Assembly: GCA_963675595.2 (NCBI GenBank)
Contig: CAXXLZ010000002.1
Span: 2,464,001-2,528,000 of the forward strand
DNA length: 64,000 nucleotides
DNA from: Thermodesulfobacteriota bacterium
GTDB lineage: Bacteria; Desulfobacterota; Desulfarculia; JACQYL01
Direction: 5' to 3'
In this document: positions 1 to 64,000 of the stretch, piece by piece
Layout: every line of letters starts with the position of its first letter
Position numbering within the stretch: position 1 is the first letter of the stretch
Program-made: the position numbers and the translations under genes
The notes under the pieces: model-generated
Database searches by the model: none
What the model was told of the DNA's origin: nothing
The model's input: the letters and a program-made list of their open reading frames with translations, nothing else

Positions 1-1530
1 AGCACGGAAGCATACCCGCTCATCCGCGGTTTGATCGGCGTTTTCCTGGTTGCCGGGGCGGTGGCCACGGCCTTTCTGCTATCGTCACGCCCCTGGAAGG
101 GAGTCGCTCTGGTCGTCGCTTTGATCGGTATCCGCGTGCTCCTCGGCCTCTGGGTCCCCATGAATCGGATCACCGTGGGAGCGCTTCAAACCGGCCTCCT
201 GGACCCCATACCCTTGGTGCACCGCTCGGTGAATCTCGCCCTCCTGCCTCTTCTGGACCGACTCGGCCTCGGCACGGCCGTTCATCCGCGTTCCTACGAC
301 GGTGTTTGGCCCATCGGCATCTTCTTCCTGGCGGCGCTCCTGCTGAACCTGCTCGTACCTCGATTTTATTGCAGGTTCGTATGCCCATTGGGGGCGCTCT
401 TCGGTGTGCTCGGCCGCTTCAGCCTGTGGAGGATCGGCAAAACGCGCGCGGAATGCCTTAACTGCGACCTGTGCGAAGCGGAATGTGAAGGAGCCTGTAG
501 ACCCTCCGGAAAGATTCGAACGGGCGAGTGCGTTCTCTGCATGAAGTGCCTCGATCGCTGCCCCAAAGGGCTTATCGTCTTTGGCACCGCACCCTCTGCG
601 TCGGGGGAAACCCTCGCTCCGGACATATCCAGGCGCGCCTTTGTGACCTCCTTTGTGGTCGGCGCGGCGGCGATTCCCATGCTTCGCTTGCAGGGCGGCG
701 TCGGGTCGAACTGGAATCCCCGTGTTCTGCGCCCCCCCGGAGCGTTGGCGGAAAAGGAGTTCCTATCCCGATGCATCAAGTGCGGCCAATGCATGCGCAT
801 CTGTCCCACCAACACGATACACCCGGCGGGTTTGGATTGCGGATTCGAAGCCCTGTGGACTCCCGTTCTCAATTACCGCATCGGCAGCAGCGGCTGCCAG
901 CTCAGGTGCATCGCCTGCGGGCATGTGTGTCCCACCGCGGCCATCCGCCCTCTCACTCTCGATGAAAAATTGGGGAAAGAAGAATTCGCCGCCTTTGGTC
1001 CGATCAGGATGGGCACGGCGTTCATTGACCGCGGACGCTGCCTGCCGTGGGCCATGAAGAGACCGTGCATCGTGTGCCAGGAAAACTGTCCGGTGAGCCC
1101 CAAGGCGATCACCACCCGGGAGCATTTATACGAGATCGAGACGGAGTCGGAGCTTCGCGTTCAACAGGCCGCACCAAACCAGGCGGACTTGCGGGACTCG
1201 CCTCTGAACCCGGAACGCTTGTCCACCGGCGATTACTTCTGTTCCGTGGTCGGCGGAGCGGACCACCGGCCCAGGCTGATTACGGGAAACAGCTCCGGGA
1301 CCCTGGTCATCGCACCGTCGGATCCCTGGCGGCCGCCGCCCGAGCCCGGAGACGAAATCCGTCTGCTCCTTCGGGTCCAAAGGCCTGATGTGGACCCCGA
1401 TCGGTGCATTGGTTGCGGTATTTGTGAACACGAATGTCCGGTGAAGGGAACCGGAGCGATCCGTGTTTCTCCGGAGAATGAAACTCGAGACCGAAACCAC
1501 TCCCTGCTGCCGCCCACAAGCCGAAGCTGA
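1..1530 (+). CDS. Membrane polyferredoxin (NapH/MauN-like membrane part fused to NapG/MauM-like 4Fe-4S domain); 5' end likely outside the window
   Basis: Frame open from base 1; TM segments; RFYCRFVCPLG motif; multiple CxxCxxCxxxCP motifs; internal SRRAFV Tat-like motif. Confidence 0.85.
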   Translation, partial: STEAYPLIRGLIGVFLVAGAVATAFLLSSRPWKGVALVVALIGIRVLLGLWVPMNRITVGALQTGLLDPIPLVHRSVNLALLPLLDRLGLGTAVHPRSYDGVWPIGIFFLAALLLNLLVPRFYCRFVCPLGALFGVLGRFSLWRIGKTRAECLNCDLCEAECEGACRPSGKIRTGECVLCMKCLDRCPKGLIVFGTAPSASGETLAPDISRRAFVTSFVVGAAAIPMLRLQGGVGSNWNPRVLRPPGALAEKEFLSRCIKCGQCMRICPTNTIHPAGLDCGFEALWTPVLNYRIGSSGCQLRCIACGHVCPTAAIRPLTLDEKLGKEEFAAFGPIRMGTAFIDRGRCLPWAMKRPCIVCQENCPVSPKAITTREHLYEIETESELRVQQAAPNQADLRDSPLNPERLSTGDYFCSVVGGADHRPRLITGNSSGTLVIAPSDPWRPPPEPGDEIRLLLRVQRPDVDPDRCIGCGICEHECPVKGTGAIRVSPENETRDRNHSLLPPTSRS

Positions 1531-1640
1531 GCCGGAGAGCGTGGTCGACGCCTGCTCGCAGGAGCATCCCGCTTCGCCCGTAGTTGCATGCGCGGAGGGC
1601 GCATTCAGTCGGATGACAACCCTGGAAAGGAGAAGTTGTT

Positions 1641-2864
1641 ATGTCTTCGGAAAAGAAAACATGGTCGCGCAGGAATTTCCTGATCACCGCCGGTGCGGCG
1701 GGCGCGGGGTCTCTGCTGTTCCCAAGGAGCGGGCAGGCCGATCAATCCACATCCAACGAAGACGCGCCTTCCCCAATTCGCGTGCCCAAACGGCCCTTGG
1801 GAAAAACCGGTGTGGAAGTTCCCATACTCTCCCTTGGAGGCGCCATCGACCTGGTTTCGAGACAACTCCTGCTAAGGCAGGCTCTCAAATGGGGAGTGAC
1901 GTATTGGGACACCGCGGCATCCTACACGCGCAGCGAGGAAGGCATAGGAGCCTATTTCAGCAAGAATCCCCAAGACCGCACCGAAGTTTTTCTGGCGACC
2001 AAATCCTCGGCGAGGGATGCATTCGGCATGTCCATGGCCTTGGACAGCGCCTTGGAGAGAATGAACACTTCCTATGTGGACCTCTACCTGGTCCACATGC
2101 TCGGAAGCATCGAAGACCTGTTTCCCTACCAACCGGTTGTTCGGTGGATCGAAAAGACAAAAAAGGCCGGCAAGATTCGCTTCTTCGGGTTCAGCACCCA
2201 TAAGAATATGGAGGCCTGTCTGCTGGGAGCGGCCAAACAGGGATGGATCGACTGCATTATGACTTCCTACAACTATCGACTCATGCACACGGACCGCATG
2301 AAGGCCGCTGTGGAAGCGTGCGTCCAAGCGGGAATCGGTCTGGTGGCCATGAAGACGCTGGCCGAAGGTCAGGTGAAGACGAACACGGAGGCGGAACTGG
2401 AACTGGCCGGACGTTTCGTCCAACGAGGGTTCACCGGAGCCCAGGCCGCCCTCAAAGCCGTCTGGGAGAACCCGCACATCACATCCATCTGTTCCCAGAT
2501 GCCGAATCTGAACATTCTTTCGGCCAATGTAGCCGCGGCTTTGGACAGGACCCGACTGACGGAACGGGAAAGGGACCTCCTTCACCGTCATGCCCGAGAA
2601 ACCTGTTCCGGTTACTGCGCCGGCTGCGCCGGGATTTGCGAAGCCCAAACGGACGGTCACGTGCCCATCGGCGATGTGATGCGGTATCTCATGTATGCCC
2701 GAACCTACGGGAACCGTGATCTTGCCGGAACCCTCTACGGAGACATTCCCCCGGACGTACGAGAGCGCATCACCCGCGTGGACTACACCCGGGCGGAACG
2801 CATGTGCCCGCAGAACATGGAAATTGGACGGCTCATGAAAGAAGCCGCAATGGAACTGGGATGA
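1641..2864 (+). CDS. Tat-signal aldo/keto reductase with C-terminal Fe-S motif
   Basis: SRRNFL twin-Arg signal; RPLGKTG, WDTAASY, ATK and DLYLVH AKR motifs; C-terminal CAGCAGIC...CPQ. Confidence 0.88.
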   Translation: MSSEKKTWSRRNFLITAGAAGAGSLLFPRSGQADQSTSNEDAPSPIRVPKRPLGKTGVEVPILSLGGAIDLVSRQLLLRQALKWGVTYWDTAASYTRSEEGIGAYFSKNPQDRTEVFLATKSSARDAFGMSMALDSALERMNTSYVDLYLVHMLGSIEDLFPYQPVVRWIEKTKKAGKIRFFGFSTHKNMEACLLGAAKQGWIDCIMTSYNYRLMHTDRMKAAVEACVQAGIGLVAMKTLAEGQVKTNTEAELELAGRFVQRGFTGAQAALKAVWENPHITSICSQMPNLNILSANVAAALDRTRLTERERDLLHRHARETCSGYCAGCAGICEAQTDGHVPIGDVMRYLMYARTYGNRDLAGTLYGDIPPDVRERITRVDYTRAERMCPQNMEIGRLMKEAAMELG

Positions 2865-3301
2865 GCGGTACCGTGACGTAAGGCACAGTACCGAACCGCG
2901 CCGTAGGGATTCCGTAAGGACTCGATTCTTGATCCCACGGCGGAGTCCGAAGCAGGGCCGGGGGGGTCAGGGCATGCATGCCGCATTCGCCAAGAAGGAT
3001 GCCGACTTTTTCTTCGCCTCCGAAAGAAGAAGCTTGGCGGTTTTCCGAGAGCTCCGCGGCCCACCGCTTACAAGGCCGAGCGCTGCAAACGGCACAACCT
3101 CGTGGAGCCGCGGCCCACCCGCCCCGTACTTGGAGGAAAGCCTCGACGGCTCGCCCAACGGCAAGCCTGCGATGGGTGGAACCTTATGCAGGGTTCCTTA
3201 GGTGACCGTGTGAATGATTGCCGTTTTCATTCTTTGGACAGTCTCATCTAACCGGATTCATCGTACCAAACCCACCAGAAGAGGACGGGAGGACCGGAAC
3301 C

Positions 3302-3862
3302 ATGAGCAGTCTCACGAATCGAAAGTCTCTTTTCATTCTTTTTGCCTTGGCCTGCATTTTGGCCTTTTCCACAAGTCAGGCGATTTGCGAGGAACCGAAA
3401 CCCGAGCCCGCGACCGCCGAAACTCCGGAGCAGCCGCCGGAGAAACTGGAAGTGAGCGGCAAGCGTTACAACGTCGAGACCTCGCGCAAGATGATCAAGA
3501 TCGAAGACGTCGAGGGGCACTATGTGGGCATCAGCGAGACCGTGGGTGTGGATGTCAAATCGGGCCATCAGACTTTCACAACGAGTGTCTCGGACACAAT
3601 CATGGGGAACGGCTCCATGTACGGTTACTACAAGATCGTGATGCCCGACGGCGGCGTTTGTTTCGGCAAGGCGGAAGGAAAGATCACTACCGTTCTTTCA
3701 CCCAACGGCAAGCCGATCACTACCGCGGAAGGAACCTGGACCATGCCCGAAATGATCATGGCCGACAAAATCTATGAAGGCAGCGGAACGTTCTACAGCA
3801 GAGTCATCGGCCCCGGGGTCAGCAGCATGCAGTACGAAGGAGAGCTGAGACAGAAAAAATAG
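3302..3862 (+). CDS. Secreted hypothetical protein (beta-rich)
   Basis: ATG after GGAGG; signal peptide (LFILFALACILAFSTSQA); Gly/aromatic beta-strand pattern. Confidence 0.7.
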   Translation: MSSLTNRKSLFILFALACILAFSTSQAICEEPKPEPATAETPEQPPEKLEVSGKRYNVETSRKMIKIEDVEGHYVGISETVGVDVKSGHQTFTTSVSDTIMGNGSMYGYYKIVMPDGGVCFGKAEGKITTVLSPNGKPITTAEGTWTMPEMIMADKIYEGSGTFYSRVIGPGVSSMQYEGELRQKK

Positions 3863-3942
3863 CTTGCCGAACCCACGAGTTCGGGAGTCACCGGGAACCT
3901 CCCGGTGCGGCAAACGGCCTGTGCACATCCCCCCATGTAAAA

Positions 3943-4002
3943 AAGGGGCAGGTCTCCACTTACTCTTTTTCACAGAGAGAGTAAGATGAGACCTGACCCC
4001 TT
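3943..4002. repeat. Long REP-type palindrome (GGGGCAGGTCTC...GAGACCTGACCCC)
   Basis: Arms AAGGGGCAGGTCTC-CA-CTTACTCT and AGAGTAAG-AT-GAGACCTGACCCCTT are near-complementary; lies downstream of the 3302-3862 CDS. Confidence 0.6.
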
Positions 4003-4264
4003 ATCCGAACAACAGCCCATACGATTTGAGTCCATAAGCCCGCAAAAATGACGGGAATTCCCAATTGACACCGACCATCATTTCCGACGATAACTCTTGA
4101 GACGACCTATTGGCCTATTCTTTCGATAGCGCAAGGAATCTCGCTCGCATCCACCGGCGTCGGAAGGCCGGCACAGAAGCCGGAGCACGGTGTCGACCCG
4201 CCATCGTTTCCTTCGCTTGGACACGCGGGACCGTCTCACAACCCCAATGAAAAGGAGAAGAAAC

Positions 4265-5587
4265 ATGGCCCAAAAACACATCGGATCGGGTTGGAAGTGG
4301 TGGATGGTTCTCCTGTTGGTGCTCGTTATGAACGTGGGAGGGTTGGCTTTCGGGCAGGCTACCACTGAGTGGATCAGTGTGTCTTACGACACGTTGTCAT
4401 CGGCTTATCACAGCAACCACCCAGGAATTACATCAGATGGGCGATATGTGTCGTTCGGCTCCGACGCGAGAGACATAATCGTCGGAGATAACAACAACTA
4501 TTCGGACGTGTTCGTGTACGACCGCGAACTGGACGAATTTGAACTGGTTAGCGTATCATCTGGAGGCACGCAAGGAAACGGTGTGAGTTTCACCAACAGA
4601 ATTTCACCGGATGGCAGATATGTGGTGTTTGTCTCCAACGCAACCAATTTGGTCGCCGGAGATACCAACTCCATGTGGGACATTTTCGTTCATGATCGCG
4701 AAACCGGCAACACTGAGCGTGTGAGTGTGTCTACGGCGGTCACTCAGGCCAATAGTCACTGCTGGTACCCATGGATATCCGAGGGGGGCCGATATGTGGT
4801 TTTCGAGAGTTATGCAAGCAACTTGGTCGCCGGAGATACAAACGGCTACTCCGACGTGTTTCTCCGTGATCGGGAACTGAATACGACTACGAGAATCAGT
4901 GTGTCCGCAGACGGAACGCAAGGGAATGGAAATTCTTGCGGAGCGGTTATTTCCGCAGATGGAGACTACGTCTCGTTTACGTCCGGCTCGAGCAATCTCA
5001 TCGACTGCGACACCAACGGAGTGGCCGATGTTTTCGTGGTGCAGCTCAGCACCGGGACCGTCAGGAGGATCAGCGTCCCATCGGGAGGGTGCTCCGAAGC
5101 CAATGGAGCAAGTGACATTTTCGCCAGAATGAGCATGAACTCCCGCTACGTGACTTTCATCTCCTCCGCTACGAATTTGGTTCCCGACGATACCAACGGG
5201 CATGCAGACATTTTCGTACACGACCTGGTAAGTGGATACACGGAACGAGTGAGTGTGGCATCGGACGGCACCCAGGCCAACGAGACCAGTTATCACCCGA
5301 GTGTTTCCTTGGACGGCAGGTTTGTGGTGTTCGGATCCGCAGCTACAAACTTGGTACCCAATGACACCAATGGATACGTCGACGTGTTCCTCCGGGACCG
5401 GCTCGAAGGCACCACCATCCGCATCAGCGAGGCGGACGACGGCACTCAGGGAAACAATCACAGCAACACAACCTTCATGGCGCAGGGTGTGCCCTACGCC
5501 GCGTATGTATCCCTGGCAAGCACCATTGTTTTCGGAGATACCAACGGTCGAAGGGACATCTTTCTTTACGGCCCGTTCGACGAGTAA
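4265..5587 (+). CDS. Secreted TolB-like/PD40 beta-propeller repeat protein
   Basis: Signal peptide; about 7 repeats of VSVxxxGTQxNxxS...ISxDGRYVxFxSxAxNLVxGDTN...DxFVxD. Confidence 0.85.
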   Translation: MAQKHIGSGWKWWMVLLLVLVMNVGGLAFGQATTEWISVSYDTLSSAYHSNHPGITSDGRYVSFGSDARDIIVGDNNNYSDVFVYDRELDEFELVSVSSGGTQGNGVSFTNRISPDGRYVVFVSNATNLVAGDTNSMWDIFVHDRETGNTERVSVSTAVTQANSHCWYPWISEGGRYVVFESYASNLVAGDTNGYSDVFLRDRELNTTTRISVSADGTQGNGNSCGAVISADGDYVSFTSGSSNLIDCDTNGVADVFVVQLSTGTVRRISVPSGGCSEANGASDIFARMSMNSRYVTFISSATNLVPDDTNGHADIFVHDLVSGYTERVSVASDGTQANETSYHPSVSLDGRFVVFGSAATNLVPNDTNGYVDVFLRDRLEGTTIRISEADDGTQGNNHSNTTFMAQGVPYAAYVSLASTIVFGDTNGRRDIFLYGPFDE

Positions 5588-5785
5588 GGGCTTTCCGGTT
5601 CCTCCGAACGGAAGGCTGATCCGCAGGCTGTCGGCTCGGGGGAACCGAAAGCACGGAAGTTTAAGGCATTCAGCCCATAGCGGCGGAGACCGAATGGGCG
5701 ATGGGTGACTCGAAAATCATAAGGGAATCTGCATTCGGAAAAATAGCGCGAATCCGTTCTGCAGGGAATTGAAAGGCATACGGCG

Positions 5786-6451
5786 GTGAAAAGCGAAGAA
5801 CGTGAAAAAAATATCCTGAATGTCATCCTGAAGGAATATGAAATCACTCGAAACGAGCTGCGAGCGATACACGGCACTCACGAAAAGACCATGTTCTGGC
5901 TCAGTTCCGGTTTACTTGCCGCAACTGCGGCCTGTTTCAAACAGGAATTCAACATCGGCTTCGCATTTATTCCATTGGTCATAATCTCCTATTACGCACA
6001 TCGGATGTATCGATTCACATTGCATATCAACATGTTATCAAGATGGAACATGCGAAACGAAGAGCTGGTGGATTTGCTTTTGAACACAAAAGGCTTGCTT
6101 GATTGGGAACGCCGTTTTGTTCGACGCGGGCTGAAAACAGCCTCCTGGAAATCCATTCTTTCCGCACACTATTTTGCAGAAGGCCTTATGTTCCTTCCGA
6201 GCCTGGTGGTATTCGGAATCTGTCTATTGTTCGCTCCCGCCCCTGCCGCCCAAAAGCTTCAGATTTCCCCTTGCATCCTGAATCCGGTCATCTGGTACGG
6301 CTATCCGGTCCTCGCGTTGAGCGTCTTCATAAGATTCGCGTTTGCCGTTCGGAAGATGAAATTGGACCATGAAAAAGGCCAATCGGTCAGGGACGCCTAC
6401 CAATCAATCACGGGAGGGTCATCAAAGCTCATAGACAAGAATTCCGAGTGA
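5786..6451 (+). CDS. Hypothetical membrane protein (about 4 TM, lower GC)
   Basis: 221-aa ORF with four hydrophobic segments; visibly more AT-rich than neighbours. Confidence 0.65.
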   Translation: MKSEEREKNILNVILKEYEITRNELRAIHGTHEKTMFWLSSGLLAATAACFKQEFNIGFAFIPLVIISYYAHRMYRFTLHINMLSRWNMRNEELVDLLLNTKGLLDWERRFVRRGLKTASWKSILSAHYFAEGLMFLPSLVVFGICLLFAPAPAAQKLQISPCILNPVIWYGYPVLALSVFIRFAFAVRKMKLDHEKGQSVRDAYQSITGGSSKLIDKNSE

Positions 6452-6611
6452 GGGGTCGAGCTTTCTCATCCTGTAATCGTTATCACGCCGGCCCACCTTG
6501 TATGCGCAGTCCCCCCCTTTGGGACGAAGCCGAACTTGGCAGGACCTTCTTGGATTCAGCAGATGTAAGAAACGTTAGGAATTAGTGAGGAAACCTGATT
6601 TCGCCCGCAGC

Positions 6612-6693
6612 CTTTCCGCCGGAGGCGGTAAGGCCTGTCCAACGTGCTTTGGGAGGGGGCTCGGGGGAGGACTTTCCCGAAAGTCCTCCCCCG
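6612..6693 (-). repeat. REP-like repeat family A (GGAGGACTTT variant)
   Basis: Hairpin CGGGGGAGGACTTTC-CC-GAAAGTCCTCCCCCG plus a second TCCGCC-GGA-GGCGG hairpin; homologous to 14294, 25009 and 12112. Confidence 0.8.
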
Positions 6694-6744
6694 CTAGCCG
6701 GCCTCACCTTCCCCCGAGCGCATCGATCAATGCTGTCGGCCCGT

Positions 6745-8136
6745 TCAGAATTGAGGAGCAGCGTCCGGGAGACTCGCGCTGTCGATGCCTTCGCAAAGCG
6801 CGTTGTGCACGGTCAAATTGCCTTGGGCGTCCAGCGTCACCGTCCAGATGGTGTCGTAGTCGTCGGCCGGCCAAACATCGCCGGGCACCATCTCGCCGGT
6901 GCCTCCGTAGCCTGCAAGCAGCACGTTTACCGTGGGTGGATAGTGATCGTGTTCCCACGCCAGCAGGATGGTCTGGTTGGAGAACCTACCGCCGGTGAAG
7001 AAGAATTTGGCGGTGGCCGCAAATGAGCTCAGCCCGTAGAAATCGATCCCGTCCGCGCTGGTTGCCAGACCATAGGGCAGGTTGTTGGCGATGGCATACG
7101 GCTCGGCCGTCAATGACGGCCTGACGTAGGAATAGTCGATATCACCGGGGATCGGCAGCGATGGATCGATGGAATAGACCCGATCCGGACTGATTTTGCC
7201 TTTCAGCGCGCCGGGGAGGGCGAGTGCGCGCCATTGCCCCGTACCCACCAGGTTGCCGTCCTCCCAATTGTCGGTCGGGTGAGCCTCCGCATGGCGGATC
7301 ATGTACACCGTTTCGTTGGTGTTCATCCCCTCCGGAACGACCGCCCCGTCGACTCCTCCGGTCCTCGTGATGTTGAAAGGCGTCTGCAGGCCGCATTCCG
7401 CGGGCGCCACCGGCGACGGCAGTTCCGGGTAGCCGGCGGGAGGGTTCAGATCGGCGTTGTAGGCGGCCAGGGCGACTTCTCCGGATGGGGCGATGGAGAT
7501 CGCATAGACATAATCGGGCCCCCTGTAGCTCGTGGGAATTTTCAGATTGTAACCTTGGGCGCTGTTGATGCCCGTCAAAAGAACGCCGATGGTTTCCCAG
7601 GGCGCGCAGAAGACATAAAAGCCCGGATTGTCCGCTTGGATGACGCCGGTTGCCAGGGTGACGTTGTTGTCCGCCGTGTTGTTGAAATCCAGCCCCCGGC
7701 CCGCTCCGGTATACGAAGCATTCAGCGGGTAGCTGTCCGCGGTGTATGAATCCAGCGTGATCTGGTTGAGAAGGGCGAACTGCTGAACGTACCAGATGGC
7801 CGCCATGTCCGGATAATCATGTTCGGTTTGAGGATGGGTCATGGGCTCAAGAGTGTAAATGCGGGTTACGTTGTGCCCCCCCAGCACCTCTTCTTTCAGA
7901 TACCCGGCCAAGAGGAGCGATCGCTGCAGACCCCGGTTGGTGAGGTTTGCCGTATCCGGATTGACATCGCCGGATCCCTGGTAGACCAAATCGGGACTTA
8001 CCACGAAAATCAGATTCAGGTTTTCGGAACTCAACGGAGTGGTTGCGTCGGGAGGGAACGCACGCTCGTCGCGATTATCCCCGCATCCCGCGACCAGGGT
8101 CAGGACAAGACACAAAAACAGGAAAATTCTATTCAT
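6745..8136 (-). CDS. Lipoprotein with histidine-phosphatase-like domain
   Basis: Lipobox LVAGC; MIRHAE (RHG/A-type) motif and LLAWEH second His. Confidence 0.7.
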   Translation of the reverse strand: MNRIFLFLCLVLTLVAGCGDNRDERAFPPDATTPLSSENLNLIFVVSPDLVYQGSGDVNPDTANLTNRGLQRSLLLAGYLKEEVLGGHNVTRIYTLEPMTHPQTEHDYPDMAAIWYVQQFALLNQITLDSYTADSYPLNASYTGAGRGLDFNNTADNNVTLATGVIQADNPGFYVFCAPWETIGVLLTGINSAQGYNLKIPTSYRGPDYVYAISIAPSGEVALAAYNADLNPPAGYPELPSPVAPAECGLQTPFNITRTGGVDGAVVPEGMNTNETVYMIRHAEAHPTDNWEDGNLVGTGQWRALALPGALKGKISPDRVYSIDPSLPIPGDIDYSYVRPSLTAEPYAIANNLPYGLATSADGIDFYGLSSFAATAKFFFTGGRFSNQTILLAWEHDHYPPTVNVLLAGYGGTGEMVPGDVWPADDYDTIWTVTLDAQGNLTVHNALCEGIDSASLPDAAPQF

Positions 8137-8515
8137 CGTCGTCACCCTCTTTGATTCATTTGTTCGGACATCGCGCGAAAGCCGGAAACAGCTCCGGTTG
8201 CTTCCGGTATATCTTATTACAAAGCGGGAAGAGTAAAAAGACCGTAACCATTCGGACCGAGAGACTTCCGTATTTATTCTCACCGTCTCCGCCGACACAC
8301 CATTCCCGGGCCCTCCCCAATTCTCCACAAACACGCACCAAACGTCTTCGGATCCTACGAAGGGACAAGACTCCGACGACATCCCCCACGCAATGTCCGA
8401 ATCCTGAAGCCCTTCATGCGCTTTTCACAATACGATACTTGATTTTTTCTACCGGATTGCCGATGGTTGGGCATCCCCGCACGTGCGGGCCCACCAACCC
8501 CGACACGAGACCTTT

Positions 8516-10195
8516 ATGTCCGTAGTCCGACTGGCCGCCATGGCGACCCTCATATGTGCGCTTGTCGCCGCTTGTGCCCCGCGTCCGACCGGGGACGTCG
8601 GCACGCGGCCTACGGAGATGGGCCTGCTGGAAGACCCCGGCGGCCTCATGGACATCGGCCAAGCCGCCGCCCCGGACCGCGCCGGCGATTACCGCATGGA
8701 GCCGGGCAACCGCCTCTCCCTGGGCTTTTCCCTCTCCACCCTGTGGGTGCGCCTAGCCCTGGAACAAACGCCGCCCACCGGCTCCTGGGTGCTGGAGCTG
8801 CCCTCGCCCTGGCTGGATCGAGTGGAGCTCTATCTGCCCCGTCCCCATGGAGGCCGTCTCAGGTTGGCCACCGGCCTGCTGCTGCCGCCGGCACGGGCGG
8901 ACGCCGACTGCTTCGTGCTGACCGCCCCGGAGGACACTCCCCGGCACGGCTACGCCTATCTGCGCCTCAGCGCCCGCTTGTCCCTCAACGCGGCCCTCAA
9001 CATCCGGCCCAAAGCGGCGCTGGAAGGGCACGCGGTGCGGCGAGCCTATCTGCTGGGCGCCCTGTACGGCATCATGGGGGCCATGGTCATGGTCAACCTC
9101 CTGGTGTTCATCACCACCCGCGACCGGGCCTACCTGTATTATGTGCTCTATTTGTTCAGCATGAGCTTCCATCAGTTCTGCCTGCAGGGTCAGGTGCTGC
9201 TGCTGCCCACCTCGGCCTGGCCCCTGATCCCGCAACTCAGCCTGGGGATCACCTCGGTCATGTTCTTTTTCGGGGCCGCCTTTTGTCGCTCCTTCCTGCA
9301 CGTGCGGGTGAACGCCCCCATGTGCGCCCGCCTGCTCACCGGGGTGCAGGCGGCCGCGGTGGTGCTCATGGTGCTCGTCCTGGGGGGGCGCGTTTTTTGG
9401 GGTACCTGGCTGGCGCACTCCATGGCCCTGGTGGGGCCCCTGGTGGGCATTGCCGCCGGTTTTTTCGCCCTGGCCCGGGGCTTTCGGCCGGCCCGGTTCT
9501 ACCTGATCGCCTGGTTGGTGCTCCTGTTGGGGGCCATGGCCTGGGGAGCGTGGAGCATGGGACGGCATCTGCCCGTTCCCCTGGCGCTGGCCGATCGGGT
9601 AGCCACCATGCAGCGCGAGCGCCTGGTGCTGGCCCGACGGGAGCGGCGATACCGCCAAATGAGTGTCACCGACGAACTCACCGGGCTGTACAACGCGCGT
9701 TATTTCTGGGGTTGTTTGGACACGGAGATCGACCACGCCCTGGCCACCGGCCGTCCCTTGGGTTTGGTCCTGCTGGACGTGGACGACTTCAAGCTCTTCA
9801 ACGACACCCACGGCCACTTGGAGGGCGACCGAGTGCTGGCCGAGCTGGGCCGGCTGCTGTGGAACGCCGTGCGCCCCACGGACTCGCCCTGCCGTTACGG
9901 GGGCGAGGAGTTCGCCCTGGTGCTGCCCGACTCCGGAGATGAGGCCCTGCACCAGGTGGCCGAACGGGTACGGGCGACCCTGGCCTCCAGACCTTTCCCC
10001 CTGCAGACCGGCCGGGTGGTCACGGTAACCGCCAGCCTGGGCACCGCCCAGTTCCGGCCCGGCGACGACGCCAAGACCCTGATGGGGCGAGCCGACCGAG
10101 CCCTCTACCAAGCCAAGGCCCGAGGCAAGAACTGCACCGTCGTGGCGGATGAAGACCACCCCCCGCGACCCGACTTCACGATCCCGCCCGCATAG
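8516..10195 (+). CDS. 7TM-DISM sensor diguanylate cyclase
   Basis: DISM2-like extracellular part; 7TM-DISM TM region; TDELTGLYN, DVDDFKLFNDTHGH, RPTD I-site and GGEEF. Confidence 0.88.
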   Translation: MSVVRLAAMATLICALVAACAPRPTGDVGTRPTEMGLLEDPGGLMDIGQAAAPDRAGDYRMEPGNRLSLGFSLSTLWVRLALEQTPPTGSWVLELPSPWLDRVELYLPRPHGGRLRLATGLLLPPARADADCFVLTAPEDTPRHGYAYLRLSARLSLNAALNIRPKAALEGHAVRRAYLLGALYGIMGAMVMVNLLVFITTRDRAYLYYVLYLFSMSFHQFCLQGQVLLLPTSAWPLIPQLSLGITSVMFFFGAAFCRSFLHVRVNAPMCARLLTGVQAAAVVLMVLVLGGRVFWGTWLAHSMALVGPLVGIAAGFFALARGFRPARFYLIAWLVLLLGAMAWGAWSMGRHLPVPLALADRVATMQRERLVLARRERRYRQMSVTDELTGLYNARYFWGCLDTEIDHALATGRPLGLVLLDVDDFKLFNDTHGHLEGDRVLAELGRLLWNAVRPTDSPCRYGGEEFALVLPDSGDEALHQVAERVRATLASRPFPLQTGRVVTVTASLGTAQFRPGDDAKTLMGRADRALYQAKARGKNCTVVADEDHPPRPDFTIPPA

Positions 10196-10296
10196 GCGCC
10201 CGCCGGACCACCCATGTTCACTGGGGGAAATACCATGTTGGCCTCAGGTGCTCGATCGTTATGATGGAGCATCACCCAAACAGAAAGGAGACCAAC

Positions 10297-11385
10297 ATGG
10301 TAGCAACGAAAGTAACAGAATTGGCCAAGTTTTTGGAGCTGGATATCGACCGTGATTTCCACGTCGGGATCGACGTACACAAAAAGAGCTACCACGTGGC
10401 CGTGCTTCGCAGCGACGGCGAGGTGAAGACTTTTGTGTCCTCGGCCTCTCCGGAGGCCATCGTGGCCATGTTGCTCCCCCACTTGAGGCGCATCCGAGCC
10501 GTAGCCTACGAAGCGGGGCCCACCGGCTTCGGCCTTGCGCGCACTTTGGCCAAAGCCGGGTTCAGCGTGATCGTGGTGGCGCCGAGTCGGGTCCCTAGGC
10601 CGGTGACTGCGGGGGCCAAGACCGACCGCCTGGATTGCATGCGGTTGGCGGACCATGCCGCCCGAGGGATATTGAAGTCCATCGCCGTTCCCACGGAGGA
10701 AGAGGAGGCCGAACGCAGCGTAATTCGCCGTCGGCACGATCTGGCCGACGGCACTCGACGCGTTAAGCAGAGAATTCAATCCCTTCTGCTGTTTCACGGT
10801 GTGGAGGCGCCTCCCGGGCTCAATCATTGGGGCCGAAGCGCTGTGGCGCAACTTCGAAAGCTTCGTCTGCCGAAGGAGGCCAAAGCGACGCTGCTCAGCT
10901 TGCTCCGTGAGTTGAATTTCCTCACAAAGGAAAAAGCCTTCATGGAGGAAAGGACTTCCAGTGTGTGCGAGAAACCTGAACACTTTGAGGAAATGCGATG
11001 CCTTCGAAGCGTCCCCGGGGTGGGTCCCATCACAGCGGCTACCTTCCTCCTGGAATTGTTTCGCCCGAGTCGGTTCCATCGGGTGGAGGAAGTGACCAGC
11101 TATCTGGGACTCGCACCGTTGGTAAGACAAAGCGGAGAGCGGAAATCTCGAGTGGCGCTTCCTCCCGTGGGTCAGACGCGACTGCGGAGTCTGTTGGTGG
11201 AGGCGGCCTGGACGTGGAAGTCCAGGGATCCGGCCATTGATTCGCATTATCGAAAACTCCTGTCGCGAACGGGCCTTCCACAAAAGGCCATTTGTGCGTT
11301 GGCACGGAAACTGGCCGTTGTTCTATGGCGATTGACCATGGAAAAACGGACCTATGAATTTCGTCTCCAAGCGGACCAAGCATGA
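10297..11385 (+). CDS. IS110-family DEDD recombinase/transposase
   Basis: VGIDVHK, YEAGPTG and KTDRLD (D-E-D-D); VPGVGPITA and RQSG catalytic Ser region; AAGGAG RBS. Confidence 0.95.
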   Translation: MVATKVTELAKFLELDIDRDFHVGIDVHKKSYHVAVLRSDGEVKTFVSSASPEAIVAMLLPHLRRIRAVAYEAGPTGFGLARTLAKAGFSVIVVAPSRVPRPVTAGAKTDRLDCMRLADHAARGILKSIAVPTEEEEAERSVIRRRHDLADGTRRVKQRIQSLLLFHGVEAPPGLNHWGRSAVAQLRKLRLPKEAKATLLSLLRELNFLTKEKAFMEERTSSVCEKPEHFEEMRCLRSVPGVGPITAATFLLELFRPSRFHRVEEVTSYLGLAPLVRQSGERKSRVALPPVGQTRLRSLLVEAAWTWKSRDPAIDSHYRKLLSRTGLPQKAICALARKLAVVLWRLTMEKRTYEFRLQADQA

Positions 11386-11600
11386 GCCGGTTAGGACTTG
11401 TTTAGGAGAACCCAACCGGCTCGGGACCCATACTTGAGGTGGGTCCCGAGCCTCAAGCCGGGAGAAAAAAGCGGAGACGGCCGCGATAAAGTTTGGCTGC
11501 ATCGGTAGCGCTGGGGAAATGGCGGCATCTTCGCTTCTACATCGCATGTGTACTTGGCGCTTCGGGCGCGAATAGGAAACGGTTATCCAATTCCGGCTTG
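11386..11600 (+). ncRNA. Putative bridge/seek RNA of IS copy 1
   Basis: Structured 3' NCR with internal loops carrying CTGGGGAAA/AAAGTTT (target match) and ATAGGAAA/CATGTGTACTT (donor match); transcript boundaries unknown. Confidence 0.75.
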
Positions 11601-11620
11601 ACTTGAGGCCACATAGGAAA

Positions 11621-11690
11621 CTTTCGAGAAAGTTACCCCCAGTCCCCTTTCCAAGCTCTTCAAGAACGCCTCACCGCCTTCGGCGGAGAG
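11621..11690 (+). repeat. Right part of REP family A copy interrupted by IS copy 1 (left part 10221-10230)
   Basis: Removing the IS gives the hairpin CTGGGGGAAACTTTC-GA-GAAAGTTACCCCCAG followed by ...CCTCACCGCCTTCGGCGGA. Confidence 0.85.
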
Positions 11691-11718
11691 GAGAGAGATA
11701 AGCAGGCCTTGGGCGCTA

Positions 11719-11979
11719 TTATAGCTTTTGCAGCAAAAATTCCTCCATCTTGCTTTTATTAATGGCGATACGAGGGGGCACCCATTCGTTATTCAAAAAG
11801 ACATTTGTCGAACCTTTGAATTTATGGGCATGCGGTTTGGCCTCTTCCGAATCGAGAGTGTATATCTTCACGTCCAGTCTTCCCTCGAATTTTTCCCGCA
11901 TGTCTTCGGCTACACCTATAGCCCTTCCGCATGCGATTCAACGGGCATTGCCGCTGTGAAACACGATCAACTCAGCCAT
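11719..11979 (-). CDS. Small thioredoxin-like selenoprotein (UxxC), 86 aa, in-frame TGA at 11940-11938
   Basis: AAGGAGG RBS then MAELIVFHSGNAR-TGA-IACGRAIGVAEDMREKF...; SECIS-like hairpin immediately 3' of the UGA. Confidence 0.8.
11897..11935 (-). promoter_or_regulatory. Bacterial SECIS-like hairpin
   Basis: mRNA CGCAUG...GGCUAU-AGGU-GUAGCC...CAUGCG; apical stem begins 14 nt after UGA. Confidence 0.7.
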
Positions 11980-12111
11980 TTTCCGTTCCTCCTTATTTCC
12001 GGTTCGGTAGCTGTTGGAGGTCGAATGGATTCACTGTATTCTTCCTTGTTCATAGCACGTCCGGCCGACATTTTCCTGCGAGTTGATTTGACCACCGCTC
12101 TATAGAGATTC

Positions 12112-12189
12112 ACTGTGGGAAACTTTCGGGAACGTTTCCCACAGTTCCTCTTCCAAGCTCTTCAAGAAGGCCTCACCGCCTTCGGCGGA
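12112..12189 (+). repeat. REP family A, empty (uninserted) copy
   Basis: ACTGTGGGAAACTTTCGGGAACGTTTCCCACAGT...TTCCAAGCTCTTCAAGAAGGCCTCACCGCCTTCGGCGGA; near-identical to the IS-flanking sequence. Confidence 0.85.
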
Positions 12190-12237
12190 ATGAAATGCGG
12201 CTTGTGCGCCGAAAAACCATCCAGAGGGATCGGTCGG

Positions 12238-12987
12238 CTAAACGATGCCGCCGTTCACATAGATTGTCTGGCCGTTCACCCAGCCGGCATCCGGACCGAC
12301 CAGAAACGCCACGGCATCGGCGATGTCCTCAGGCCGACCGAGCCGCTCCAACGGCGGCATCTTGGCCAATTGTTCGACCTGTTCGTCCGTTTTGTTTTTC
12401 AGAAAAAGGTCGGTTGCCGTTGGTCCGGGTGCGACGGCGTTCACCGTAACGTTTCGGCCGCGCAATTCCTTGGCGAAGATATTCGTCAGCGTCGCCACGG
12501 CGGATTTCGTGGCCGCGTACACCGAATAGCCGGGCAAGCCGAGCTTGCGCACGCTGGAAGAAAGATTGACGATTCGCCCGCCGTCGCGCAGTTTTCCGGC
12601 TGCAACCCGCAGTGTGTTGAATGTGCCCTTGAAATTGACGGCGACAATTTTGTCGAAAAGCGCATCATCCGTATCGGCCAGAGAAATCAGGCCCGGCTGC
12701 ATGATTCCGGCGTTATTCACGAGAATATCAACACCGCCGAAAAGCGCGGCGGTTTGGTCGAACATGGCCGCCACCTGCCCGGGCACCGAAACATCGGCCT
12801 GGATCGCCACTGCTCGGCCTGGTCCGGCTTCGATCTCTCGCACTACGACATCGGCTGCATCGGCCCGACCCGCATAGTTTACAATTACGGCGATGCCGTC
12901 GGCGGCCAGACGTTTGGCAATGGCTGCGCCGATTCCGCGCGATGATCCTGTGACAATGGCCACTTTGGTTTCCGTTGAAGTCTTCAT
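12238..12987 (-). CDS. Short-chain dehydrogenase/reductase (SDR)
   Basis: TGSSRGIG, NNAG and YAATK motifs. Confidence 0.93.
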   Translation of the reverse strand: MKTSTETKVAIVTGSSRGIGAAIAKRLAADGIAVIVNYAGRADAADVVVREIEAGPGRAVAIQADVSVPGQVAAMFDQTAALFGGVDILVNNAGIMQPGLISLADTDDALFDKIVAVNFKGTFNTLRVAAGKLRDGGRIVNLSSSVRKLGLPGYSVYAATKSAVATLTNIFAKELRGRNVTVNAVAPGPTATDLFLKNKTDEQVEQLAKMPPLERLGRPEDIADAVAFLVGPDAGWVNGQTIYVNGGIV

Positions 12988-13096
12988 GGCAGCCTCCTTT
13001 GTTCTGTTTGAATGCTTTATACTTCACCGACAATATGGTACCGAGTTTTGAATTTCGGTAGACGCATAAACGGCATGACGGCTATACTGTTTTGGT

Positions 13097-14017
13097 ATGA
13101 CCGTATTCGACGACCTCTCTTTGGTTCGGGCTTTCGTCTGCATCGTGGAAAACGGCGGCATTTCCGCTGCGGCCCGCAAGCTCCGGCGAACTCAACCGAC
13201 GCTGAGCCGTTATTTGCGCACACTGGAAGATCGCTGCGGCACCGTATTGCTGTATCGGGATACGCACCGCATACGCCTCTCGTCCGCCGGCCATCAATTC
13301 TTGGAGGACGCGCGATCCCTCCTGGCATTGGCGGAAGAAGCCGAACAACGCCTGCGCAACGACCAGGCAACCCTTCAGGGTAATATCCGCCTGTTCGCGA
13401 CCATCGACTTCGGCCAAAGTGTCGTCAGCCGCATGATTACCGGTTTTATTCAGGCCAACCCCGCCGTAACCATCGACCTGGCTTATTCCAACCGCCCTTT
13501 GCATATGCTCGAAGAAGGATGCGATGTCGGCATCGTCGCGGGCGCCGTCACGGATGATACGGTTGTCGCATGCTCCATCGGCCCCATTAAACGCTATCTT
13601 GTCGCCTCTCCAGCGCTCCTGAGAACGCATAAAGCCGTTTCCAGCCCCATGGAACTTCAATCCTGGCCGTGGTTGACGTTGTCCGGCGCGCAATTCGGCG
13701 GTGGGCGGGAAGTAACGCTTTATTCGTCGGAACAAGAAGAACAGAAGTTGACCGTATCACCGGTCATGACATCCGAAGGTGTGAGCAGTCTGCGTGAAGC
13801 GGTACGTTTGGGGCTTGGGATCGCCGTTTTACCGGAATGGCTGATTGAGGAGGACATTGTTTCGGGCCGGCTTATCAGGGTTCTGCCTGAGTGGCGAAGC
13901 GGAAACCTACCGGCCCACATCGTTTACCCGGTGCAGCGACGCTTGCCGTCGCGCGTCCGAACTTTCATTGACTTTGCGACCGCTTATATGACCACGGTTT
14001 TGCAGTCAGGTAGGTGA
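13097..14017 (+). CDS. LysR-family transcriptional regulator (divergent from the SDR)
   Basis: N-terminal HTH (ISAAARKLRRTQPTLSR); CrgA-like substrate-binding domain. Confidence 0.93.
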   Translation: MTVFDDLSLVRAFVCIVENGGISAAARKLRRTQPTLSRYLRTLEDRCGTVLLYRDTHRIRLSSAGHQFLEDARSLLALAEEAEQRLRNDQATLQGNIRLFATIDFGQSVVSRMITGFIQANPAVTIDLAYSNRPLHMLEEGCDVGIVAGAVTDDTVVACSIGPIKRYLVASPALLRTHKAVSSPMELQSWPWLTLSGAQFGGGREVTLYSSEQEEQKLTVSPVMTSEGVSSLREAVRLGLGIAVLPEWLIEEDIVSGRLIRVLPEWRSGNLPAHIVYPVQRRLPSRVRTFIDFATAYMTTVLQSGR

Positions 14018-14293
14018 ATCCAACTGTTTCAAGACAAAGAAACCAAAAGAGGCCTGACCCTTTCGGCTTGGCTTGAAAAGAGGTTTGCAGCCCTTCAACG
14101 GAAGGAGTATTTATTAGGTAGATCTAGAGCAAGAGCCTCGTACCGGTTTGAAAGGAGTCACGGCGTGGGTTCCTTCGGTTTCGAGGCGGTTTCCGTCCCC
14201 ATGAGGACGGAGCCCATCCCGTGAGCTTCTTTGCCCATTCAGAAGAGGTAAGGAACGTTGGAAATGGGCGAGCAGCCCTTCTTTCCCCCCGGG

Positions 14294-14368
14294 CTCTCCG
14301 CTGAATGCGGTGAGGCCTGTCCAACGTGCAAGGTGGCTCGGGGGAGGACTTTCCCGAAAGTCCTCCCC
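14294..14368 (-). repeat. REP family A (GGAGGACTTT variant)
   Basis: GGTGAGGCCTGTCCAACGTGC...GGGGGAGGACTTTCCCGAAAGTCCTCCCC; same as 6612-6693. Confidence 0.8.
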
Positions 14369-14419
14369 TGTGAAGGATTCCCTCGTTTCGTCTTTGCTGC
14401 GTCCCTCCGGGAAGAAAGG

Positions 14420-16012
14420 ATGTGGAAAATGAGGATTCGGCTTGCGGTATTCGCTCTTGTCCTGATTTTCGCGGCTGTTCTCTGTTCCTGCGACTCCGGT
14501 ACCAAAACGGACGGCGTTCCCGGCGACAACAAGGTCCCGGCCTCCGTCCTAGCCCTGGCCTCCTCCGTGACCGAGGACCTGGAGGCCCGGGGGTACGAGG
14601 TGGTGCGAGGCTACATGCAGCTCTTCACCATGGACGATTGCGCCCTGGCCATCGCCAAGACGGGCCAGTGCTTCGGCAACAACCCCACCGGACCTTATGT
14701 CTTTCCCGTGGTTCCCGCCTGGTCCGAGGAATACATCGACCCCACCACCCTCAACGTCTTCGGGGAAAACGCGGACGGGTACCTGACCATTCGGCGCTTC
14801 GACCCGCGGGAAGCGACCCTGGTCTTCGGCGTCATGCCGCCGGCGGCCCGCTACTTCGGCTTGCAGACCTACCAGTACACCCGCGAGGGCACGGTGGATA
14901 CCGACAACGAGGTGTATCAGTTGGTGCTGAACACCTTCCCCTTCATGCTGGACCAGTTCTTCGGCCCCGCACCCAACGGGCGGCTCCTTTCTTTCGCCAG
15001 CATCAGCAACAACAATAACAACGCGGTGTTCGAGCGCCGGGCCGGCTCCTTTTTCGATCAAGTGCGGTTCTTCGTCGTCACTCCGGACCAGGCCATGGAC
15101 ACGGCCGTGCGCGCGGCCCTCGCCCGGGCCGAGGTTTCCGACAGCGACATCGTCACCGAATCCATCGCCTCTCCGGTAACCCTGGGCCTGGACAAGGAAG
15201 CGGACGACCTCATCACCGTGATACGCTACGCCCTGCCGGACGACGAGGAAGCCGGAGAGTTGTGGCGCCATGACCTTCCCCTGGTGGTATTACGCGTGCG
15301 GGACCGCGGCGACCGGGCTCCGGAACCCTGGCCCGCTTTCGAGCACCCCCAGGAACGCTTCGACACGAGCGAACTCTATCTTTCAACCGACTTGAATGCC
15401 TTGAACAACAACGTTCGTGCCGCCTGGGGCCTCGACCCGGCCCCCAGCCCGCCCGGCGTGGCCGACCGCATGCTGGACCTTCAACGGGCCTACCCCTTCG
15501 ATCTGGTGGGACCGGACTGCATCCGGAACACCATGAACTGCCTGGCCGACACCCAGGACACCTCCTATGCCGGCACCGCCAACGTGTATCTGGAAAACGA
15601 CGCCGGCGACCAGTTCCTTTATGCCGTTGTCGGCACCCTGGGCACGGAAACGGGGAACGCCACCTACACCAGCCTGTCCGTGTACCGGGCCGCCGTGGTC
15701 ATGGGCGTGGCCAACGTGGACGACGGACAACTGCTGCAATCCCAGTCCTACTTTCCTCAAGAGCCCAACTCTTTCAACAACCAGGACAAGTTCTACCTCT
15801 GGTACTTCGGCCGGACCTGCGCGGCCGCGCCCGAAGCAATCTGCACCGAGATCAACGAGGACCAGATTCCCTTGGGCGAACCCATGAAGTTGGCCCTCCG
15901 GAACTACATCCGGCCCGGCGATGTCCGGGGGCCCAACACCGATCCGCCCGACGATCCCAAAGGCGTCAGTCCCCTGCTGCCGGCCTGGGTCACCGCCATT
16001 CCCCTGCCCTGA
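14420..16012 (+). CDS. Hypothetical lipoprotein
   Basis: Signal peptide with LCSC lipobox; long GC3-rich ORF with several Cys. Confidence 0.75.
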   Translation: MWKMRIRLAVFALVLIFAAVLCSCDSGTKTDGVPGDNKVPASVLALASSVTEDLEARGYEVVRGYMQLFTMDDCALAIAKTGQCFGNNPTGPYVFPVVPAWSEEYIDPTTLNVFGENADGYLTIRRFDPREATLVFGVMPPAARYFGLQTYQYTREGTVDTDNEVYQLVLNTFPFMLDQFFGPAPNGRLLSFASISNNNNNAVFERRAGSFFDQVRFFVVTPDQAMDTAVRAALARAEVSDSDIVTESIASPVTLGLDKEADDLITVIRYALPDDEEAGELWRHDLPLVVLRVRDRGDRAPEPWPAFEHPQERFDTSELYLSTDLNALNNNVRAAWGLDPAPSPPGVADRMLDLQRAYPFDLVGPDCIRNTMNCLADTQDTSYAGTANVYLENDAGDQFLYAVVGTLGTETGNATYTSLSVYRAAVVMGVANVDDGQLLQSQSYFPQEPNSFNNQDKFYLWYFGRTCAAAPEAICTEINEDQIPLGEPMKLALRNYIRPGDVRGPNTDPPDDPKGVSPLLPAWVTAIPLP

Positions 16013-16104
16013 CGCGGTATGAAATGCCTCTGGGGAAATACCATGTTGGCCTCAGGTGCTCGATCGTTATGATGGAGCATCACCCAAACAGAAAGGAGAC
16101 CAAC

Positions 16105-17193
16105 ATGGTAGCAACGAAAGTAACAGAATTGGCCAAGTTTTTGGAGCTGGATATCGACCGTGATTTCCACGTCGGGATCGACGTACACAAAAAGAGCTAC
16201 CACGTGGCCGTGCTTCGCAGCGACGGCGAGGTGAAGACTTTTGTGTCCTCGGCCTCTCCGGAGGCCATCGTGGCCATGTTGCTCCCCCACTTGAGGCGCA
16301 TCCGAGCCGTAGCCTACGAAGCGGGGCCCACCGGCTTCGGCCTTGCGCGCACTTTGGCCAAAGCCGGGTTCAGCGTGATCGTGGTGGCGCCGAGTCGGGT
16401 CCCTAGGCCGGTGACTGCGGGGGCCAAGACCGACCGCCTGGATTGCATGCGGTTGGCGGACCATGCCGCCCGAGGGATATTGAAGTCCATCGCCGTTCCC
16501 ACGGAGGAAGAGGAGGCCGAACGCAGCGTAATTCGCCGTCGGCACGATCTGGCCGACGGCACTCGACGCGTTAAGCAGAGAATTCAATCCCTTCTGCTGT
16601 TTCACGGTGTGGAGGCGCCTCCCGGGCTCAATCATTGGGGCCGAAGCGCTGTGGCGCAACTTCGAAAGCTTCGTCTGCCGAAGGAGGCCAAAGCGACGCT
16701 GCTCAGCTTGCTCCGTGAGTTGAATTTCCTCACAAAGGAAAAAGCCTTCATGGAGGAAAGGACTTCCAGTGTGTGCGAGAAACCTGAACACTTTGAGGAA
16801 ATGCGATGCCTTCGAAGCGTCCCCGGGGTGGGTCCCATCACAGCGGCTACCTTCCTCCTGGAATTGTTTCGCCCGAGTCGGTTCCATCGGGTGGAGGAAG
16901 TGACCAGCTATCTGGGACTCGCACCGTTGGTAAGACAAAGCGGAGAGCGGAAATCTCGAGTGGCGCTTCCTCCCGTGGGTCAGACGCGACTGCGGAGTCT
17001 GTTGGTGGAGGCGGCCTGGACGTGGAAGTCCAGGGATCCGGCCATTGATTCGCATTATCGAAAACTCCTGTCGCGAACGGGCCTTCCACAAAAGGCCATT
17101 TGTGCGTTGGCACGGAAACTGGCCGTTGTTCTATGGCGATTGACCATGGAAAAACGGACCTATGAATTTCGTCTCCAAGCGGACCAAGCATGA
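16105..17193 (+). CDS. IS110-family DEDD recombinase/transposase
   Basis: Translation identical to 10297-11385. Confidence 0.95.
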   Translation: MVATKVTELAKFLELDIDRDFHVGIDVHKKSYHVAVLRSDGEVKTFVSSASPEAIVAMLLPHLRRIRAVAYEAGPTGFGLARTLAKAGFSVIVVAPSRVPRPVTAGAKTDRLDCMRLADHAARGILKSIAVPTEEEEAERSVIRRRHDLADGTRRVKQRIQSLLLFHGVEAPPGLNHWGRSAVAQLRKLRLPKEAKATLLSLLRELNFLTKEKAFMEERTSSVCEKPEHFEEMRCLRSVPGVGPITAATFLLELFRPSRFHRVEEVTSYLGLAPLVRQSGERKSRVALPPVGQTRLRSLLVEAAWTWKSRDPAIDSHYRKLLSRTGLPQKAICALARKLAVVLWRLTMEKRTYEFRLQADQA

Positions 17194-17408
17194 GCCGGTT
17201 AGGACTTGTTTAGGAGAACCCAACCGGCTCGGGACCCATACTTGAGGTGGGTCCCGAGCCTCAAGCCGGGAGAAAAAAGCGGAGACGGCCGCGATAAAGT
17301 TTGGCTGCATCGGTAGCGCTGGGGAAATGGCGGCATCTTCGCTTCTACATCGCATGTGTACTTGGCGCTTCGGGCGCGAATAGGAAACGGTTATCCAATT
17401 CCGGCTTG
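17194..17408 (+). ncRNA. Putative bridge/seek RNA of IS copy 2
   Basis: Same as 11386-11600 (AAAGTTT 17296-17302; CTGGGGAAA 17319-17327). Confidence 0.75.
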
Positions 17409-17428
17409 ACTTGAGGCCACATAGGAAA

Positions 17429-17497
17429 CTTTCGAGAAAGTCTCCCCCAGTCCCCTTCAAAGCTCTTCAAGAAGCCTCACCGCCTTCGGCGGAGAGG
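17429..17497 (+). repeat. Right part of REP family A copy interrupted by IS copy 2 (left part 16030-16038)
   Basis: CTTTCGAGAAAGTCTCCCCCAGTCCCCTTCAAAGCTCTTCAAGAAGCCTCACCGCCTTCGGCGGAGAGG. Confidence 0.85.
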
Positions 17498-17649
17498 GGG
17501 AAGAGGTGTGCGCCTTGCGTAGTAGAAATCCCGCGACTGCAGAAGGAGCACAAAAGGCATCGGGAGGACTCCGTGAACATGGATCCTGTTTCCGATAGAC
17601 ACTATAAGGTCGACGACGAAAGAGTCTTTCGCCCCCGATCCCCATCCCA

Positions 17650-17678
17650 TTGAATACCCCAGTCCGATTGTGTATCCT
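17650..17678 (+). promoter_or_regulatory. Possible sigma70 promoter of hicB
   Basis: TTGAAT-17 bp-TATCCT upstream of the GAGGAG RBS. Confidence 0.4.
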
Positions 17679-17728
17679 GAAATACCATCGTAACGCGGAA
17701 AAAATGGAATAAAGAGGAGTTTCTCGCC

Positions 17729-17941
17729 GTGAAGAACGAATACACCGCTGTGCTCAAACAGGAAGGTGGTTGGTGGCTGGGATGGATCGAGGAAGTCCCC
17801 GGGGTTAATTGCCGGGAGAAGACCTATGAAGAATTAAAGGAAACATTGGCGGTAACACTGAAGGAGGCCCTGGAGTTCAATCGGCAAGACGCCTTGTCCG
17901 CCGCCGGCACCGGCTACAGCGAAGAAAAAATCGCCGTATGA
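17729..17941 (+). CDS. hicB: HicB-family antitoxin (short)
   Basis: YTAVLKQEGGWWLGWIEEVPGVNC..T.EEL motif; stop overlaps the next ATG (ATGA). Confidence 0.85.
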   Translation: MKNEYTAVLKQEGGWWLGWIEEVPGVNCREKTYEELKETLAVTLKEALEFNRQDALSAAGTGYSEEKIAV

Positions 17942-18131
17942 GGGAAAGGGACTTCTCCAGTATCCGCACAGCCGAGGATGTACTCTCTTGAGGGAAGGGG
18001 CAAAGCATTCATGGTGGTGTAATCCCGCCCTGAATAAGCGCTCGGCGATCCCCCGACATTCCGAGATCGTAGACATCCTTGCAAACAAAATCTGCAAAGA
18101 CCTTGGTGTCCCGCCCGTCAAACAGCCATAA
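17938..18131 (+). pseudogene. hicA: HicA-family toxin, frameshifted near the start
   Basis: Frame from 17952 reads LLQYPHSRGCTLLREGAKHSWWCNPALNKRSAIPRHSEIVDILANKICKDLGVPPVK but is out of frame with ATG 17938 and has no in-frame start. Confidence 0.8.
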
Positions 18132-18221
18132 CGGCGGCATGTTTGAGGAAGGGGTTATGGGATGAAAGGGTGAAGAGGATTGCCCCCTTGGCGAAAAGAT
18201 GCAGTTCAAGTAAAGCCAAAA

Positions 18222-19223
18222 TCATTCTGAGCTTAGTGGGGGCAGCTTCCTTTTCCAAGGTGGCGGTTGAAGTAAAATACTACCGTTGTTCACAACAAAC
18301 CTTCTTTTTAATGCCGTGCTTACATTTCTAAGACTAACCAGCATATTTCTGTAGTTAAGGTGAGCCTCCCTGATGGACATAGGCGGCGCTTCACCATATC
18401 TATGCTTTATTGCCTTCTTATGGCAAGAAAATAGTCGAATAGTATCACCATCTATTGATTTTTCAGTTTCTTCATTTATCGTATTAGCCAGAGCAGCCAG
18501 ATCATGATGTCTCGGTATACTCAAGCCATACTGAGCAATTATAAGTTTTAAGGCTTGCTCCAAAGCAAAATGCATTTCCCAATAGGCAGTCGAGACACGC
18601 GACTCTTCGAGACTTGCAATATCCCTCACAGCCCTTGTAAGATTATCCAAAATGATGGAACGGGCTCTTCTCAATTCCGTTTGATTGAGATCAGCGGTCA
18701 ATAGATTAATATGGATCGTCCGGGTATCAGATGCTACATCAACCATATCCTCTCTTATAGCTACAAGCGCTTCCTTGTCTATTTTGGACAAATTTGGAGG
18801 ACTTTGAAACCAAGTCATAATATTCTGATCTTTTAGCCTATCGTTACTAAAGTGAAACCACCTTCTATTTGGACCATCCATTTCTCCCGCCAACATGAAA
18901 GGAACAATAAATTCAAAAGGAGTATTATAAATAAGAACTAAACCTCTACTGTCTTGCGATATTTTCGACTTCATTGCAGCGCCATATCGTTCAATATACC
19001 ACCTCTCGATTTTTTCAACGACTGCGCTAAACCAGGACATCTTTAGTATATCCTTCTTATCACAACCCTTAGTCTCTATAATGCAGAAATCCACGAAGAG
19101 TGCGACAGCCGCGTCAGGTCTGTCTTTTAAAGGAACGCTTTGATCGGCAAAAGTTTCGTCGAATATAGGCAATTGATATTCAAGAAACTCATAAATATCA
19201 GCAAATTCAGGATGGGTGGTCAT
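18222..19223 (-). CDS. Low-GC hypothetical protein with C-terminal HEPN-like motifs
   Basis: MHFALEQALKLII...IPRHHDLAAL...KHRY resembles the HEPN ExxLK/HxL/RY pattern; strongly AT-rich relative to the window. Confidence 0.65.
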   Translation of the reverse strand: MTTHPEFADIYEFLEYQLPIFDETFADQSVPLKDRPDAAVALFVDFCIIETKGCDKKDILKMSWFSAVVEKIERWYIERYGAAMKSKISQDSRGLVLIYNTPFEFIVPFMLAGEMDGPNRRWFHFSNDRLKDQNIMTWFQSPPNLSKIDKEALVAIREDMVDVASDTRTIHINLLTADLNQTELRRARSIILDNLTRAVRDIASLEESRVSTAYWEMHFALEQALKLIIAQYGLSIPRHHDLAALANTINEETEKSIDGDTIRLFSCHKKAIKHRYGEAPPMSIREAHLNYRNMLVSLRNVSTALKRRFVVNNGSILLQPPPWKRKLPPLSSE

Positions 19224-19530
19224 GCACGTCTCCGTCCATCTTGAAGGATACGGTAAACCCATGGAATGGGGCTCATCTGTCCTACGCGACGAGGTTCTGC
19301 CTCTATGGCCAATCGTATCTATCGGGGAAAATGGTCAAAAAGCGTCACGGGTTATTGCTTCGGGGATATGCGTTCACACACTTCTCTAATACATGGCAAC
19401 AACGGATACGGATACGGCCTTTCTGCAACGCCGTCCCCCGTTTGCCTACAGGGAGCCTCTTCCCTTCCGAACTTCACCCAGTCCGCACGCAGTGGCGCAT
19501 AGTGTCAAGCTCCCTTGGATCGCGGATGGC

Positions 19531-21432
19531 TCAAGGCTTTCCCTCCACCTCCCTCCCCTCCCCCACCTTTTCCAACTCCACGTTCAGGCGTTTGACCTCC
19601 GCGGCCGGAGTCCAGCGGGCTGCGAAGGTCAGGGCGGATTCAGAAGGAACGGTCGGGGAGGAGACCCAGATTTCCGGGGGATTTTTCAGTTCGCCGGCCC
19701 ACACGGTCTTGGGTTTGACCATGAGTCCGCACACCTTGCGGCCGGCCAGATCCGGATCGTCGTCCACGAACCCCAGGACCCGGTACCGGCTCATGTCGGG
19801 GTTGAACAGAATCTCCTCGCACAAGAAGCGTCCCGCCTTGCCGGCTCCGTAGATCAGCACGGCGCGTCGTCCCTTCACGTGGGGCCGGGGGGCCCTTTTC
19901 TGCACGAAGTCGTCCAATGCGCGGAAACTCACCCGCGCCACGCTGATGAACAGGAACAATAGCACCCCGAAAATCAGAAACGCGCTTCGGGAATGCCCCT
20001 GGCCGAACCGGGTGAACAGGGTGACCACGGCCAGGCTGAGCACGGTGGCCAGAAAAGACCCCAGGGCGATACTCGGTAATTCGGACAGACCCACCAACCG
20101 CCAGGTGCCCGTATACACCCCGGCCACTCGGAGAGCGATGAGGCTGCTCACCACCACCAGGGGCAGGGACCGCACCATGGCTTCCTGCATGGCCGGGTCC
20201 AGGCTCAGTTCGAAACGCAGCAAATAAGCGCTGTAGAAGCTGATGCTCACCACCACCGCGTCGAAGATCGCCTCCCCCAGTCTTTGCCTGGAATCCAGGT
20301 TGCCGGCGAACCGAAGCCAGAACGGCAGGTCGGTGCGTTCCGCCCTGGGGTCGGAAAATCGGCCCAGGTACGCCCCCACCAACGCCAGGAACAGGCAGAA
20401 TCCCCCGAACAGGGGAATGGATTGTTGCGGCACGGTCTGGATGAGGGAGGCCATGAGCCCGCCGAACAGGGAAATTCCATAGAGCAGCGCCAGGGTTCGC
20501 CTCGGTGAAAACCCCAAAGACATCAAGCGATGGGACGTGTGGTCCTTGCCTCCTTTGGTGACCACCTGAGCGCGCAGGGTGCGGGTGATCATCACGAAGA
20601 GGGTGTCGAAAATGGGCACGGCCATGGCCGCGATGGGAATCAGCAGAGTTTCGAAACCCAAGGGGGGGGCGGAGGACGTTTTGGACAGAAAATACCCGTT
20701 CATGGGACTGGGAATGGACACGGCCGCCAGGAAGAATCCCATGGTCAGGCTCCCCGAATCTCCCATGAAAATCCGGGCCGGAGGCTTGTTGTGCAGCCAG
20801 AACCCGAACACGGCCCCAAGGAACAACAGGATCAAAGGCAGGGCCGGCGTGGTCCAGCCCACGGCCCGCCAGGTCAGAAAAGCCAGTGCGGCTCCGGAAA
20901 GCAGGGCCACGCCCGACGCGAGGCCGTCCATGTTGTCCAACATGTTCATGGCGTTGGTGATGCCGGCGAACCAGAGGAAGGTGACCAGGAGATCGATGAT
21001 CTTGTAATCGGTCAGAGGCAACACGCCGCCGGTGTACATGAACAGGCTCGAGGCCCCCAGTTGCCAGATGAGCTTGTTGGAGGGCCTCATGGCGCGAAGG
21101 TCGTCCCACAGACCGCAAATGAACAACAGGCCCGTGCCCAGCACCGTGGCGGTGGACGGGGAGACTTGCGGCTCCAACGCCTGAAACAGAAAAAAATGCT
21201 CCCTCAAAGAGGGATATTCAACTAGCAGAAACAGGAAGGAAAAGACCAGGAAAGGCAGGCCGAAACCCACTCCCCCGTGCACCGCGGTGGGTTCCTTGTG
21301 CCATCGGTCCGGCCTGGGCTGAACCACCCATCCGTTGCGACGGCCGAGCTTGCGCATGCATCGCGTGCCCAGCCACGATACGGGAAGGATAAGCAACAGC
21401 AGGAGATTGAAAACCCAGGAAAATGGATGCAT
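19531..21432 (-). CDS. MraY/WecA-family polyprenyl-phosphate sugar-1-P transferase fused to CapD-like TM and Rossmann domain
   Basis: GLWDD, NAMNMLDNMDGL, FMGDSG and DHTSHRL motifs; C-terminal LIYGAGKAG...GFVDDD. Confidence 0.85.
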   Translation of the reverse strand: MHPFSWVFNLLLLLILPVSWLGTRCMRKLGRRNGWVVQPRPDRWHKEPTAVHGGVGFGLPFLVFSFLFLLVEYPSLREHFFLFQALEPQVSPSTATVLGTGLLFICGLWDDLRAMRPSNKLIWQLGASSLFMYTGGVLPLTDYKIIDLLVTFLWFAGITNAMNMLDNMDGLASGVALLSGAALAFLTWRAVGWTTPALPLILLFLGAVFGFWLHNKPPARIFMGDSGSLTMGFFLAAVSIPSPMNGYFLSKTSSAPPLGFETLLIPIAAMAVPIFDTLFVMITRTLRAQVVTKGGKDHTSHRLMSLGFSPRRTLALLYGISLFGGLMASLIQTVPQQSIPLFGGFCLFLALVGAYLGRFSDPRAERTDLPFWLRFAGNLDSRQRLGEAIFDAVVVSISFYSAYLLRFELSLDPAMQEAMVRSLPLVVVSSLIALRVAGVYTGTWRLVGLSELPSIALGSFLATVLSLAVVTLFTRFGQGHSRSAFLIFGVLLFLFISVARVSFRALDDFVQKRAPRPHVKGRRAVLIYGAGKAGRFLCEEILFNPDMSRYRVLGFVDDDPDLAGRKVCGLMVKPKTVWAGELKNPPEIWVSSPTVPSESALTFAARWTPAAEVKRLNVELEKVGEGREVEGKP

Positions 21433-21619
21433 GGAACGAAGCGCTCTGTCTCGGGCCGGTGAAGAACGCGGGCGGCACGCCCAGCAAATCGCCGTTCTTC
21501 GCCTGCCCGCGGCAAACGGGCGTTTTCAAAGGGGTGGCATGGGACCTCTTACCGAGGATGACCCGGGTCGGCCTCCTCGGTGCTTTCTCCAACTCTACGG
21601 GCGACGGTCATGGAAACTC

Positions 21620-21656
21620 GGTTACGACGCGTAAGCAAGCAACCCTCTCAAGAAGT
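21620..21656 (+). repeat. Intergenic repeat family B (partial)
   Basis: GGTTACGACGCGTAAGCAAGCAACCC; matches 21882 and 29628. Confidence 0.65.
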
Positions 21657-21881
21657 TGAGACCATTCACACGGCCGCCGGGGGAACGCCGGCACGGGGGG
21701 CACAGCGGAAGAGGTGGGCCTTCGGCCGTTTCTTGGGCAGGCACTATGGCCTGCCCCTACAATAGACGAGCCCCCCCGTGAATGATTACATCCGGTTTCC
21801 CCACCGATTTCCAACGCCCCACCATCTCCTGAATCGACAAGGGAACTCCCTGCTTCGGATTCGGAACGAGCCCTTGGCCCT

Positions 21882-21963
21882 GGTTGCGACGCGTAAGCGA
21901 GCAACCCGTTCAAAAAGCTCGGGAAAGGGTTCGGGAAAACCCATTTCAAAAGGATTCCCCGAA
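21882..21963 (+). repeat. Intergenic repeat family B
   Basis: GGTTGCGACGCGTAAGCGAGCAACCCGTTCAAAAAG...GGGAAAACCCATTTCAAAAGGATTCCCC. Confidence 0.7.
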
Positions 21964-21983
21964 GCTCCCGTGATTACATACCA

Positions 21984-23090
21984 TCATCCTCCGATTTTGG
22001 AGGGCCGGCAAGCATGAACTTGTCGGTAGACTTCCTCCACGCCCGAAACCATGTCTTGGATGCGGAAGGAGGTTTCGACCCGTTTCCTGCCGGCCGCGCC
22101 CATCCGGCAACGAAGGTCCTCGTTTTCCACCAGTTGGTTCAGGGCGTGGGCCATGGCCTCGGGATTCCGGGGCGGCACCACGAAACCCGTGACGCCGTGC
22201 TGCACGATCCAGGAGGTTCCGGTGCCGATCTCGGTGGTCACGCACGGAAGGCCGCTCGCCATGGCTTCCAGCAGCACCATGCCGAAGGCCTCGGCCCGGC
22301 TGTTGGACGGAAGCACAAAGACGTGCGCCCTGCGGTAATGCGCCGGCAGGCCCGCGTCGGACACTTCTCCAAGGAACTCCACGCGATGTCCCAGGCCCAG
22401 GGCGGCGCCTTCCGACTCCCATTGAGCACGCATGGGACCGTCTCCCAGGATACGCAGGCGAGCATGCGGCACTTGAACCACGGCCTTGAGCAGAGTCCCC
22501 ACGTCCTTGTAGTAACGGTGTTTTCCCGTGAACAGAATGGTCGGATACGGGTCCTTTTCGTCGGGCCCGGGAGCAAACCGCTCCGGGTCGATGCCATAGG
22601 GAACCAAGCGGCATTTGGCGCGATGAGGAGAAAGCCAAGGCGATCCGTCCCGGTACGCTGGAGAGGCCGCGATGATGCGATGAGCGCTGCGAAGGACCCT
22701 GCGATAGATGGGAGAATAGAGTGCCAAGAGCCGCTTCTGGCGCACCACGTCCGCATGGTGCGAGATGACGGTCGCTCCCCTTCCCCATTGCCGATGAGCC
22801 CACTCTCCCAAGGGAAAGGGCGAATGGATGTGGGTCACGTCCGGCCTTTCCCTGCACAAACGAAAAACGAAATCCAGGCTCAGGGGCATGGACGCAACGG
22901 TACACAAACGCCCGGCCCGCACCACCCGCACGCCTTGTTCCATGCGCACCGACGGCCTCATACCCGGAGCGCACACCAGCACGGAGACGTGATGTCCGTT
23001 TCGTACCTGGGCCTCGGCCAGGGTCTTCACCAGGTTTTCGATGCCGCCCACAACCGGAGCGTAGTCCTTGTACAGATGAAGAATCCGCAT
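21984..23090 (-). CDS. Glycosyltransferase family 4
   Basis: MRILHLYKDYAPVVGGIE start; EAFGMVLLEAMASG motif. Confidence 0.92.
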   Translation of the reverse strand: MRILHLYKDYAPVVGGIENLVKTLAEAQVRNGHHVSVLVCAPGMRPSVRMEQGVRVVRAGRLCTVASMPLSLDFVFRLCRERPDVTHIHSPFPLGEWAHRQWGRGATVISHHADVVRQKRLLALYSPIYRRVLRSAHRIIAASPAYRDGSPWLSPHRAKCRLVPYGIDPERFAPGPDEKDPYPTILFTGKHRYYKDVGTLLKAVVQVPHARLRILGDGPMRAQWESEGAALGLGHRVEFLGEVSDAGLPAHYRRAHVFVLPSNSRAEAFGMVLLEAMASGLPCVTTEIGTGTSWIVQHGVTGFVVPPRNPEAMAHALNQLVENEDLRCRMGAAGRKRVETSFRIQDMVSGVEEVYRQVHACRPSKIGG

Positions 23091-23120
23091 GACACCCCGT
23101 TCGGCCCGAAACCCCATCCG

Positions 23121-24233
23121 TCAGCTCAAGCCCACCGTACGACGATAGATGTCGAGGGTCATGGCCGCGGTGCGGGCCCACGTGAACCAGGCCGCGCGTT
23201 CCAGCCCCCGTTCTCTCATGCGGCGCAGCCGGTCGGGATTTTGAAGCAGCGCGGTCACCGTGTCCGCGATGCAGGCGGGACTTTCGGTTTCCAGGTACAC
23301 CGCGGCGTCTCCCCCCACTTCCGGGAGGCTGGACCGCTTGGAACAAACCACGGGAACGCCGGCGGCCATGGCTTCCAGCACCGGAAGCCCGAATCCCTCG
23401 TACAGGGAGGGGAAGACGAAAAGCTCGGCCCCCGCATACAACAGCGGAAGCTCGTGGTCCTCCACCGGCCCCAGGCAGTGAATCGGTCCCTGGTTGCGGT
23501 GGTTGCTCCCTCGGGGCGGCGGGCCGCCGCCCAATACCAGGGGAAGGCCGTGCCGTTGAAACGCATCGGGCGCCCAGGCGCCGATGACCTTATCACGGTT
23601 CTTGTTGGGCCGGTCGGACCCGAAGTACAGACAGTACCTGGAGGGGAGTTTCCGCTGTTCCTTCCATCGGGCGACCTCGTCGGGGTCCCTTGGATGAAAA
23701 CGCGCATCCACGCCCAGAGGCACGATCTTGAGCTTCCGCCCGCTGCCGAAACGGTCCCTGATGTCTCGTGCCGTGCACCGGGAATCCACAATCACGGTGG
23801 AGGCGGCGAGCAAGGAGGCCAACACCGCGAACCGATAAAACAGCCTGGACTTGGCCGTGCTCCGCTCGGGCAGAATCATGGGGATGAGGTCGTGCACGGT
23901 GACCACGGTTCGGGCTCCCGAGATATACGGCATCACGCAATAAGGGCTGTGGTACACGTGAATCCCCGCGCGTTTGAGAATGAGCGGGGAAATCCACTGC
24001 TGGGAAAGGAAAAGAGGCTCGACGGAAACGTCGAGCCATTGAAGACGCGGGTGCTTGATGAGGGAAAGCCCGAACACGTCGAGCTTCCAGGGATTCCGGA
24101 ACGCGAAGAGAAATTCCCTCTCATCCAGTTGATCGAGCATTTCGCGCAGCAGATTGGCGGTATAGCGCCCAATACCGGTAAAACCCATATTGGCGGTTCG
24201 GGCGTCGAGGCAGTAGTGAATATTGGAACTCAT
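23121..24233 (-). CDS. Glycosyltransferase family 4 (MtfB-like)
   Basis: TGIGRY, TVHDLIP and PSLYEGFGLPVLEAMA motifs. Confidence 0.92.
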   Translation of the reverse strand: MSSNIHYCLDARTANMGFTGIGRYTANLLREMLDQLDEREFLFAFRNPWKLDVFGLSLIKHPRLQWLDVSVEPLFLSQQWISPLILKRAGIHVYHSPYCVMPYISGARTVVTVHDLIPMILPERSTAKSRLFYRFAVLASLLAASTVIVDSRCTARDIRDRFGSGRKLKIVPLGVDARFHPRDPDEVARWKEQRKLPSRYCLYFGSDRPNKNRDKVIGAWAPDAFQRHGLPLVLGGGPPPRGSNHRNQGPIHCLGPVEDHELPLLYAGAELFVFPSLYEGFGLPVLEAMAAGVPVVCSKRSSLPEVGGDAAVYLETESPACIADTVTALLQNPDRLRRMRERGLERAAWFTWARTAAMTLDIYRRTVGLS

Positions 24234-24601
24234 ATTTCGGCCGAGTGGGAGGTTTTGCCTGCATAAGCGGATGTGCATGACAAGGCTCCTCGTCCTTTTG
24301 TCCAATCCGGCCTGACAAGTCAAGCACGGAAACGGCCGAGGAAAATGCGTTTGAAAGTGTCGTATTCGGTGGGACTCGTCGTATGTTCGGCTGACATCAA
24401 GATACGGAACATCCGGAAACCACGGACAGGATGATATTTCTATACAAAGCGCCCCCTGAATTCTATAATGATTCCAAGGTGGAAGGCCCCGTGAATCCCC
24501 GAGCGGTAATCTCCTCGAATTCGCCCGCCGCAGTGGACTTTTTTCAGCCCGCCTCCGACGGAACAAGCTATTCGCCCTATGCCTGAAAGGAACATTCGAT
24601 T

Positions 24602-24997
24602 TTGGCCGGGATTCTTGTCATAGACGACGACATTCAGATCAGGAACATGCTCAAAGCCATCCTGGAACGTGAAGGGCACCGGGTGGAGTTGGCTTACGAA
24701 GGCGAGGAGGGCCTGCGCAAATGCCGTGAATCGAGACCCGACCTGGTCATCACCGATCTGATCATGCCCGGCAAAGAGGGCATCGAAACCATCAAAGAGA
24801 TGAAGCGAGGATTCCCCGGCATTCTGATCATCGCCATGTCCGGCGGGGGGCGCAACCGACCCGAGGTCTATCTGGACCTTGCCGGCGCCATTGGAGCGGT
24901 CCGCACCTTTGCCAAGCCCATCCGAAAAGACGAACTGCTGGCCGTGGTTCGTGAAGTCCTGGACCTACGGACGGATGCTACGGTCCAAACCATCTAA
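24602..24997 (+). CDS. Single-domain response regulator receiver
   Basis: ILVIDDD, TDLIMP (phospho-Asp), AMSGG and KP motifs. Confidence 0.92.
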   Translation: MAGILVIDDDIQIRNMLKAILEREGHRVELAYEGEEGLRKCRESRPDLVITDLIMPGKEGIETIKEMKRGFPGILIIAMSGGGRNRPEVYLDLAGAIGAVRTFAKPIRKDELLAVVREVLDLRTDATVQTI

Positions 24998-25008
24998 TAA
25001 GCATTTAC

Positions 25009-25090
25009 GGTGGAGGACTTTCGGGAAAGCCCTCTCTCGTACCCCATCCCAAAGCACGTTGGACTGGCCTCACCGCCTTCAGCGGAGAGG
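25009..25090 (+). repeat. REP family A (GGAGGACTTT variant)
   Basis: GGAGGACTTTCGGGAAAGCCCTC...CCCAAAGCACGTTGGACTGGCCTCACCGCCTTCAGCGGAGAGG. Confidence 0.75.
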
Positions 25091-25150
25091 CTGAGGAAGC
25101 AGCATGTACCGTACAACGCATTAAACTGCTTACAGTTTTTAGGAGAGAGC

Positions 25151-25186
25151 CCGAGGGAACCCTTTTTTCAAAAAGGGTTCCCTCGG
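25151..25186. repeat. Perfect 16-bp palindromic hairpin (family-B-like)
   Basis: CCGAGGGAACCCTTTT-TTCA-AAAAGGGTTCCCTCGG. Confidence 0.75.
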
Positions 25187-25382
25187 ATACCCCTTGTGAA
25201 TGCTCACTTGGAAAGCTTTTCCGGAATAGCCTGTGAACGCGTACAACGCGCGACTCTTACCGCCGGCGGCGGAAGACCGCCTCACTATTAGGCCGGTTCG
25301 GCGCGGCCCCCATTTCGCTTGTCCTTCTTTCCTCCCCTGTGCTAAATTCCGGCGGTTACTAATGCACACAGAGAGGATTCCC

Positions 25383-25667
25383 ATGAAGATTTCCCCGGAA
25401 GAAGTCCGACACGTCGCCGACTTGGCCCGCCTGGATTTGAACGAAGAACTGGTAGAACTGTTCACCACGCAGCTCAATTCTCTGCTGGGATATATGGAAA
25501 AGCTCAACGAGCTGGATACCACCGGCGTCGAGCCCACCAGCCACGTGGTGGATATGAAGAATGCGTTTCGCGAGGACGTGGTCACCGAATCCCTGCCTTT
25601 GGACAAAGCGCTGGCCAATGCTCCCCAAGAGGATCGAGGCTGTTTCGTGGTTCCTCGCGTCATCTGA
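25383..25667 (+). CDS. gatC: Asp/Glu-tRNA amidotransferase subunit C
   Basis: EEVRHVADLARL, LNELDTTGVEP and FVVPRVI motifs. Confidence 0.95.
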   Translation: MKISPEEVRHVADLARLDLNEELVELFTTQLNSLLGYMEKLNELDTTGVEPTSHVVDMKNAFREDVVTESLPLDKALANAPQEDRGCFVVPRVI

Positions 25668-25793
25668 CCCGGACTTCGACACCCGCCGGAAGGCGCCTTT
25701 GGTGCTTTCTGCGGCGACGACTCCTCAAATCCATACGATCCGGCCGAAGGATGAGACTTTCCCGTCCGGCCGCAACCCTATAAGGCGAATCCC

Positions 25794-27251
25794 ATGCAGC
25801 CCTATGAATTAACACTCACCGAGCTCCATGAGCTGTTCAAAAAGCGTGAACTCTCTTCCGTGGAGGCCACCCGAAGCGTGCTGGACCGCATCGCGTCCCT
25901 GAATCCGCAGCTCAACTCCTACATCAGCGTGACTTCGGACATGGCCCTCAAGTCGGCTCAAGAAGCCGACGAGGTCATGAAACGTGGCAACTTCGACCCG
26001 CTTTGCGGTATTCCCGTGGCCGTCAAGGACGTCATCTGCATCGAAGGCATCGAGTGCACCTGCGGATCCAAGATTCTGCACAACTACGTCCCTCCTTACG
26101 ACGCCACGGTCATTTCCAGACTGAAGGACCGACATGCGGTGTTCGTGGGAAAGACGAACATGGACGAATTCGCCATGGGGTCTTCCACGGAGAATTCGGC
26201 GAGCGGCCCGGCCCGCAACCCCTGGAATACGGAATGCGTCACCGGAGGCTCCAGCGGCGGTTCGGCCGCGGCCCTGGCTTCGGACCAGTGCATGGGCGCC
26301 CTGGGTACGGACACGGGCGGTTCCATCCGACAGCCGGCCTGCTTCTGCGGCATCGCGGGCCTCAAGCCCACGTACGGTCGCGTATCGAGGTACGGCATGG
26401 TGGCTTTCGCGTGCTCCCTCGAGCAGATCGGTCCCATGGCCAAACGCGTGGAAGACCTTGCCCTGCTCATGAACGGCATCGCGGGCTACGATTCCATGGA
26501 CTCCACCTCGGTGAACATGCCGGTTCCCGATTACACTTTGGACCTCAAAAAGGACCTCAAAGGACTCAAGGCCGGCATTCCCAAGGAATTTTTCACCGAA
26601 GGCACGGACCCGGAGGTGGACGCGGCCGTGAAACAGGCCATCAAAACCATCGAGTCCATGGGGGTGGAACTCCAAGAAGTGTCCCTCTCGTACAACGACT
26701 ATGCCATCACGGCGTACTACATCATCGCTCCGGCGGAAGCGAGTTCCAACCTGGCTCGATTCGACGGCGTGAAATACGGCTACCGGGCCGAAGGCGCTCA
26801 AGACCTTCGCGAGATGTACCGCGTCACGCGCACCCAAGGGTTCGGACGCGAAGTGATTCGCAGGATCATGCTGGGCACCTACGTTTTGAGCGCGGGTTAC
26901 TACGACGCTTTCTACCGTAAAGCATGCCAGGTCAGAACCTTGATCGTGAAGCAGTTCAAGAGCGTGTTCGAGGACGTGGACTTCCTCATCACGCCCGTGT
27001 CTCCCATGCCGGCGTTCAAGATCGGGGAGAAACTGGAAGACCCCCTCACCATGTACCTGGTGGACGTGTTCACCCTGTCCACCAACTTGGCGGGCATTCC
27101 CGGCATCAGCGTGCCCTGCGGCCTGACCCAATCCGGACTTCCCATCGGAGTCCAATTCCTGGGCCGGCATTATGGAGAAGACACGCTCCTTCGAGTGGCG
27201 CATCAGTTCGAACAGGCCACCGAACACCACAAAGCGAAACTCACTCTTTGA
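25794..27251 (+). CDS. gatA: Asp/Glu-tRNA amidotransferase subunit A
   Basis: GKTNMDEFAMGSSTE, GGSSGGSAAA, DTGGSIRQPA and RRIMLGTYVLS motifs. Confidence 0.97.
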   Translation: MQPYELTLTELHELFKKRELSSVEATRSVLDRIASLNPQLNSYISVTSDMALKSAQEADEVMKRGNFDPLCGIPVAVKDVICIEGIECTCGSKILHNYVPPYDATVISRLKDRHAVFVGKTNMDEFAMGSSTENSASGPARNPWNTECVTGGSSGGSAAALASDQCMGALGTDTGGSIRQPACFCGIAGLKPTYGRVSRYGMVAFACSLEQIGPMAKRVEDLALLMNGIAGYDSMDSTSVNMPVPDYTLDLKKDLKGLKAGIPKEFFTEGTDPEVDAAVKQAIKTIESMGVELQEVSLSYNDYAITAYYIIAPAEASSNLARFDGVKYGYRAEGAQDLREMYRVTRTQGFGREVIRRIMLGTYVLSAGYYDAFYRKACQVRTLIVKQFKSVFEDVDFLITPVSPMPAFKIGEKLEDPLTMYLVDVFTLSTNLAGIPGISVPCGLTQSGLPIGVQFLGRHYGEDTLLRVAHQFEQATEHHKAKLTL

Positions 27252-27253
27252 AT

Positions 27254-27283
27254 CGTCGCCGCCCTCGGGGCGGCGATGTTCTT
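27254..27283 (+). terminator. Probable terminator hairpin after gatA
   Basis: CGTCGCCGCCC-TCG-GGGCGGCGATG followed by TTCTT. Confidence 0.5.
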
Positions 27284-27289
27284 CCACGC

Positions 27290-28672
27290 ATGCGGTCCAA
27301 GAATTCCGATCCGCCTGAATCTCCGGAAACGTCCGAAACCTCTCCGCCCCTGGAACGTGTGGAAATCACCGGCTTGGCCCACGGCGGCTCGGGATTGGGA
27401 CGGATTCAGGGAAAGGTGATTTTCGTTCCCTTGTCGGTCCCCGGCGACGTGGTGCTGGTGGAACGCGTCCCAGGCAAGAAAGCCTACGACTGGGGACGGC
27501 TTCATCGGATTCTCGAGGACTCCCCGGATCGCCGCTCAACGCCTCCCTGCCCTTTGTTCGGGGACTGCGGAGGCTGCTCCTCTCAGCACATTCGCGACGA
27601 AGCCCAGCCCCGTCTCAAGGAAGCCCTGTTTCGAAACATGCTCGAACATCGCTGCGGCACGGACCCCGCACGGGTCCGGCCCGTGGTTCCGTCCCCGCTT
27701 CCCTTTGAGTACCGCACGAACCTCACCCTGAAGGTAAAAGGCGGACGCGCGGGCTTTTTCGCTCTTCGAAGCCATCACCTGGTTCCGGTAAACCGCTGCA
27801 TGCTCGCCCTGCCGCCCATCAATTGGGTCCTGGAACACCTGGACGGCGAGGTCGCGACCCTCAAGGCCGCGCGAGTCTCCGAAATGCGCCTGGCCACGAG
27901 TCCTTCGGACCCGCGCGTGCAGGTAAGCGTCAAAACGGAGGGAACCGTTGAAAAGGGCGCACTGCGGCGATTGACTTCCTGTTTCCAATCCGTGCCCGAA
28001 GTAATTTCCCTCACGGTGGAAGGAACCCGCCGCCGGCTCGTGTTTCCCGAAGACCCCTCACAAGCGCTTTTGTCTTTTCCCCTGCCCTCTTCCGGCATCC
28101 CTCGGCGGGAAAACCACACGACCGCTCTCGGTCCGGACGTATTCCTCCAAGCCAACCACCAGGTGAACCTCCTGATGATCCAGGAATTGCTCGCCTTTCT
28201 CGCCGGTCTGGGAAGCGGTTTGGACATTCTGGAGCTCTACGCCGGAGCGGGAAACTTCACCATCCCCATGGGCTTGGCGGGGCATAGGGTGACCGCCTGC
28301 GAGCTCCACCGACTTGCGGTGGAGAACGCGGCTCGGAACCTCGCGGAATTCGGTTTGGATTCGTGCTCCGTCCATCCCGTGGGAGCCGCACGGTTTCTAG
28401 AACGTGAACTCGCGGAGAGCAAGGTGCGGGACGTGCTGCTCGCGGACCCTCCCCGGTCGGGAATGAAAAAAGAGGCGGCACTCATTGCCGCCTTGCGCAC
28501 GCCTTATGTGCTGCTGGTCTCCTGCGAACCCGCCATGCTCTGCCGGGATCTGGGCGTGTTGTTCGAGGCGGGATACGTACTGGAATGGTCCCTTCCCCTG
28601 GACCAGTTTCCACAGACCTATCATCTGGAATCATTGAACGTGCTGCGGTTGTCGAAAACTCATGGAAGGTGA
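27290..28672 (+). CDS. rlmD: TRAM-domain 23S rRNA m5U methyltransferase (RlmD/RumA family)
   Basis: TRAM domain; CPLFGDCGGC Fe-S motif; FLQAN, LELYAGAG, DPPRSG, VSCEP and DQFPQTYHLE. Confidence 0.88.
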   Translation: MRSKNSDPPESPETSETSPPLERVEITGLAHGGSGLGRIQGKVIFVPLSVPGDVVLVERVPGKKAYDWGRLHRILEDSPDRRSTPPCPLFGDCGGCSSQHIRDEAQPRLKEALFRNMLEHRCGTDPARVRPVVPSPLPFEYRTNLTLKVKGGRAGFFALRSHHLVPVNRCMLALPPINWVLEHLDGEVATLKAARVSEMRLATSPSDPRVQVSVKTEGTVEKGALRRLTSCFQSVPEVISLTVEGTRRRLVFPEDPSQALLSFPLPSSGIPRRENHTTALGPDVFLQANHQVNLLMIQELLAFLAGLGSGLDILELYAGAGNFTIPMGLAGHRVTACELHRLAVENAARNLAEFGLDSCSVHPVGAARFLERELAESKVRDVLLADPPRSGMKKEAALIAALRTPYVLLVSCEPAMLCRDLGVLFEAGYVLEWSLPLDQFPQTYHLESLNVLRLSKTHGR

Positions 28673-28920
28673 TTGAGACAAGCGGCCGGGGGGCGCTTTT
28701 TTTGACTCACATCGTCGCCGGGGGAACACGGTTCCCCCGGACCCCCTTGCGGGCTCCGTCCCTGGCGGGACGAAGCCGATCCGGGCATTCAGGCTGCAAC
28801 GCGCTGCGAACGACCCGTTCAGCAAATCCTACGAAGGCTCGGGAAGAAGTAGTGCAACCGTACGCCTCGACGGCCGTTTCCTTTGTCCGGAAAGGCCGAG
28901 CCGCCTGAAATCACCGGGGA

Positions 28921-29532
28921 TCAACCCGCGGAAGGTTCCAGCGTTTCGAGGATCAGCCGTTTCAATCTTTCCACTCCCACGGCTTCCCGCCGGATGAAAG
29001 GCAGGCCGGTTCGCTCCACGGTGCGATGAACCGCTTCCGAAGCCTCTTCCAGATTCCCTAAGGAGTCCAGCACCACGATCCCGTCCAACATGGAATACAT
29101 TCCGCGATGCCCCTCACGGTCCTTCACCACATGCGTCTTGGCGAATTCAACGAAACCGGGGGTCAGGAACAGCAGTTTGTGCTCAGGATCGATTTCGAGC
29201 AGCCTTCCATGTCCGCCGAGCAGGCAATCGATGCAATTGAGCGCGTCCACTTTCACGGCCCCGAACTCCTCCATCAATGCCCGCATTTCCCCATGGAAGC
29301 CCAGGCACAGGTCGCCGTAAAGGATCACGGGCCGTTCACAGCCGCGCGCCTTCTCCTTCTGGATTGCACCTCGGAGTCCCTTTTCCAGCAATCCGTAGTC
29401 GGTATGTAGCGCAGACGGCAGATAACGTACCGGGAGCTCCAAATCCCCGGTCCGGATGAGTGCGTCCACTTCCTCACGCAGGATCCCGCAGGAAATGAGA
29501 CACGAAGAGACGGTCTTTTCGGGGGAAGGCAT
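28921..29532 (-). CDS. DUF1638-family protein
   Basis: SCGIL, SALH, LYGDLC and NCIDCLLGG motifs. Confidence 0.75.
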   Translation of the reverse strand: MPSPEKTVSSCLISCGILREEVDALIRTGDLELPVRYLPSALHTDYGLLEKGLRGAIQKEKARGCERPVILYGDLCLGFHGEMRALMEEFGAVKVDALNCIDCLLGGHGRLLEIDPEHKLLFLTPGFVEFAKTHVVKDREGHRGMYSMLDGIVVLDSLGNLEEASEAVHRTVERTGLPFIRREAVGVERLKRLILETLEPSAG

Positions 29533-29627
29533 GTGCTTTTTCTCCTTATTCCCGGCCGGCTTTTTTCAACGGGCTTTTGTGGGTACGATTAACGGGGGAG
29601 GGAACGTGAGCGGAAAGCCCCCCACCC

Positions 29628-29706
29628 GGGTTGCGACGCGCAAGCGAGCAACCCGCTCAGGAAGTTTTGGAGAGGGTCATGGAGAACCCATGCATGAATC
29701 CCCCGA
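29628..29706 (+). repeat. Intergenic repeat family B
   Basis: GGGTTGCGACGCGCAAGCGAGCAACCCGCTCAGGAAGTTTTGGAGAGGG. Confidence 0.7.
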
Positions 29707-29746
29707 CTGAATCGGGTCCTTCGGCCCCCCCTGCGGACGCGGGAGA

Positions 29747-30742
29747 TCAAGAAGCCGACGCCGCGTGCACGAAGACTCTCAGGTTTTCGATCTTGGCGGG
29801 AGGGTAGACGTCCGGCGGAGGCAGGACCACATGGGCTCCCCGGTCCAGAGCCTCCCGCACGACTCCCGCCACTTCGTCGCCGGTTCCGCGTGCCAGGAGG
29901 GTATATTGCCCGTAGATGGCGAACAGAGGCATGCCCTCGGGCAACCGTTCCCGCGTGGCCGCGATATCGCTTTCCTGGTCGATGCCCATGCCGTCGGGTT
30001 CGCATTCGAGCATGAGATCCAGCACCTTTCCCGTATGACCCGTAAGGGAAAGGAGCATGGGGCCGCGTTTCTCCGCAAACAAAGATTTGAGGTGCGGGAG
30101 CAGAAGATTTCGGAATACTTTGGGGGACACGGACGTTGCGGCTCCGTCCTCCACGGTGACGAACTCCGCCCCGGCTTGGACATAAAGGTCCCTGAGCCGC
30201 CGGAGAAACTCGGAGAGGCGAGCGATGATCGCTTCGGCACCGGCGGGATTCTTGAGCGTCATCACGAAAAAACGGTCCACGTCCATTACTTGCCCCGCCA
30301 AGGTGAACGGACCGGTGAGAAACATGCCCACGGCGCCCCGACCTTGTGATTCTTTTTTCGCCCGGTTCAGAGCTTCGAGAATCACAGGGATTCGCCCCGC
30401 TTCGGAGAGATCGTCCGGCACGACCAAGTCGTCGGCGCTTTGCACCGGTCGCTCCCTGATGGTGGGATAGATGGGGTTGCCGTCGATGGCCTCATGATAT
30501 TGCACCACCGCTCCCAGGACCTCGGCTTCCACGTTGAGATCGAAGGGCAAAGCGGTTCCTTCGAAACCGAGATCGAGCATGGACGTCGCCGCCTCGGCCA
30601 TGGCCCCCGCTTCCTGCAAAACCCGATTGAATTCCAGGTTCCGCTCCCGGAGCAGGGCCAGGGGGAGGTAAGGCATGGGGCAGAATACGGATCTCCGGCC
30701 TTTGCGATATCGGTTCATCAGGTCCGTCAAGGGATGGGTCAT
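29747..30742 (-). CDS. Uroporphyrinogen-decarboxylase-family / MtaA-CmuA-like methyltransferase homolog
   Basis: PFDLNVEAEVLG, GRIPVILEA, GPFTLA and SPKVFR motifs. Confidence 0.8.
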   Translation of the reverse strand: MTHPLTDLMNRYRKGRRSVFCPMPYLPLALLRERNLEFNRVLQEAGAMAEAATSMLDLGFEGTALPFDLNVEAEVLGAVVQYHEAIDGNPIYPTIRERPVQSADDLVVPDDLSEAGRIPVILEALNRAKKESQGRGAVGMFLTGPFTLAGQVMDVDRFFVMTLKNPAGAEAIIARLSEFLRRLRDLYVQAGAEFVTVEDGAATSVSPKVFRNLLLPHLKSLFAEKRGPMLLSLTGHTGKVLDLMLECEPDGMGIDQESDIAATRERLPEGMPLFAIYGQYTLLARGTGDEVAGVVREALDRGAHVVLPPPDVYPPAKIENLRVFVHAASAS

Positions 30743-30987
30743 ACGCGGGCTCCTCGGATGATCACCTAAAGCCTGTTGGTCGAAAAGCGAATCGCCAACG
30801 ACCAATTTGGATGACGGGAAGCAGCCTGTCAACCCTGCCCGCGCCGCACCCACTCCCGATCGCGCGGACCGGAATCCGGATCACCCGGCCTCAGCCGCAG
30901 CTTTCCTCGGCTTGGAATTTGTGCGAAACTGATGCCCGATGCATAACACAGACGGACCGTTGGACCGACGAACCTCCGGATATCACC

Positions 30988-31434
30988 GTGCAGACCTTTC
31001 TACCTTATGCGGATTTTGACCGTTCCGCCCGTTGCCTGGATTCCCGAAGACTCGGGAAACAACGCGTGGAAGCGCTGACGTTGCTGAACATCCTTGAATC
31101 CAGGACCGTCACCAAAGGCTGGAGAAACCATCCGGCCCTGCATATGTGGCAAGGGTACGCCGAGGCCCTCAAGCTCTATCTGAACGCATGCATCAACGAA
31201 TGGCTGCGGCGAGGATTTGTCAACCGGATTCCTTTGGAAGAGGTGGATAAGGACCGGTTGGTGATGCCTTGGTGGCTCGGGCGGGACGAATTCCATGCCT
31301 CCCACCGAGCCAACCTGCTGCGCAAGAACCCGGATTTCTACGGCGAATACGGGTGGACGGAAAACCCGGACACGCCTTACTGGTGGCCCACGCGTCACCT
31401 GAACCTGAAATCATCCGATGATTCCGTGAAATAA
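30988..31434 (+). CDS. MSMEG_6728 / pyrimidine-dimer DNA glycosylase-like protein
   Basis: QTFLPY, LDSRRLGKQRVE, HPALHMW and HASHRANLLRK motifs. Confidence 0.85.
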   Translation: MQTFLPYADFDRSARCLDSRRLGKQRVEALTLLNILESRTVTKGWRNHPALHMWQGYAEALKLYLNACINEWLRRGFVNRIPLEEVDKDRLVMPWWLGRDEFHASHRANLLRKNPDFYGEYGWTENPDTPYWWPTRHLNLKSSDDSVK

Positions 31435-31495
31435 CCGCGAAGCACGGATTTTCGATCCGCGTCTCAATCGCTCGTCTACGCGGATCACCTTTTCT

Positions 31496-31525
31496 TTGAC
31501 ACCGCTTTCCCACCCTACGTATACT
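31496..31525 (+). promoter_or_regulatory. Sigma70-like promoter of the CODH operon
   Basis: TTGACA-18 bp-TATACT about 55 bp upstream of ATG 31579. Confidence 0.55.
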
Positions 31526-31578
31526 GTTTCCAGCTCAACACATTACGATCATCTCACCTTTCCATGTGAGGACCGCCC

Positions 31579-32808
31579 ATGAGGCACGTGATCATCGGTA
31601 ACGGTGTGGCGGGTGTCCATGCGGCCGAGACCATCCGGCACCTCGACCCCCAGGCTTCCATTACCATCATTGCCGGAGAGATTTTCCCTCCCTATTGTCG
31701 GCCCATGATCAGCTTGGTACTCGAAGGCAGTGTTCAACCGAAACAACTCCCCATCCGAGCTCCGGACTTCTATTCCAGACTGGACATCGAACCCATGACC
31801 GGGACCCGGGTTTCGGAAATCGACGTGGACAACCGGGAAGTGCGCACGAGCCGCAATGATCGGGTGGCTTACGACCGGTTGCTTATCGCGTCGGGCGCCG
31901 AACCGAGACCCCTCAACGTTCCCGGAACCGAACTCCGGAACATCTTTTTCATGCGGTCCGAAGGCCACGTGAACGGAATGATCGAGGCCTTGGAGAACGC
32001 CCGTCACGTGTTGATCCTGGGAGGCGGCCTGGTGGGATTCAAGGCGGCCTACGGGTTTCTCCACCGTGGCGTGGAAGTCACCATGCTCATCAAATCCGCT
32101 TACCCCCTTTCCATGCAGGTGGATCCCGAAGCCGGAGGCATGGTGCTCGACGAGTTGGTGCGGCACGGGTTGCACGTGCGCGTGGGCGTCGAGGTTACGG
32201 CTTTTGAAGGAATTGCCTCCGTGGAGCGGGCCCTTCTGTCCGACGGGTCCACCTTGCCGTGCGACATCGCGGTGATCGGCAAGGGCGTATTCCCCGCCAC
32301 GTCCTTTATACCCACCGACCGCATCCACAAAGACCTGGGCCTTTTGGTGAACGAACACTTGGAAACGGACGTGCCCGACGTCTTCGCCGCGGGAGATGTG
32401 GCCGAATATTTCGACGTGGCGCGCGACCGCCGCTGGGTAAACGCCATCTGGCCCGTTGCCGTGGAACAGGGTCGCATTGCGGGGTTCAACATGGCCGGAC
32501 GACCCGTGACTTACCTCGGCAGTCTCGGGCGGAACGTCATTCGGGTTTTCGATCTGGACGTACTCAGCGCGGGCGTGGTGGAACCGCCTGAAGAGGACGG
32601 CTGCGAGGTGATGGTCCATCGAGACCTTAACCGGCGTTTCTACCGGAAGCTCGTGTTCCGGCAGGACAGGCTGGTGGGCATGGTATTGGTCAACCGCATT
32701 GAGCAAGGCGGTGTGCTGGTATCCTTGATCCAACAACAAAGACCCATTCTCAAAGACAAAGAACGGTTGTTGAACCCGCGTTTCAACGTGGCCCAGTTAA
32801 CTTTGTGA
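31579..32808 (+). CDS. FAD-dependent NAD(P)H oxidoreductase (FNOR) associated with CODH
   Basis: IIGNGVAG, ILGGGLVG and FAAGDVAE motifs. Confidence 0.9.
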   Translation: MRHVIIGNGVAGVHAAETIRHLDPQASITIIAGEIFPPYCRPMISLVLEGSVQPKQLPIRAPDFYSRLDIEPMTGTRVSEIDVDNREVRTSRNDRVAYDRLLIASGAEPRPLNVPGTELRNIFFMRSEGHVNGMIEALENARHVLILGGGLVGFKAAYGFLHRGVEVTMLIKSAYPLSMQVDPEAGGMVLDELVRHGLHVRVGVEVTAFEGIASVERALLSDGSTLPCDIAVIGKGVFPATSFIPTDRIHKDLGLLVNEHLETDVPDVFAAGDVAEYFDVARDRRWVNAIWPVAVEQGRIAGFNMAGRPVTYLGSLGRNVIRVFDLDVLSAGVVEPPEEDGCEVMVHRDLNRRFYRKLVFRQDRLVGMVLVNRIEQGGVLVSLIQQQRPILKDKERLLNPRFNVAQLTL

Positions 32809-32842
32809 GTTTCTCCAACGTAAGCGTAAGGAGGCCGTATCC

Positions 32843-33454
32843 ATGAAAGAGGTCATCGTCCATCCCGAACGCTGCGTGGGCTGTATGCAGTGCATGGCCG
32901 CATGCGCAACGGCCCATTCCAGAAGCGGAAACCTCCTTTCGGCCATCTGCGAAATCCCCATCCCCAAGTCCCGCGTCCACGTGGCCCCGGGACTCTACGA
33001 TGAAGGATTTCCCAATCGATGCCGTCATTGCGATCCCGCGCCTTGCGAGTTGGCCTGTCTGCCCGGAGCGATTTCACGAGATCGTCGCACCGCCACGGTG
33101 CTCATCGATCCGGACCGATGCATCAACTGCGCATCCTGCGCCATGGCTTGCCCCTTCGGCGTCATCCGTTACCACGAAACCTGTGCCGCGCCCGCGGGGA
33201 AAACCGTGGCGGTGAAGTGCGACAACTGTGTCCAACGACAGGCGCAAGGCAAGATCCCGGCTTGTGTGGAAATCTGCAAAACGGGCGCACTCACCTTCGA
33301 GGAGAAGAGTGAGGCCCTCCGGAGAAGGACGAAGGAAATGGCCATGCGGGTTTCCATAGGGGCTGATCAGAGAGAAATCCCGGGAGCCGAAGGTTTCGTC
33401 TTATTGAACGCCCTCAAGAGGTCCCGGAAGGAAGTGGGCGCATCCGAACTCTAA
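32843..33454 (+). CDS. cooF: 4Fe-4S electron-transfer subunit CooF
   Basis: Four Cys clusters (CVGCMQCMAAC, CRHC..APC, CINCASCAMACP, KCDNC...PACVEIC); immediately upstream of cooS. Confidence 0.88.
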   Translation: MKEVIVHPERCVGCMQCMAACATAHSRSGNLLSAICEIPIPKSRVHVAPGLYDEGFPNRCRHCDPAPCELACLPGAISRDRRTATVLIDPDRCINCASCAMACPFGVIRYHETCAAPAGKTVAVKCDNCVQRQAQGKIPACVEICKTGALTFEEKSEALRRRTKEMAMRVSIGADQREIPGAEGFVLLNALKRSRKEVGASEL

Positions 33455-33581
33455 TGCCGCCGGGAAAAAAGGCGGTGATGAAGTCCCGGAGGAAAGCGTC
33501 GCCCTCACGGACAACCTGAAGGAACATCCAAAGCGTGTGGGCGTATCGGAAAGCTAAGGCATCCATGAAGGAGGCACGGCG

Positions 33582-35477
33582 ATGAAATCCCGAGATTCGA
33601 AATTCGATTTGCGCACCATCACCAATGACGGTCGTCTTATGCTCGAAAAGGCCGAGCGGGACGGAATCCAAACCGTCTGGGACCGCCACGAAGCCCAACA
33701 GCCCCAATGCGGATACTGCGAAATGGGGCTTAGTTGCAGAATTTGCTCCATGGGACCCTGTCGGATCGATCCGTTCGGTGAGGGTCCGCAACAAGGGGTG
33801 TGCGGCGCTGATGCCGACATCATTGTGGCGAGGAACCTGGGACGCATGATCGCCGCCGGTGCAGCCGCCCATTCCGATCACGGTCGAGACCTGGTGGAGG
33901 TGCTGCTCAAGGTGGGGGAAGGCGTGGCCAAAGGCTACGCAATCAGCGACCCGGAGAAGTTGCGTCGTCTTGCCGGTGAGTACGGAGTGGCCACGGACGG
34001 CAAGGACGATGCGACCCTGGCTGCGGAACTGGCCTATGCCATGCAGGAGGATTACGGGACTCGCAAGGACGGTCTCCGACTCATCTCCCGGGCTCCTGCG
34101 AAGAGACGGGAGCTATGGAAAAAAATCGGCGTCACACCGAGGGGCATCGACCGCGAAACCTCCGAAATGATGCACCGTACTCACATGGGCGTGGACAACG
34201 ACTGGATCAGCCTTCTCCTGCACGCCTCACGAAACGCTTTGTCCGACGGGTGGGGCGGATCCATGATCGCCACGGAGGTATCCGACATCCTCTTCGGCAC
34301 GCCCAAACCCGTGGCGTCCACCGTGAACCTGGGCGTGCTCAAGGAAAACATGGTCAACGTTGTGGTGCACGGGCATAATCCGGTGGTTTCCGAAACCATC
34401 CTGGCTGCCTGTAACGATCCCGACCTGGTTAAATTTGCCAAGGAAAAAGGCGCCGAGGGAATCAACCTCGTGGGACTCTGCTGCACGGGCAACGAACTGC
34501 TCATGCGGCACGGAGTGCCCATGGCGGGGAACCACCTGATGACGGAACTGGTGCTGATGACCGGAGCGGCGGAAATGATGCTGGTGGATTACCAGTGCAT
34601 CATGCCGTCTTTGGGTTCCGTGGCCGCCTGTTACCATACCCGCATGATCTCCACCAGCGACAAAGCCAAGTTTCCGGGTATGGAGCACCACGAATTCCAT
34701 CCGGAAAACGCGGCGGACCTGGCCCGCAAGTTGATCCGGGAAGCGGTGGAGAACTTCTCGAGGAGGAACCCGGACAAGGTTTACATTCCCGTGGAACCCG
34801 TGCGGCACATGGCGGGATTTTCCGTGGAAGCCGTTGTCGCCGCCTTGGGTGGAACACCCGGCCCTCTTTTGGATGCGATCAAGGCGGGGAAGATCCGGGG
34901 AGCGGCCGGCGTGGTGGGATGCAACAATCCCAAGATCCGGCACGATTACGGCCACACGGTGCTGACCCGGCGGTTGATCGAAAACGACGTATTGGTGGTG
35001 GACACGGGGTGCGCCGCGGTGGCCAACGCCAAAGCCGGTCTCGCCGTACCTGAAGCCGCCGACCTGGCCGGTCCCGGTCTCAAGGAAGTCTGTCGTGCGC
35101 TGGGCATTCCTCCGGTCCTCCATTTCGGAAGCTGCGTGGACAACGTACGGATCCTGGTGCTCGCCTCGGCTCTGGCCGACGCTCTGGGCACGGACATCAG
35201 CGACCTGCCCTTGGCGGGAGCCGCTCCGGAATGGTACTCGGAAAAAGCCCTGTCCATCGGACTCTATTTTGTGGCCTCGGGGGTATACACCGTGGTGGGA
35301 CCCACGCCTCCGGTCACGGGCAGCCTGAATGTGGTGAAACTCCTCACCGAAAGCTTGAACGACGTGATGGGTGCCTGTTTCGCCGTGGAGCCGGACCCTG
35401 AAAAGGCGGCGATACTCATGCGAAGGCACATCGAATCCAAGCGCAAGGCCCTTGGATTGCCTTCCATCAACGTCTAG
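33582..35477 (+). CDS. cooS: Anaerobic Ni,Fe carbon-monoxide dehydrogenase catalytic subunit
   Basis: CRICSMGPC B-cluster; HSDHGR; C-cluster ligands HGHNP, LCCTG, YQCI, GCNN, TGCA and GSCVD; SEKA. Confidence 0.96.
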   Translation: MKSRDSKFDLRTITNDGRLMLEKAERDGIQTVWDRHEAQQPQCGYCEMGLSCRICSMGPCRIDPFGEGPQQGVCGADADIIVARNLGRMIAAGAAAHSDHGRDLVEVLLKVGEGVAKGYAISDPEKLRRLAGEYGVATDGKDDATLAAELAYAMQEDYGTRKDGLRLISRAPAKRRELWKKIGVTPRGIDRETSEMMHRTHMGVDNDWISLLLHASRNALSDGWGGSMIATEVSDILFGTPKPVASTVNLGVLKENMVNVVVHGHNPVVSETILAACNDPDLVKFAKEKGAEGINLVGLCCTGNELLMRHGVPMAGNHLMTELVLMTGAAEMMLVDYQCIMPSLGSVAACYHTRMISTSDKAKFPGMEHHEFHPENAADLARKLIREAVENFSRRNPDKVYIPVEPVRHMAGFSVEAVVAALGGTPGPLLDAIKAGKIRGAAGVVGCNNPKIRHDYGHTVLTRRLIENDVLVVDTGCAAVANAKAGLAVPEAADLAGPGLKEVCRALGIPPVLHFGSCVDNVRILVLASALADALGTDISDLPLAGAAPEWYSEKALSIGLYFVASGVYTVVGPTPPVTGSLNVVKLLTESLNDVMGACFAVEPDPEKAAILMRRHIESKRKALGLPSINV

Positions 35478-35505
35478 GGGCCCGTTGAGAATGCCCGATA
35501 TCACC

Positions 35506-35629
35506 GACCGGTGGAAAAAACCGGGGTATTCAAGGCGCCGAGTCCTGGGGAACGAGGCTGCAAAGGAATACCTTGCGCAGTGACGAGGGCTGAATTGCAG
35601 CGCTGCGGAGCGCATTTTTCGCCGGTCTG
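35506..35629. repeat. Intergenic repeat family C (CAAGGCGC...GAGG...GCAGTGACGAGG type) with terminal inverted arms
   Basis: GACCGGTGGAAAAA ... TTTTTCGCCGGTC arms; related to 54157-54245 and probably 57711-57756. Confidence 0.5.
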
Positions 35630-35745
35630 TTGAGGGCTTTTTATTTGCTTCGAGCGAACCGACGGTTATATTTATTACTTGGGGCCGGGGGAGATGGTTT
35701 TCCCCCGGCGCTTTGTTTCCGGAATCCGATTTCAGTAACGGGAAT

Positions 35746-37080
35746 GCCATGGCACGCGACGAACGACCGAAAATGCTCTTTGCCGATGGGGACGGACGTA
35801 TTTACGACCATCCGTACCTGGAAATGGCGGGGTTCGACGGCTCCCGGAATGTCAGGACCAGACTTGATGCGTTGACCGTGGTTCCGGAATTCAGCAAGCT
35901 GTTTTACCTGCCGGGTCGCTTTCCCGTGGGTTACGACCGACGTAAGGGAAGGCTGCAGGAGGTGCGGGAAATACGGATCGGACGTCGGCGGATCAAGTGC
36001 CATGCCGTAGCCGCATTTCCGGAGCCCGGTTTCGCTCGAACGCTCCTGCCGGCCGCAGATTATTCGGTGACGGAGCCGTTGCTGCCCTTGTGGGCCTATA
36101 CGGCCGTGGGATCCATCGGAGACGACTACGTAATGGCCGCTTTTCGGGTGGAGTACAATCCTACCTGGGATCCCGCCAATTTTGACGACCGGGAGCTGGT
36201 GCCCGTGATGCAGGAACGGCTCCGGGGGAACGAAAACAGGTTGGTGCGCCACCTGGCCGATTGCGCAACGGTGAATCACTGCTTCGCGGCCAAGAATTAC
36301 TTTCTGGGGCGATGGGAGGCTCCCCTTCCCGTCAGTCGCACCTGCAACGCCCGGTGCCTGGGATGCCTGTCCCTTCAAAGCAAAGAGTCGTGCGAGGCCT
36401 CCCACGAGCGAATTCAGTTTCGACCCACGGTGGACGAAGTGGTGGAAACGGCCCTCCCCCATCTGATCAAAGCGGAGGGAGCCATTGTGAGCTTCGGTCA
36501 GGGATGCGAGGGAGAACCGCTCACCGAGGCCCGTCTCATTGAAAGCTCCGTAAGAGAGCTCAGGCGAAGAACGTCGCGAGGGGTCATCAATCTAAACACC
36601 AACGGAAGCCTGCCCCTTGAAGTGGAAAAGATATTAGACGCGGGGCTCGATTCCATCCGAGTCAGTCTCAACAGCGCCCGCCCCAAGGTCTATCACGCCT
36701 ACTACAGGCCCAACGGCTATTCCTTTCAGGAAGTTCGTCGTTCCATCGAGCTTTGCGCCGAGCGGGGAATATTCACCATGCTGAACTATCTGATCTTCCC
36801 CGGCGTGACGGACGATGAGGCCGAGCTGTCCGCATTGTTCAGCCTCATCGAGGAAACGGGAGTCAAGTTCATACATTATAAGAATCTGTGCATCGATCCC
36901 GGCCGATATCTCCGTTTAGTGCCCCTTGACGGACCTCGAATAGGCATGGCAACGGCCTATCACCGTCTCAGAGAATCTTTTCCCGGCGTTGGAATCGGGT
37001 ATTTCAACCAACTCGCGGAGAACGGGAAGGATCGTGACTCATGCCCGGCACACGACGGGCCCGCCGGCGGTTCTTGTTGA
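35746..37080 (+). CDS. Radical SAM protein
   Basis: CNARCLGC motif; SFGQGCEGEPL; NLNTNGS. Confidence 0.88.
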   Translation, partial: AMARDERPKMLFADGDGRIYDHPYLEMAGFDGSRNVRTRLDALTVVPEFSKLFYLPGRFPVGYDRRKGRLQEVREIRIGRRRIKCHAVAAFPEPGFARTLLPAADYSVTEPLLPLWAYTAVGSIGDDYVMAAFRVEYNPTWDPANFDDRELVPVMQERLRGNENRLVRHLADCATVNHCFAAKNYFLGRWEAPLPVSRTCNARCLGCLSLQSKESCEASHERIQFRPTVDEVVETALPHLIKAEGAIVSFGQGCEGEPLTEARLIESSVRELRRRTSRGVINLNTNGSLPLEVEKILDAGLDSIRVSLNSARPKVYHAYYRPNGYSFQEVRRSIELCAERGIFTMLNYLIFPGVTDDEAELSALFSLIEETGVKFIHYKNLCIDPGRYLRLVPLDGPRIGMATAYHRLRESFPGVGIGYFNQLAENGKDRDSCPAHDGPAGGSC

Positions 37081-37277
37081 AACACGGCCGCCGCATTCTC
37101 CAACAGCCCCTTTAGGGTTGGAAACGGCCGTTCATCCCATGAACGGCGCCGAATGAAAACATGGGCGTCCGTGCTCGCCGGTCCGAGGCCGGTCGCCTTC
37201 CATCGAAGAGTGTTCCCGCCGATCCGATCAAGCATCGCTCCGGAGCCGGTTGGGATCAAAGAAAGGTTGCATGACCC

Positions 37278-38168
37278 ATGACGCAAATTCCGGACGGTAT
37301 GCATTATGAAGGCACTCTGATTCGGCCGCCGAGCGAGGCCTATAGTATTCTGCTCCAGGCCACGTTGGGCTGCAGTCACAACAAATGCACATTCTGTGGA
37401 ACTTATACGGATAAACGTTTCGACATTAAAGACGAAGAAACCATTCTGAGCGATCTGACCTTTGCGTCTCACTACTGTAAGCGGCAGGACCGCCTGTTCA
37501 TTATGGATGGAGACGCCCTGATCATGCCTCAGAAAAAACTTGTATGGTTGTTGGACAAGATCCGCGAGATGCTTCCGTGGGTCCGGCGAGTGGGCGCTTA
37601 CGCCAATGCCAAAGCGGTGAAGCTCAAGTCCGATGAGGAGCTGTCGATCCTCCGCGAAAAGGGGCTGGGAATTCTCTACTACGGCGTGGAAAGCGGCGAC
37701 GCGGAGACCTTGAAGCGTGTCAAGAAGGGCACGAATCCCGAAACGCTTCTTCGCGGAGGCAGGAGAATTGTTGAGGCGGGAATCAAGCTCAGCGTCACCG
37801 TACTTCTGGGAATCGCCGGCAAAGAGCGGTCCCTGGAACACGCTCGAGCCACGGGTGAACTACTGTCCGCCATGGACCCGGATTACGTCGGTGCGCTGAC
37901 GATCATCCTCATTCCCGGCACCGAATTGTGGGAGGAGTATCAACAGGGCTCCTTTCACCCGCCGGAAACATTTGAACTGCTGAGAGAGCTTCGCGAAATG
38001 ATCGCCTACACGAATTTAAGCGGCGGTCTGTTCTTCTCCAACCACGCGTCCAATTACCTACCCGTGAAGGCCCGCCTTCCGCGGGACAAGGAAAAGGCGC
38101 TGAGTCTGATCGATCAGGCGCTGGAGGGCCAAGTGGAGTTGAAGCCGGAATGGATGCGGGCTCTCTGA
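37278..38168 (+). CDS. Radical SAM protein
   Basis: RPPSEA, GCSHNKCTFC, GVESG and SNHASNYL motifs. Confidence 0.9.
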   Translation: MTQIPDGMHYEGTLIRPPSEAYSILLQATLGCSHNKCTFCGTYTDKRFDIKDEETILSDLTFASHYCKRQDRLFIMDGDALIMPQKKLVWLLDKIREMLPWVRRVGAYANAKAVKLKSDEELSILREKGLGILYYGVESGDAETLKRVKKGTNPETLLRGGRRIVEAGIKLSVTVLLGIAGKERSLEHARATGELLSAMDPDYVGALTIILIPGTELWEEYQQGSFHPPETFELLRELREMIAYTNLSGGLFFSNHASNYLPVKARLPRDKEKALSLIDQALEGQVELKPEWMRAL

Positions 38169-38665
38169 TGGCACCCTTTGACGGCTCCTTTGACTCGGTC
38201 TTGGCGGATAAAGGAGGCCTTTCGCCTTTCCATGGAGAACCAGCCGCCCAAACCGCCCTTATTTTCATCTTCGGAAGGTGAGAACGGCGGCCTTAAACCG
38301 TTTCTGGAAAGTCGCCGTCTAAATGAGTGTATGCTTGGTGGATATTGTGGGTATATCGGAAGCATTGCATTACAAACTTAAGTACACTTGTAATGCACCT
38401 CATTTTATCATAAGCAAGCACTGGATAGAACATGGGGAATTCCAACAACACCCGACATACTACTTGAAATACATTTGCCTTCTTGGTATGATGTTATGCA
38501 TAAAGGTGGGTTGTTTAAGATTTACTATTTTTCAGTGGAACCCCATCGGGGATATTAAGAAACGTAATCCACAGTCACGAACGACGGGAGCGTGGCTCCG
38601 TCGAAAAAGCCTCCAAGTTCCTCCGAACAGCGGCGACCCGAGTCGGAGGCGAGAAGTCGATTTCC

Positions 38666-39751
38666 ATGAAGATGCGAATTACGATGCCGGTCTTGCTGGG
38701 TCTACTGCTGTGTTTTACGGCATCGGACGTGTTTGCCGACTTCTTGGGAAACATCGAGTTCTATCCCCGGTTCGTTTACGGCAGCCGGCATGACGAAATC
38801 TCACCGTTGAAGCGGTACGCTCAAGGGGCCTTCCTTTTCTCCCCTTCAAAGGAAGCGTTCGACCGGTACGACTCCGACTATTCTCTTTCAGGATCATCCA
38901 CCCAAGACAATTCCGGGCTTCTAAGCATTTCCACACCCGGAGGGACGTCCTTTTACGGACTCCGCAGTTTGAACTTGGGCCATTCCTTTACCGCCCACGA
39001 CAGCACCGTACCCTGGAATGCCCCCTCCTATTACCTGGGGGGCTCCGATTGGCTGTCGGCTCCCTCTCCGGGCATTAATTTCATGCTGAGATACGAATCG
39101 TTGGTGCTCGGCATCGGGGTCTCCCCCAATTGGGGCTATTCAAATTACGATGAGGGGCTGCGAATCGATTATCCACCGCAAGTTCGATTATTGGGCGGAC
39201 TTGAATTCCAACATTTCGGTCTGCAACCCAGTCTCACGCTCATGCAGTCCGAAATGCCGGACGGCTCCAGCAGTCTGCCGGCCCAGGACGGCTGGATGCT
39301 GGAAGTTCCTTTTTCGGTAAACATCGGCTCCTTCGGAGCCACGCTGTCCGCGCACTACGGGGTTAATTTAGGACATTTATACGACGGTTCTCGGACCACT
39401 TTGTATCCGGGCGCCGCCACCACGACACAGTCGTATCTTTCTTCCTCCGGCGATCCGGCGGACGTTCGGGGTTACGGAGGCTTTTTCGATCTCTCTTTGG
39501 GAAGTCGACCCGTGAAAGTCCAAGTGCTGGGGGGCATCCAATTTATGGAAACCGCCCAATGGAGGAATGAACATCCGGATCCTCGATGGGCGACCGTAGT
39601 CCGAATTCCGTACGCGGTGAACCAGTACTTCCTCCTCAGTCCGGAGGTGGGTTACTACGCCTTCGGGCGCGATGCCAATTCCGATTCTGAAACCGGAAAG
39701 GACAAGGAATCCGTCTGGTTGGGCGGTGTTCAACTCGAGTTCCGGTTCTGA
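38666..39751 (+). CDS. Putative outer-membrane beta-barrel/porin
   Basis: Signal peptide; amphipathic strands; C-terminal ...GGVQLEFRF. Confidence 0.7.
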   Translation: MKMRITMPVLLGLLLCFTASDVFADFLGNIEFYPRFVYGSRHDEISPLKRYAQGAFLFSPSKEAFDRYDSDYSLSGSSTQDNSGLLSISTPGGTSFYGLRSLNLGHSFTAHDSTVPWNAPSYYLGGSDWLSAPSPGINFMLRYESLVLGIGVSPNWGYSNYDEGLRIDYPPQVRLLGGLEFQHFGLQPSLTLMQSEMPDGSSSLPAQDGWMLEVPFSVNIGSFGATLSAHYGVNLGHLYDGSRTTLYPGAATTTQSYLSSSGDPADVRGYGGFFDLSLGSRPVKVQVLGGIQFMETAQWRNEHPDPRWATVVRIPYAVNQYFLLSPEVGYYAFGRDANSDSETGKDKESVWLGGVQLEFRF

Positions 39752-39886
39752 TTTCTCGAATCCCGGTGGGACGGATGACCGCCACCAAGCACCGGGTGGG
39801 GGACTCCCCCGTGTGGGCATAAGGGTTGTCGGAAAGGTCCTTTTGCGCAAACCCGTCTTTTTCTTCGAAGCCGCAGCGCCCCGCCC

Positions 39887-41131
39887 ATGAACGACGCTTC
39901 CCGACCGCGAGTCGTGGTGACCGGCTTGGGTACCATCAATGCCGCGGCCCAAAATACCGACGAATTTGTCGGTGCCCTCTCCAAAGGGATTTCCGGTATC
40001 GGTCCTGTTCGGCTCTTCGACTCATCCCAATACCGTTCCCGGATCGCAGCGGAAGTCACCCGAATTCCCACACTGAAATCGGCCTTCGAAGACTACTCCG
40101 GTAAACGAATGTCTCGGGCGGATCGCATGGCCTTCGCCGCCGCGCTCGAAGCGCTGCGGGACGCCAGCCTCGCGCCCCTTCCCCGCGAACTCGCCCGGGA
40201 TGCCGGAGTGTTTATAGGAGGCGGCGCGGGCGGCCTGCCGGAGGCGGAGCCGTTCTACCGAGACTACCTTCGGAACGGGGCACGCCATGCGGCCTTTTCC
40301 GTTCTCGCCCCACTCTATTGCGCCTCCACGGCGGATCACATTGCAACGAAACTCGGGCTCTTCGGTCCCAAACTGGCGTTCATGACGGCCTGCTCTTCCG
40401 GGGCCAACGCCGTAGCGTCTGCGGCGAACATTTTGCGAACCGGATCCGCCCGGATCATGATCGCAGGAGGCACCGAACCCCTTTCCCGCGTCACGTTTGC
40501 GACCTTCAACGCCCTCAAGGCGTTGGACACCCGCCCTTGCCGTCCTTTCGATCGTAATCGCGGGGGCTTGACCCTCGGGGAAGGGGCCGGAATACTGATT
40601 CTAGAGCAACTGGAACACGCGTTGGGTCGAGGCGCCAGGATCCACGCGGAATTTCTGGGATACGGCATCTCCTGCGACGGTTATCACATGACCGCCCCGG
40701 ATCCCGAAGGCAGCGGGGCCGCGGCGGCCATGTCCAGGGCTCTCGAAGATGCGTGGATTCGCCCCGACCAAGTGGAATACATTAATGCCCACGGCACCGG
40801 CACCCAGGCCAACGACCTCATGGAAACCCGAGCCGTCAAACGGGTTTTCGGGAAGCAAGCCTACGATATCCCCGTGAGCTCGACCAAAGGAGTAACGGGG
40901 CATACTTTGGGCGCGGCCGGGGCTCTGGAAGCGGTGGCTTCCGTTCTCTGCATCGCCCGCGAGATCATTCCTCCCACCTTGAACCATGAAGATCCGGACC
41001 CGGAATGCGATCTGGATTATGTACCGGAAAAGGCCCGCAAGGGACGACCCAATGTCGTCCTCTCCAATTCCTTCGCTTTCGGAGGCAACAACACTTCTCT
41101 GCTTTTCGGCAGGTACGAATCTCATGGGTGA
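39887..41131 (+). CDS. Beta-ketoacyl-ACP synthase (FabF-like, catalytic triad intact)
   Basis: TACSSG, HGTGT, GHTLG and SFAFGGNN motifs. Confidence 0.92.
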   Translation: MNDASRPRVVVTGLGTINAAAQNTDEFVGALSKGISGIGPVRLFDSSQYRSRIAAEVTRIPTLKSAFEDYSGKRMSRADRMAFAAALEALRDASLAPLPRELARDAGVFIGGGAGGLPEAEPFYRDYLRNGARHAAFSVLAPLYCASTADHIATKLGLFGPKLAFMTACSSGANAVASAANILRTGSARIMIAGGTEPLSRVTFATFNALKALDTRPCRPFDRNRGGLTLGEGAGILILEQLEHALGRGARIHAEFLGYGISCDGYHMTAPDPEGSGAAAAMSRALEDAWIRPDQVEYINAHGTGTQANDLMETRAVKRVFGKQAYDIPVSSTKGVTGHTLGAAGALEAVASVLCIAREIIPPTLNHEDPDPECDLDYVPEKARKGRPNVVLSNSFAFGGNNTSLLFGRYESHG

Positions 41132-42371
41132 GACGACACGTCGGAGGGTGGTGGTCACCGGTTTAGGGATTGTTTCTCCGCTGGGAATCAATAAAGAGCT
41201 CTTCTTCGAGGATCTTTGTGCGGGCAAATCGGGAATCCACGAAATTCGAAATCTTCACGTGGATGGAAGGTCCTGCCGACTTGCCGCGGAATTGACGGAT
41301 TTCAACCCGGCCGATCTTCTTTCGAGCCGCAACCTCAGAAAGATGGATCGTCTCTCACGAGCGGCTGTATGCGCCGCCCGCCTGGCCATGGAGGACGCCG
41401 GCCTTAGGCTGCACGCCGGCAACCGCGAACGTGCGGGCATGGTGTTGGGTACCGCATTCGGCAACACGGCGCTCACAGCGGAATTGGCCGAAACCCTATT
41501 CCGTGAGGGTCCGCGATACGTTAACCCCTTTCACGTGCCCAACACCGTTATGAACGCTCCCGCGGGTCACTCGGCCATAGAGCTGGGATTTCGGGGAGTC
41601 AACCTCACGGTGAACCACAAGGAAGTCTCAGGGGAAGCGGCCCTGGCCTTGGCCGCCGATGCCGTGGAGAGGTCGGAGGCGGACATCATGTTCGCAGGCG
41701 GCGCGGACATCCTGGGACCGTTTCTTCTGCTGTCTCTGAATCGTTTTCGAGCACTCTCCCCGGACGACAACGGCGAGGAGAAGGCTCGCCCTTTCGACGT
41801 CCGACGTAACGGATTCATCGCCGGAGAGGGGGCGGGGGTTCTGTGTCTGGAATCCCTCGAAAGCGCTTCGGATCGAGGCCGAACGCCTTTGGCGGAGATC
41901 GTGGGGCGTGGACTGGGCGCGAGCCCGTGCTCTCTAACGGGACAGCCTTCCGATCCGGCGGGGAGCACCCTTACCATGGAACGGGCGGTTCGGTTCGCGG
42001 GCATCGATCCCTCCATGGTGGACTACGTCTCGGCATCCGCCAACGGCGGCCGACATGGAGACCTCACCGAGGCGGCGGCTCTCCGGTTTTTTTTCGAGGG
42101 ACGGTCCCCGCTCATTTCCTCGTTGAAGGGCGCCCTGGGCGAGAGCTTCAGTTCCGGGGGGCTCCGCGCCGCGGCTCTGGTTCAATCTCTGAGGACCGGC
42201 CGGATCCCTCCTTGCACCGGTCTCTCCACGCCATTAAATTCCCTGGAATACGTGCTCCAACCGAAACACGCTCCCCATCTCGAATATGCTTTGCTCAACG
42301 GGAACGCTTCGGGCGGAACCCACGTTTCCATCGTATTCAGGCGTTGGACCGAAAAAAGCGACCGGGCCTGA
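41124..42371 (+). CDS. Ketosynthase-like protein lacking the catalytic residues (chain-length-factor-like)
   Basis: KS fold (VVVTGLG, MDR, GEGAG) but KEVSG replaces ACSSG, SANG replaces HGTG and GESF replaces GHxL; overlaps the KS stop. Confidence 0.85.
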   Translation: MGETTRRRVVVTGLGIVSPLGINKELFFEDLCAGKSGIHEIRNLHVDGRSCRLAAELTDFNPADLLSSRNLRKMDRLSRAAVCAARLAMEDAGLRLHAGNRERAGMVLGTAFGNTALTAELAETLFREGPRYVNPFHVPNTVMNAPAGHSAIELGFRGVNLTVNHKEVSGEAALALAADAVERSEADIMFAGGADILGPFLLLSLNRFRALSPDDNGEEKARPFDVRRNGFIAGEGAGVLCLESLESASDRGRTPLAEIVGRGLGASPCSLTGQPSDPAGSTLTMERAVRFAGIDPSMVDYVSASANGGRHGDLTEAAALRFFFEGRSPLISSLKGALGESFSSGGLRAAALVQSLRTGRIPPCTGLSTPLNSLEYVLQPKHAPHLEYALLNGNASGGTHVSIVFRRWTEKSDRA

Positions 42372-42408
42372 GACCCGATCGCTCGCATTTCCCGGTCTTT
42401 GGTCCCGC

Positions 42409-44484
42409 TTAGAACTCTTCCAACTCCTTGTCGTCCAACGGGATCAGCTGGCTCGGCGACACTTCCTTGGCCTGATGAGACCGCTCTTCTCTTCGCGCGG
42501 AAGCGCCGCCGCCCGGCCTACCGGTCGCAACCGGTTTTGGGACTGATTTTCCGGATTTCGGCCTTTTCTTCGACCCAGACTTACCACCAGACTTCCCACC
42601 TGAGGCGTGCAGAGTCGAGCTTCCCTCAACAATCATCACCAGGCGACGAATATAGTCTTTCAGGTTCTCCGACTGCGCACTCATTTCCTCGGAAGCTGCG
42701 GCCGTTTCTTCGGCGTTGGAGGCCACCTGTTGGACCACCTTGTCCATCTCGCCCACGGCCGTGGTCACTTGCTGAATCCCCTTGGCCTGTTCGTCCGAAG
42801 CACTCGCGATCTCCGAAATGAGTTCTCCGACTTTCGAAGAGCTGGCGGAGACTTCGGTGAAAGCCTCATTGGTTCGGCTGACCAGATCGGAACCGTCATG
42901 CACCTTCTTGACCGTGGTTTCGATCAGAGAAGCCGTGTTCTGCGCGGCTTCCGCAGCCCGCATGGCCAGATTTCGCACTTCATCGGCCACCACGGCGAAT
43001 CCCGCCCCGGCTTCTCCGGCTCTGGCGGCTTCCACCGCAGCGTTCAGTGCAAGGAGATTCGTTTGGAAAGCGATCTCATCAATCGTCTTGATGATTTTTG
43101 AAGTTTGCTCACTGGCCCTGGATATGTCATCCATGGAGCCGATCAACTGGGACATGGACTGGTTGGCCTGATCCACCACGCTGTTGGCCTGCCTCATCAG
43201 CCCGTTCGCCTCCCCGGCGTTCTGGGCGTTTTGACGCGTCATGGCGGACATCTCCTCCAGGGACGAGGAGGTCTCTTCAAGGGAAGCAGCCTGCTCCGCG
43301 GCTCCTTCCGCCAAATGTCCGCTGGATCCGGCCATTTCGGAGGAAGCGGATGAAACCTGATCGGCGGTTCCCGTCAGCGCTTCGATGATTCCCCGAATGG
43401 GTTTGGAAATGGAACGGCTCACCGCCCACAACACGAGAATCCCCAGGATCGTCGCAACCAAAGAGATCACGATCATCAGCCACATTCCCGACGTCACGTT
43501 GCTCATAAGCCGGTCGGCATTCTCGGCGACCTTCGTCATGGGAGCGAGTATGGTTACCCGCCAGGGAGTGGTGGTCCGGCCGACCAGCATGGGACAGGAA
43601 ACCACCAGAAGGCCTCCCTCGACTTTCACCTGACGCTCATCGGCACTCATTCCCTGCACGATATCGACAAAATCCTCGCCTTTAAGGTCACTCAAGAGCT
43701 TGCCTGCCAATTCCGGCCGATCCGTGGCGGCCGCCACGGTCCCGTTAAAACTCGTTAGAATCAGACGTCCCGTGCCTCCGAACAGACTTTTGGCATGATC
43801 CGCGATCTTCTGCAAAAAATCCAGCCGCAGGTCCGCACCCGTGATTCCGCAAAAAGTCCCTTGATAAACGACGGGAACCACCAACGAAGTGAGAAGAGTC
43901 GGTTTCCCTTGCACCGGATAGACGTAAGGATCAATGATGGCTTCCTTTTTGGTCTTCCTGGGAATGACGTAGTAGTCGCCCGCACCTTCCGTTTCATAAT
44001 CCACGAGAGGTTCCATAACGATGTTCCCCGCCGGGTCCCGGTTCCAATAGGGAATGAATCGACCCGTAGCGTCGTTGCCCTCCTCATTGGCGAATCCCAC
44101 ATCCGCACTGTCGAATGCGTTCGGCTCCCAAGCCGTGTAGACCCCGACGAACTGGGGATTGTAGGCCAAAACCGTCTTGAGGATGCCATTGACGTCCGCA
44201 CGGTCCAACTTGACTCCCACGGATTCGTCTTTGGACCCCACAAGCACCTGCATCAAGGTCCGAGCGACGTTCATGGCTCCGTCCAACTCCACCTGAATTT
44301 CGTTGACGTGCTGCACGGCCAAAGCCTCGGCATACGCTCTGGCTTCTTCGACGGCGGTGTTCCGGGCATTTTCGGCCTGAGACCTCATCTGGATCACGGC
44401 GAAAAGCACAATTACGGCAGCGGTCACCAAGAGGCAAATTCCGGCCCAGACAGTGATCTTCATTTGTAGACTTCGGATTCGCAT
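42409..44484 (-). CDS. Methyl-accepting chemotaxis protein with dCache sensor
   Basis: Two TMs; GRFIPYW, YY.P and DPY Cache motifs; [23 protein letters not shown]. Confidence 0.95.
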
Positions 44485-45031
44485 AGATAACCCCCTCTTT
44501 GGTCGATATTACCCGCGTAGGCGATCGCTACTCGCCTCATCCTATTGAAGACTTACAGGAAAACCGCCATCCCTTCAAATGCTATCCGCAATCCTGCGCC
44601 TCAGAAGCTCTCGACGCCTTTGCCGAGAGCCTCACTTTTTCAACGGAAATCTTCCGGATGAAACCACAAACAGCGAAAATCCCGCACAAATCTTTCGAGC
44701 CGCGTTAAGTCCCACAAAAGAATTAGGATGTTCGTTGCGGGGTTTTGAGGTAAATGTGAAGATCGTTGTGACCGCCCAAAGAACCGCCCACCGGATGTCT
44801 AGGATGAGATTCAGGGAAAGCCCCAAAACACGGTAACCGAATCAACTATTCCAAATGAAACAATGATTCCGAGAGTGAGTCAAACAAAAAAGATACACGT
44901 GCCACAACAGAGTTTCAAACTTGTTACTACCATGGAATGCGAAATCTTCCGGCCGCAGACTACCGATGCCTCGGGTTTCTCCCATCCTCCACCGGACTCG
45001 CAGCCGCTTTCTGGTATGAGAGCTTCTCTCC

Positions 45032-45865
45032 TTACAATGGTTCATGAAACTTTTCGAAGTTTCTTCGCACTACCCGGTCTTTCAGGTCGCCCTCCAGAAA
45101 TCCTTCGATATACTCCACGTATTCCTCCACCATGTTGGGCAATCCGAAGGTCGCGTCGCTTCCAAAAAGTACGCGGTCGGAAAATTCTTCAATGAATTCT
45201 AGATACGCCTCCGGAGCTTGCTGCATGAATGGAAGCAAGGAAGAAAAGTCGGTGTAGACATTTTCAAACCGGTTAAGGAAGTCGGCCATCTTTTTCCTGG
45301 AACTTCCAAAATGGGGTATATTGAAGCGAATATTCGGATATGATTCCACCAAATCCTCCGTAAACGACCCATATCTCCTCAAATCAACATGAAAAAGCAT
45401 CGGAAGATTCAGCCGATCGCAACCGGCCGCCAGGTCCGCTATGAGTTGCTCCGAGTCGGAGAGCTTCCGCCCAAGGGCTCTCTCCCAGCCCTCAACACCG
45501 ATGAATTCATCCTCCTCCGGAATATAAAGCACTTTGACCGCTGCATAGCCTTTCCGGATATACCGATCCAGATCCGCCACATGCCTTGGCGTAAAAAATC
45601 GAGTATCCAGGTAGGAATACATTTTGAGAGGAGCCAGTCCCGACATCCAATCCAGGAGTTCTTCAGCGGGAGTCATGAGCTCGGGGGTCACGAGATGGTG
45701 GTAGGCTTGGGGCACCATCATCAGAATCCGATCACGGTCCTGAGGAATTTCCTCCAGCACGATGAATCCGCCTCCGAGAAAGCCCGGGAGGTTCAGGTAA
45801 GTGTGCTTCAAGGGCTCAAGTGGACCTTCGAAGAAAAAATGGACATGAGCGTCGTAAAATTGCAT
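45032..45865 (-). CDS. Amidohydrolase_2-family protein
   Basis: DAHVH, FHVD, PHFG, NVYTDFS and LFGSD motifs. Confidence 0.85.
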   Translation of the reverse strand: MQFYDAHVHFFFEGPLEPLKHTYLNLPGFLGGGFIVLEEIPQDRDRILMMVPQAYHHLVTPELMTPAEELLDWMSGLAPLKMYSYLDTRFFTPRHVADLDRYIRKGYAAVKVLYIPEEDEFIGVEGWERALGRKLSDSEQLIADLAAGCDRLNLPMLFHVDLRRYGSFTEDLVESYPNIRFNIPHFGSSRKKMADFLNRFENVYTDFSSLLPFMQQAPEAYLEFIEEFSDRVLFGSDATFGLPNMVEEYVEYIEGFLEGDLKDRVVRRNFEKFHEPL

Positions 45866-45908
45866 GAAATTCCTCCGATAAGTAGTATTTCACAGTGTGA
45901 GTGCACTG

Positions 45909-46973
45909 TTACAGCCCCGATGTACCGGAATCGTCGCGGATCCTCGAGCCGTTGGAGTAGCCGTTGGGCTCTTGATGAGTCCGGCTTCCCTGTTTCGGCC
46001 TTTCCGGGATTCCCGCCAGGGCGCAGCATTCATAGATGACACGAATTTCTTCGCCGGTTCTCTTCACTTCCTCGATGGTCCCTTCCGAAGGGAAAGCGAT
46101 GCCGTCCATACCGGCCCGGACGGCCAACAGCTCCGTACGATCCCCGTGAACGCCCAAAGGTCGTTCACATCCCAAAATCAGCGGAAGTCCGGGAAAGCGC
46201 CGTCGCGCTTCCCCGAAAAATTCCCCGACCTCCTCGGGGTCCACGGGCCGACAGGCTTGCAAATCGGTTCCTGGTGTGGGCCGGAACAACACCAGGACCA
46301 GGGACATCACGGACACCTCACGGATCATGGCCAGGGTGCGCCGTTCGCCGCGGATTTCTCCGCAGTGCAGGCCCACCACCACGTGAGGAGCAGTGGGCAC
46401 ACCGCGTTCCGAAAGAAGAGCCAAAGCCTGTTCGAAGTCTTCCGGCCGAGCATCCAATCTGAGTACCTTCCGGATGGTCTCCTCGTCTCCCACCACATCC
46501 ATCATGGCGCAGTCCACTCCGGCCTCGGCCAAGGCATCGGCGACACTCTCGCGCACCAGACCCGTATGAACCAGAACGCGCAGCCCAAGCTCCTCTCTGA
46601 GACGTTTCATGACTTGGGCGAAAGGTTCAAGAGGCACGGAACCGTCCGGTCCGGAACCGCCGCTTACCAAGATGCTTTCGGCACCCCTTTCCGCCAGTCG
46701 CCTGCCGTGACGCCACAGAGCCTCGGGGTCGGGCGTCGCCGGGATGTGTTTCAAGATCACTCCGCCACAGTGCGCGCAGTGCAAAGCGCACCATGACCCC
46801 GTAACGCTCACCATGGTCGAACCGCACCGGCCTCGATTACTTAATACGCCGGTTTCGTACCTTTTAAATCCGGGAAGACAGAAGATCATCGAAATAGTGC
46901 CGAAAGAATATCTTTTGACCGGCCCGAAAGGAAGTGCGGGGCCGGATAAGAGTTTGTCCCGGTGTCGTTTCAC
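45909..46973 (-). CDS. Radical SAM protein, LipS1-like (start uncertain)
   Basis: CALHCAHC motif; C-terminal LGCERP and ECC. Confidence 0.75.
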   Translation of the reverse strand: MKRHRDKLLSGPALPFGPVKRYSFGTISMIFCLPGFKRYETGVLSNRGRCGSTMVSVTGSWCALHCAHCGGVILKHIPATPDPEALWRHGRRLAERGAESILVSGGSGPDGSVPLEPFAQVMKRLREELGLRVLVHTGLVRESVADALAEAGVDCAMMDVVGDEETIRKVLRLDARPEDFEQALALLSERGVPTAPHVVVGLHCGEIRGERRTLAMIREVSVMSLVLVLFRPTPGTDLQACRPVDPEEVGEFFGEARRRFPGLPLILGCERPLGVHGDRTELLAVRAGMDGIAFPSEGTIEEVKRTGEEIRVIYECCALAGIPERPKQGSRTHQEPNGYSNGSRIRDDSGTSGL

Positions 46974-47081
46974 TGCGATGCGAAAGACTCAAGCCGAATC
47001 CCGGAGGATAGACGCCGCCTTACCTGATGCCAGACGAAATCTGTTTCCGGCCCATAGAAAAACACCGGCCGCCATAAGCTG

Positions 47082-50000
47082 TTAAGAGCTTCCGTTCCGG
47101 CCGGGACCCGGAGCCTTCGCTTTCGGATCCAAAGTCACGCGAACCTTGACCCAGAAGTCCATGACCAAGGAAAACAGTGCGGGAATCAGAAACAAGGTAA
47201 ACAAGGTGGAAACCGCCAGTCCACCCACCACCACGCTCCCCAATCCCCGATACAACTCCGACCCCGCCCCGGGAAAAAGCACCAATGGAAGCATGGCGAA
47301 CACGGAGGTGGCCGCACTCATGAAAATAGGTCGTATGCGCACCCGCACCGCTTCTCTGATGGCTTCCCGCGGGCCGACGTTTTCTTCGCGAATAAGGTTC
47401 AACGCCTGATACACGATAAGAATCGCATTGTTCACCACCACGCCCACCAGAATGACGAAACCCAACATCGTCAGTACGTTCAGGGCACTGTATTGAATGA
47501 GATGCGAAGTCAGGAAAAGCCCCAGAAAACCGCCGGCGGCCGCCAAAGGCACGCTGAACATGATCACCAGAGGAAAAAAGAAATTCTCAAAAAGAGCGCT
47601 CATTAACAGGAACGTAATGACCAGGGCCAGCAAAAAGTTCCACTGGAGTGCCTTTTGGGTACGAGTCAGGTCGTCGGCGGTGCCGGAAAGATCGATACCA
47701 TAGGGCCGTTGAATCTCGCCGGAAGTCTTCAAAGGCTCGATCACCTTTGTTCGGATCAAGTTCATTGCCTCCTGCAGAGGCAACTCGTCCGGGGGAGTAA
47801 CCTGTATGGTGATGGCTCGATTTCGTTCGATTCGGTTGATCTGGGTCGGTCCCTCCACCAGGGCGATGTCCGCCACAGTGCTCAGGGTCACCAGCTCCCC
47901 CCCCGGCGTGTTGATCAATAGATTCTCGAAATCCTGCGTCCGGCCGACGGTCGTGGGCAGCCCCATCAACGTCAGGTCCATCTTCTTTCCTTCGGGTCGC
48001 ACTTCGTCCACCTTCATGCCGTCCAACAGAGCATCCAAATTCATGCCGATCTCTTCGGCCGTCAACCCGACTCTGGCCGCTCGCCGACGGGCGGGGGTGA
48101 CCCGGATTTCCGGATTGCCCAAGTCCAAACTGGGCACTGGGCGCAGTTGGGCGCCCGGTATAAGCCGGCGGACCGACCCGAAAATTCCTCTGCCGATTTC
48201 CACCAGTCGCCGTAGGTCCGGCCCGGTGATATCCACGTCGATGCTTCGGCCTTGCCCTACTCCTCTGGCGAACAGGCTCGTCTGCAGCACCACGGAAATC
48301 ATCCCGGGGATGTGGGACAACGTCTTCTGCATTACGGGAATCAACTCCCGCGCCCTGGTCGGGTCCGCACTAGACGCTCCCATGAAAAGTCGTTTTTGCC
48401 AAGCGACGAAGAAGAAGTTTCGGATTCTGGGAATCGCTCCGGAATCTACCGCATCGGCCTTGCCGTCATCCGACTCGTCCGCGAAATATCGTCCCAAATC
48501 GCCGACAATGGTTTTCCCAACCTCTCGGAACTCATCGAGATTGTACCCCGGCGGTGGAACGATGATGCCCAGGATCAAATTTCGATTGCCTCCCGGGAGG
48601 TACTCCGTCGGCGGAGCCAAAACATAAGCCGTACCCAGGGAAAGCGAGGTCATGACGATCACCACGGCAAGCCTCAAAGCCGTGCTGCCGCAAACCCAAT
48701 AAACGAAATTGCTCAGCCGGTCCGTTATGGCGGCAGCCAAAGACCGGAGTCCGAACAACTCATGGAAAGCCCACGAAGCGGTTCTTTGTTTTTGAGTATC
48801 TTCGGTAACCACCCGCCGAATGAGTCGCGCGGACAACATGGGAATCACCGTGATGGACACCAGAAGGCTCAGAAAAACGGAGCAACTCACGGCGATGGAA
48901 ATATCGCGAAAGAGTTGGCCGGCCTCTTCTTCCACGAAAATCACCGGCAGGAACACGGCGATGGTGGTCAACGTGCTCGCCAACACGGCGCCCCAGACTT
49001 CGACCGTGCCCCGGTACGCGGCCTGGAATCGGCTTTGTCCCTCTTGGCGATGGCGGTAAATATTCTCCAACACCACGATGGAGTTATCCACCACCATGCC
49101 CGCGGCAAAAGCCATTCCCGCCAGGGAAATGACGTTCACGTTTCTTCCGAAGGCCACCATCATGATGAAGGTGCCCACAATGGAAATGGGAATGGCCGTG
49201 GCCACGATCAGGGTGGCAAAGAAGCTTCTGAGAAAAATCAGAAGGATCAGGACGGCCAGGGAGCCGCCCACCCAAAGGTTCTGTTCCACCAGCGCGATGG
49301 CACTGTCGATGTACTCCGTCTCGTCGTATACCTGCCGGAGTTCCAGACCCAGAACGGCCAATTCCCCTTGGTTGAGCTCCCTGACGGCGGCTTTCAGTCC
49401 CGCCATGACTTCGAGCACGTTGGTGCCGGATTGCCGAATGGCATTGATGGCTAGGGTCGGCTCTCCCCGTTGAAGCACCTCGGCTTGTGCTTTCTTGTAA
49501 CCGAACCGGGAATGAGCCACGTCTCCGATGATCACCGGGCTCCCGTCTTCATACTTCACCACGACGCGGTCGGCGTCTTCCGGTCGAAGGAATTCCCCTT
49601 CGGTTCTGGCTATGTATTTCCGCTTTCCCTCATCAAAATCACCCGCTGAGATGTTCTGGTTGGAAGCCTCCAGAGCTGACGCCATCTCTTCGATGGTCAG
49701 TCTGCGAGCCGCCACCGCTTTCTCGTCGAACACGACCTGCATTTCCCGTTCACGCCCGCCGTACACGTTGACCTTGGCCATGCCGGGCACCCGCTCGAGT
49801 CGCGCCTGGATCACGTCCTCCGCGAAATCCCTGAGGGTGTAGATGGGAGGAGCGTCCTCGCGGATGCGCTTGAGCACGATCCAGGCAATGGGAGGAGCGT
49901 TCTCCGCGGCGGAAACAATCACGGGTTTGTCCGCATCCCGGGGGTAGGACGGCACCTGGTCCAGCTTATTCGAAACCTTGATCAGGGCGGAATCGATATC

Positions 50001-50297
50001 CGTGCCCACGGAGAATTCGAGTGTCACCGTACCCGAAGAGTCCATGGATTCGCTGGTCATGCGAAGCAGACCTTCCACGTTTTTCAGGTACTCCTCCTGC
50101 TCATCCACGATCTCTCGCTCAATTTCTTGAGGAGAAGCACCTCTCCAGGTGGTGGTCACCGTGATCATGGGACGGGTGACGTCGGGAGTCAGCTGGACCG
50201 GGATTTGAACCAGGGAAATGATTCCGAAGAGGACCAGAAAGAACACCCCGACAATGACGGTAACGGGGTATTTAATGGCGGAGTCAACGAGTTTCAT
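47082..50297 (-). CDS. RND efflux permease (AcrB/AcrD/AcrF family)
   Basis: 12-TM pattern; GMVVDNSIVVLENI, VVVNNAIL and RIRPIFM motifs. Confidence 0.95.
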   Translation of the reverse strand: MKLVDSAIKYPVTVIVGVFFLVLFGIISLVQIPVQLTPDVTRPMITVTTTWRGASPQEIEREIVDEQEEYLKNVEGLLRMTSESMDSSGTVTLEFSVGTDIDSALIKVSNKLDQVPSYPRDADKPVIVSAAENAPPIAWIVLKRIREDAPPIYTLRDFAEDVIQARLERVPGMAKVNVYGGREREMQVVFDEKAVAARRLTIEEMASALEASNQNISAGDFDEGKRKYIARTEGEFLRPEDADRVVVKYEDGSPVIIGDVAHSRFGYKKAQAEVLQRGEPTLAINAIRQSGTNVLEVMAGLKAAVRELNQGELAVLGLELRQVYDETEYIDSAIALVEQNLWVGGSLAVLILLIFLRSFFATLIVATAIPISIVGTFIMMVAFGRNVNVISLAGMAFAAGMVVDNSIVVLENIYRHRQEGQSRFQAAYRGTVEVWGAVLASTLTTIAVFLPVIFVEEEAGQLFRDISIAVSCSVFLSLLVSITVIPMLSARLIRRVVTEDTQKQRTASWAFHELFGLRSLAAAITDRLSNFVYWVCGSTALRLAVVIVMTSLSLGTAYVLAPPTEYLPGGNRNLILGIIVPPPGYNLDEFREVGKTIVGDLGRYFADESDDGKADAVDSGAIPRIRNFFFVAWQKRLFMGASSADPTRARELIPVMQKTLSHIPGMISVVLQTSLFARGVGQGRSIDVDITGPDLRRLVEIGRGIFGSVRRLIPGAQLRPVPSLDLGNPEIRVTPARRRAARVGLTAEEIGMNLDALLDGMKVDEVRPEGKKMDLTLMGLPTTVGRTQDFENLLINTPGGELVTLSTVADIALVEGPTQINRIERNRAITIQVTPPDELPLQEAMNLIRTKVIEPLKTSGEIQRPYGIDLSGTADDLTRTQKALQWNFLLALVITFLLMSALFENFFFPLVIMFSVPLAAAGGFLGLFLTSHLIQYSALNVLTMLGFVILVGVVVNNAILIVYQALNLIREENVGPREAIREAVRVRIRPIFMSAATSVFAMLPLVLFPGAGSELYRGLGSVVVGGLAVSTLFTLFLIPALFSLVMDFWVKVRVTLDPKAKAPGPGRNGSS

Positions 50298-50309
50298 GGG
50301 AGAGGAGTC

Positions 50310-51413
50310 TCAGGAGCCATCGGATGCCTGAACGGGTTGACCGGGAAAGAGTCGTTCATTGCCCCGAACCACGACTTTGTCGCCGGGTTTCAGGTCTCCT
50401 TCCACTTCCACCTTGCCCCGATGTTCGAGCCCCATAAGCACGGTTACGGGAACGGCTTTGCCGTCCACCACCTTGATCACCGATCGCTTGGCTCCGCTCA
50501 ACACCACGGCGTCTTTGGGAACGAGGAGAACCTTCTTCGGGGTGCCCAGTTCGAAACGGGCACGGGCCAGCATTCCGGGTTGAACTTGCGCCTGGTGATT
50601 ATCCAGGCGTATGTGAACGGGAAAGGTTCGGGCCGCTTCGTCGCCTTTGGGTATGACCGCATGGATTTTGCCTTGGAACAACTCCTCGCCCAAGGCGTCG
50701 AAAGTCATACGAACGGCATCGCCTACGGAAAGGCCGTGGACCACCTTCTCCGGAACCGGCACCACCACTTTGACGGGATCGATCAGATAGAGCTCGACCA
50801 CGACGCTTCCGGGAGACAGCCATTCACCGACTTCTGTAAGCCGTTCGACCACCACGCCAGAGAAGGGCGCCTTGACGGCTTTCTTTTGCAGTCGCTCTCT
50901 GAGCACTCCCAAGGAGGCCCGTAATCTTTCGACTTCCTGGATTCCCGCCAGATACGCGTAGAGCGCTTCGTCCCGAGCCCTTTCGGACACGCTCGCCTTG
51001 TCGACGAGGGCGGAGACTCTCTTGTTTTCCTTTTCCGCTCTTTCCAGGCGGGCCTGCGCTTCCTTGATCGCGGCCTCGGCCTCACGGATCTGATGAACGA
51101 GTTCGTCGCTGTCGAGCCGGCAGAGGAGTTCCCCCCGTTTCACCCGGTCTCCCTCGTCCACCTTCAATTCGATGACCTTGCCGGAAACCTCGGCGGCCAC
51201 CCGGCTGTCTTTCCAGGCTCGGGCGCTTCCCATCAGTCCCACGGTGGAGCCCACCATCTCTTCGGTCACCTGGTCCACCACAACGGGAGCGGGCGGCGGT
51301 CCGCCCGGGCCTCCAGTCTGTGATACCGCGGTCCCGGAGGCACCCATCGCCAAGAAGAGGAGAAACAACGCAAGAAAAACGGTTCTGGCAGGTCCGGCGG
51401 TCATTTCCGGCAC
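50310..51413 (-). CDS. RND membrane-fusion protein
   Basis: Lipoyl-like halves, alpha hairpin, APFSGVV, PGM and VPKDAV. Confidence 0.93.
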   Translation of the reverse strand: MPEMTAGPARTVFLALFLLFLAMGASGTAVSQTGGPGGPPPAPVVVDQVTEEMVGSTVGLMGSARAWKDSRVAAEVSGKVIELKVDEGDRVKRGELLCRLDSDELVHQIREAEAAIKEAQARLERAEKENKRVSALVDKASVSERARDEALYAYLAGIQEVERLRASLGVLRERLQKKAVKAPFSGVVVERLTEVGEWLSPGSVVVELYLIDPVKVVVPVPEKVVHGLSVGDAVRMTFDALGEELFQGKIHAVIPKGDEAARTFPVHIRLDNHQAQVQPGMLARARFELGTPKKVLLVPKDAVVLSGAKRSVIKVVDGKAVPVTVLMGLEHRGKVEVEGDLKPGDKVVVRGNERLFPGQPVQASDGS

Positions 51414-51689
51414 CTCTCGAAATCATCTTAAATCGGACAAAGCATAATGACGTGATAATCGACATAGTCTACTAGTTTCCGCCGATGCCTTCAACGTTAT
51501 TTCATCCCTACCGCGGGACTTGGCCCGATTCCTCCCTTCCTCCTCACAGCCCTGGATTTTTTCCATTCGAACCAGTATGCTCTAATCAGTTATGGAAACA
51601 CCTTTTCGGGGCCGGCGGACAATTATGGATTCGGCGGTAAGGAATCAAGAGCGTCGGGCCGCGATCGCCCGGAATGGAGAAATAGATCC

Positions 51690-52034
51690 ATGAATGACTT
51701 TGAGCTGATGTTCAGCGGACTGCCGGTGGCCATGGTGGTCACCGATCCCGACATGAAGATTACGTACGCCAACCCCAAGGGTTTGGAGAACTTCAGCAAG
51801 TGGATCGATCTGTGGGGATCGCTCATCGGCCGTCATCTGGGCGACTGCCACAAGCCTGAATCCATGGAAAAGATCCGGACCATGTACGACGCGTTCCGAA
51901 ACGGAGACCGGACTCCCCGACACTATGTGCGAAAACGGGAAGGCGGGACCCGCACCATCCTGCATGTCCCCATTTTTGAGGGAAACGATTTCCGGGGGGT
52001 GATCGAAATGATTTTCGAGAGCGCCCTGGATTGA
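51690..52034 (+). CDS. Standalone PAS-domain protein
   Basis: VVTDPDMKITYAN...LIGRHLGDCH...GVIE. Confidence 0.8.
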   Translation: MNDFELMFSGLPVAMVVTDPDMKITYANPKGLENFSKWIDLWGSLIGRHLGDCHKPESMEKIRTMYDAFRNGDRTPRHYVRKREGGTRTILHVPIFEGNDFRGVIEMIFESALD

Positions 52035-52056
52035 CCGAAGTCCAAGGAGTCCGTTT

Positions 52057-52833
52057 GTGCCGCCCGCAACAAACGACGCTTCAGGCGATGGAAGCTTCTC
52101 GGTCAGGCTGGAGCCCTTCGAAGGGCCCCTGGACCTGCTGCTCTTTCTCGTTCGAAAGAACGAACTCGACATTTATGATATTCCCATCGCCCGGGTCACC
52201 AAACAATACCTGGAGTATATCGATTTAATTCGGACTTTGAACCTGGACCAGGCGGGCGACTTCCTGGCCATGGCGGCCACGCTGGTTCACATCAAATCCA
52301 GAATGTTGCTGCCCGAACCTGCGGGTCCGGAAGAAGAAGCGGAAGACCCTCGGCAGGAAATCATTCAGCCTCTCCTGGAATACGCTCGGCTCAAGGAAGC
52401 GGCGGCCTTGCTCGAAAAGCGGCATCTTCTGGACCGGGACGTTTTCACGAGAGACTTCGTGTCGGACGAGCTTTTTGACCCCGAAGAGGAAGAACTGGTG
52501 CGGGTATCTCTTTTTGACCTGCTGTCGGCCTTCAAGGAAGTGATCGCGCACTCCACCGGGAAGGTGCTTCTTGCGCTGGATCGTTTCGAATGCACGCTCG
52601 AAGAAAAGGTTTCGGACATTCTCGAACGCCTGGGCCGTTCAAGAAACCTGCTCTTCACCGAGCTCTTCACCGACCTCCACCGAAGGGAGTTGGTCGTCAC
52701 CTTTCTAGCGATCCTCGAACTTCTGAAACTCAACCTCATCCAGGTCGTTCAGCCCGCACAAGGCGGGATCATGCGGGTCTATCTCGTGACGCAACCTTCA
52801 CCGGCATACGGGAGCGATGACAACACAACTTAA
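52057..52833 (+). CDS. scpA: Segregation/condensation protein A
   Basis: FEGPLDLLLFL, IKSRMLLP and TFLAILEL motifs. Confidence 0.95.
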   Translation: MPPATNDASGDGSFSVRLEPFEGPLDLLLFLVRKNELDIYDIPIARVTKQYLEYIDLIRTLNLDQAGDFLAMAATLVHIKSRMLLPEPAGPEEEAEDPRQEIIQPLLEYARLKEAAALLEKRHLLDRDVFTRDFVSDELFDPEEEELVRVSLFDLLSAFKEVIAHSTGKVLLALDRFECTLEEKVSDILERLGRSRNLLFTELFTDLHRRELVVTFLAILELLKLNLIQVVQPAQGGIMRVYLVTQPSPAYGSDDNTT

Positions 52834-53371
52834 AGCGATTATTGAATGTCTGCTCTATCTCGCCGAAGAGCCGCTCCCGGTGAAACGCCTTCGGGAAACG
52901 ATTCCCGGCGCGGAAACACGGGAAATCGTTTCCGCCGTCGAGGAGCTGCAGCAGGACTATGAATCGGAAAGCCGCGGAATGGAACTCCGCGAAGTGGCGG
53001 GCGGATATCAACTCAGAAGCCGACCCGAGTTCAAAGATTACATCAAGAGGTTCCGGCGCGTGGAGCCTTCCCGTTTGAGCCGCGCCGCCATGGAAACATT
53101 GGCCATCATCGCCTACAAGCAACCCATCCTCAAATCGGAAGTGGAAAGGCTCCGCGGCGTGGAAGTAGGCGGCATTCTCAGGACCCTGATGGAAAAGGGA
53201 TTGATTCGTGTCGTGGGCAGGAAGAACCTGCCGGGTCGGCCGATCATTTACGGCACCACCAAAAAATTTCTGGGTGTTTTCGAACTCAAAGACCTGTCGG
53301 AACTCCCCACTCTTGAAGAATTCACCCAAATCACCGGGGAGACCCTACATGCCTACAGAGAGGATTCATAA
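52817..53371 (+). CDS. scpB: Segregation/condensation protein B
   Basis: LSRAAMETLAIIAYKQP and GRPIIYGTT motifs. Confidence 0.95.
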   Translation: MTTQLKAIIECLLYLAEEPLPVKRLRETIPGAETREIVSAVEELQQDYESESRGMELREVAGGYQLRSRPEFKDYIKRFRRVEPSRLSRAAMETLAIIAYKQPILKSEVERLRGVEVGGILRTLMEKGLIRVVGRKNLPGRPIIYGTTKKFLGVFELKDLSELPTLEEFTQITGETLHAYREDS

Positions 53372-54128
53372 GATTATCGCGTGCTTCGGATACGCTTCGA
53401 GGCGCAAGGCCGAGGATTTCATACGCGATGGCCGAGTTACGGTGAACGGAAAAATCGTCACCCAATTGGGCACTGCGGCGGACCCGCAGCAGGACGTCAT
53501 TTGTCTGGACGGTGCCCGCATCCAACCTCCCGCAGGAAAGATGACCGTCCTGTTGAACAAACCGAGGGGCGTGGTTTCCACCATGCAGGACCCACAGGGC
53601 CGAAAAACCGTCCGCGATCTGGTGTCCGACATCCCTCGCCGCCTCTTCCCTGTCGGACGCCTCGACGCGGACAGCGAGGGACTGATTCTCATGACCGACG
53701 ACGGTGACTTGGCCCTGAAAGTGATGCATCCCCGCTATGAAGTCCACAAGACTTACGAAGCCCTGGTCGAGGGATATGAAAAGGCCGGCCAACTGCTGAA
53801 ACTGGAGAAGGGAGTGAAGCTCAGCGACGGCCCCACGGGTCCCGCGGAAGTGAAACTGCTGAGCAAGTCCGGAAGACTCACCTGGATTCGCATCCGGATT
53901 TCGGAGGGGAAAAATCGACAGGTCCGCCGAATGTGCGGCAAGGTCGGGCTCAACGTACTCCGCCTCAAACGGGTCGCTTTGGGGGGGCTATGGCTGGGAG
54001 ACCTGCCCGACGGCACCCACCGGGAGCTCAAGCCCTGGGAATTGAAAAAGCTCTTCGCGAAATCGAACCGGTCGTCGGGTCGTTCCGCGGGAAAGCCGAA
54101 ACCGCCCCCAGCGAGAAATGAACTATAG
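53349..54128 (+). CDS. rluB: RsuA/RluB-family pseudouridine synthase
   Basis: S4 domain (SRRKAE), NKPRG, VGRLD and EGKNRQVRRM; synteny with scpAB. Confidence 0.88.
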   Translation: MPTERIHKIIACFGYASRRKAEDFIRDGRVTVNGKIVTQLGTAADPQQDVICLDGARIQPPAGKMTVLLNKPRGVVSTMQDPQGRKTVRDLVSDIPRRLFPVGRLDADSEGLILMTDDGDLALKVMHPRYEVHKTYEALVEGYEKAGQLLKLEKGVKLSDGPTGPAEVKLLSKSGRLTWIRIRISEGKNRQVRRMCGKVGLNVLRLKRVALGGLWLGDLPDGTHRELKPWELKKLFAKSNRSSGRSAGKPKPPPARNEL

Positions 54129-54156
54129 CAGACCATCGAGGAAGGCCGGTTACTAC

Positions 54157-54245
54157 AGGCCGGCGAAAAACCATGACCTACAAGGCGCAAGAATCCCGAG
54201 GGATGAGGTGCACATAGAGTACGCCGTGGATCGCGTTTTTCAACA
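54157..54245. repeat. Intergenic repeat family C (degenerate)
   Basis: GGCCGGCGAAAAA...CAAGGCGCAAGAATCCCGAGGGATGAGG resembles 35506-35560. Confidence 0.45.
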
Positions 54246-54379
54246 TTCAGATAGTGCATGAACCGAATACACCCTTTCCGGACGTTCTCCGAACGCCTCC
54301 GTCGTGATTTCGTTGAAAGCCGGCCGTTGAACACCTCGACTCAAACCACTGAATTGTACCGAGTCATCGGAGGTCTCCC

Positions 54380-55177
54380 ATGAAGATTCATCCCACCGCC
54401 GTCGTTCATCCAGATGCCGACCTGGCTTCGGACATTGAGGTCGGCCCGTACGCCGTTATCGAGGACCACGTGTCCATCGGGCAAGGTTGCCGCATTATGG
54501 CGGGAGCCCATATCAAATCCTTCACCACCATGGGCGAAGGGAACATGGTGCACACCGGAGCGGTGATCGGGGACCTGCCCCAGGACTTGGCTTTCGAAAA
54601 CCGGGAAAGCTATCTTCAAATCGGCGACAACAACCGGTTTCGGGAGCACTTCACCGCCCACCGGGGCACCAAGCCCGGCAGCACCACCGTGATCGGCAAC
54701 GACTGTTTTTTCATGGTCGGCTCCCATGTGGCCCATAATTGCAGCATAGGCGACCATGTGGTTCTGGTGAACAACGCCCTACTGGCCGGATATGTCGAAG
54801 TGGAAGACCATGTCACCATGAGCGGCGGCTGCCTTGTGCACCAGTTCTGCCGTATCGGCAGATTCGCGTTCATGCGAGGCGGCTCGTCCACCTCCCGCGA
54901 CGTGCCTCCTTTTTGCATGGTGGACGGAATCCATACGGTTCGAGGCATAAACCTGGTGGGATTGCAGAGGGCGGGATTCTCCAAAGACAGGATACGCGCC
55001 CTGAAAAATGCGTTTGCGATGCTCTTCAGCTCGGCCTGCAACCTTTCCAAGGCCGTGGAACGGGTCCAAGCGGAAGTGCCGCAAACCGAGGACGTGGTTT
55101 ACCTGCTGGAGTTCATCCGAGCCTCCAAACGCGGCGTGGCCGCCGGAAAAAAGGAGTCCCGGTCGGCGCATGGCTGA
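54380..55177 (+). CDS. lpxA: UDP-N-acetylglucosamine O-acyltransferase
   Basis: IHPTA, hexapeptide repeats, PQDL, HRGT, HVAHNC, HQFCRIG and DVPPF. Confidence 0.9.
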   Translation: MKIHPTAVVHPDADLASDIEVGPYAVIEDHVSIGQGCRIMAGAHIKSFTTMGEGNMVHTGAVIGDLPQDLAFENRESYLQIGDNNRFREHFTAHRGTKPGSTTVIGNDCFFMVGSHVAHNCSIGDHVVLVNNALLAGYVEVEDHVTMSGGCLVHQFCRIGRFAFMRGGSSTSRDVPPFCMVDGIHTVRGINLVGLQRAGFSKDRIRALKNAFAMLFSSACNLSKAVERVQAEVPQTEDVVYLLEFIRASKRGVAAGKKESRSAHG

Positions 55178-55365
55178 CCCGAGGATCGGGCAGGCTGAGC
55201 CGGCTCCCCGACAAACGGAAGTCAGCGGTTCCCTGAAGGAATCCGGCTGCCGAGGGCCGGTATAAAACGACTACATGCGAAAAGCTCGGATACCGAGGAT
55301 TGCGGTTTTCAGGCTTTTTCTATAGTTCCGGGTCACGAAACTGCACGATTCGGCAACATTGGGTT

Positions 55366-57594
55366 TCACGGCTCGTCCAGCGCCAAGCGAAATCCCAGAT
55401 CATTGGACGCCTCGTCGGGAAGAGCGTATTCCCGGTAGGCGGAACGGCAGTACCGGGCGCCCCTGTTCCAGCTCCCTCCGCGCACGGTTTTTCCCGCGCC
55501 TGAAGCGGGGCCGACGGGGTCCATGACCGGAGTCGGATCGTATGCGCCATAGTAGTCGGCGGTCCACTCGAACACGTTTCCGTTCATGTCGCGGAGCCCC
55601 CAAGAATTCGCGTTCTTCAGTCCTACCGGCCGAGTCCCGCTGGAGGCGTTCCCGCAATACCATCCCAGCACGTCCAGAGCCGCATCGTAGGCGCAGTCCA
55701 AAGCCGTGACCTGTCCGTTGGGCAGACCGGTATCCGTACCGGCTCGGGACGAGTATTCCCATTCCGCCTCCGTGGGCGGTCGATAAGCTTTGCCTTCCTT
55801 GTTGCTCAGCCATTGAGCAAAGGCCTGCACATCGTTAAAGGAAACACAAGTGACCGGATGGGAATCCTCCTGGGCGAAACCGGGATTGTCCCAAGCGGCG
55901 CCGGATTTCTTGGTCCACGTATCTCCTTCCAGGATCCAGGCCCATCCCTTCCTTTCGGCGTCCGTCACGTAGGAGCTCGCCTGAATGAACGAACGAAATT
56001 GTCCCACCGTGACTTCCGTGGTCTGAAGATGAAAAGCCCGGGTCAGGGTTACTTGCCGGCGGGGGTTTTCATTGAGGTATCTGCCGGGTTCCCCTTCCGG
56101 GCTCCCCATGGTGAACGTTCCGGCCGGCACGGGGGCAAAGCTCATACCCAGTGAGTTGGTCAGAGTGCCCTGCCCCCCGGAGGGCGCGGCCAATCCGGCG
56201 TACAAAATCTCTTTGGGCGAAGGCGCTATGGGGGCCGCGAAGCAACGATCCAAAGGCGTGAGCTGATCGCCCTCTTCCCCGAAAAACATGGTCAGGGTCA
56301 AATTGCCTCCTCCATATTGGGAGGCGAAGATTCCGTCTTCCACCTCGGAGTCCAGGAACACGTAGAAATCCCGGTTGTCCGGCGTGGCGATGATCAGAGC
56401 CGACCCGGTAGAATAGGACTGTATGTAATAATTCATATTGGCGGAAACGCACGAATCCTTCCAAATTCCCTGATTCAGCGGCTCCACGGGAACTCCGAAC
56501 TGCTTGGTCAAAGAAAAGGTCTCGGGAGCCGATCGCGGTTTCTCCAATGTGGCGAGGGCTTCGCGGTCGCTGATGAACTCAATCGACAAACGCTTGCCTT
56601 CTCCCTGCATGTCATCCCCGCCGATCCCGTCGGAGAAATCCGAATCCAGGAACGAGTTGAACGACGAAAGATCGGCCGTGGAGATGACCACGGCGGAACC
56701 CGTATCATAGGTCTGCACGTAGAAATTCATGGAGGGAGCCGCGTCCTTCCAGACTCCGTCGTAGGGCTGCTCCGGCCGGATCATCTGGAAAGTGGTGTTG
56801 AAAAGCTCTTTTCTATGCTGTGGGCAGTCGATGTCGTTGTTCATGTAGTAGATGAACTTCCACTCGCCCGGCGTCAGGTTCTTGCCGGCCACGTCGAGTT
56901 TGGCCAGGTGCCAGTATTCACCGTAACCGTTGGACCAGTAAGTTTGGACGGTTTCAATGTATTCGCCCCCAGGCCCCTCGAACACGTAGGAACCCCAAGA
57001 CGCGGAATTCACGTGCTGTAATCGAATGATCATCCACACTTCCCGGTCTTCCGTGGTCACCACTCCGTCATCAAAGGTGAACAGGCACTCGATTTCGCTG
57101 GGCATGGGGATCCTGCCCCGAGGGTTCTTGCACATCTGTACGCCCACGAATTCGGCGGGCTGGAAATCCGCCGCAATGTAAGCCATCAAATCGATTTCCA
57201 GCTCGCTTTCGTCCGCATCGTCGCTGAGAAGCACCAACGTGGCCAGGGCCGAACTGCTGGAAATCAGGTCCGGATCAAAGCGCAGAGTCAAAGTCATGGA
57301 ACCGCCGGGCTGAACCCGCTCCGGCCTTCCCGGCGCATCCAGCACGGTGAAGGCTTCGGCGTCCCAGCCTTCCAAGGCCACGCCCGTGAGAGTGAGGGCC
57401 CCCGTGCCAAGATTCGAAACCACGAGGGGCAGATCACGACGTATGCCTTGGGAGGTGTCGAATACCAAAAAGGATTCCGAAACCGAAATTTCAGGTTCTT
57501 GGGCCCGGGCGGCGCTCGCGAACCCCAATGAGATCAGAAGAACCAAGACCAATGCGGGAACCATTGGTCGGAAGACTGCGATCCGGTAAGACAT
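55366..57594 (-). CDS. Secreted multidomain protein: Ig-like (ASH/choice-of-anchor-like) + 2 uncharacterised repeats + FGE-sulfatase domain
   Basis: Signal peptide; SNLGTGALTL; TEVT, PTEAEWEY, DMNGNVFEW, RGGSW and LGFRL. Confidence 0.85.
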   Translation of the reverse strand: MSYRIAVFRPMVPALVLVLLISLGFASAARAQEPEISVSESFLVFDTSQGIRRDLPLVVSNLGTGALTLTGVALEGWDAEAFTVLDAPGRPERVQPGGSMTLTLRFDPDLISSSSALATLVLLSDDADESELEIDLMAYIAADFQPAEFVGVQMCKNPRGRIPMPSEIECLFTFDDGVVTTEDREVWMIIRLQHVNSASWGSYVFEGPGGEYIETVQTYWSNGYGEYWHLAKLDVAGKNLTPGEWKFIYYMNNDIDCPQHRKELFNTTFQMIRPEQPYDGVWKDAAPSMNFYVQTYDTGSAVVISTADLSSFNSFLDSDFSDGIGGDDMQGEGKRLSIEFISDREALATLEKPRSAPETFSLTKQFGVPVEPLNQGIWKDSCVSANMNYYIQSYSTGSALIIATPDNRDFYVFLDSEVEDGIFASQYGGGNLTLTMFFGEEGDQLTPLDRCFAAPIAPSPKEILYAGLAAPSGGQGTLTNSLGMSFAPVPAGTFTMGSPEGEPGRYLNENPRRQVTLTRAFHLQTTEVTVGQFRSFIQASSYVTDAERKGWAWILEGDTWTKKSGAAWDNPGFAQEDSHPVTCVSFNDVQAFAQWLSNKEGKAYRPPTEAEWEYSSRAGTDTGLPNGQVTALDCAYDAALDVLGWYCGNASSGTRPVGLKNANSWGLRDMNGNVFEWTADYYGAYDPTPVMDPVGPASGAGKTVRGGSWNRGARYCRSAYREYALPDEASNDLGFRLALDEP

Positions 57595-57755
57595 GGCGAA
57601 ACCTCCCATGCGTGGTGGGAAACATCCGGTGCACTTCTTCACGCGAACGAGCGACCTCGTCCGGCAATGACTTGTCGAAAGGAAATTCACTACTGATCGG
57701 CCGATATCACCTGAGCTGAAGCGCAACACCTCAGATCGCGTTCTTCGTCGGCCGG

Positions 57756-58739
57756 TTAAAGGCCGCCTCCGCCGCCCGCACTAAGTCCGCTCTGCTCCAA
57801 CAGCACCAGGTGCTCCGTGGTTTTCCCCGCTTTGACGACGGCCGCCTGAATGTCCTCATCCATGGTTCCTTTCAGAAACCGCAGCCGGACCCAATATTTG
57901 CCGGCAGGCAGTTCCACGGGCGCCAAAGGAGTGACCCCCAGGGGCCGCCAGTCCGCGTCCTCGCTCGTGGGCGCGAACCAGTGTCCGGCGGCCGAAACCA
58001 CATAGGCTTCCGCCTGATCTTTCATGGTGTTGATGAAGAGCAGCCCCTTATTCGAAGATTCCACGCCCGTGGATACAGCCGGGGGCGACGGTTTCGTCGT
58101 AGCGGGGGACGGAGTGCGGGAGGCCGTCTTCACCGATTCTCGAGGAGTGTCGGCCTTCTTCGCCGGGGACGGCTCCACTTTCCCGACGGCCCTCTGTTCC
58201 GGCGGAACCAACCGCGGTGAAGACTTCATGGGCTGGATGCGCGTCGCAGCCTCATCCCGGTCCCCCAACAGGAGATCGTCCGCAGAGGTCCGAGCCGTGT
58301 TGATCAGCTCGTCTTCTGGACACCTGCAGTTTCGGCTGACCCGCCGTTTGACGCCCGGAGCGTCCCCGCCGGTGTCCAGAAGTCTCAAATGGATGGAATA
58401 GGTGTCCCCCAGTTTGGAAAGGGTGCCCACCACCATATATCGGGTTCCCAATTCGCGGGCCGCGTCGATGACGCAACGGGTGTCCGTTTCCGCGCCGATC
58501 TCCTGAATGCACTGCATTCGATCCAGAATGGCGTACACATCCTCCTTGCTCATGACTTCATACACGCCCTGGGCGAAAATCTGATCGCGGATGTGCTCGG
58601 AGAGAATCTTGGAGACCACCTTGTCCACGTTGAGCGCTTTCAGGTCCAGGACCGATATCTTTTCGCGGGCTTGTACCGTTCCCGAGCTCGCCCACACCAA
58701 GATTAGACAGCCGACCAGAAACATAGTCCGTTTCAACAT
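57756..58739 (-). CDS. Secreted CsgG/TolB-N-like + PEGA-like protein
   Basis: Signal peptide; VVGTLSKLGDTYSIHLRLLD; Pro/Ser linker; GVTPL...LPAGKY. Confidence 0.65.
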   Translation of the reverse strand: MLKRTMFLVGCLILVWASSGTVQAREKISVLDLKALNVDKVVSKILSEHIRDQIFAQGVYEVMSKEDVYAILDRMQCIQEIGAETDTRCVIDAARELGTRYMVVGTLSKLGDTYSIHLRLLDTGGDAPGVKRRVSRNCRCPEDELINTARTSADDLLLGDRDEAATRIQPMKSSPRLVPPEQRAVGKVEPSPAKKADTPRESVKTASRTPSPATTKPSPPAVSTGVESSNKGLLFINTMKDQAEAYVVSAAGHWFAPTSEDADWRPLGVTPLAPVELPAGKYWVRLRFLKGTMDEDIQAAVVKAGKTTEHLVLLEQSGLSAGGGGGL

Positions 58740-58817
58740 GGATTCCCCGCTCCCGCTTTCGTTCTTGAGTTACGGTCCGGATTCGACTCGGCGCGAATCG
58801 CGTTCTCCAACAGCTTT

Positions 58818-61800
58818 TTAAGGTGACGACCTCACCAGGCGGAGGCCAAGTCACGTGTAACGGGTCTCTTGGGTGATGTTCCAGCGACGCGCGGAACGGC
58901 CGCACGAAGCACTGTGAAACCAGCAACCTCCTCGAAAGACCCGGTACTCGCCCGCGGCGGGACCCGTGGGATCGGTCACCGGCGCGGCGGGATATTCGCC
59001 GTAGTGGTCCTGACAGGCTTCCCACACGTTGCCGCTCATGTCGTACAGCCCCCAGGGATTGGGCGTCTTCTGCGCCACGGGATGGGTGGTATCGCCCGAG
59101 TTGTAACAATACCAACCGATGGCGGCCGCATTGGGATCGTAACCACATTCCGGCTCGGTATTCGCGCCGTTGAAAAACGCGGTGGTAGTGCCGGCCCGAG
59201 CCGCGTATTCCCATTCGGCCTCCGTGGGCAGCCGGTAAGTCCCTTCACCTCGCTGATTCATTTTCGCAACGAACGTTTGAATTTCGTCCCAGGATACCAT
59301 TTCCACCGGGCAGTTGTCTCCGCAGGCGGTGAAATAGGAGGGGTTGCTCCCCCCCATCACCGCTTTCCACTGGCCCTGCGTCACTTCGGTGGTCTGTATG
59401 TAGAAGCCCCGGGTCAACGTCACCTGGTGCTGCCGCTCGTCGCCTTGCCGGTAGGTCTCGCTGGTGGGACTCCCCATGGCGAAGGACCCGGGAGTGATGT
59501 ATTTGAACTTCATGCCCAAGGAATTGGTGAAGGTCTCCCCAGCGACCCAGCATGCCGGAGCGCTTCCCCCGATATACTGATAGGTTTCCCCCAATTCATA
59601 GAGAAAGCCGGCACGGGTCAGATATCCGATGGGAATGGGATTCGGCGCTTTGGACCAGGTTTGGCCCTGCTTCCAGGCGGACTGGTAGGCCTGAACTTCG
59701 GACCATTCCAGCCGAAAATCCGCGTTCAGGTCCGCAGGATGCGCATTGGCCGGATCGGCAAAGGGACCTATGTCGAACTCATCCGCGTCCGACAAAGTGG
59801 ATACCGCAGTCGTCGCTCCGGCGGGAGAAGCGAACGCTTTGTTCATCGAAAACGCGTTGAAGGCTCCGCTCGGGAACGTAAGCCCGCCGTTGGCTCGGCT
59901 TGTGGAAACGAAGTTCATGAAAAACTGCCGCCCCAGCCCGGCCAGGTCATTGGCCGCATTGATTCCGTCGGAGTAGTCCGGATCCAGGAACGCGGTCCAC
60001 GTTTTCAAGTCCGGGGTGAGGATCACCAGGGCGGACCCGGCGTCATACGTCTGAACATACGCGTTCATGGAACCGTCCTCAGCCTTGAAGATGCCGTCAT
60101 ACCCGCCGACGGGATCGGGGATTCCGAAGTTTTTCTCCAAAGTCCAGGATGCGGTCCGTCCATCGGCATAAGACAGGGAGGCTGAAATCCGGCCGTCTTC
60201 CTGAAGGTTCATGGTCAATCGATGTCCCATGCCGGCATAGTCCTGCAAGTCCGTGATGCCGTCGGCCCAGGAGCCTTCCACGAATACGAACCATTCTTGA
60301 AGATCGGGCGTCAAAATCACCACGGCCGAGCCCGTGTCATAGGTCTGGACATAGGCGTTCATGTCGTTGCCGGCGGATTTGTAGATTCCGTCGGCAAACT
60401 TGTCGGGAACGGACTTGGTGAATAAGGCGGTCTTGGGGGAAGACACGGTTCCTTCATCGTCGGCCGCGAAAAAGGTCACTTGGTACTCCCCTGTCCGATT
60501 GAAGCCGTGATAATCGGCCTCCCAGCGGTTGCCTTTGTACTCCAAATAGACCAAATCCAAGTCCGAATCCGTAACCGGTTGGGAGGCGGAGTCGTGTTCG
60601 AATCCGGGGGGAATGATCACAGCCCAGGCCTGGTCGATGATTCCCGTGCCCGAATACTCGATTTTCGCCCACAACACCGCTCCCGATTCCCCTCCGACAT
60701 CGGCGTCCGGGCAAACTTCGGCGATCGTGGGAACGGAGGCCGCGGACCCTTGTGATTCCCCGATAACATGGCTGGAAGCGACGGTCCTGTCCGAATCCTG
60801 CTGATCGAAGCCGGTGCTGGCGATGCCGTCGCCGTCGGCGTCGAAAAGCGGTATCTGCTGTCTTGTCTTGCCGTCGGCATCCCTTCCCAGGTTGGACCAC
60901 CTGAGGTCTTCCGCGGTGTTCACAAAAGCGGCGAACAGGTCGTAATCATTTTGAACTTCCTGCCAGAATTTCTGAGAAAAGGAATTGTGCCCTTCCCGCA
61001 ACAAGATGGCTTCATCTTCCGGTTGGGTGCTTGCGATCACGATTCGAGGCTTGCCCGTCTTCGGGGCCAATCCCTCGATGAAGCTGCCCGAATGACACGC
61101 CTCGACGATCACCACGATGGTGCCGGAAATGGTTTCATCGAGCTCGTCCAGCCACGGTTTCAGTTGATAGGTGTAAAGCGCTTCGGTGGGGCTGAGAAAC
61201 ACCTTCCCTTCCGTACCGTGATCCACCAGATAGAGGATCACGTCCCGAGCCCCTTTCGCCCATTCCGTTAACGCGTACTTGACCTGGGCCGTGGTGGAAT
61301 CGCCGTCCCGATATTCTCTGGGTGTTTCCCCTTCCGACGAGGGCGGGTCCAAATAGTAGATGGTCCCCGAGGTGAAGCCCCGCCGGGCCAGCGCGGTATA
61401 CGCGAAGTCGCCGCAATTCCTGAAGGACGCCAGAAGCGAGTCGTTTTGCGCCTGCTTTCCGATGACGATGACGGCCTTGTCCGCGGCGGTCGCTCCCACG
61501 CGGATGGTGGTCACTTTGATGTCCGGGCCGCAGGCGTTGCCGGCCGTGAGCGTGTAGGTGGTGGTTTCCCTCGGAGAGACGGTCGCGGTGCCCTGCCCCG
61601 GGTCGATATCCCCGACGCCGTTGTCGATTCGCGCGGAACTCGCGTTGGATATGCTCCACGAGAGGGTCGCCGACCCGCCCAAATCGATCTGATTGGGCTC
61701 GGCCCGGAAAAACTCAATACTCGGAAATTGGCAACCCACGGATATCACGGACTCTCCGGCGACCCCGGAATCGGAGCCGTCGAAACTGCCCGTTCCCACA

Positions 61801-62168
61801 ACCGCATGATTCCCGTCGGGAGCGGTCACGGTATAGGAAAGGTTTCTGGGAGCGGCATCCAGGAAAAGTCCCCATTTCACTTTGCCGTTCACCGCGTCGT
61901 ACGTGCCGTTTTCACTGATGTCCGACGGAGAAACGGCCGAGGGCACGCCTTCCTCCACGGCCCAGGCCGATGCCGTGCCTTGGGGGTCCGCGTGAATGGT
62001 CACCGTGGGAGAGGTCGAAGTGCCGCCAACGGATCGAGTGGTCTCTCCCGCTTGGATGGGAAAGGCGAAGGCACATAGGAAGAAGACGGTGAAAAACCAA
62101 CAGGCGTGCAGTGTGGAGGAGGTCGTTCCCATGCGGTGAGACTGCGGTCTGATTCCGGACACGGTCAT
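58818..62168 (-). CDS. Secreted multidomain protein: Ig-like + peptidase C13 (legumain/caspase-like) + 2 uncharacterised repeats + dockerin-like motif + FGE-sulfatase; in-frame TGA at 58853-58851
   Basis: LVDHG and EACHSGSF His/Cys dyad; LPTEAEWEY and DMSGNVWE; LGLRLVRSSP-TAA continues in frame after the TGA. Confidence 0.8.
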
Positions 62169-62851
62169 GCCTCATTCTCCCCTGGAAATAATTCCGTGAA
62201 ACGGTGAAGAATTGGAAAAGGAAACTCTTTGTGATGAATTTGGATTAAAGATGAAGATACTTGAAGCGCGTCGGATGGGTCAAGACTCGAAGTCCGAAGT
62301 TACGCCTTAGGCGAGCACCGTCGCCCGAGATTCCGAAAGAATACTTCGATCGCCGTGTCCCCGAGAAGGAGCTCTTACGAAGCGGGTTCCCACTTTCGCC
62401 GCGTGAATCCCGTTACACTCAGCGGAACAATGTTCCGCGGTCCCAAAAACACACGCTTGCCTCTCCTTCATCGTTATTGTAGAGGTCAGTCGGTGCCCGC
62501 ATTTCATCGACCCGATGGGTCGTGATGCTTCATCATGGGCCTCAAGACCGTGTTTACGACCGGTACGGAAGGGGAATTCGCCAAGATCATCCGCATACGG
62601 GTCACCGGCCGCACGTCGATACATGGGAAGGACCCCGATATTTTCCAATCCCGGGCTGTTGTCGGCACCCGGCACGTACCGTAGACGTGCCATGCTCGAC
62701 TCAGCATGTGTCTCTAACAAACGTTTCATCTCCGTGTTGACGCTGCTGTTCAGGATGAATTACTGTGGATCGCGAAGGGGACTCGAAGTTCCGCATTTCT
62801 GTGACCGCCAATGATTAATAGGGCCGTGTTGAGTCGAAAACGCGGCGGACG

Positions 62852-63340
62852 GTGTATAATCCGGGCACATTGCCTTGGAGGAGAGAAGACGTGTCTAAAT
62901 GCGCATTGTTTCTTGCCTGTATAATTATGTGCTCGGCTGGATGGAGCATGGCCTCGGCCGACAACGGCGATTTTGTGGGCAGTGTGAAAACCGCCGAGGG
63001 GGAGGCCCGAGTCGAGCGGGCCGGCAAACTGCTTTCAGCCCGGGCCAAAATGAAGCTCAATATCGGCGACAAATTGGTCACCGGCCCCGACGGCAGTATG
63101 GGAATTCTGTTGCGCGACAACACTTCGCTGTCCTTGGGGCCCAAAAGCGAGTTGGCTATTGACGAATTCCTTTTCACACCGGCCCAGTCCAAACTGAGTC
63201 TGGTCGCCAGGATAACCAGGGGCACCGCGAGTTATATTTCGGGAAAGATCGGCCGGCTGTCCCCCAAGTCGGTGCGTCTGGAAACCCCCGACGCCACTAT
63301 CGGCATCCGCGGCACCAAGCTGCTTATCAAAGTTGATTAG
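62852..63340 (+). CDS. FecR-domain protein
   Basis: GDKLVTG, DNTSLSLGPKS and TPDATIGIRGT motifs. Confidence 0.85.
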   Translation: MYNPGTLPWRREDVSKCALFLACIIMCSAGWSMASADNGDFVGSVKTAEGEARVERAGKLLSARAKMKLNIGDKLVTGPDGSMGILLRDNTSLSLGPKSELAIDEFLFTPAQSKLSLVARITRGTASYISGKIGRLSPKSVRLETPDATIGIRGTKLLIKVD

Positions 63341-63384
63341 AATTTCACGGTCTACGGATCAGAGGTAACTTATCCGGGGGTAAT

Positions 63385-63990
63385 TTGGTGTTAAGATGGG
63401 TGCCTATCATATTTCCCGCAGTCCTGCTGTTGGCCGCCTTCGCCGGTTGCGGGAGCAGTACCGTGGTGCTGATGCCCGACCGCGATGGGCATGTGGGCGA
63501 GGCCGTTGTGACGAACCAGGGCGGCTCTCAAATACTAGACAAACCTTATCAAGCAACTTCAATTTCCGGAATTGGTTCGGCTCCGACCCAACCCGCGCTG
63601 ATGGAGCAAAGCGAGATCGAGCGGGATTTCGCGCGTGCCCTTGCCGCCGAACCCGACCCGCCGGTTGTCTTCATATTCTATTTCAACGTCGATTTCAGCG
63701 AATTGACCCCCGAATACCTTTCTCTTTTGCCCAACGTGTTGGCGGCAATCAAGAAACGTGACTCAGTGGACATCAGCATCGTGGGTCATTGTGACACCGC
63801 TGGAGCCAATTCCTACAACTTCCTCCTGTCCAAGCGCCGTGCCGAAAACTTGGCTCACATCTTGACTGAACGAGGGGTGGACGAATCCACTCTGTCGATT
63901 TCCTGGCACGGTGAGAACGATCCTCTGATAAAGACAGGTGACAATATCTTTGAGCCCCGCAACCGCCGAGTAGAAATAACCGTGCGATAG
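63385..63990 (+). CDS. OmpA-family peptidoglycan-binding lipoprotein
   Basis: FAGC lipobox; IVGHCD, NFLLSKRRA and NRRVEI motifs. Confidence 0.9.
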   Translation: MVLRWVPIIFPAVLLLAAFAGCGSSTVVLMPDRDGHVGEAVVTNQGGSQILDKPYQATSISGIGSAPTQPALMEQSEIERDFARALAAEPDPPVVFIFYFNVDFSELTPEYLSLLPNVLAAIKKRDSVDISIVGHCDTAGANSYNFLLSKRRAENLAHILTERGVDESTLSISWHGENDPLIKTGDNIFEPRNRRVEITVR

Positions 63991-64000
63991 TCGGCGTGCG

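What the first reader, a model, noticed from the sequence alone, without database searches (positions are those of the whole stretch)
10221..17497. Both IS copies are inserted at the same base of a REP-like hairpin; an empty site and non-matching variants are also in the window
Excising copy 1 regenerates CTGGGGGAAACTTTC-GA-GAAAGTTACCCCCAG, and excising copy 2 gives CTGGGGAAACTTTCGAGAAAGTCTCCCCCAG. Both are followed by ...AAGCTCTTCAAGAA...CCTCACCGCCTTCGGCGGA. An unoccupied sibling at 12112-12189 has TGTGGGAAACTTT, a weaker match to the CTGGGGAAA guide. Family members at 6612, 14294 and 25009 carry GGAGGACTTT, lack the GAAA core and are empty. Inference: the RNA guide is programmed against a multicopy intergenic repeat (a safe-harbour strategy, as known for IS621 and REPs), and repeat variants escape insertion.
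Basis: partly seen in the sequence, partly recalled or inferred. Interest (0 to 1): 0.75.

Follow-up and report, generated by a model that had tools for sequence, protein, structure and literature searches.

The report
RNA-guided insertion sequence targeting a REP
Two identical copies of a small jumping gene of the IS110/IS1111 type sit at the same base of a short repeated hairpin, apparently steered there by a guide RNA the element itself encodes; this behaviour is already known from related elements in other bacteria.

Summary
Window 10231-11616 and 16039-17424 are identical 1386-bp IS110-family elements of the IS1111 type. Both are inserted after GGGGAAA in the 5' arm of a REP-like hairpin.

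The genome holds 8 full copies. Five lie in this hairpin subfamily, on either arm. One lies in a different hairpin and two lie at non-repeat look-alike sites, one of them inside an open frame.

In-register occupancy falls steeply with mismatches to GGGGAAACTTT: 5 of 24 exact sites, 1 of 247, 1 of 2283 and 1 of 16867. Among 155 REP units, 5 of 10 exact-match units are occupied and 0 of 145 others (p = 3.6e-7).

The 3' non-coding end folds into an internal loop. Its 5' side is complementary to AAACTTT and its 3' side is identical to CTGGGGAAA. In six related lineages these loop sequences change together with the flanks.

REP targeting by IS110-family elements and their bridge/seek RNAs is established, so this is a new member of a known kind.

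The parts
10221..10230 (+). Left half of the interrupted REP-A hairpin at copy 1 (CTGGGGGAAA): left target plus A-run core
10231..11616 (+). IS copy 1, 1386 bp (TACCATGTTGG...GGCCACATAG), counted without the shared GAAA
   Evidence: 100% identical to copy 2 and to 5 other genome copies
10231..10302 (+). Left end. TACCAT (10231-10236) is a candidate -10 of a circle-junction promoter. 10231-10245 is 93% complementary to 10288-10302, which covers the ribosome-binding site and the ATG
   Evidence: pair I2; reading; function inferred
10239..10249 (+). Left subterminal inverted repeat; its partner is 11601-11611
   Evidence: pair I15: 11 nt, 91% complementary
10297..11385 (+). Transposase/recombinase gene, 362 aa: DEDD RuvC-like domain plus Transposase_20 domain, with the motif GLAPLVRQSG
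   Evidence: PF01548 1.3e-15; PF02371 4.1e-22; NF033542, 228.5 bits against cut-off 140
11418..11452 (+). Perfect 13-bp hairpin just after the stop codon, upstream of the guide RNA region
   Evidence: (pair I8)
11480..11526 (+). Predicted target-binding loop. Outer stem GCCGC/GCGGC. 5' side ATAAAGTTT (11486-11494) is complementary to top-strand AAACTTT. Inner hairpin 11495-11510. 3' side CTGGGGAAA (11511-11519) is identical to the top-strand left target
   Evidence: covariation with flanks in relatives
11545..11579 (+). Predicted donor-binding loop. 5' side ...GTACTT, inner hairpin GCGC-TTCGG-GCGC, 3' side AATAGGAAA (identical to the right IS end ATAG plus GAAA). GTAC and CGAATAGGAAA are invariant in 8 of 8 aligned lineages, as are the IS ends
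   Evidence: the pairing to the ends was read by eye
11598..11603 (+). TTGACT, a candidate -35. In a circle it would lie 17 bp (13 bp of the right end plus GAAA) from TACCAT of the left end
   Evidence: reading; TTGAC conserved in the 7 lineages aligned there; function inferred
11601..11611 (+). Right subterminal inverted repeat
   Evidence: pair I15
11617..11688 (+). Right part of the interrupted REP-A unit at copy 1: rest of hairpin 1, spacer and conserved second hairpin
12099..12190 (+). Unoccupied sibling REP unit (TGTGGGAAACTTT; 1 mismatch on one arm, 2 on the other)
16030..16038 (+). Left half of the interrupted hairpin at copy 2 (CTGGGGAAA). This is the only site in the genome matching the 13-base CTGGGGAAACTTT exactly
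16039..17424 (+). IS copy 2 (guide segments at 17294-17302 and 17319-17327)
17425..17494 (+). Right part of the interrupted REP-A unit at copy 2
6614..6705 (-). REP unit of the GGAGGACTTT subfamily, uninterrupted
14296..14387 (-). REP unit of the GGAGGACTTT subfamily, uninterrupted
24996..25087 (+). REP unit with a GGAGGACTTT-type hairpin, uninterrupted

Best explanation
The two copies belong to an unnamed IS110-family insertion sequence of the IS1111 type. It has a DEDD recombinase gene, short subterminal inverted repeats and a 231-nt non-coding right end. That right end encodes a bridge/seek RNA. One internal loop of the RNA carries a 5' segment that pairs with the top strand of the target (AAACTTT) and a 3' segment that pairs with the bottom strand (opposite CTGGGGAAA). 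The two segments overlap on the A-run, where strands are exchanged. A second loop matches the element's own joined ends. The element presumably excises as a circle whose junction (right end, GAAA, left end) forms a -35/-10 promoter, and then recombines into any site reading about GGGGAAA|CTTT. That motif sits in the stem of one subfamily of a lineage-specific bipartite REP, so most copies land there, on either arm. REP subfamilies with other stem sequences do not match and stay free of this IS. Shown here: anatomy, site preference, guide-site complementarity, and covariation across relatives. Inferred: the RNA itself, the circle, the promoter and the exchange point.
For: Family: PF01548 and PF02371; NF033542 'IS110 family RNA-guided transposase', 228.5 bits against cut-off 140; GL-P----SG motif. 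Subterminal inverted repeat of 11 nt. Left non-coding end 66 nt against 231 nt on the right. Copies: 8 full-length among 10 BLAST hits, 7 of them identical. All 8 have the same junction type, and flank similarity between copies ends with the repeat unit. In-register occupancy by mismatches to GGGGAAACTTT in the IS-excised genome: 5 of 24, 1 of 247, 1 of 2283, 1 of 16867. REP units: 5 of 10 exact against 0 of 145 (p = 3.6e-7). RNA: the 235-nt right end folds with z = -4.1, placing the two site-matching segments on opposite sides of one internal loop. The consensus fold of 8 lineages keeps the outer stem, the inner hairpin and the second hairpin, and 9 of 14 pairs show a compensatory change. Covariation in 6 lineages: left-guide agreement with the cognate flank is 4.33 of 5 against 1.47 of 5 for non-cognate pairs; right guide 7.0 of 8 against 4.3 of 8 (sequences). 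The order (top-strand match 5' of bottom-strand match, overlapping in the target) is the one reported for IS1111 seekRNAs (PMC11187229, section 9, read in full). A public-run contig joins 16034 to 17424, an uninterrupted allele of copy 2's site (one 77-nt contig with 25 letters on the short side, so weak).
Against: No RNA data: no listed run is on record as RNA, Rfam has no matching family, and the 131-nt core alone does not fold better than shuffles (z = -0.24). The right guide agrees with the REP for only 7 bases, and one copy (C2:476837) has 3 mismatches on the right side, so the right half contributes little or is tolerant. Six REP-A hairpins with an exact site are empty with no distinguishing feature. 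The covariation test rests on 6 lineages, several with a single copy, and on loop boundaries that I set by regular expression. No circle junction or transposition event was observed. All laid runs were contigs.
Confidence: 0.85

Rival explanations
1. The recombinase recognises the REP hairpin as a DNA structure or protein-binding motif without an RNA guide. The matches in the right end would then be by-products, for example target sequence carried along or end-recognition sites.
For: 5 of 8 copies are in one hairpin type and a sixth is in another hairpin. The site is palindromic. No RNA was observed here.
Against: Two copies sit at non-hairpin sites that share only the left motif. Loop segments covary with the flanks in relatives whose targets are not hairpins. 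Both segments sit in a conserved internal loop with compensatory stem changes. Family-level experiments show the RNA is required (abstracts of PMC11187229 and PMC11208160).
Confidence: 0.07
2. The copies spread with their REP flanks by segmental duplication or homologous recombination between REP units, not by independent targeted insertion.
For: Copies C2:1357378 and C2:3698760 share 59 bp of right flank (97%) and 61-168 bp of left flank (84-97%). Half-REP duplications lie beside two copies.
Against: For every pair of copies, similarity stops within 25-168 bp of the junction, about the size of the repeat unit, and the flanks are unrelated beyond that. The insertions occur on both arms and at three non-REP-A sites.
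Confidence: 0.03
3. Coincidence: a random-insertion IS that happens to lie twice in the same repeat.
For: None beyond the small number of copies (8).
Against: 5 of 24 exact sites are occupied among 13.6 million scanned positions. Fisher p = 3.6e-7 within the REP family. The junction bases are the same in all 8 copies.
Confidence: 0.01

Closest known systems
IS1111-group elements with a seekRNA (ISEc11, ISPa11, ISKpn4, ISPst6; Siddiquee et al. 2024, PMC11187229)
   Same: DEDD transposase with PF02371 C-terminal domain and the GL-P----SG motif. Subterminal inverted repeats. Long non-coding region downstream of tnp. [quoted passage not shown] ISPa11 is also a REP-specific inserter (abstract of PMC1525189).
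   Different: The transposase is 362 aa, against the 330-350 aa range that paper gives. The closest relatives found outside this genome are at most 79% identical (one short contig), and named ones are 55-57% identical. The target is a different, lineage-specific REP. No RNA or transposition data exist for this element. Relationship to named ISfinder entries was not tested because no ISfinder copy was on hand.
IS621 of E. coli and its bridge RNA (Durrant et al. 2024, PMC11208160)
   Same: RNA with a target-binding and a donor-binding internal loop. A short core shared by donor and target. Natural insertion into REP elements with some off-REP sites: 144 of 173 mapped insertion sites were in REPs in their assay (passage read).
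   Different: IS621 belongs to the IS110 group, with its RNA in the left end upstream of the gene, a CT core and only a 2-3-bp subterminal repeat. Here the RNA is in the right end, the guide segments are in the reverse order, and the exchange point lies in an A-run.
ISPpu9 and ISPpu10 of Pseudomonas putida KT2440 (Tobes & Pareja 2006, PMC1525189; Pares-Guillen et al. 2025, PMC12288879)
   Same: Several IS110-family copies per genome, each at one fixed position of a REP. New insertions go to look-alike REP sites. Several IS110-family lineages use REPs in one genome. ISPpu10 circles form a hybrid junction promoter.
   Different: ISPpu9 is classed in the IS110 group, has an AG core and forms no junction promoter. 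Here a -35/-10 pair with a 17-bp spacer is predicted at the junction. The REP here is bipartite, and only one of its stem subfamilies is used.

Membership tests
IS110 family (DEDD recombinase IS) | N-terminal DEDD RuvC-like domain (PF01548) plus C-terminal PF02371 domain | tested here: met
   PF01548 at residues 23-165 (E 1.3e-15) and PF02371 at 234-319 (E 4.1e-22). NF033542, 228.5 bits against cut-off 140.
IS110 family (DEDD recombinase IS) | Conserved G(L)-P----S/T-G motif in the C-terminal domain (PMC11187229, section 6) | tested here: met
   ...YLGLAPLVRQSGERK...
IS110 family (DEDD recombinase IS) | Site-specific insertion, no terminal inverted repeats at the very ends, and only a short core shared by element and target instead of a generated duplication | tested here: met
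   all 8 copies have GGGGAAA (or GGGAAAA)|TACC... and ...ATAG|GAAA. Copy C2:3243950 confines the exchange to the A-run.
IS1111 group | Subterminal inverted repeats of 7-17 bp | tested here: met
   pair I15: 10239-10249 with 11601-11611, 11 nt, 91% complementary, starting 8 nt and 5 nt inside the ends.
IS1111 group | Longer non-coding region downstream of the transposase gene | tested here: met
   66 nt upstream (10231-10296) against 231 nt downstream (11386-11616).
IS1111 group | Transposase clusters with IS1111-type transposases in a phylogeny; typical length 330-350 aa | tested here: inconclusive
   Length is 362 aa, just outside the quoted range. No tree with named ISfinder members was built because no ISfinder sequences were available.
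Bridge RNA / seekRNA | Internal loop with one segment complementary to the top strand and one to the bottom strand of the target, overlapping at the core; in IS1111 types the top-strand match lies 5' | tested here: met
   with covariation against flanks in 6 lineages.
Bridge RNA / seekRNA | Second loop matching the joined ends of the element (donor) | tested here: met
   CGAATAGGAAA (equal to the right end plus core) and GTAC (complementary to the left-end TAC) are invariant in 8 of 8 lineages that share the ends TACCATG.../...CACATAG. The left-end pairing has one mismatch and, in this element, one bulge. This was read by eye.
Bridge RNA / seekRNA | The RNA is made, binds the recombinase and is required for recombination | not testable with these tools
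   No run on record as RNA. No Rfam family matched.
REP (repetitive extragenic palindromic) elements | Short, multicopy, imperfect palindrome, largely intergenic, lineage-specific | tested here: met
   155 hairpin-plus-tail units. The tail pattern occurs 80 times in this genome against 0 in the reversed control, 2 times in one same-family genome and 0 times in the 29 other relatives searched. Intergenic position was checked only for the window units and the IS sites.
REP (repetitive extragenic palindromic) elements | Association with a RAYT (Y1 transposase) gene flanked by REPs (seen in many REP families, not all; from my own knowledge) | tested here: not met
   Three PF01797 matches in the genome; no REP tail or hairpin within 1.5 kb of any of them.

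The most novel reading that the evidence does not exclude
The REP family and its resident RNA-guided ISs may be co-diversifying. Hairpin 1 of the repeat has split into stem subfamilies by compensatory changes, and each IS lineage's guide tracks one motif of the repeat. Supporting hints: this genome holds three IS110-family lineages plus a TIR-type IS, each using a different position or repeat, and a diverged right-end fragment at C1:339450-339997 carries a left guide changed at 5 of 6 non-core positions while its stems are kept. On this reading, stem variation would be selected partly as escape from insertion, and guide reprogramming as pursuit. A second possibility concerns the two directly oriented window copies 4.4 kb apart. 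They could move the three genes between them as one larger circle, as reported for the modular circles of ISPpu9.
Probability: 0.12. Interest if true: 0.55.

Novelty: new member of a known kind. Interest (0 to 1): 0.3.

Why it matters
The locus gives a clean natural example of an IS1111-type bridge/seek RNA whose guide can be read directly against a graded set of natural targets in one genome: exact, 1-, 2- and 3-mismatch sites with occupancy of 21%, 0.4%, 0.04% and 0.006%. It suggests that the left half plus the A-run matters more than the right half. It adds a lineage of such elements, with conserved ends TACCATGTTGG.../...CACATAG and variable guides, that spans several phyla's MAGs. This could serve as comparative material for guide rules in the less-studied IS1111 group. 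It does not change the known picture of how these elements work.

Tried and rejected
Rfam: no family matched in the whole window at gathering scores, or in 10200-11700 at E up to 1.

Empty alleles in related genomes: the flank of copy 2 (15300-16030) found only chance-level matches in 30 relatives. The IS DNA was found in none of them above 71% identity. The nearest held genomes are only same-family, so this route gave nothing.

Sequencing runs: no RNA holder listed, and every listed holder is kept as contigs. Starts, ends, circle junctions and expression could therefore not be examined.

Laid runs: parts without cover in X3, X7 and X11 mean nothing.

RAYT link: three Y1_Tnp genes, none near a REP.

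Fold of the 131-nt core alone is no better than shuffles.

One search's occupancy counts used a +/-4-base tolerance and over-counted the 2- and 3-mismatch classes. They are replaced by the in-register counts.

One search's hairpin finder trimmed one unit (C2:4341364 in excised coordinates), so an exact-match unit was scored as 4 mismatches. By there are 11 REP-A hairpins with an exact site, 5 of them occupied.

L041 (43% identity) was left out of the guide tables because its junction could not be placed. L037 matched no loop pattern and its contig ends at the IS, so it enters only the alignment.

Pfam found nothing for the small ORF at 11719-11979; NCBIfam did.

Supplementary files of the papers were not opened. 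The target logos and IS lists of PMC11187229 and PMC11208160 may already hold a close relative of this element.
Full report
OBSERVATION

The region holds two copies of a 1386-bp element, at window 10231-11616 and 16039-17424. They are 100% identical. Each is bounded by ...GGGGAAA|TACCATGTTGG on the left and GGCCACATAG|GAAACTTTCGAG... on the right.

Each is followed by a roughly 30-nt spacer and a second, conserved hairpin (CACCGCC-NNN-GGCGG).

- An uninterrupted sibling lies at 12099-12190 (TGTGGGAAACTTT).
- Uninterrupted units with GGAGGACTTT stems lie at 6614-6705 (-), 14296-14387 (-) and 24996-25087 (+).

In both window copies the 3' arm of the hairpin carries a 1-mismatch version of the motif. 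This fits insertion in the 5' arm.

WHAT THE ELEMENT IS

- The ORF 10297-11385 (362 aa) has the DEDD_Tnp_IS110 and Transposase_20 domains.
- It passes NCBIfam NF033542, 'IS110 family RNA-guided transposase' (228.5 bits, cut-off 140).
- It contains GLAPLVRQSG, the G(L)-P----SG motif described for the family (PMC11187229, section 6, read).
- An 11-nt subterminal inverted repeat lies a few bases inside each end (pair I15).
- The non-coding left end is 66 nt and the right end 231 nt.

These are the features that separate the IS1111 group from the IS110 group (PMC11187229 section 6; PMC11208160 passages).

The protein has thousands of relatives (5487 with E <= 0.001 among 8000 scored). Outside this genome the best is 79% identical, on a 1.3-kb contig. 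Named ones, such as 'IS110 family transposase' of Desulfovibrio and Geobacter records, are 55-57% identical.

GENOME-WIDE CENSUS

The window is C2:2464001-2528000 of a 6.79-Mb, 3-contig genome. BLAST of the IS gives 10 hits:
- 8 full-length copies, 7 identical and one 99.2% identical;
- a diverged right-end fragment (81.5% identical; C1:339450-339997);
- a 69-bp left-end fragment.

All 8 full copies have the same junction type. Their locations are:
- Five lie in hairpin 1 of the GGGGAAACTTT ('REP-A') subfamily. Three are on the tail-distal arm reading toward the tail, including both window copies. Two are on the other arm in the opposite orientation, which the palindrome allows.
- One lies in a different hairpin (CCGGGAAAACCTTTTC...).
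- One is intergenic with no repeat.
- One lies inside an 885-codon open frame, 53 codons from its end. The upstream part of that frame has Flg_new and fn3 domains.

Similarity between the flanks of different copies stops within 25-168 bp, so these are separate insertions and not duplicated segments.

In the genome with the IS copies removed, in-register occupancy by mismatches to GGGGAAACTTT is:

| Mismatches | Occupied sites | All sites |
|---|---|---|
| 0 | 5 | 24 |
| 1 | 1 | 247 |
| 2 | 1 | 2283 |
| 3 | 1 | 16867 |

The left 7-mer GGGGAAA is present at 7 of 8 insertions, and the eighth has GGGAAAA. The right AAACTTT is present at 5 of 8.

Among 155 hairpin-plus-tail REP units, 10 carry an exact site and 5 of these are occupied. 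Occupancy in the other classes is 0 of 43 (1 mismatch), 0 of 36 (2), 0 of 51 (3, the GGAGGACTTT and GGGCGCTTTT subfamilies) and 0 of 15 (4 or more). Fisher p = 3.6e-7.

Counting hairpins, 11 REP-A hairpins have an exact site and 5 are occupied. The six empty ones show no distinguishing base.

The REP tail pattern occurs 80 times here, twice in one same-family genome and not at all in the 29 other relatives searched.

THE GUIDE

The right end folds better than shuffles (z = -4.1). It has an outer stem GCCGC/GCGGC and an inner hairpin, enclosing an internal loop.
- The 5' side of the loop, ATAAAGTTT (11486-11494), is complementary to top-strand AAACTTT.
- The 3' side, CTGGGGAAA (11511-11519), equals the top strand left of the junction and would pair with the bottom strand.
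- The two overlap on AAA.

This order and overlap are what Siddiquee et al. report for IS1111 seekRNAs (PMC11187229, section 9).

A second loop has AATAGGAAA on its 3' side, equal to the right IS end plus GAAA. Its 5' side, ...GTACTT, is complementary to the left end, with one mismatch and one bulge by my reading.

Relatives that share the ends TACCATGTTGG.../...CACATAG but sit at other targets came from two searches:
- a Desulfovibrionaceae MAG with 7 copies and a gammaproteobacterial MAG;
- four genomes of the same class.

In an 8-lineage alignment, the donor-loop bases GTAC and CGAATAGGAAA are invariant while the target-loop segments vary. The consensus fold keeps all three helices, and 9 of 14 pairs show a compensatory change.

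The variable loop segments follow the flanks. Agreement of the left guide with its own flank is 4.33 of 5 positions, against 1.47 of 5 for other lineages' flanks. For the right guide the figures are 7.0 of 8 against 4.3 of 8. The data are 6 lineages and 30 non-cognate pairs, with loop limits set by my pattern.

The diverged fragment at C1:339450-339997 keeps the stems but has a different left guide. Its right guide matches its own right flank for 9 bases.

MECHANISM: MOST LIKELY AND HOW SURE

Shown by sequence:
- a site preference of about 11 bases, dominated by the left half and the A-run;
- both halves encoded in one loop of a conserved fold;
- covariation across lineages.

Inferred from the family's published biology (abstracts and passages of PMC11208160, PMC11187229 and PMC12288879):
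- The element excises as a circle.
- The right-end TTGACT (11598-11603) then lies 17 bp from the left-end TACCAT, making a junction promoter. TTGAC is conserved in the 7 lineages aligned at that point.
- The transcript yields the recombinase and, from its 3' part, the guide RNA.
- A recombinase-RNA complex pairs target and donor and exchanges strands within the A-run.

Copy C2:3243950, with left junction GGGAAAA, shows that the G before the A-run need not be part of the exchanged core.

The very left end is 93% complementary to the ribosome-binding site and start codon (pair I2). This would silence read-through transcripts but not transcripts starting at the junction promoter. That point is also inference.

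I put 0.85 on RNA-guided targeting of this motif. I put 0.07 on RNA-independent hairpin recognition, which the two non-hairpin sites and the covariation argue against. I put 0.03 on spread by duplication, which argues against.

COMPARISON WITH WHAT IS KNOWN

REPs as specific targets of IS110-family elements were described for ISPa11, ISPpu9, ISPpu10 and others in 2006 (abstract of PMC1525189) and for IS621 (cited in PMC11208160). Bridge/seek RNAs for both groups were shown in 2024.

IS621 also shows a minority of off-REP sites that match the guide (passage). P. putida carries two IS110-family lineages in REPs.

The present element meets the tested defining features of the IS110 family, of the IS1111 group (except the quoted length range, and no tree was built), and of the guide RNA at the sequence level. 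It is a new, unnamed member with a new target, not a new kind.

SUPPORT FROM PUBLIC RUNS (WEAK)

- One 77-nt contig of run X4 joins 16034 to 17424, an uninterrupted version of copy 2's site, with 25 letters on the short side.
- Contigs of X3 and X4 carry the variant type of the IS behind a different left flank that again ends in TGGGGAAA.
- X7 shows the right flank of copy C2:1357378.

All of this is, and all laid runs are contigs.

VERDICT

This is a new member of a known kind. Interest 0.3.

Noticed in passing
window 11719-11979 (-): An 86-codon ORF with one in-frame TGA in the motif HSGNAR-TGA-IAC. It matches NCBIfam NF045809, 'HSGNPxU motif (seleno)protein TsoX' (E 3.5e-34, 116.9 bits against cut-off 52). 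A stable hairpin follows the TGA (z = -3.4). It is probably a selenoprotein gene that ordinary ORF calling would split, and it lies between two REP units.
   Followed up: partly
genome C1:116292, 322062, 352627; C2:256653, 1017571, 2630920, 4148776 (PF01548 hits): A second IS110-family lineage: 7 copies of about 1352 bp with junctions CCCCTT|GTATATTTAGC... and ...CAGTTGC|TTCCCAAAC. By eye, 5 of 7 lie in the spacer just 3' of hairpin 1 of REP-type units, including a second REP type with a different tail hairpin. The REP units are therefore hit at another position by another guide-type IS.
   Followed up: partly
genome C2:318760, 1779121, 4107353, 4267929, 4494868: A third IS110-family lineage: 5 copies of about 1566 bp. 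Four of the 5 right flanks share a roughly 40-bp sequence, which suggests a third repeated target.
   Followed up: no
genome, 30 ends, e.g. C2:550243/551589, C1:1015225/1016571, C3:53800/55146: An IS of about 1346 bp with terminal inverted repeats (ends ...GCTTAAGTTAGCGCTTATG, about 15 copies). It sits at GGGGNCCGGGG / CCCCGGNCCCC-like sites, and at least three of these are the 3' edge of REP hairpin 1. One REP unit near C2:257300 carries both this IS and the group-A IS.
   Followed up: partly
genome C2:4377561-4383603: A CRISPR array of 99 repeats (61-bp period) whose repeat ends in GCGGGGGAAAC. That ending is the left half, the A-run and the first right base of the IS target. Three spacers start with TTT and so create exact 11-base targets. 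None is occupied.
   Followed up: partly
genome C2:3700146-3700290 and C1:345118-345260: Half REP units that begin exactly at the insertion point (TTTCCCCCGG on the + strand). One is a 68-bp tandem duplication directly beside IS copy C2:3698760. The other is a second copy of the right flank of the C1 IS copy, about 750 bp away. These may be scars of recombinase-mediated rearrangement. Unexplained.
   Followed up: partly
L037, L038, L040 (relatives in the same class): Three related ISs sit at cTTAAAAAA|GCC.... To my eye this flank looks like the A-rich frameshift window between orfA and orfB of IS3-family elements, which would be an IS that targets another IS. This was read by eye and recalled from knowledge of IS3. 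It was not tested with a domain search. L038 has 2 in-frame TGA codons.
   Followed up: no
genome C2:2980056-2981442 (99.2% copy); window-equivalent 11082-11140 and 11459-11469: The one non-identical copy differs by 8 substitutions clustered in 59 bp of the gene and by 3 changes in the A-rich linker before the guide loop. The guide segments are unchanged. The same variant type is the one seen in runs X3, X4 and X11. The clustering suggests a recombination patch rather than scattered mutation.
   Followed up: partly
genome C2:3813470-3813538: A solitary 69-bp left-end fragment of the IS (97% identical) that stops at the start codon. Its left flank ends in ...CACGAAA.
   Followed up: no
window 10231-17424: The two directly oriented IS copies bracket 4.4 kb. 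This stretch holds the TsoX-like ORF, an empty REP-A sibling, a 249-aa ORF (-), a 306-aa ORF (+), a GGAGGACTTT REP unit and a 584-aa ORF (+). Whether the whole unit can move as one circle was not examined.
   Followed up: no

What the first reader, a model, noticed from the sequence alone, without database searches (positions are those of the whole stretch)
11386..11620. IS1111-type element with a readable bridge RNA: target and donor guides visible in two internal loops
Seen in sequence: the 3' non-coding end has a 13-bp hairpin (GGCTCGGGACCCA/TGGGTCCCGAGCC) and a domain closed by CAAGCCGG/CCGGCTTG. Loop 1 is closed by GCCGC/GCGGC and capped by GCTGC-ATCG-GTAGC. It carries AAAGTTT (11488-11494, reverse complement of target AAACTTT) and CTGGGGAAA (11511-11519, equal to the left target flank plus core; 9/9 at site 2, 7/9 at site 1). 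Loop 2 is capped by GCGC-TTCGG-GCGC. It carries ATAGGAAA (11572-11579, equal to the element's right end plus core) and CATGTGTACTT (imperfect reverse complement of the left end AAATACCATG). Established: IS110/IS1111 DEDD recombinases use such bispecific bridge/seek RNAs, and IS1111-type elements encode them downstream of the transposase. Inference: this is an intact, potentially reprogrammable RNA-guided recombinase with a GGAAA-region core.
Basis: partly seen in the sequence, partly recalled or inferred. Interest (0 to 1): 0.88.

Follow-up and report, generated by a model that had tools for sequence, protein, structure and literature searches.

The report
IS1111-type insertion sequence with bridge RNA
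This is a recently active mobile element whose own small RNA spells out both the genomic site it inserts into and its own ends, a guide-RNA recombination system first described in 2024, so it is a well-supported new example of a known kind.

Summary
In detail: every motif is at the stated coordinates. Window 10231-11620 is a 1390-bp IS110-family element: a DEDD transposase gene, a 235-nt 3' non-coding region and subterminal inverted repeats. There are 2 identical copies in the window and 8 in the genome.

The non-coding region folds into an outer stem (11454-11461/11593-11600) enclosing two arms. In the target loop, AAAGTTT pairs with core+right flank and CTGGGGAAA equals left flank+core. In the donor loop, ATAGGAAA equals the right end+core.

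The decisive evidence comes from homologues. [quoted passage not shown] Its helices covary. Each element's guides match its own flanks and right end and not those of others (0 of 20000 permutations in each of three tests).

The core is at most AAA, not GGAAA. The left-end donor guide is the weakest part: alone it is not above chance.

RNA expression could not be tested. Bridge/seek RNAs of IS110/IS1111 elements were published in 2024, and NCBI already names the protein family 'RNA-guided transposase'. Verdict: new member of a known kind, moderate-to-low interest.

The parts
10228..10230 (+). Left copy of the core AAA (target side of the left junction). It is preceded by the left target ..CTGGGGG (copy 1).
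10231..11620 (+). Insertion sequence, 1390 bp counted with one core copy: TACCATG...CACATAGGAAA. An identical second copy lies at 16039-17428.
   Evidence: Copies are identical from 10224 to 11633. There are 8 full copies in the genome at 99-100% identity.
10231..10237 (+). Left end / right donor half-site TACCATG. TACC is opposite the donor-loop GTA(C); in most homologues the donor-loop bases are GGTA.
10235..10249 (+). Left subterminal inverted repeat ATGTTGGCCTCAGGT. Its partner is at 11601-11614.
   Evidence: Local alignment (alone not above chance: 98 of 2000 shuffles). The repeat covaries at both ends in homologues, e.g. GGCC to GACC in L030/L032 and GGTCTCC in L035 (read by eye).
10238..10265 (+). 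Promoter-like site TTGGCC-16-TATGAT upstream of the transposase gene (possible promoter of the integrated copy).
   Evidence: consensus match only
10297..11385 (+). Transposase gene, 362 aa from the ATG that follows AAGGAG (an upstream in-frame ATG at 10261 would give 374 aa). Candidate catalytic residues are D26, E72, D110 and D113, with S279-G280 in the motif GLAPLVRQSG.
   Evidence: Pfam PF01548 + PF02371. NF033542, 228.5 bits against a cutoff of 140. These residues are invariant in 22 sequences and present here.
11418..11452 (+). 13-bp hairpin GGCTCGGGACCCA/TGGGTCCCGAGCC, 1 nt before the outer stem. No U-tract follows it. It is seen only in this lineage and in L009; its role is unknown (possibly a 5' stem-loop of the long RNA).
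   Evidence: no terminator-like site found
11454..11600 (+). Bridge/seek RNA domain, 147 nt, closed by CAAGCCGG/CCGGCTTG. The RNA ends were not determined.
11470..11536 (+). Target arm: stem AGCGGAGAC (11470-11478) with TCTTCGCTT (11528-11536), and stem GCCGC (11480-11484) with GCGGC (11522-11526).
   Evidence: (helices 2 and 3: all 14 pairs show double changes)
11488..11494 (+). Right-target guide AAAGTTT in the 5' strand of the target loop (11485-11495). It is complementary to the top strand of core+right flank, AAACTTT.
11496..11509 (+). Cap hairpin of the target loop, GCTGC-ATCG-GTAGC.
   Evidence: helix 4: 94% of cells paired, 4 of 5 pairs with double changes
11511..11519 (+). Left-target guide CTGGGGAAA in the 3' strand of the target loop (11510-11521). 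It is identical to left flank+core, so it pairs with the bottom strand.
11545..11556 (+). 5' strand of the donor loop, CATGTGTACTTG. GTA(C)TT is opposite the left end AA(A)TAC. CATG could extend the pairing across a 1-nt bulge. The overlapping small hairpin ACAT-CGC-ATGT (11539-11549) is an alternative fold.
   Evidence: This is the weak part.
11557..11569 (+). Cap hairpin of the donor loop, GCGC-TTCGG-GCGC.
   Evidence: helix 6: 100% of cells paired
11572..11579 (+). Left-donor guide ATAGGAAA in the 3' strand of the donor loop (11570-11580). It is identical to the right end+core at 11613-11620.
11598..11603 (+). TTGACT, the inferred -35 of a junction promoter. On a circularised element it would lie 17 nt before TACCAT (10231-10236).
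   Evidence: Sequence. TTGA(C) is at the same place in the right ends of the homologues. A junction promoter is described for IS1111 elements in PMC11187229 section 8.
11601..11614 (+). Right subterminal inverted repeat ACTTGAGGCCACAT.
11613..11620 (+). Right end (left donor half-site) ATAGG plus core AAA.
11621..11648 (+). Right target flank CTTTCGAGAAAGTTACCCCC..: the rest of a REP-like palindromic hairpin GGGGGAAACTTTC(GA/TC)GAAAGTTTCCCCC.
16039..17428 (+). Second, identical copy of the element. Its left flank CTCTGGGGAAA is the 9/9 match to the left-target guide.
12113..12144 (+). Unoccupied related hairpin CTGTGGGAAACTTTCGGGAACGTTTCCCACAG. It has 2 mismatches to the left-target guide.

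Best explanation
Window 10231-11620 is an active IS110-family insertion sequence of the IS1111 layout. Its 3' non-coding region (about 11454-11600, + strand) encodes a bispecific bridge RNA, also called a long seekRNA. Bound to the DEDD transposase, the RNA would use its first internal loop to read the target on both strands. [quoted passage not shown] The second loop would read the joined ends of the circularised element. [quoted passage not shown] Recombination would occur at the shared AAA. The preferred target is one arm of a REP-like hairpin, GGGGGAAACTTTC..GAAAGTTTCCCCC. Shown here: the anatomy, the copy number, the insertion sites, the conserved covarying RNA fold, and the covariation of three of the four guides with their DNA partners across homologues. 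Inferred from published relatives: that the RNA is made (probably by read-through from the transposase promoter or from a junction promoter TTGACT-17-TACCAT on the circle), that it binds the transposase, and that changing the loops changes the specificity.
For: Protein: PF01548 + PF02371. NF033542 'IS110 family RNA-guided transposase', 228.5 bits against a cutoff of 140. D26/E72/D110/D113/S279-G280 are invariant in 22 aligned sequences and present here.

Mobility: 8 copies at 99-100% identity in the genome. All 8 junctions read ..GGG(G/A)AAA|TACCATG ... ATAGGAAA|.., and 5 of 8 sites rebuild the same palindromic hairpin.

RNA fold: model R1 finds the RNA on the + strand downstream of the transposase gene. 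It gave 27 hits at E<=1 over 92 sources, 19 of them at E<1e-5. On that alignment 85.5% of cells are paired against 65.1% in shuffles, 32 of 34 pairs show double changes, 0 of 500 shuffles reach this, and slid partners give 31-46% paired. By my hand count from that table, about 56 of 719 cells are G-U wobbles. These would be A-C mismatches on the other strand, so the RNA is read on the transposase strand.

Guide versus DNA: the left-target guide against its own left flank gives a longest shared run of 7.33 on average, against 3.58 for non-cognate pairs (n=15). The right-target guide against its own right flank gives 7.40 against 3.64 (n=20). Both reach 0 of 20000 permutations. Examples: 9/9 in L027, L028, L031, L032 and L020, and 9-nt right-flank matches in L026, L028 and L043. 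The left-donor guide against the right terminus, located independently through TTGA..C[ACT]C, gives 7.79 of 8 against 5.96, with 8 distinct guide 8-mers and 0 of 20000 permutations.

Variability: the variable guide positions are hypervariable while the donor-loop 3' strand is nearly invariant.

Literature: the guide order, top-strand match 5' of bottom-strand match, is the published IS1111 order (PMC11187229 section 9, read). The 147-nt domain is close to the reported long seekRNAs of 148-172 nt (Table 1 passage of PMC13604230).
Against: There is no RNA evidence: no RNA run was listed for this organism, so transcription, processing and protein binding are untested. The left-end (right-donor) guide is weak. 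Its longest exact match is 5 nt, reached in 3584 of 5000 shuffles, and a C opposite the last core A is a conserved mismatch. In most homologues this strand can also fold on itself (GUACC..GGUAC), which competes with guide use. The 3-bp stem closing the donor loop is poorly supported: 74.6% of cells are paired, and one of its pairs is unpaired in 14 of 23 sequences. Three of the 8 genomic sites do not match the right-target guide (flanks AACTCTCC, CCTTTGG, CCTTTTC), so target choice here rests mainly on the left guide plus core. Within this element alone the right-target 7-mer is not above chance (622 of 5000), and neither is the inverted-repeat alignment (98 of 2000). The alignment used for pair counting was fitted to the model. 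The homologues are related by descent, so the permutation counts overstate independence. Rfam 15 has no matching family.
Confidence: 0.9

Rival explanations
1. Only the target arm is a guide (a short seekRNA). The element's ends would be recognised by the protein through the subterminal inverted repeats. The 'donor loop' would then be a conserved protein-binding scaffold whose likeness to the right end has another cause.
For: Siddiquee et al. describe a predominant short RNA (82-96 nt) carrying only the two target matches (PMC11187229 sections 8-9, read). The left-end guide here is not above chance, and its strand can fold on itself. The donor-loop closing stem is weak.
Against: The 8-nt 3' strand of the donor loop equals the right terminus in 14 of 19 elements and differs by one base in the other 5. 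It changes together with the terminus through 8 variants, with 0 of 20000 permutations reaching the observed sum. Across subfamilies the 5' strand changes from GGTA to ATTA where the left end changes from TACC to TAAT (few independent events, read by eye). Durrant et al. report donor-complementary bases in predicted IS1111 bridge RNAs (PMC11208160 section 12, passage read).
Confidence: 0.07
2. No RNA is involved. The subterminal region would act as DNA: single-stranded or hairpin DNA guide segments pairing with the target, as in IS200/IS605 elements, or simple protein-binding sites.
For: Complementarity and stem covariation alone cannot tell DNA from RNA. No RNA data are available for this organism.
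Against: About 56 of 719 paired cells are G-U wobbles (hand count), which are stable in RNA of the + strand only. The protein belongs to the family for which RNA guidance was shown by experiment and structure (PMC11208160; PMC11187229; PDB hits 8wt6 and 9t56). IS200/IS605 elements use an unrelated HUH transposase (recalled).
Confidence: 0.02
3. Chance resemblance: an ordinary structured 3' end whose loops happen to match the flanks.
For: Two of the four matches in this element alone are not above chance.
Against: The three other matches together occur in 0 of 5000 shuffles. The same positions match the different flanks of about 20 homologues.
Confidence: 0.01

Closest known systems
IS1111-group elements with seekRNA (ISEc11, ISPa11, ISKpn4, ISPst6; Siddiquee et al. 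2024, PMC11187229)
   Same: DEDD transposase with the GL-P----SG motif. Long non-coding region downstream of the gene. Subterminal inverted repeats with short terminal extensions. Top-strand target match 5' of the bottom-strand match, overlapping at the insertion point. Target in a folded repeat (ISPa11 targets a REP). Long RNA form of about 150 nt. Junction promoter on the circle.
   Different: The transposase is 362 aa (reported range 330-350 aa). It is only 26% identical to IS5075 over 337 aa. The guides overlap on AAA rather than on the dinucleotides reported for those elements. The RNA has not been demonstrated here.
IS621 bridge RNA (Durrant et al. 2024, PMC11208160; Hiraizumi et al. 2024; PDB 8wt6)
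   Same: Two loops, one for the target and one for the donor, target loop first. Each loop holds two guides that pair with opposite strands and overlap on the core. Variable target loop and conserved donor loop. Imperfect, discontiguous pairing of the right-donor guide. REP-type target.
   Different: The RNA lies at the 3' end, not the 5' end. The order of the guides within each loop is reversed. The core is A-rich and up to 3 nt, not CT. The protein matches IS621 only over residues 207-345 (E 3.9e-10).
ISPpu9 / ISPpu10 of Pseudomonas putida (PMC12288879; abstract only read)
   Same: IS110-family elements present in several copies inside REP sequences. ISPpu10 forms a hybrid junction promoter.
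   Different: In ISPpu9 the downstream small RNA Ssr9 was reported as not required for transposition and as a separable module. Here the RNA carries the element's own target and end sequences. No sequence comparison was made.

Membership tests
IS110 family (DEDD, RNA-guided transposase) | N-terminal DEDD/RuvC-like domain plus the C-terminal Transposase_20 domain | tested here: met
   PF01548 E 1.4e-15 and PF02371 E 4.3e-22. NF033542 equivalog, 228.5 bits against a cutoff of 140.
IS110 family (DEDD, RNA-guided transposase) | Catalytic acidic residues and the conserved Ser-Gly are present | tested here: met
   D26, E72, D110, D113, S279 and G280 are invariant in 22 sequences and present here. 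Assigning them as the catalytic residues rests on recalled IS621 work; they were not superposed on a structure.
IS110 family (DEDD, RNA-guided transposase) | Site-specific insertion with a short shared core at both junctions and no terminal inverted repeats at the very tips | tested here: met
   All 8 junction pairs have AAA on both sides, and 7 of 8 have a GGGGAAA left flank.
IS1111 group | Subterminal inverted repeats of 7-17 bp | tested here: met
   ATGT(T)GGCCTCA(G/A)GT at both ends (alone 98 of 2000 shuffles). Both ends change together in homologues L028, L030, L032, L035 and L020 (read by eye).
IS1111 group | Long non-coding region downstream of the transposase gene | tested here: met
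   235 nt on the 3' side against 66 nt on the 5' side.
IS1111 group | C-terminal motif GL-P----S(t)G | tested here: met
   GLAPLVRQSG at residues 271-280. The motif is taken from PMC11187229 section 6.
IS1111 group | Transposase length 330-350 aa | tested here: not met
   362 aa, or 374 from the upstream ATG. Relatives are 353-364 aa. This is a descriptive range in PMC11187229, not a strict criterion.
IS1111 group | Placement inside the IS1111 clade of a transposase tree | not tested
   No reference set was at hand. Only pairwise values exist: 26% to IS5075 over 337 aa, and a C-terminal-only match to IS621 and ISCro4.
Bridge RNA / seekRNA | Target loop with two guides that pair with opposite strands of the target and overlap at the core, covarying with the target across relatives | tested here: met
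   (0 of 20000 permutations on each side)
Bridge RNA / seekRNA | Donor loop with guides for both element ends | tested here: inconclusive
   The left-donor guide is met. The right-donor guide is only GTA(C)TT here, not above chance, with a possible subfamily switch GGTA/TACC to ATTA/TAAT.
Bridge RNA / seekRNA | Conserved secondary structure supported by compensatory changes | tested here: met
   the alignment was fitted to the model; RNAalifold on 3 sequences
Bridge RNA / seekRNA | The RNA is transcribed and bound by the transposase, and changing its loops redirects insertion | not testable with these tools
   No RNA holder was listed. This needs bench work.
Rfam families | Match to a curated covariance model | tested here: not met
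   0 matches at E<=1 in 10000-12000 against Rfam 15

The most novel reading that the evidence does not exclude
This element and its roughly 20 sampled relatives would form a distinct, uncharacterised clade of 3'-encoded bridge recombinases. They have 353-364 aa transposases found in Desulfovibrionaceae, Geobacter, planctomycete and metagenome sequences, and are about 25% identical to both IS5075 and IS621. Their rules would differ from the studied systems in three ways. The core would be an A-run of 3-4 nt. Target choice would be dominated by the left guide. The right-donor guide would be kept masked in a conserved self-hairpin (GUACC-N5-GGUAC) with a built-in mismatch at the last core base. 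That hairpin could gate donor binding or bias insertion over excision.
Probability: 0.15. Interest if true: 0.5.

Novelty: new member of a known kind. Interest (0 to 1): 0.3.

Why it matters
For the biology of this genome, it explains why 8 identical copies sit in one arm of one REP-like hairpin family: the element carries a written copy of its address. For the field, it adds a clean, readable natural example of the IS1111-type arrangement. It also gives a set of about 20 relatives in which three of the four guide-DNA pairings can be read directly from sequence, which is useful for annotation because Rfam has no model, and it gives one more candidate ortholog for programmable recombination. 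It does not change what is known: the mechanism, the 3' location in IS1111 elements and the reversed guide order were all published in 2024.

Tried and rejected
Rfam 15 scan of 10000-12000 at E<=1: no family matched.

RNA evidence: no RNA holder was listed among the 6 runs that hold the stretch. The 4 runs laid were Logan contigs only. They break at the element's ends as expected for a repeat. They show no joint that skips the element, so no empty site was seen. A variant of the element in runs X4 and X5 has 10 substitutions and 1 inserted base, none inside the guide strands.

Empty site in relatives: the left flank 9600-10227 was searched in 20 relatives plus the own genome. It found only paralogous GGDEF-domain genes at 66-96% identity over partial lengths, and no orthologous locus.

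Promoter for the RNA: the consensus scan found no sigma-70-like site in the 3' region and no intrinsic terminator anywhere in 10150-11750.

Placement in the IS1111 versus IS110 clades by a tree was not done, for want of reference sequences. Only pairwise comparisons were made.

The GGAAA core was considered and rejected (copy L007).

The 74-aa minus-strand ORF 11323-11547 was considered and set aside, because the region is explained by a covarying RNA on the + strand.

L036's right junction (ATGAGAAA-T-AAAGCCCC) does not fit the simple model and stays unexplained. L015 and L038 gave no recognisable right terminus. L009, L029, L036, L040, L042 and L046 gave no left end (L009 is truncated; the others were not checked) and were left out of the left-side test. 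L023 was dropped as a duplicate of L011, and L031 was dropped from the left-side test because its left guide equals that of L027.

Supplementary files of the papers were not opened. Durrant et al.'s supplementary tables of predicted bridge RNAs may already list this clade.

Full report
**Observation.** These are the 13-bp hairpin at 11418/11440, the outer stem CAAGCCGG/CCGGCTTG at 11454/11593, GCCGC/GCGGC at 11480/11522, the two cap hairpins at 11496 and 11557, AAAGTTT at 11488-11494, CTGGGGAAA at 11511-11519, CATGTGTACTT at 11545 and ATAGGAAA at 11572-11579. The minimum-free-energy fold of 11386-11625 contains these helices plus one more stem, AGCGGAGAC/TCTTCGCTT. Its z-score is -4.2 against 200 shuffles.

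**The element.** The ORF at 10261/10297-11385 carries PF01548 and PF02371. It scores 228.5 bits on NF033542, which NCBI now titles 'IS110 family RNA-guided transposase'. The window holds two copies that are identical from 10224 to 11633. The genome holds 8 full copies at 99-100% identity, a truncated 81%-identical relative that keeps the 3' half (L009), and a 73-nt left-end fragment (L010).

The 8 junction pairs read ..GGG(G/A)AAA|TACCATG at the left and ..CACATAGGAAA|.. at the right. Five sites rebuild the palindrome GGGGGAAACTTTC(GA/TC)GAAAGTTTCCCCC. The right flanks of the other three are AACTCTCC, CCTTTGG and CCTTTTC. The genome holds many unoccupied hairpins of this and sister types: 32 GGGAAACTTT sites, and 57 regular-expression hits (overlapping and occupied sites included). 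No empty site matches the 13-mer CTGGGGAAACTTT perfectly, and 18 differ by one base.

**Core.** Copy L007 has GGGAAAA at the left junction but GGAAA at the right. Position -4 therefore comes from the target at the left junction and from the element at the right one. The shared core is at most AAA, not GGAAA. Across the family the two target guides overlap only on AAA/TTT.

**Architecture.** The ends carry an imperfect subterminal inverted repeat, ATGT(T)GGCCTCA(G/A)GT. In this element alone it is not above chance (98 of 2000 shuffles). In homologues both ends change together, for example GACCATC with GATGGTC in L030 and L032, GGTCTCC with GGAGACC in L035, and GGCCATCT with AGATGGCC in L028 (read by eye). 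The long non-coding region is 3' of the gene, and the protein has GLAPLVRQSG. These are the IS1111-group features listed by Siddiquee et al. (PMC11187229 section 6, read). The transposase is 362 aa against their 330-350 aa. It is only 26% identical to IS5075 over 337 aa. It matches IS621 and ISCro4 structures only over its C-terminal part. No tree was made.

**Homologues and the RNA.** The protein search found a large family at 52-63% identity, with source names from Desulfovibrio and Geobacter. I fetched 15 loci from genomes and 80 from metagenomes. A covariance model built from the window, L009 and L011 was run over 92 sources. It found 27 hits at E<=1, 19 of them at E<1e-5, all on the transposase strand and downstream of the gene.

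On the resulting alignment 85.5% of cells form standard pairs (shuffles 65.1%; slid partners 31-46%). Thirty-two of 34 pairs show changes on both sides, and 0 of 500 shuffles reach any of the five measures. The alignment was fitted to the model, which favours the structure. The three-sequence RNAalifold run predicted the same helices independently. About 56 of the 719 paired cells are G-U (my hand count), which argues for an RNA read on the + strand.

**Guides against DNA.**
- Right end. In each homologue the 3' strand of the second loop repeats the right terminus: ATAGGAAA, ATAAGAAA, ATGAGAAA, ATAACAGA, ATAGCAGC or ATAGCAGG. With the terminus located independently of the guide, cognate identity is 7.79 of 8 against 5.96 for non-cognate pairs (n=19, 0 of 20000 permutations).
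- Right flank. The bases after that terminus match the reverse complement of the 5' strand of the first loop. Examples are AAATTATAA in L026, AAAAGGGCC in L028, AGCCCCCAA in L043, AAAATCCG in L042, AAACGAAC/G in L027, L031, L032 and L034, and AATGACG in L040.
- Left flank. The bases before TACCATG match the 3' strand of the first loop. The match is 9/9 in L027, L028, L031, L032 and L020, and 8/9 in L026, L030, L034 and L035.
- Permutation tests. The longest shared run is 7.33 cognate against 3.58 non-cognate on the left (n=15) and 7.40 against 3.64 on the right (n=20), with 0 of 20000 permutations on either side. The elements are related by descent and several share a target type, so the number of independent events is smaller than n.
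- Variability. The variable guide positions are hypervariable, while the donor-loop 3' strand and its cap are nearly invariant.

**Within this element alone.** In 5000 shuffles the 9-nt and 8-nt matches are reached 40 and 46 times, the 7-nt right-target match 622 times, and all three together never.

**The weak part.** The strand CATGTGTACTTG gives only a 5-nt exact match to the left end, which 3584 of 5000 shuffles reach. Across homologues the conserved bases are GGTAC, opposite the left end TACC, followed by variable bases. The C stands opposite the last core A in nearly all of them. More distant members with left end TAAT carry ATTA at that place, which hints at real pairing but rests on few events.

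In this lineage and in L009 the first G is lost. A CATG then appears that could pair with the CATG of TACCATG across one bulged base. Durrant et al. describe a discontiguous right-donor pairing in IS621 (PMC11208160 section 7, passage read). In most homologues this strand can also fold on itself (GUACC-N5-GGUAC, with paired changes in L037 and L040). The 3-bp stem that would close the donor loop is poorly supported.

**Expression and promoters.** No RNA run was available. The contigs laid added only that a variant of the element elsewhere keeps the guide strands unchanged. No sigma-70-like promoter lies in the 3' region. On a circularised element TTGACT (11598-11603) would lie 17 nt before TACCAT (10231-10236). 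TTGA(C) is conserved at that place in the homologues. Siddiquee et al. found no promoter other than the junction promoter in ISEc11 and proposed that the short RNA derives from the long one (PMC11187229 section 8, read).

**Comparison with what is known.** Durrant et al. predicted bridge RNAs in 93.0% of the IS1111-group elements catalogued in ISfinder, placed in the right end (PMC11208160 section 12, passage read). Siddiquee et al. showed co-purifying 3' RNAs with the top-strand match 5' of the bottom-strand match, and showed reprogramming (PMC11187229, abstract and sections 8-9 read). The element here has this arrangement, which is the reverse of the IS621 order (PMC11208160 section 7). A 2026 review and a 2026 structural paper treat the class as established (PMC13604230 passages read; PMC13626964 abstract read).

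**Verdict.** The thing is a new member of a known kind. Confidence in the bridge-RNA reading is 0.9. Interest is 0.3.

Noticed in passing
window 11621-16038: The two identical, directly oriented copies of the element bracket a 4.4-kb segment that carries a short-chain dehydrogenase gene (12238-12987, minus strand) and a LysR-type regulator gene (13097-14017). Recombination between the copies could delete or circularise this segment.
   Followed up: no
window 11616-11711, 12118-12213, 17424-17517; genome-wide: The target hairpin is part of a longer repeat of about 75-95 nt: hairpin, then GTCCCCTT(T)CAAAG.., then a second hairpin GCCTCACCGCCTTCGGCGGAG. The repeat occurs in both orientations. The genome holds several sister families of GGGGG(A)AAC(C)TTTT..AAAAG(G)TT(T)CCCCC palindromes (57 regular-expression hits, overlaps included).
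   Followed up: partly
L009 (G000:C1:339438-339997, minus strand): A 5'-truncated relative, 81% identical, keeps the whole RNA. Its left-target guide is different (TCCTGCAAA) and its right-target guide is longer (AAACTTTAG), matching its own right flank CTTTAGG. It lies about 3 kb from a full copy (L006). Its left target cannot be read because the left end is missing.
   Followed up: partly
L010 (G000:C2:3813470-3813542): A solitary 73-nt left-end fragment of the element, 97% identical, with the left flank ..CAGCACGAAA|TACCATG.
   Followed up: no
homologue loci, alignment A3 columns 119-143: The 5' strand of the donor loop is a near-invariant self-complementary GUACC-N5-GGUAC in most relatives, with paired changes in L037 (GUAUC/GAUAC) and L040 (UUACC/GGUAA). 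In the window's lineage it is replaced by ACAU-CGC-AUGU (GCAU-CGC-AUGC in L009). It may mask the right-donor guide in the free RNA.
   Followed up: partly
L036 right junction; L015: L036 reads ATGAGAAA-T-AAAGCCCC, where the guides predict ATGAGAAAA and AAAAGCCCC; one base does not fit the model. L015 (a Gammaproteobacteria MAG, 55% identical) has an in-frame stop in the transposase gene and no recognisable right terminus, so it is probably decayed.
   Followed up: no
window 4439-5230: Four 90-nt direct repeats at spacings of 174, 174 and 354 nt, 63-70% identical to the reference copy. They look like a coding repeat in a large gene.
   Followed up: no
window 10224-11627 in runs X4 and X5: A second organism label in public runs carries a variant of the element with 10 substitutions and one inserted G (after 11459, in the outer stem). 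Eight substitutions lie in the transposase gene and two (11466, 11469) in the linker. None lies in the guide strands.
   Followed up: partly
window 11613-11640: The right end ATAGGAAA shares GGAAA with the target. The right junction therefore still forms a 10-bp version of the target hairpin (GGAAACTTTC..GAAAGTTTCC in copies with an intact far arm). The far arm also remains a valid target on the opposite strand.
   Followed up: no
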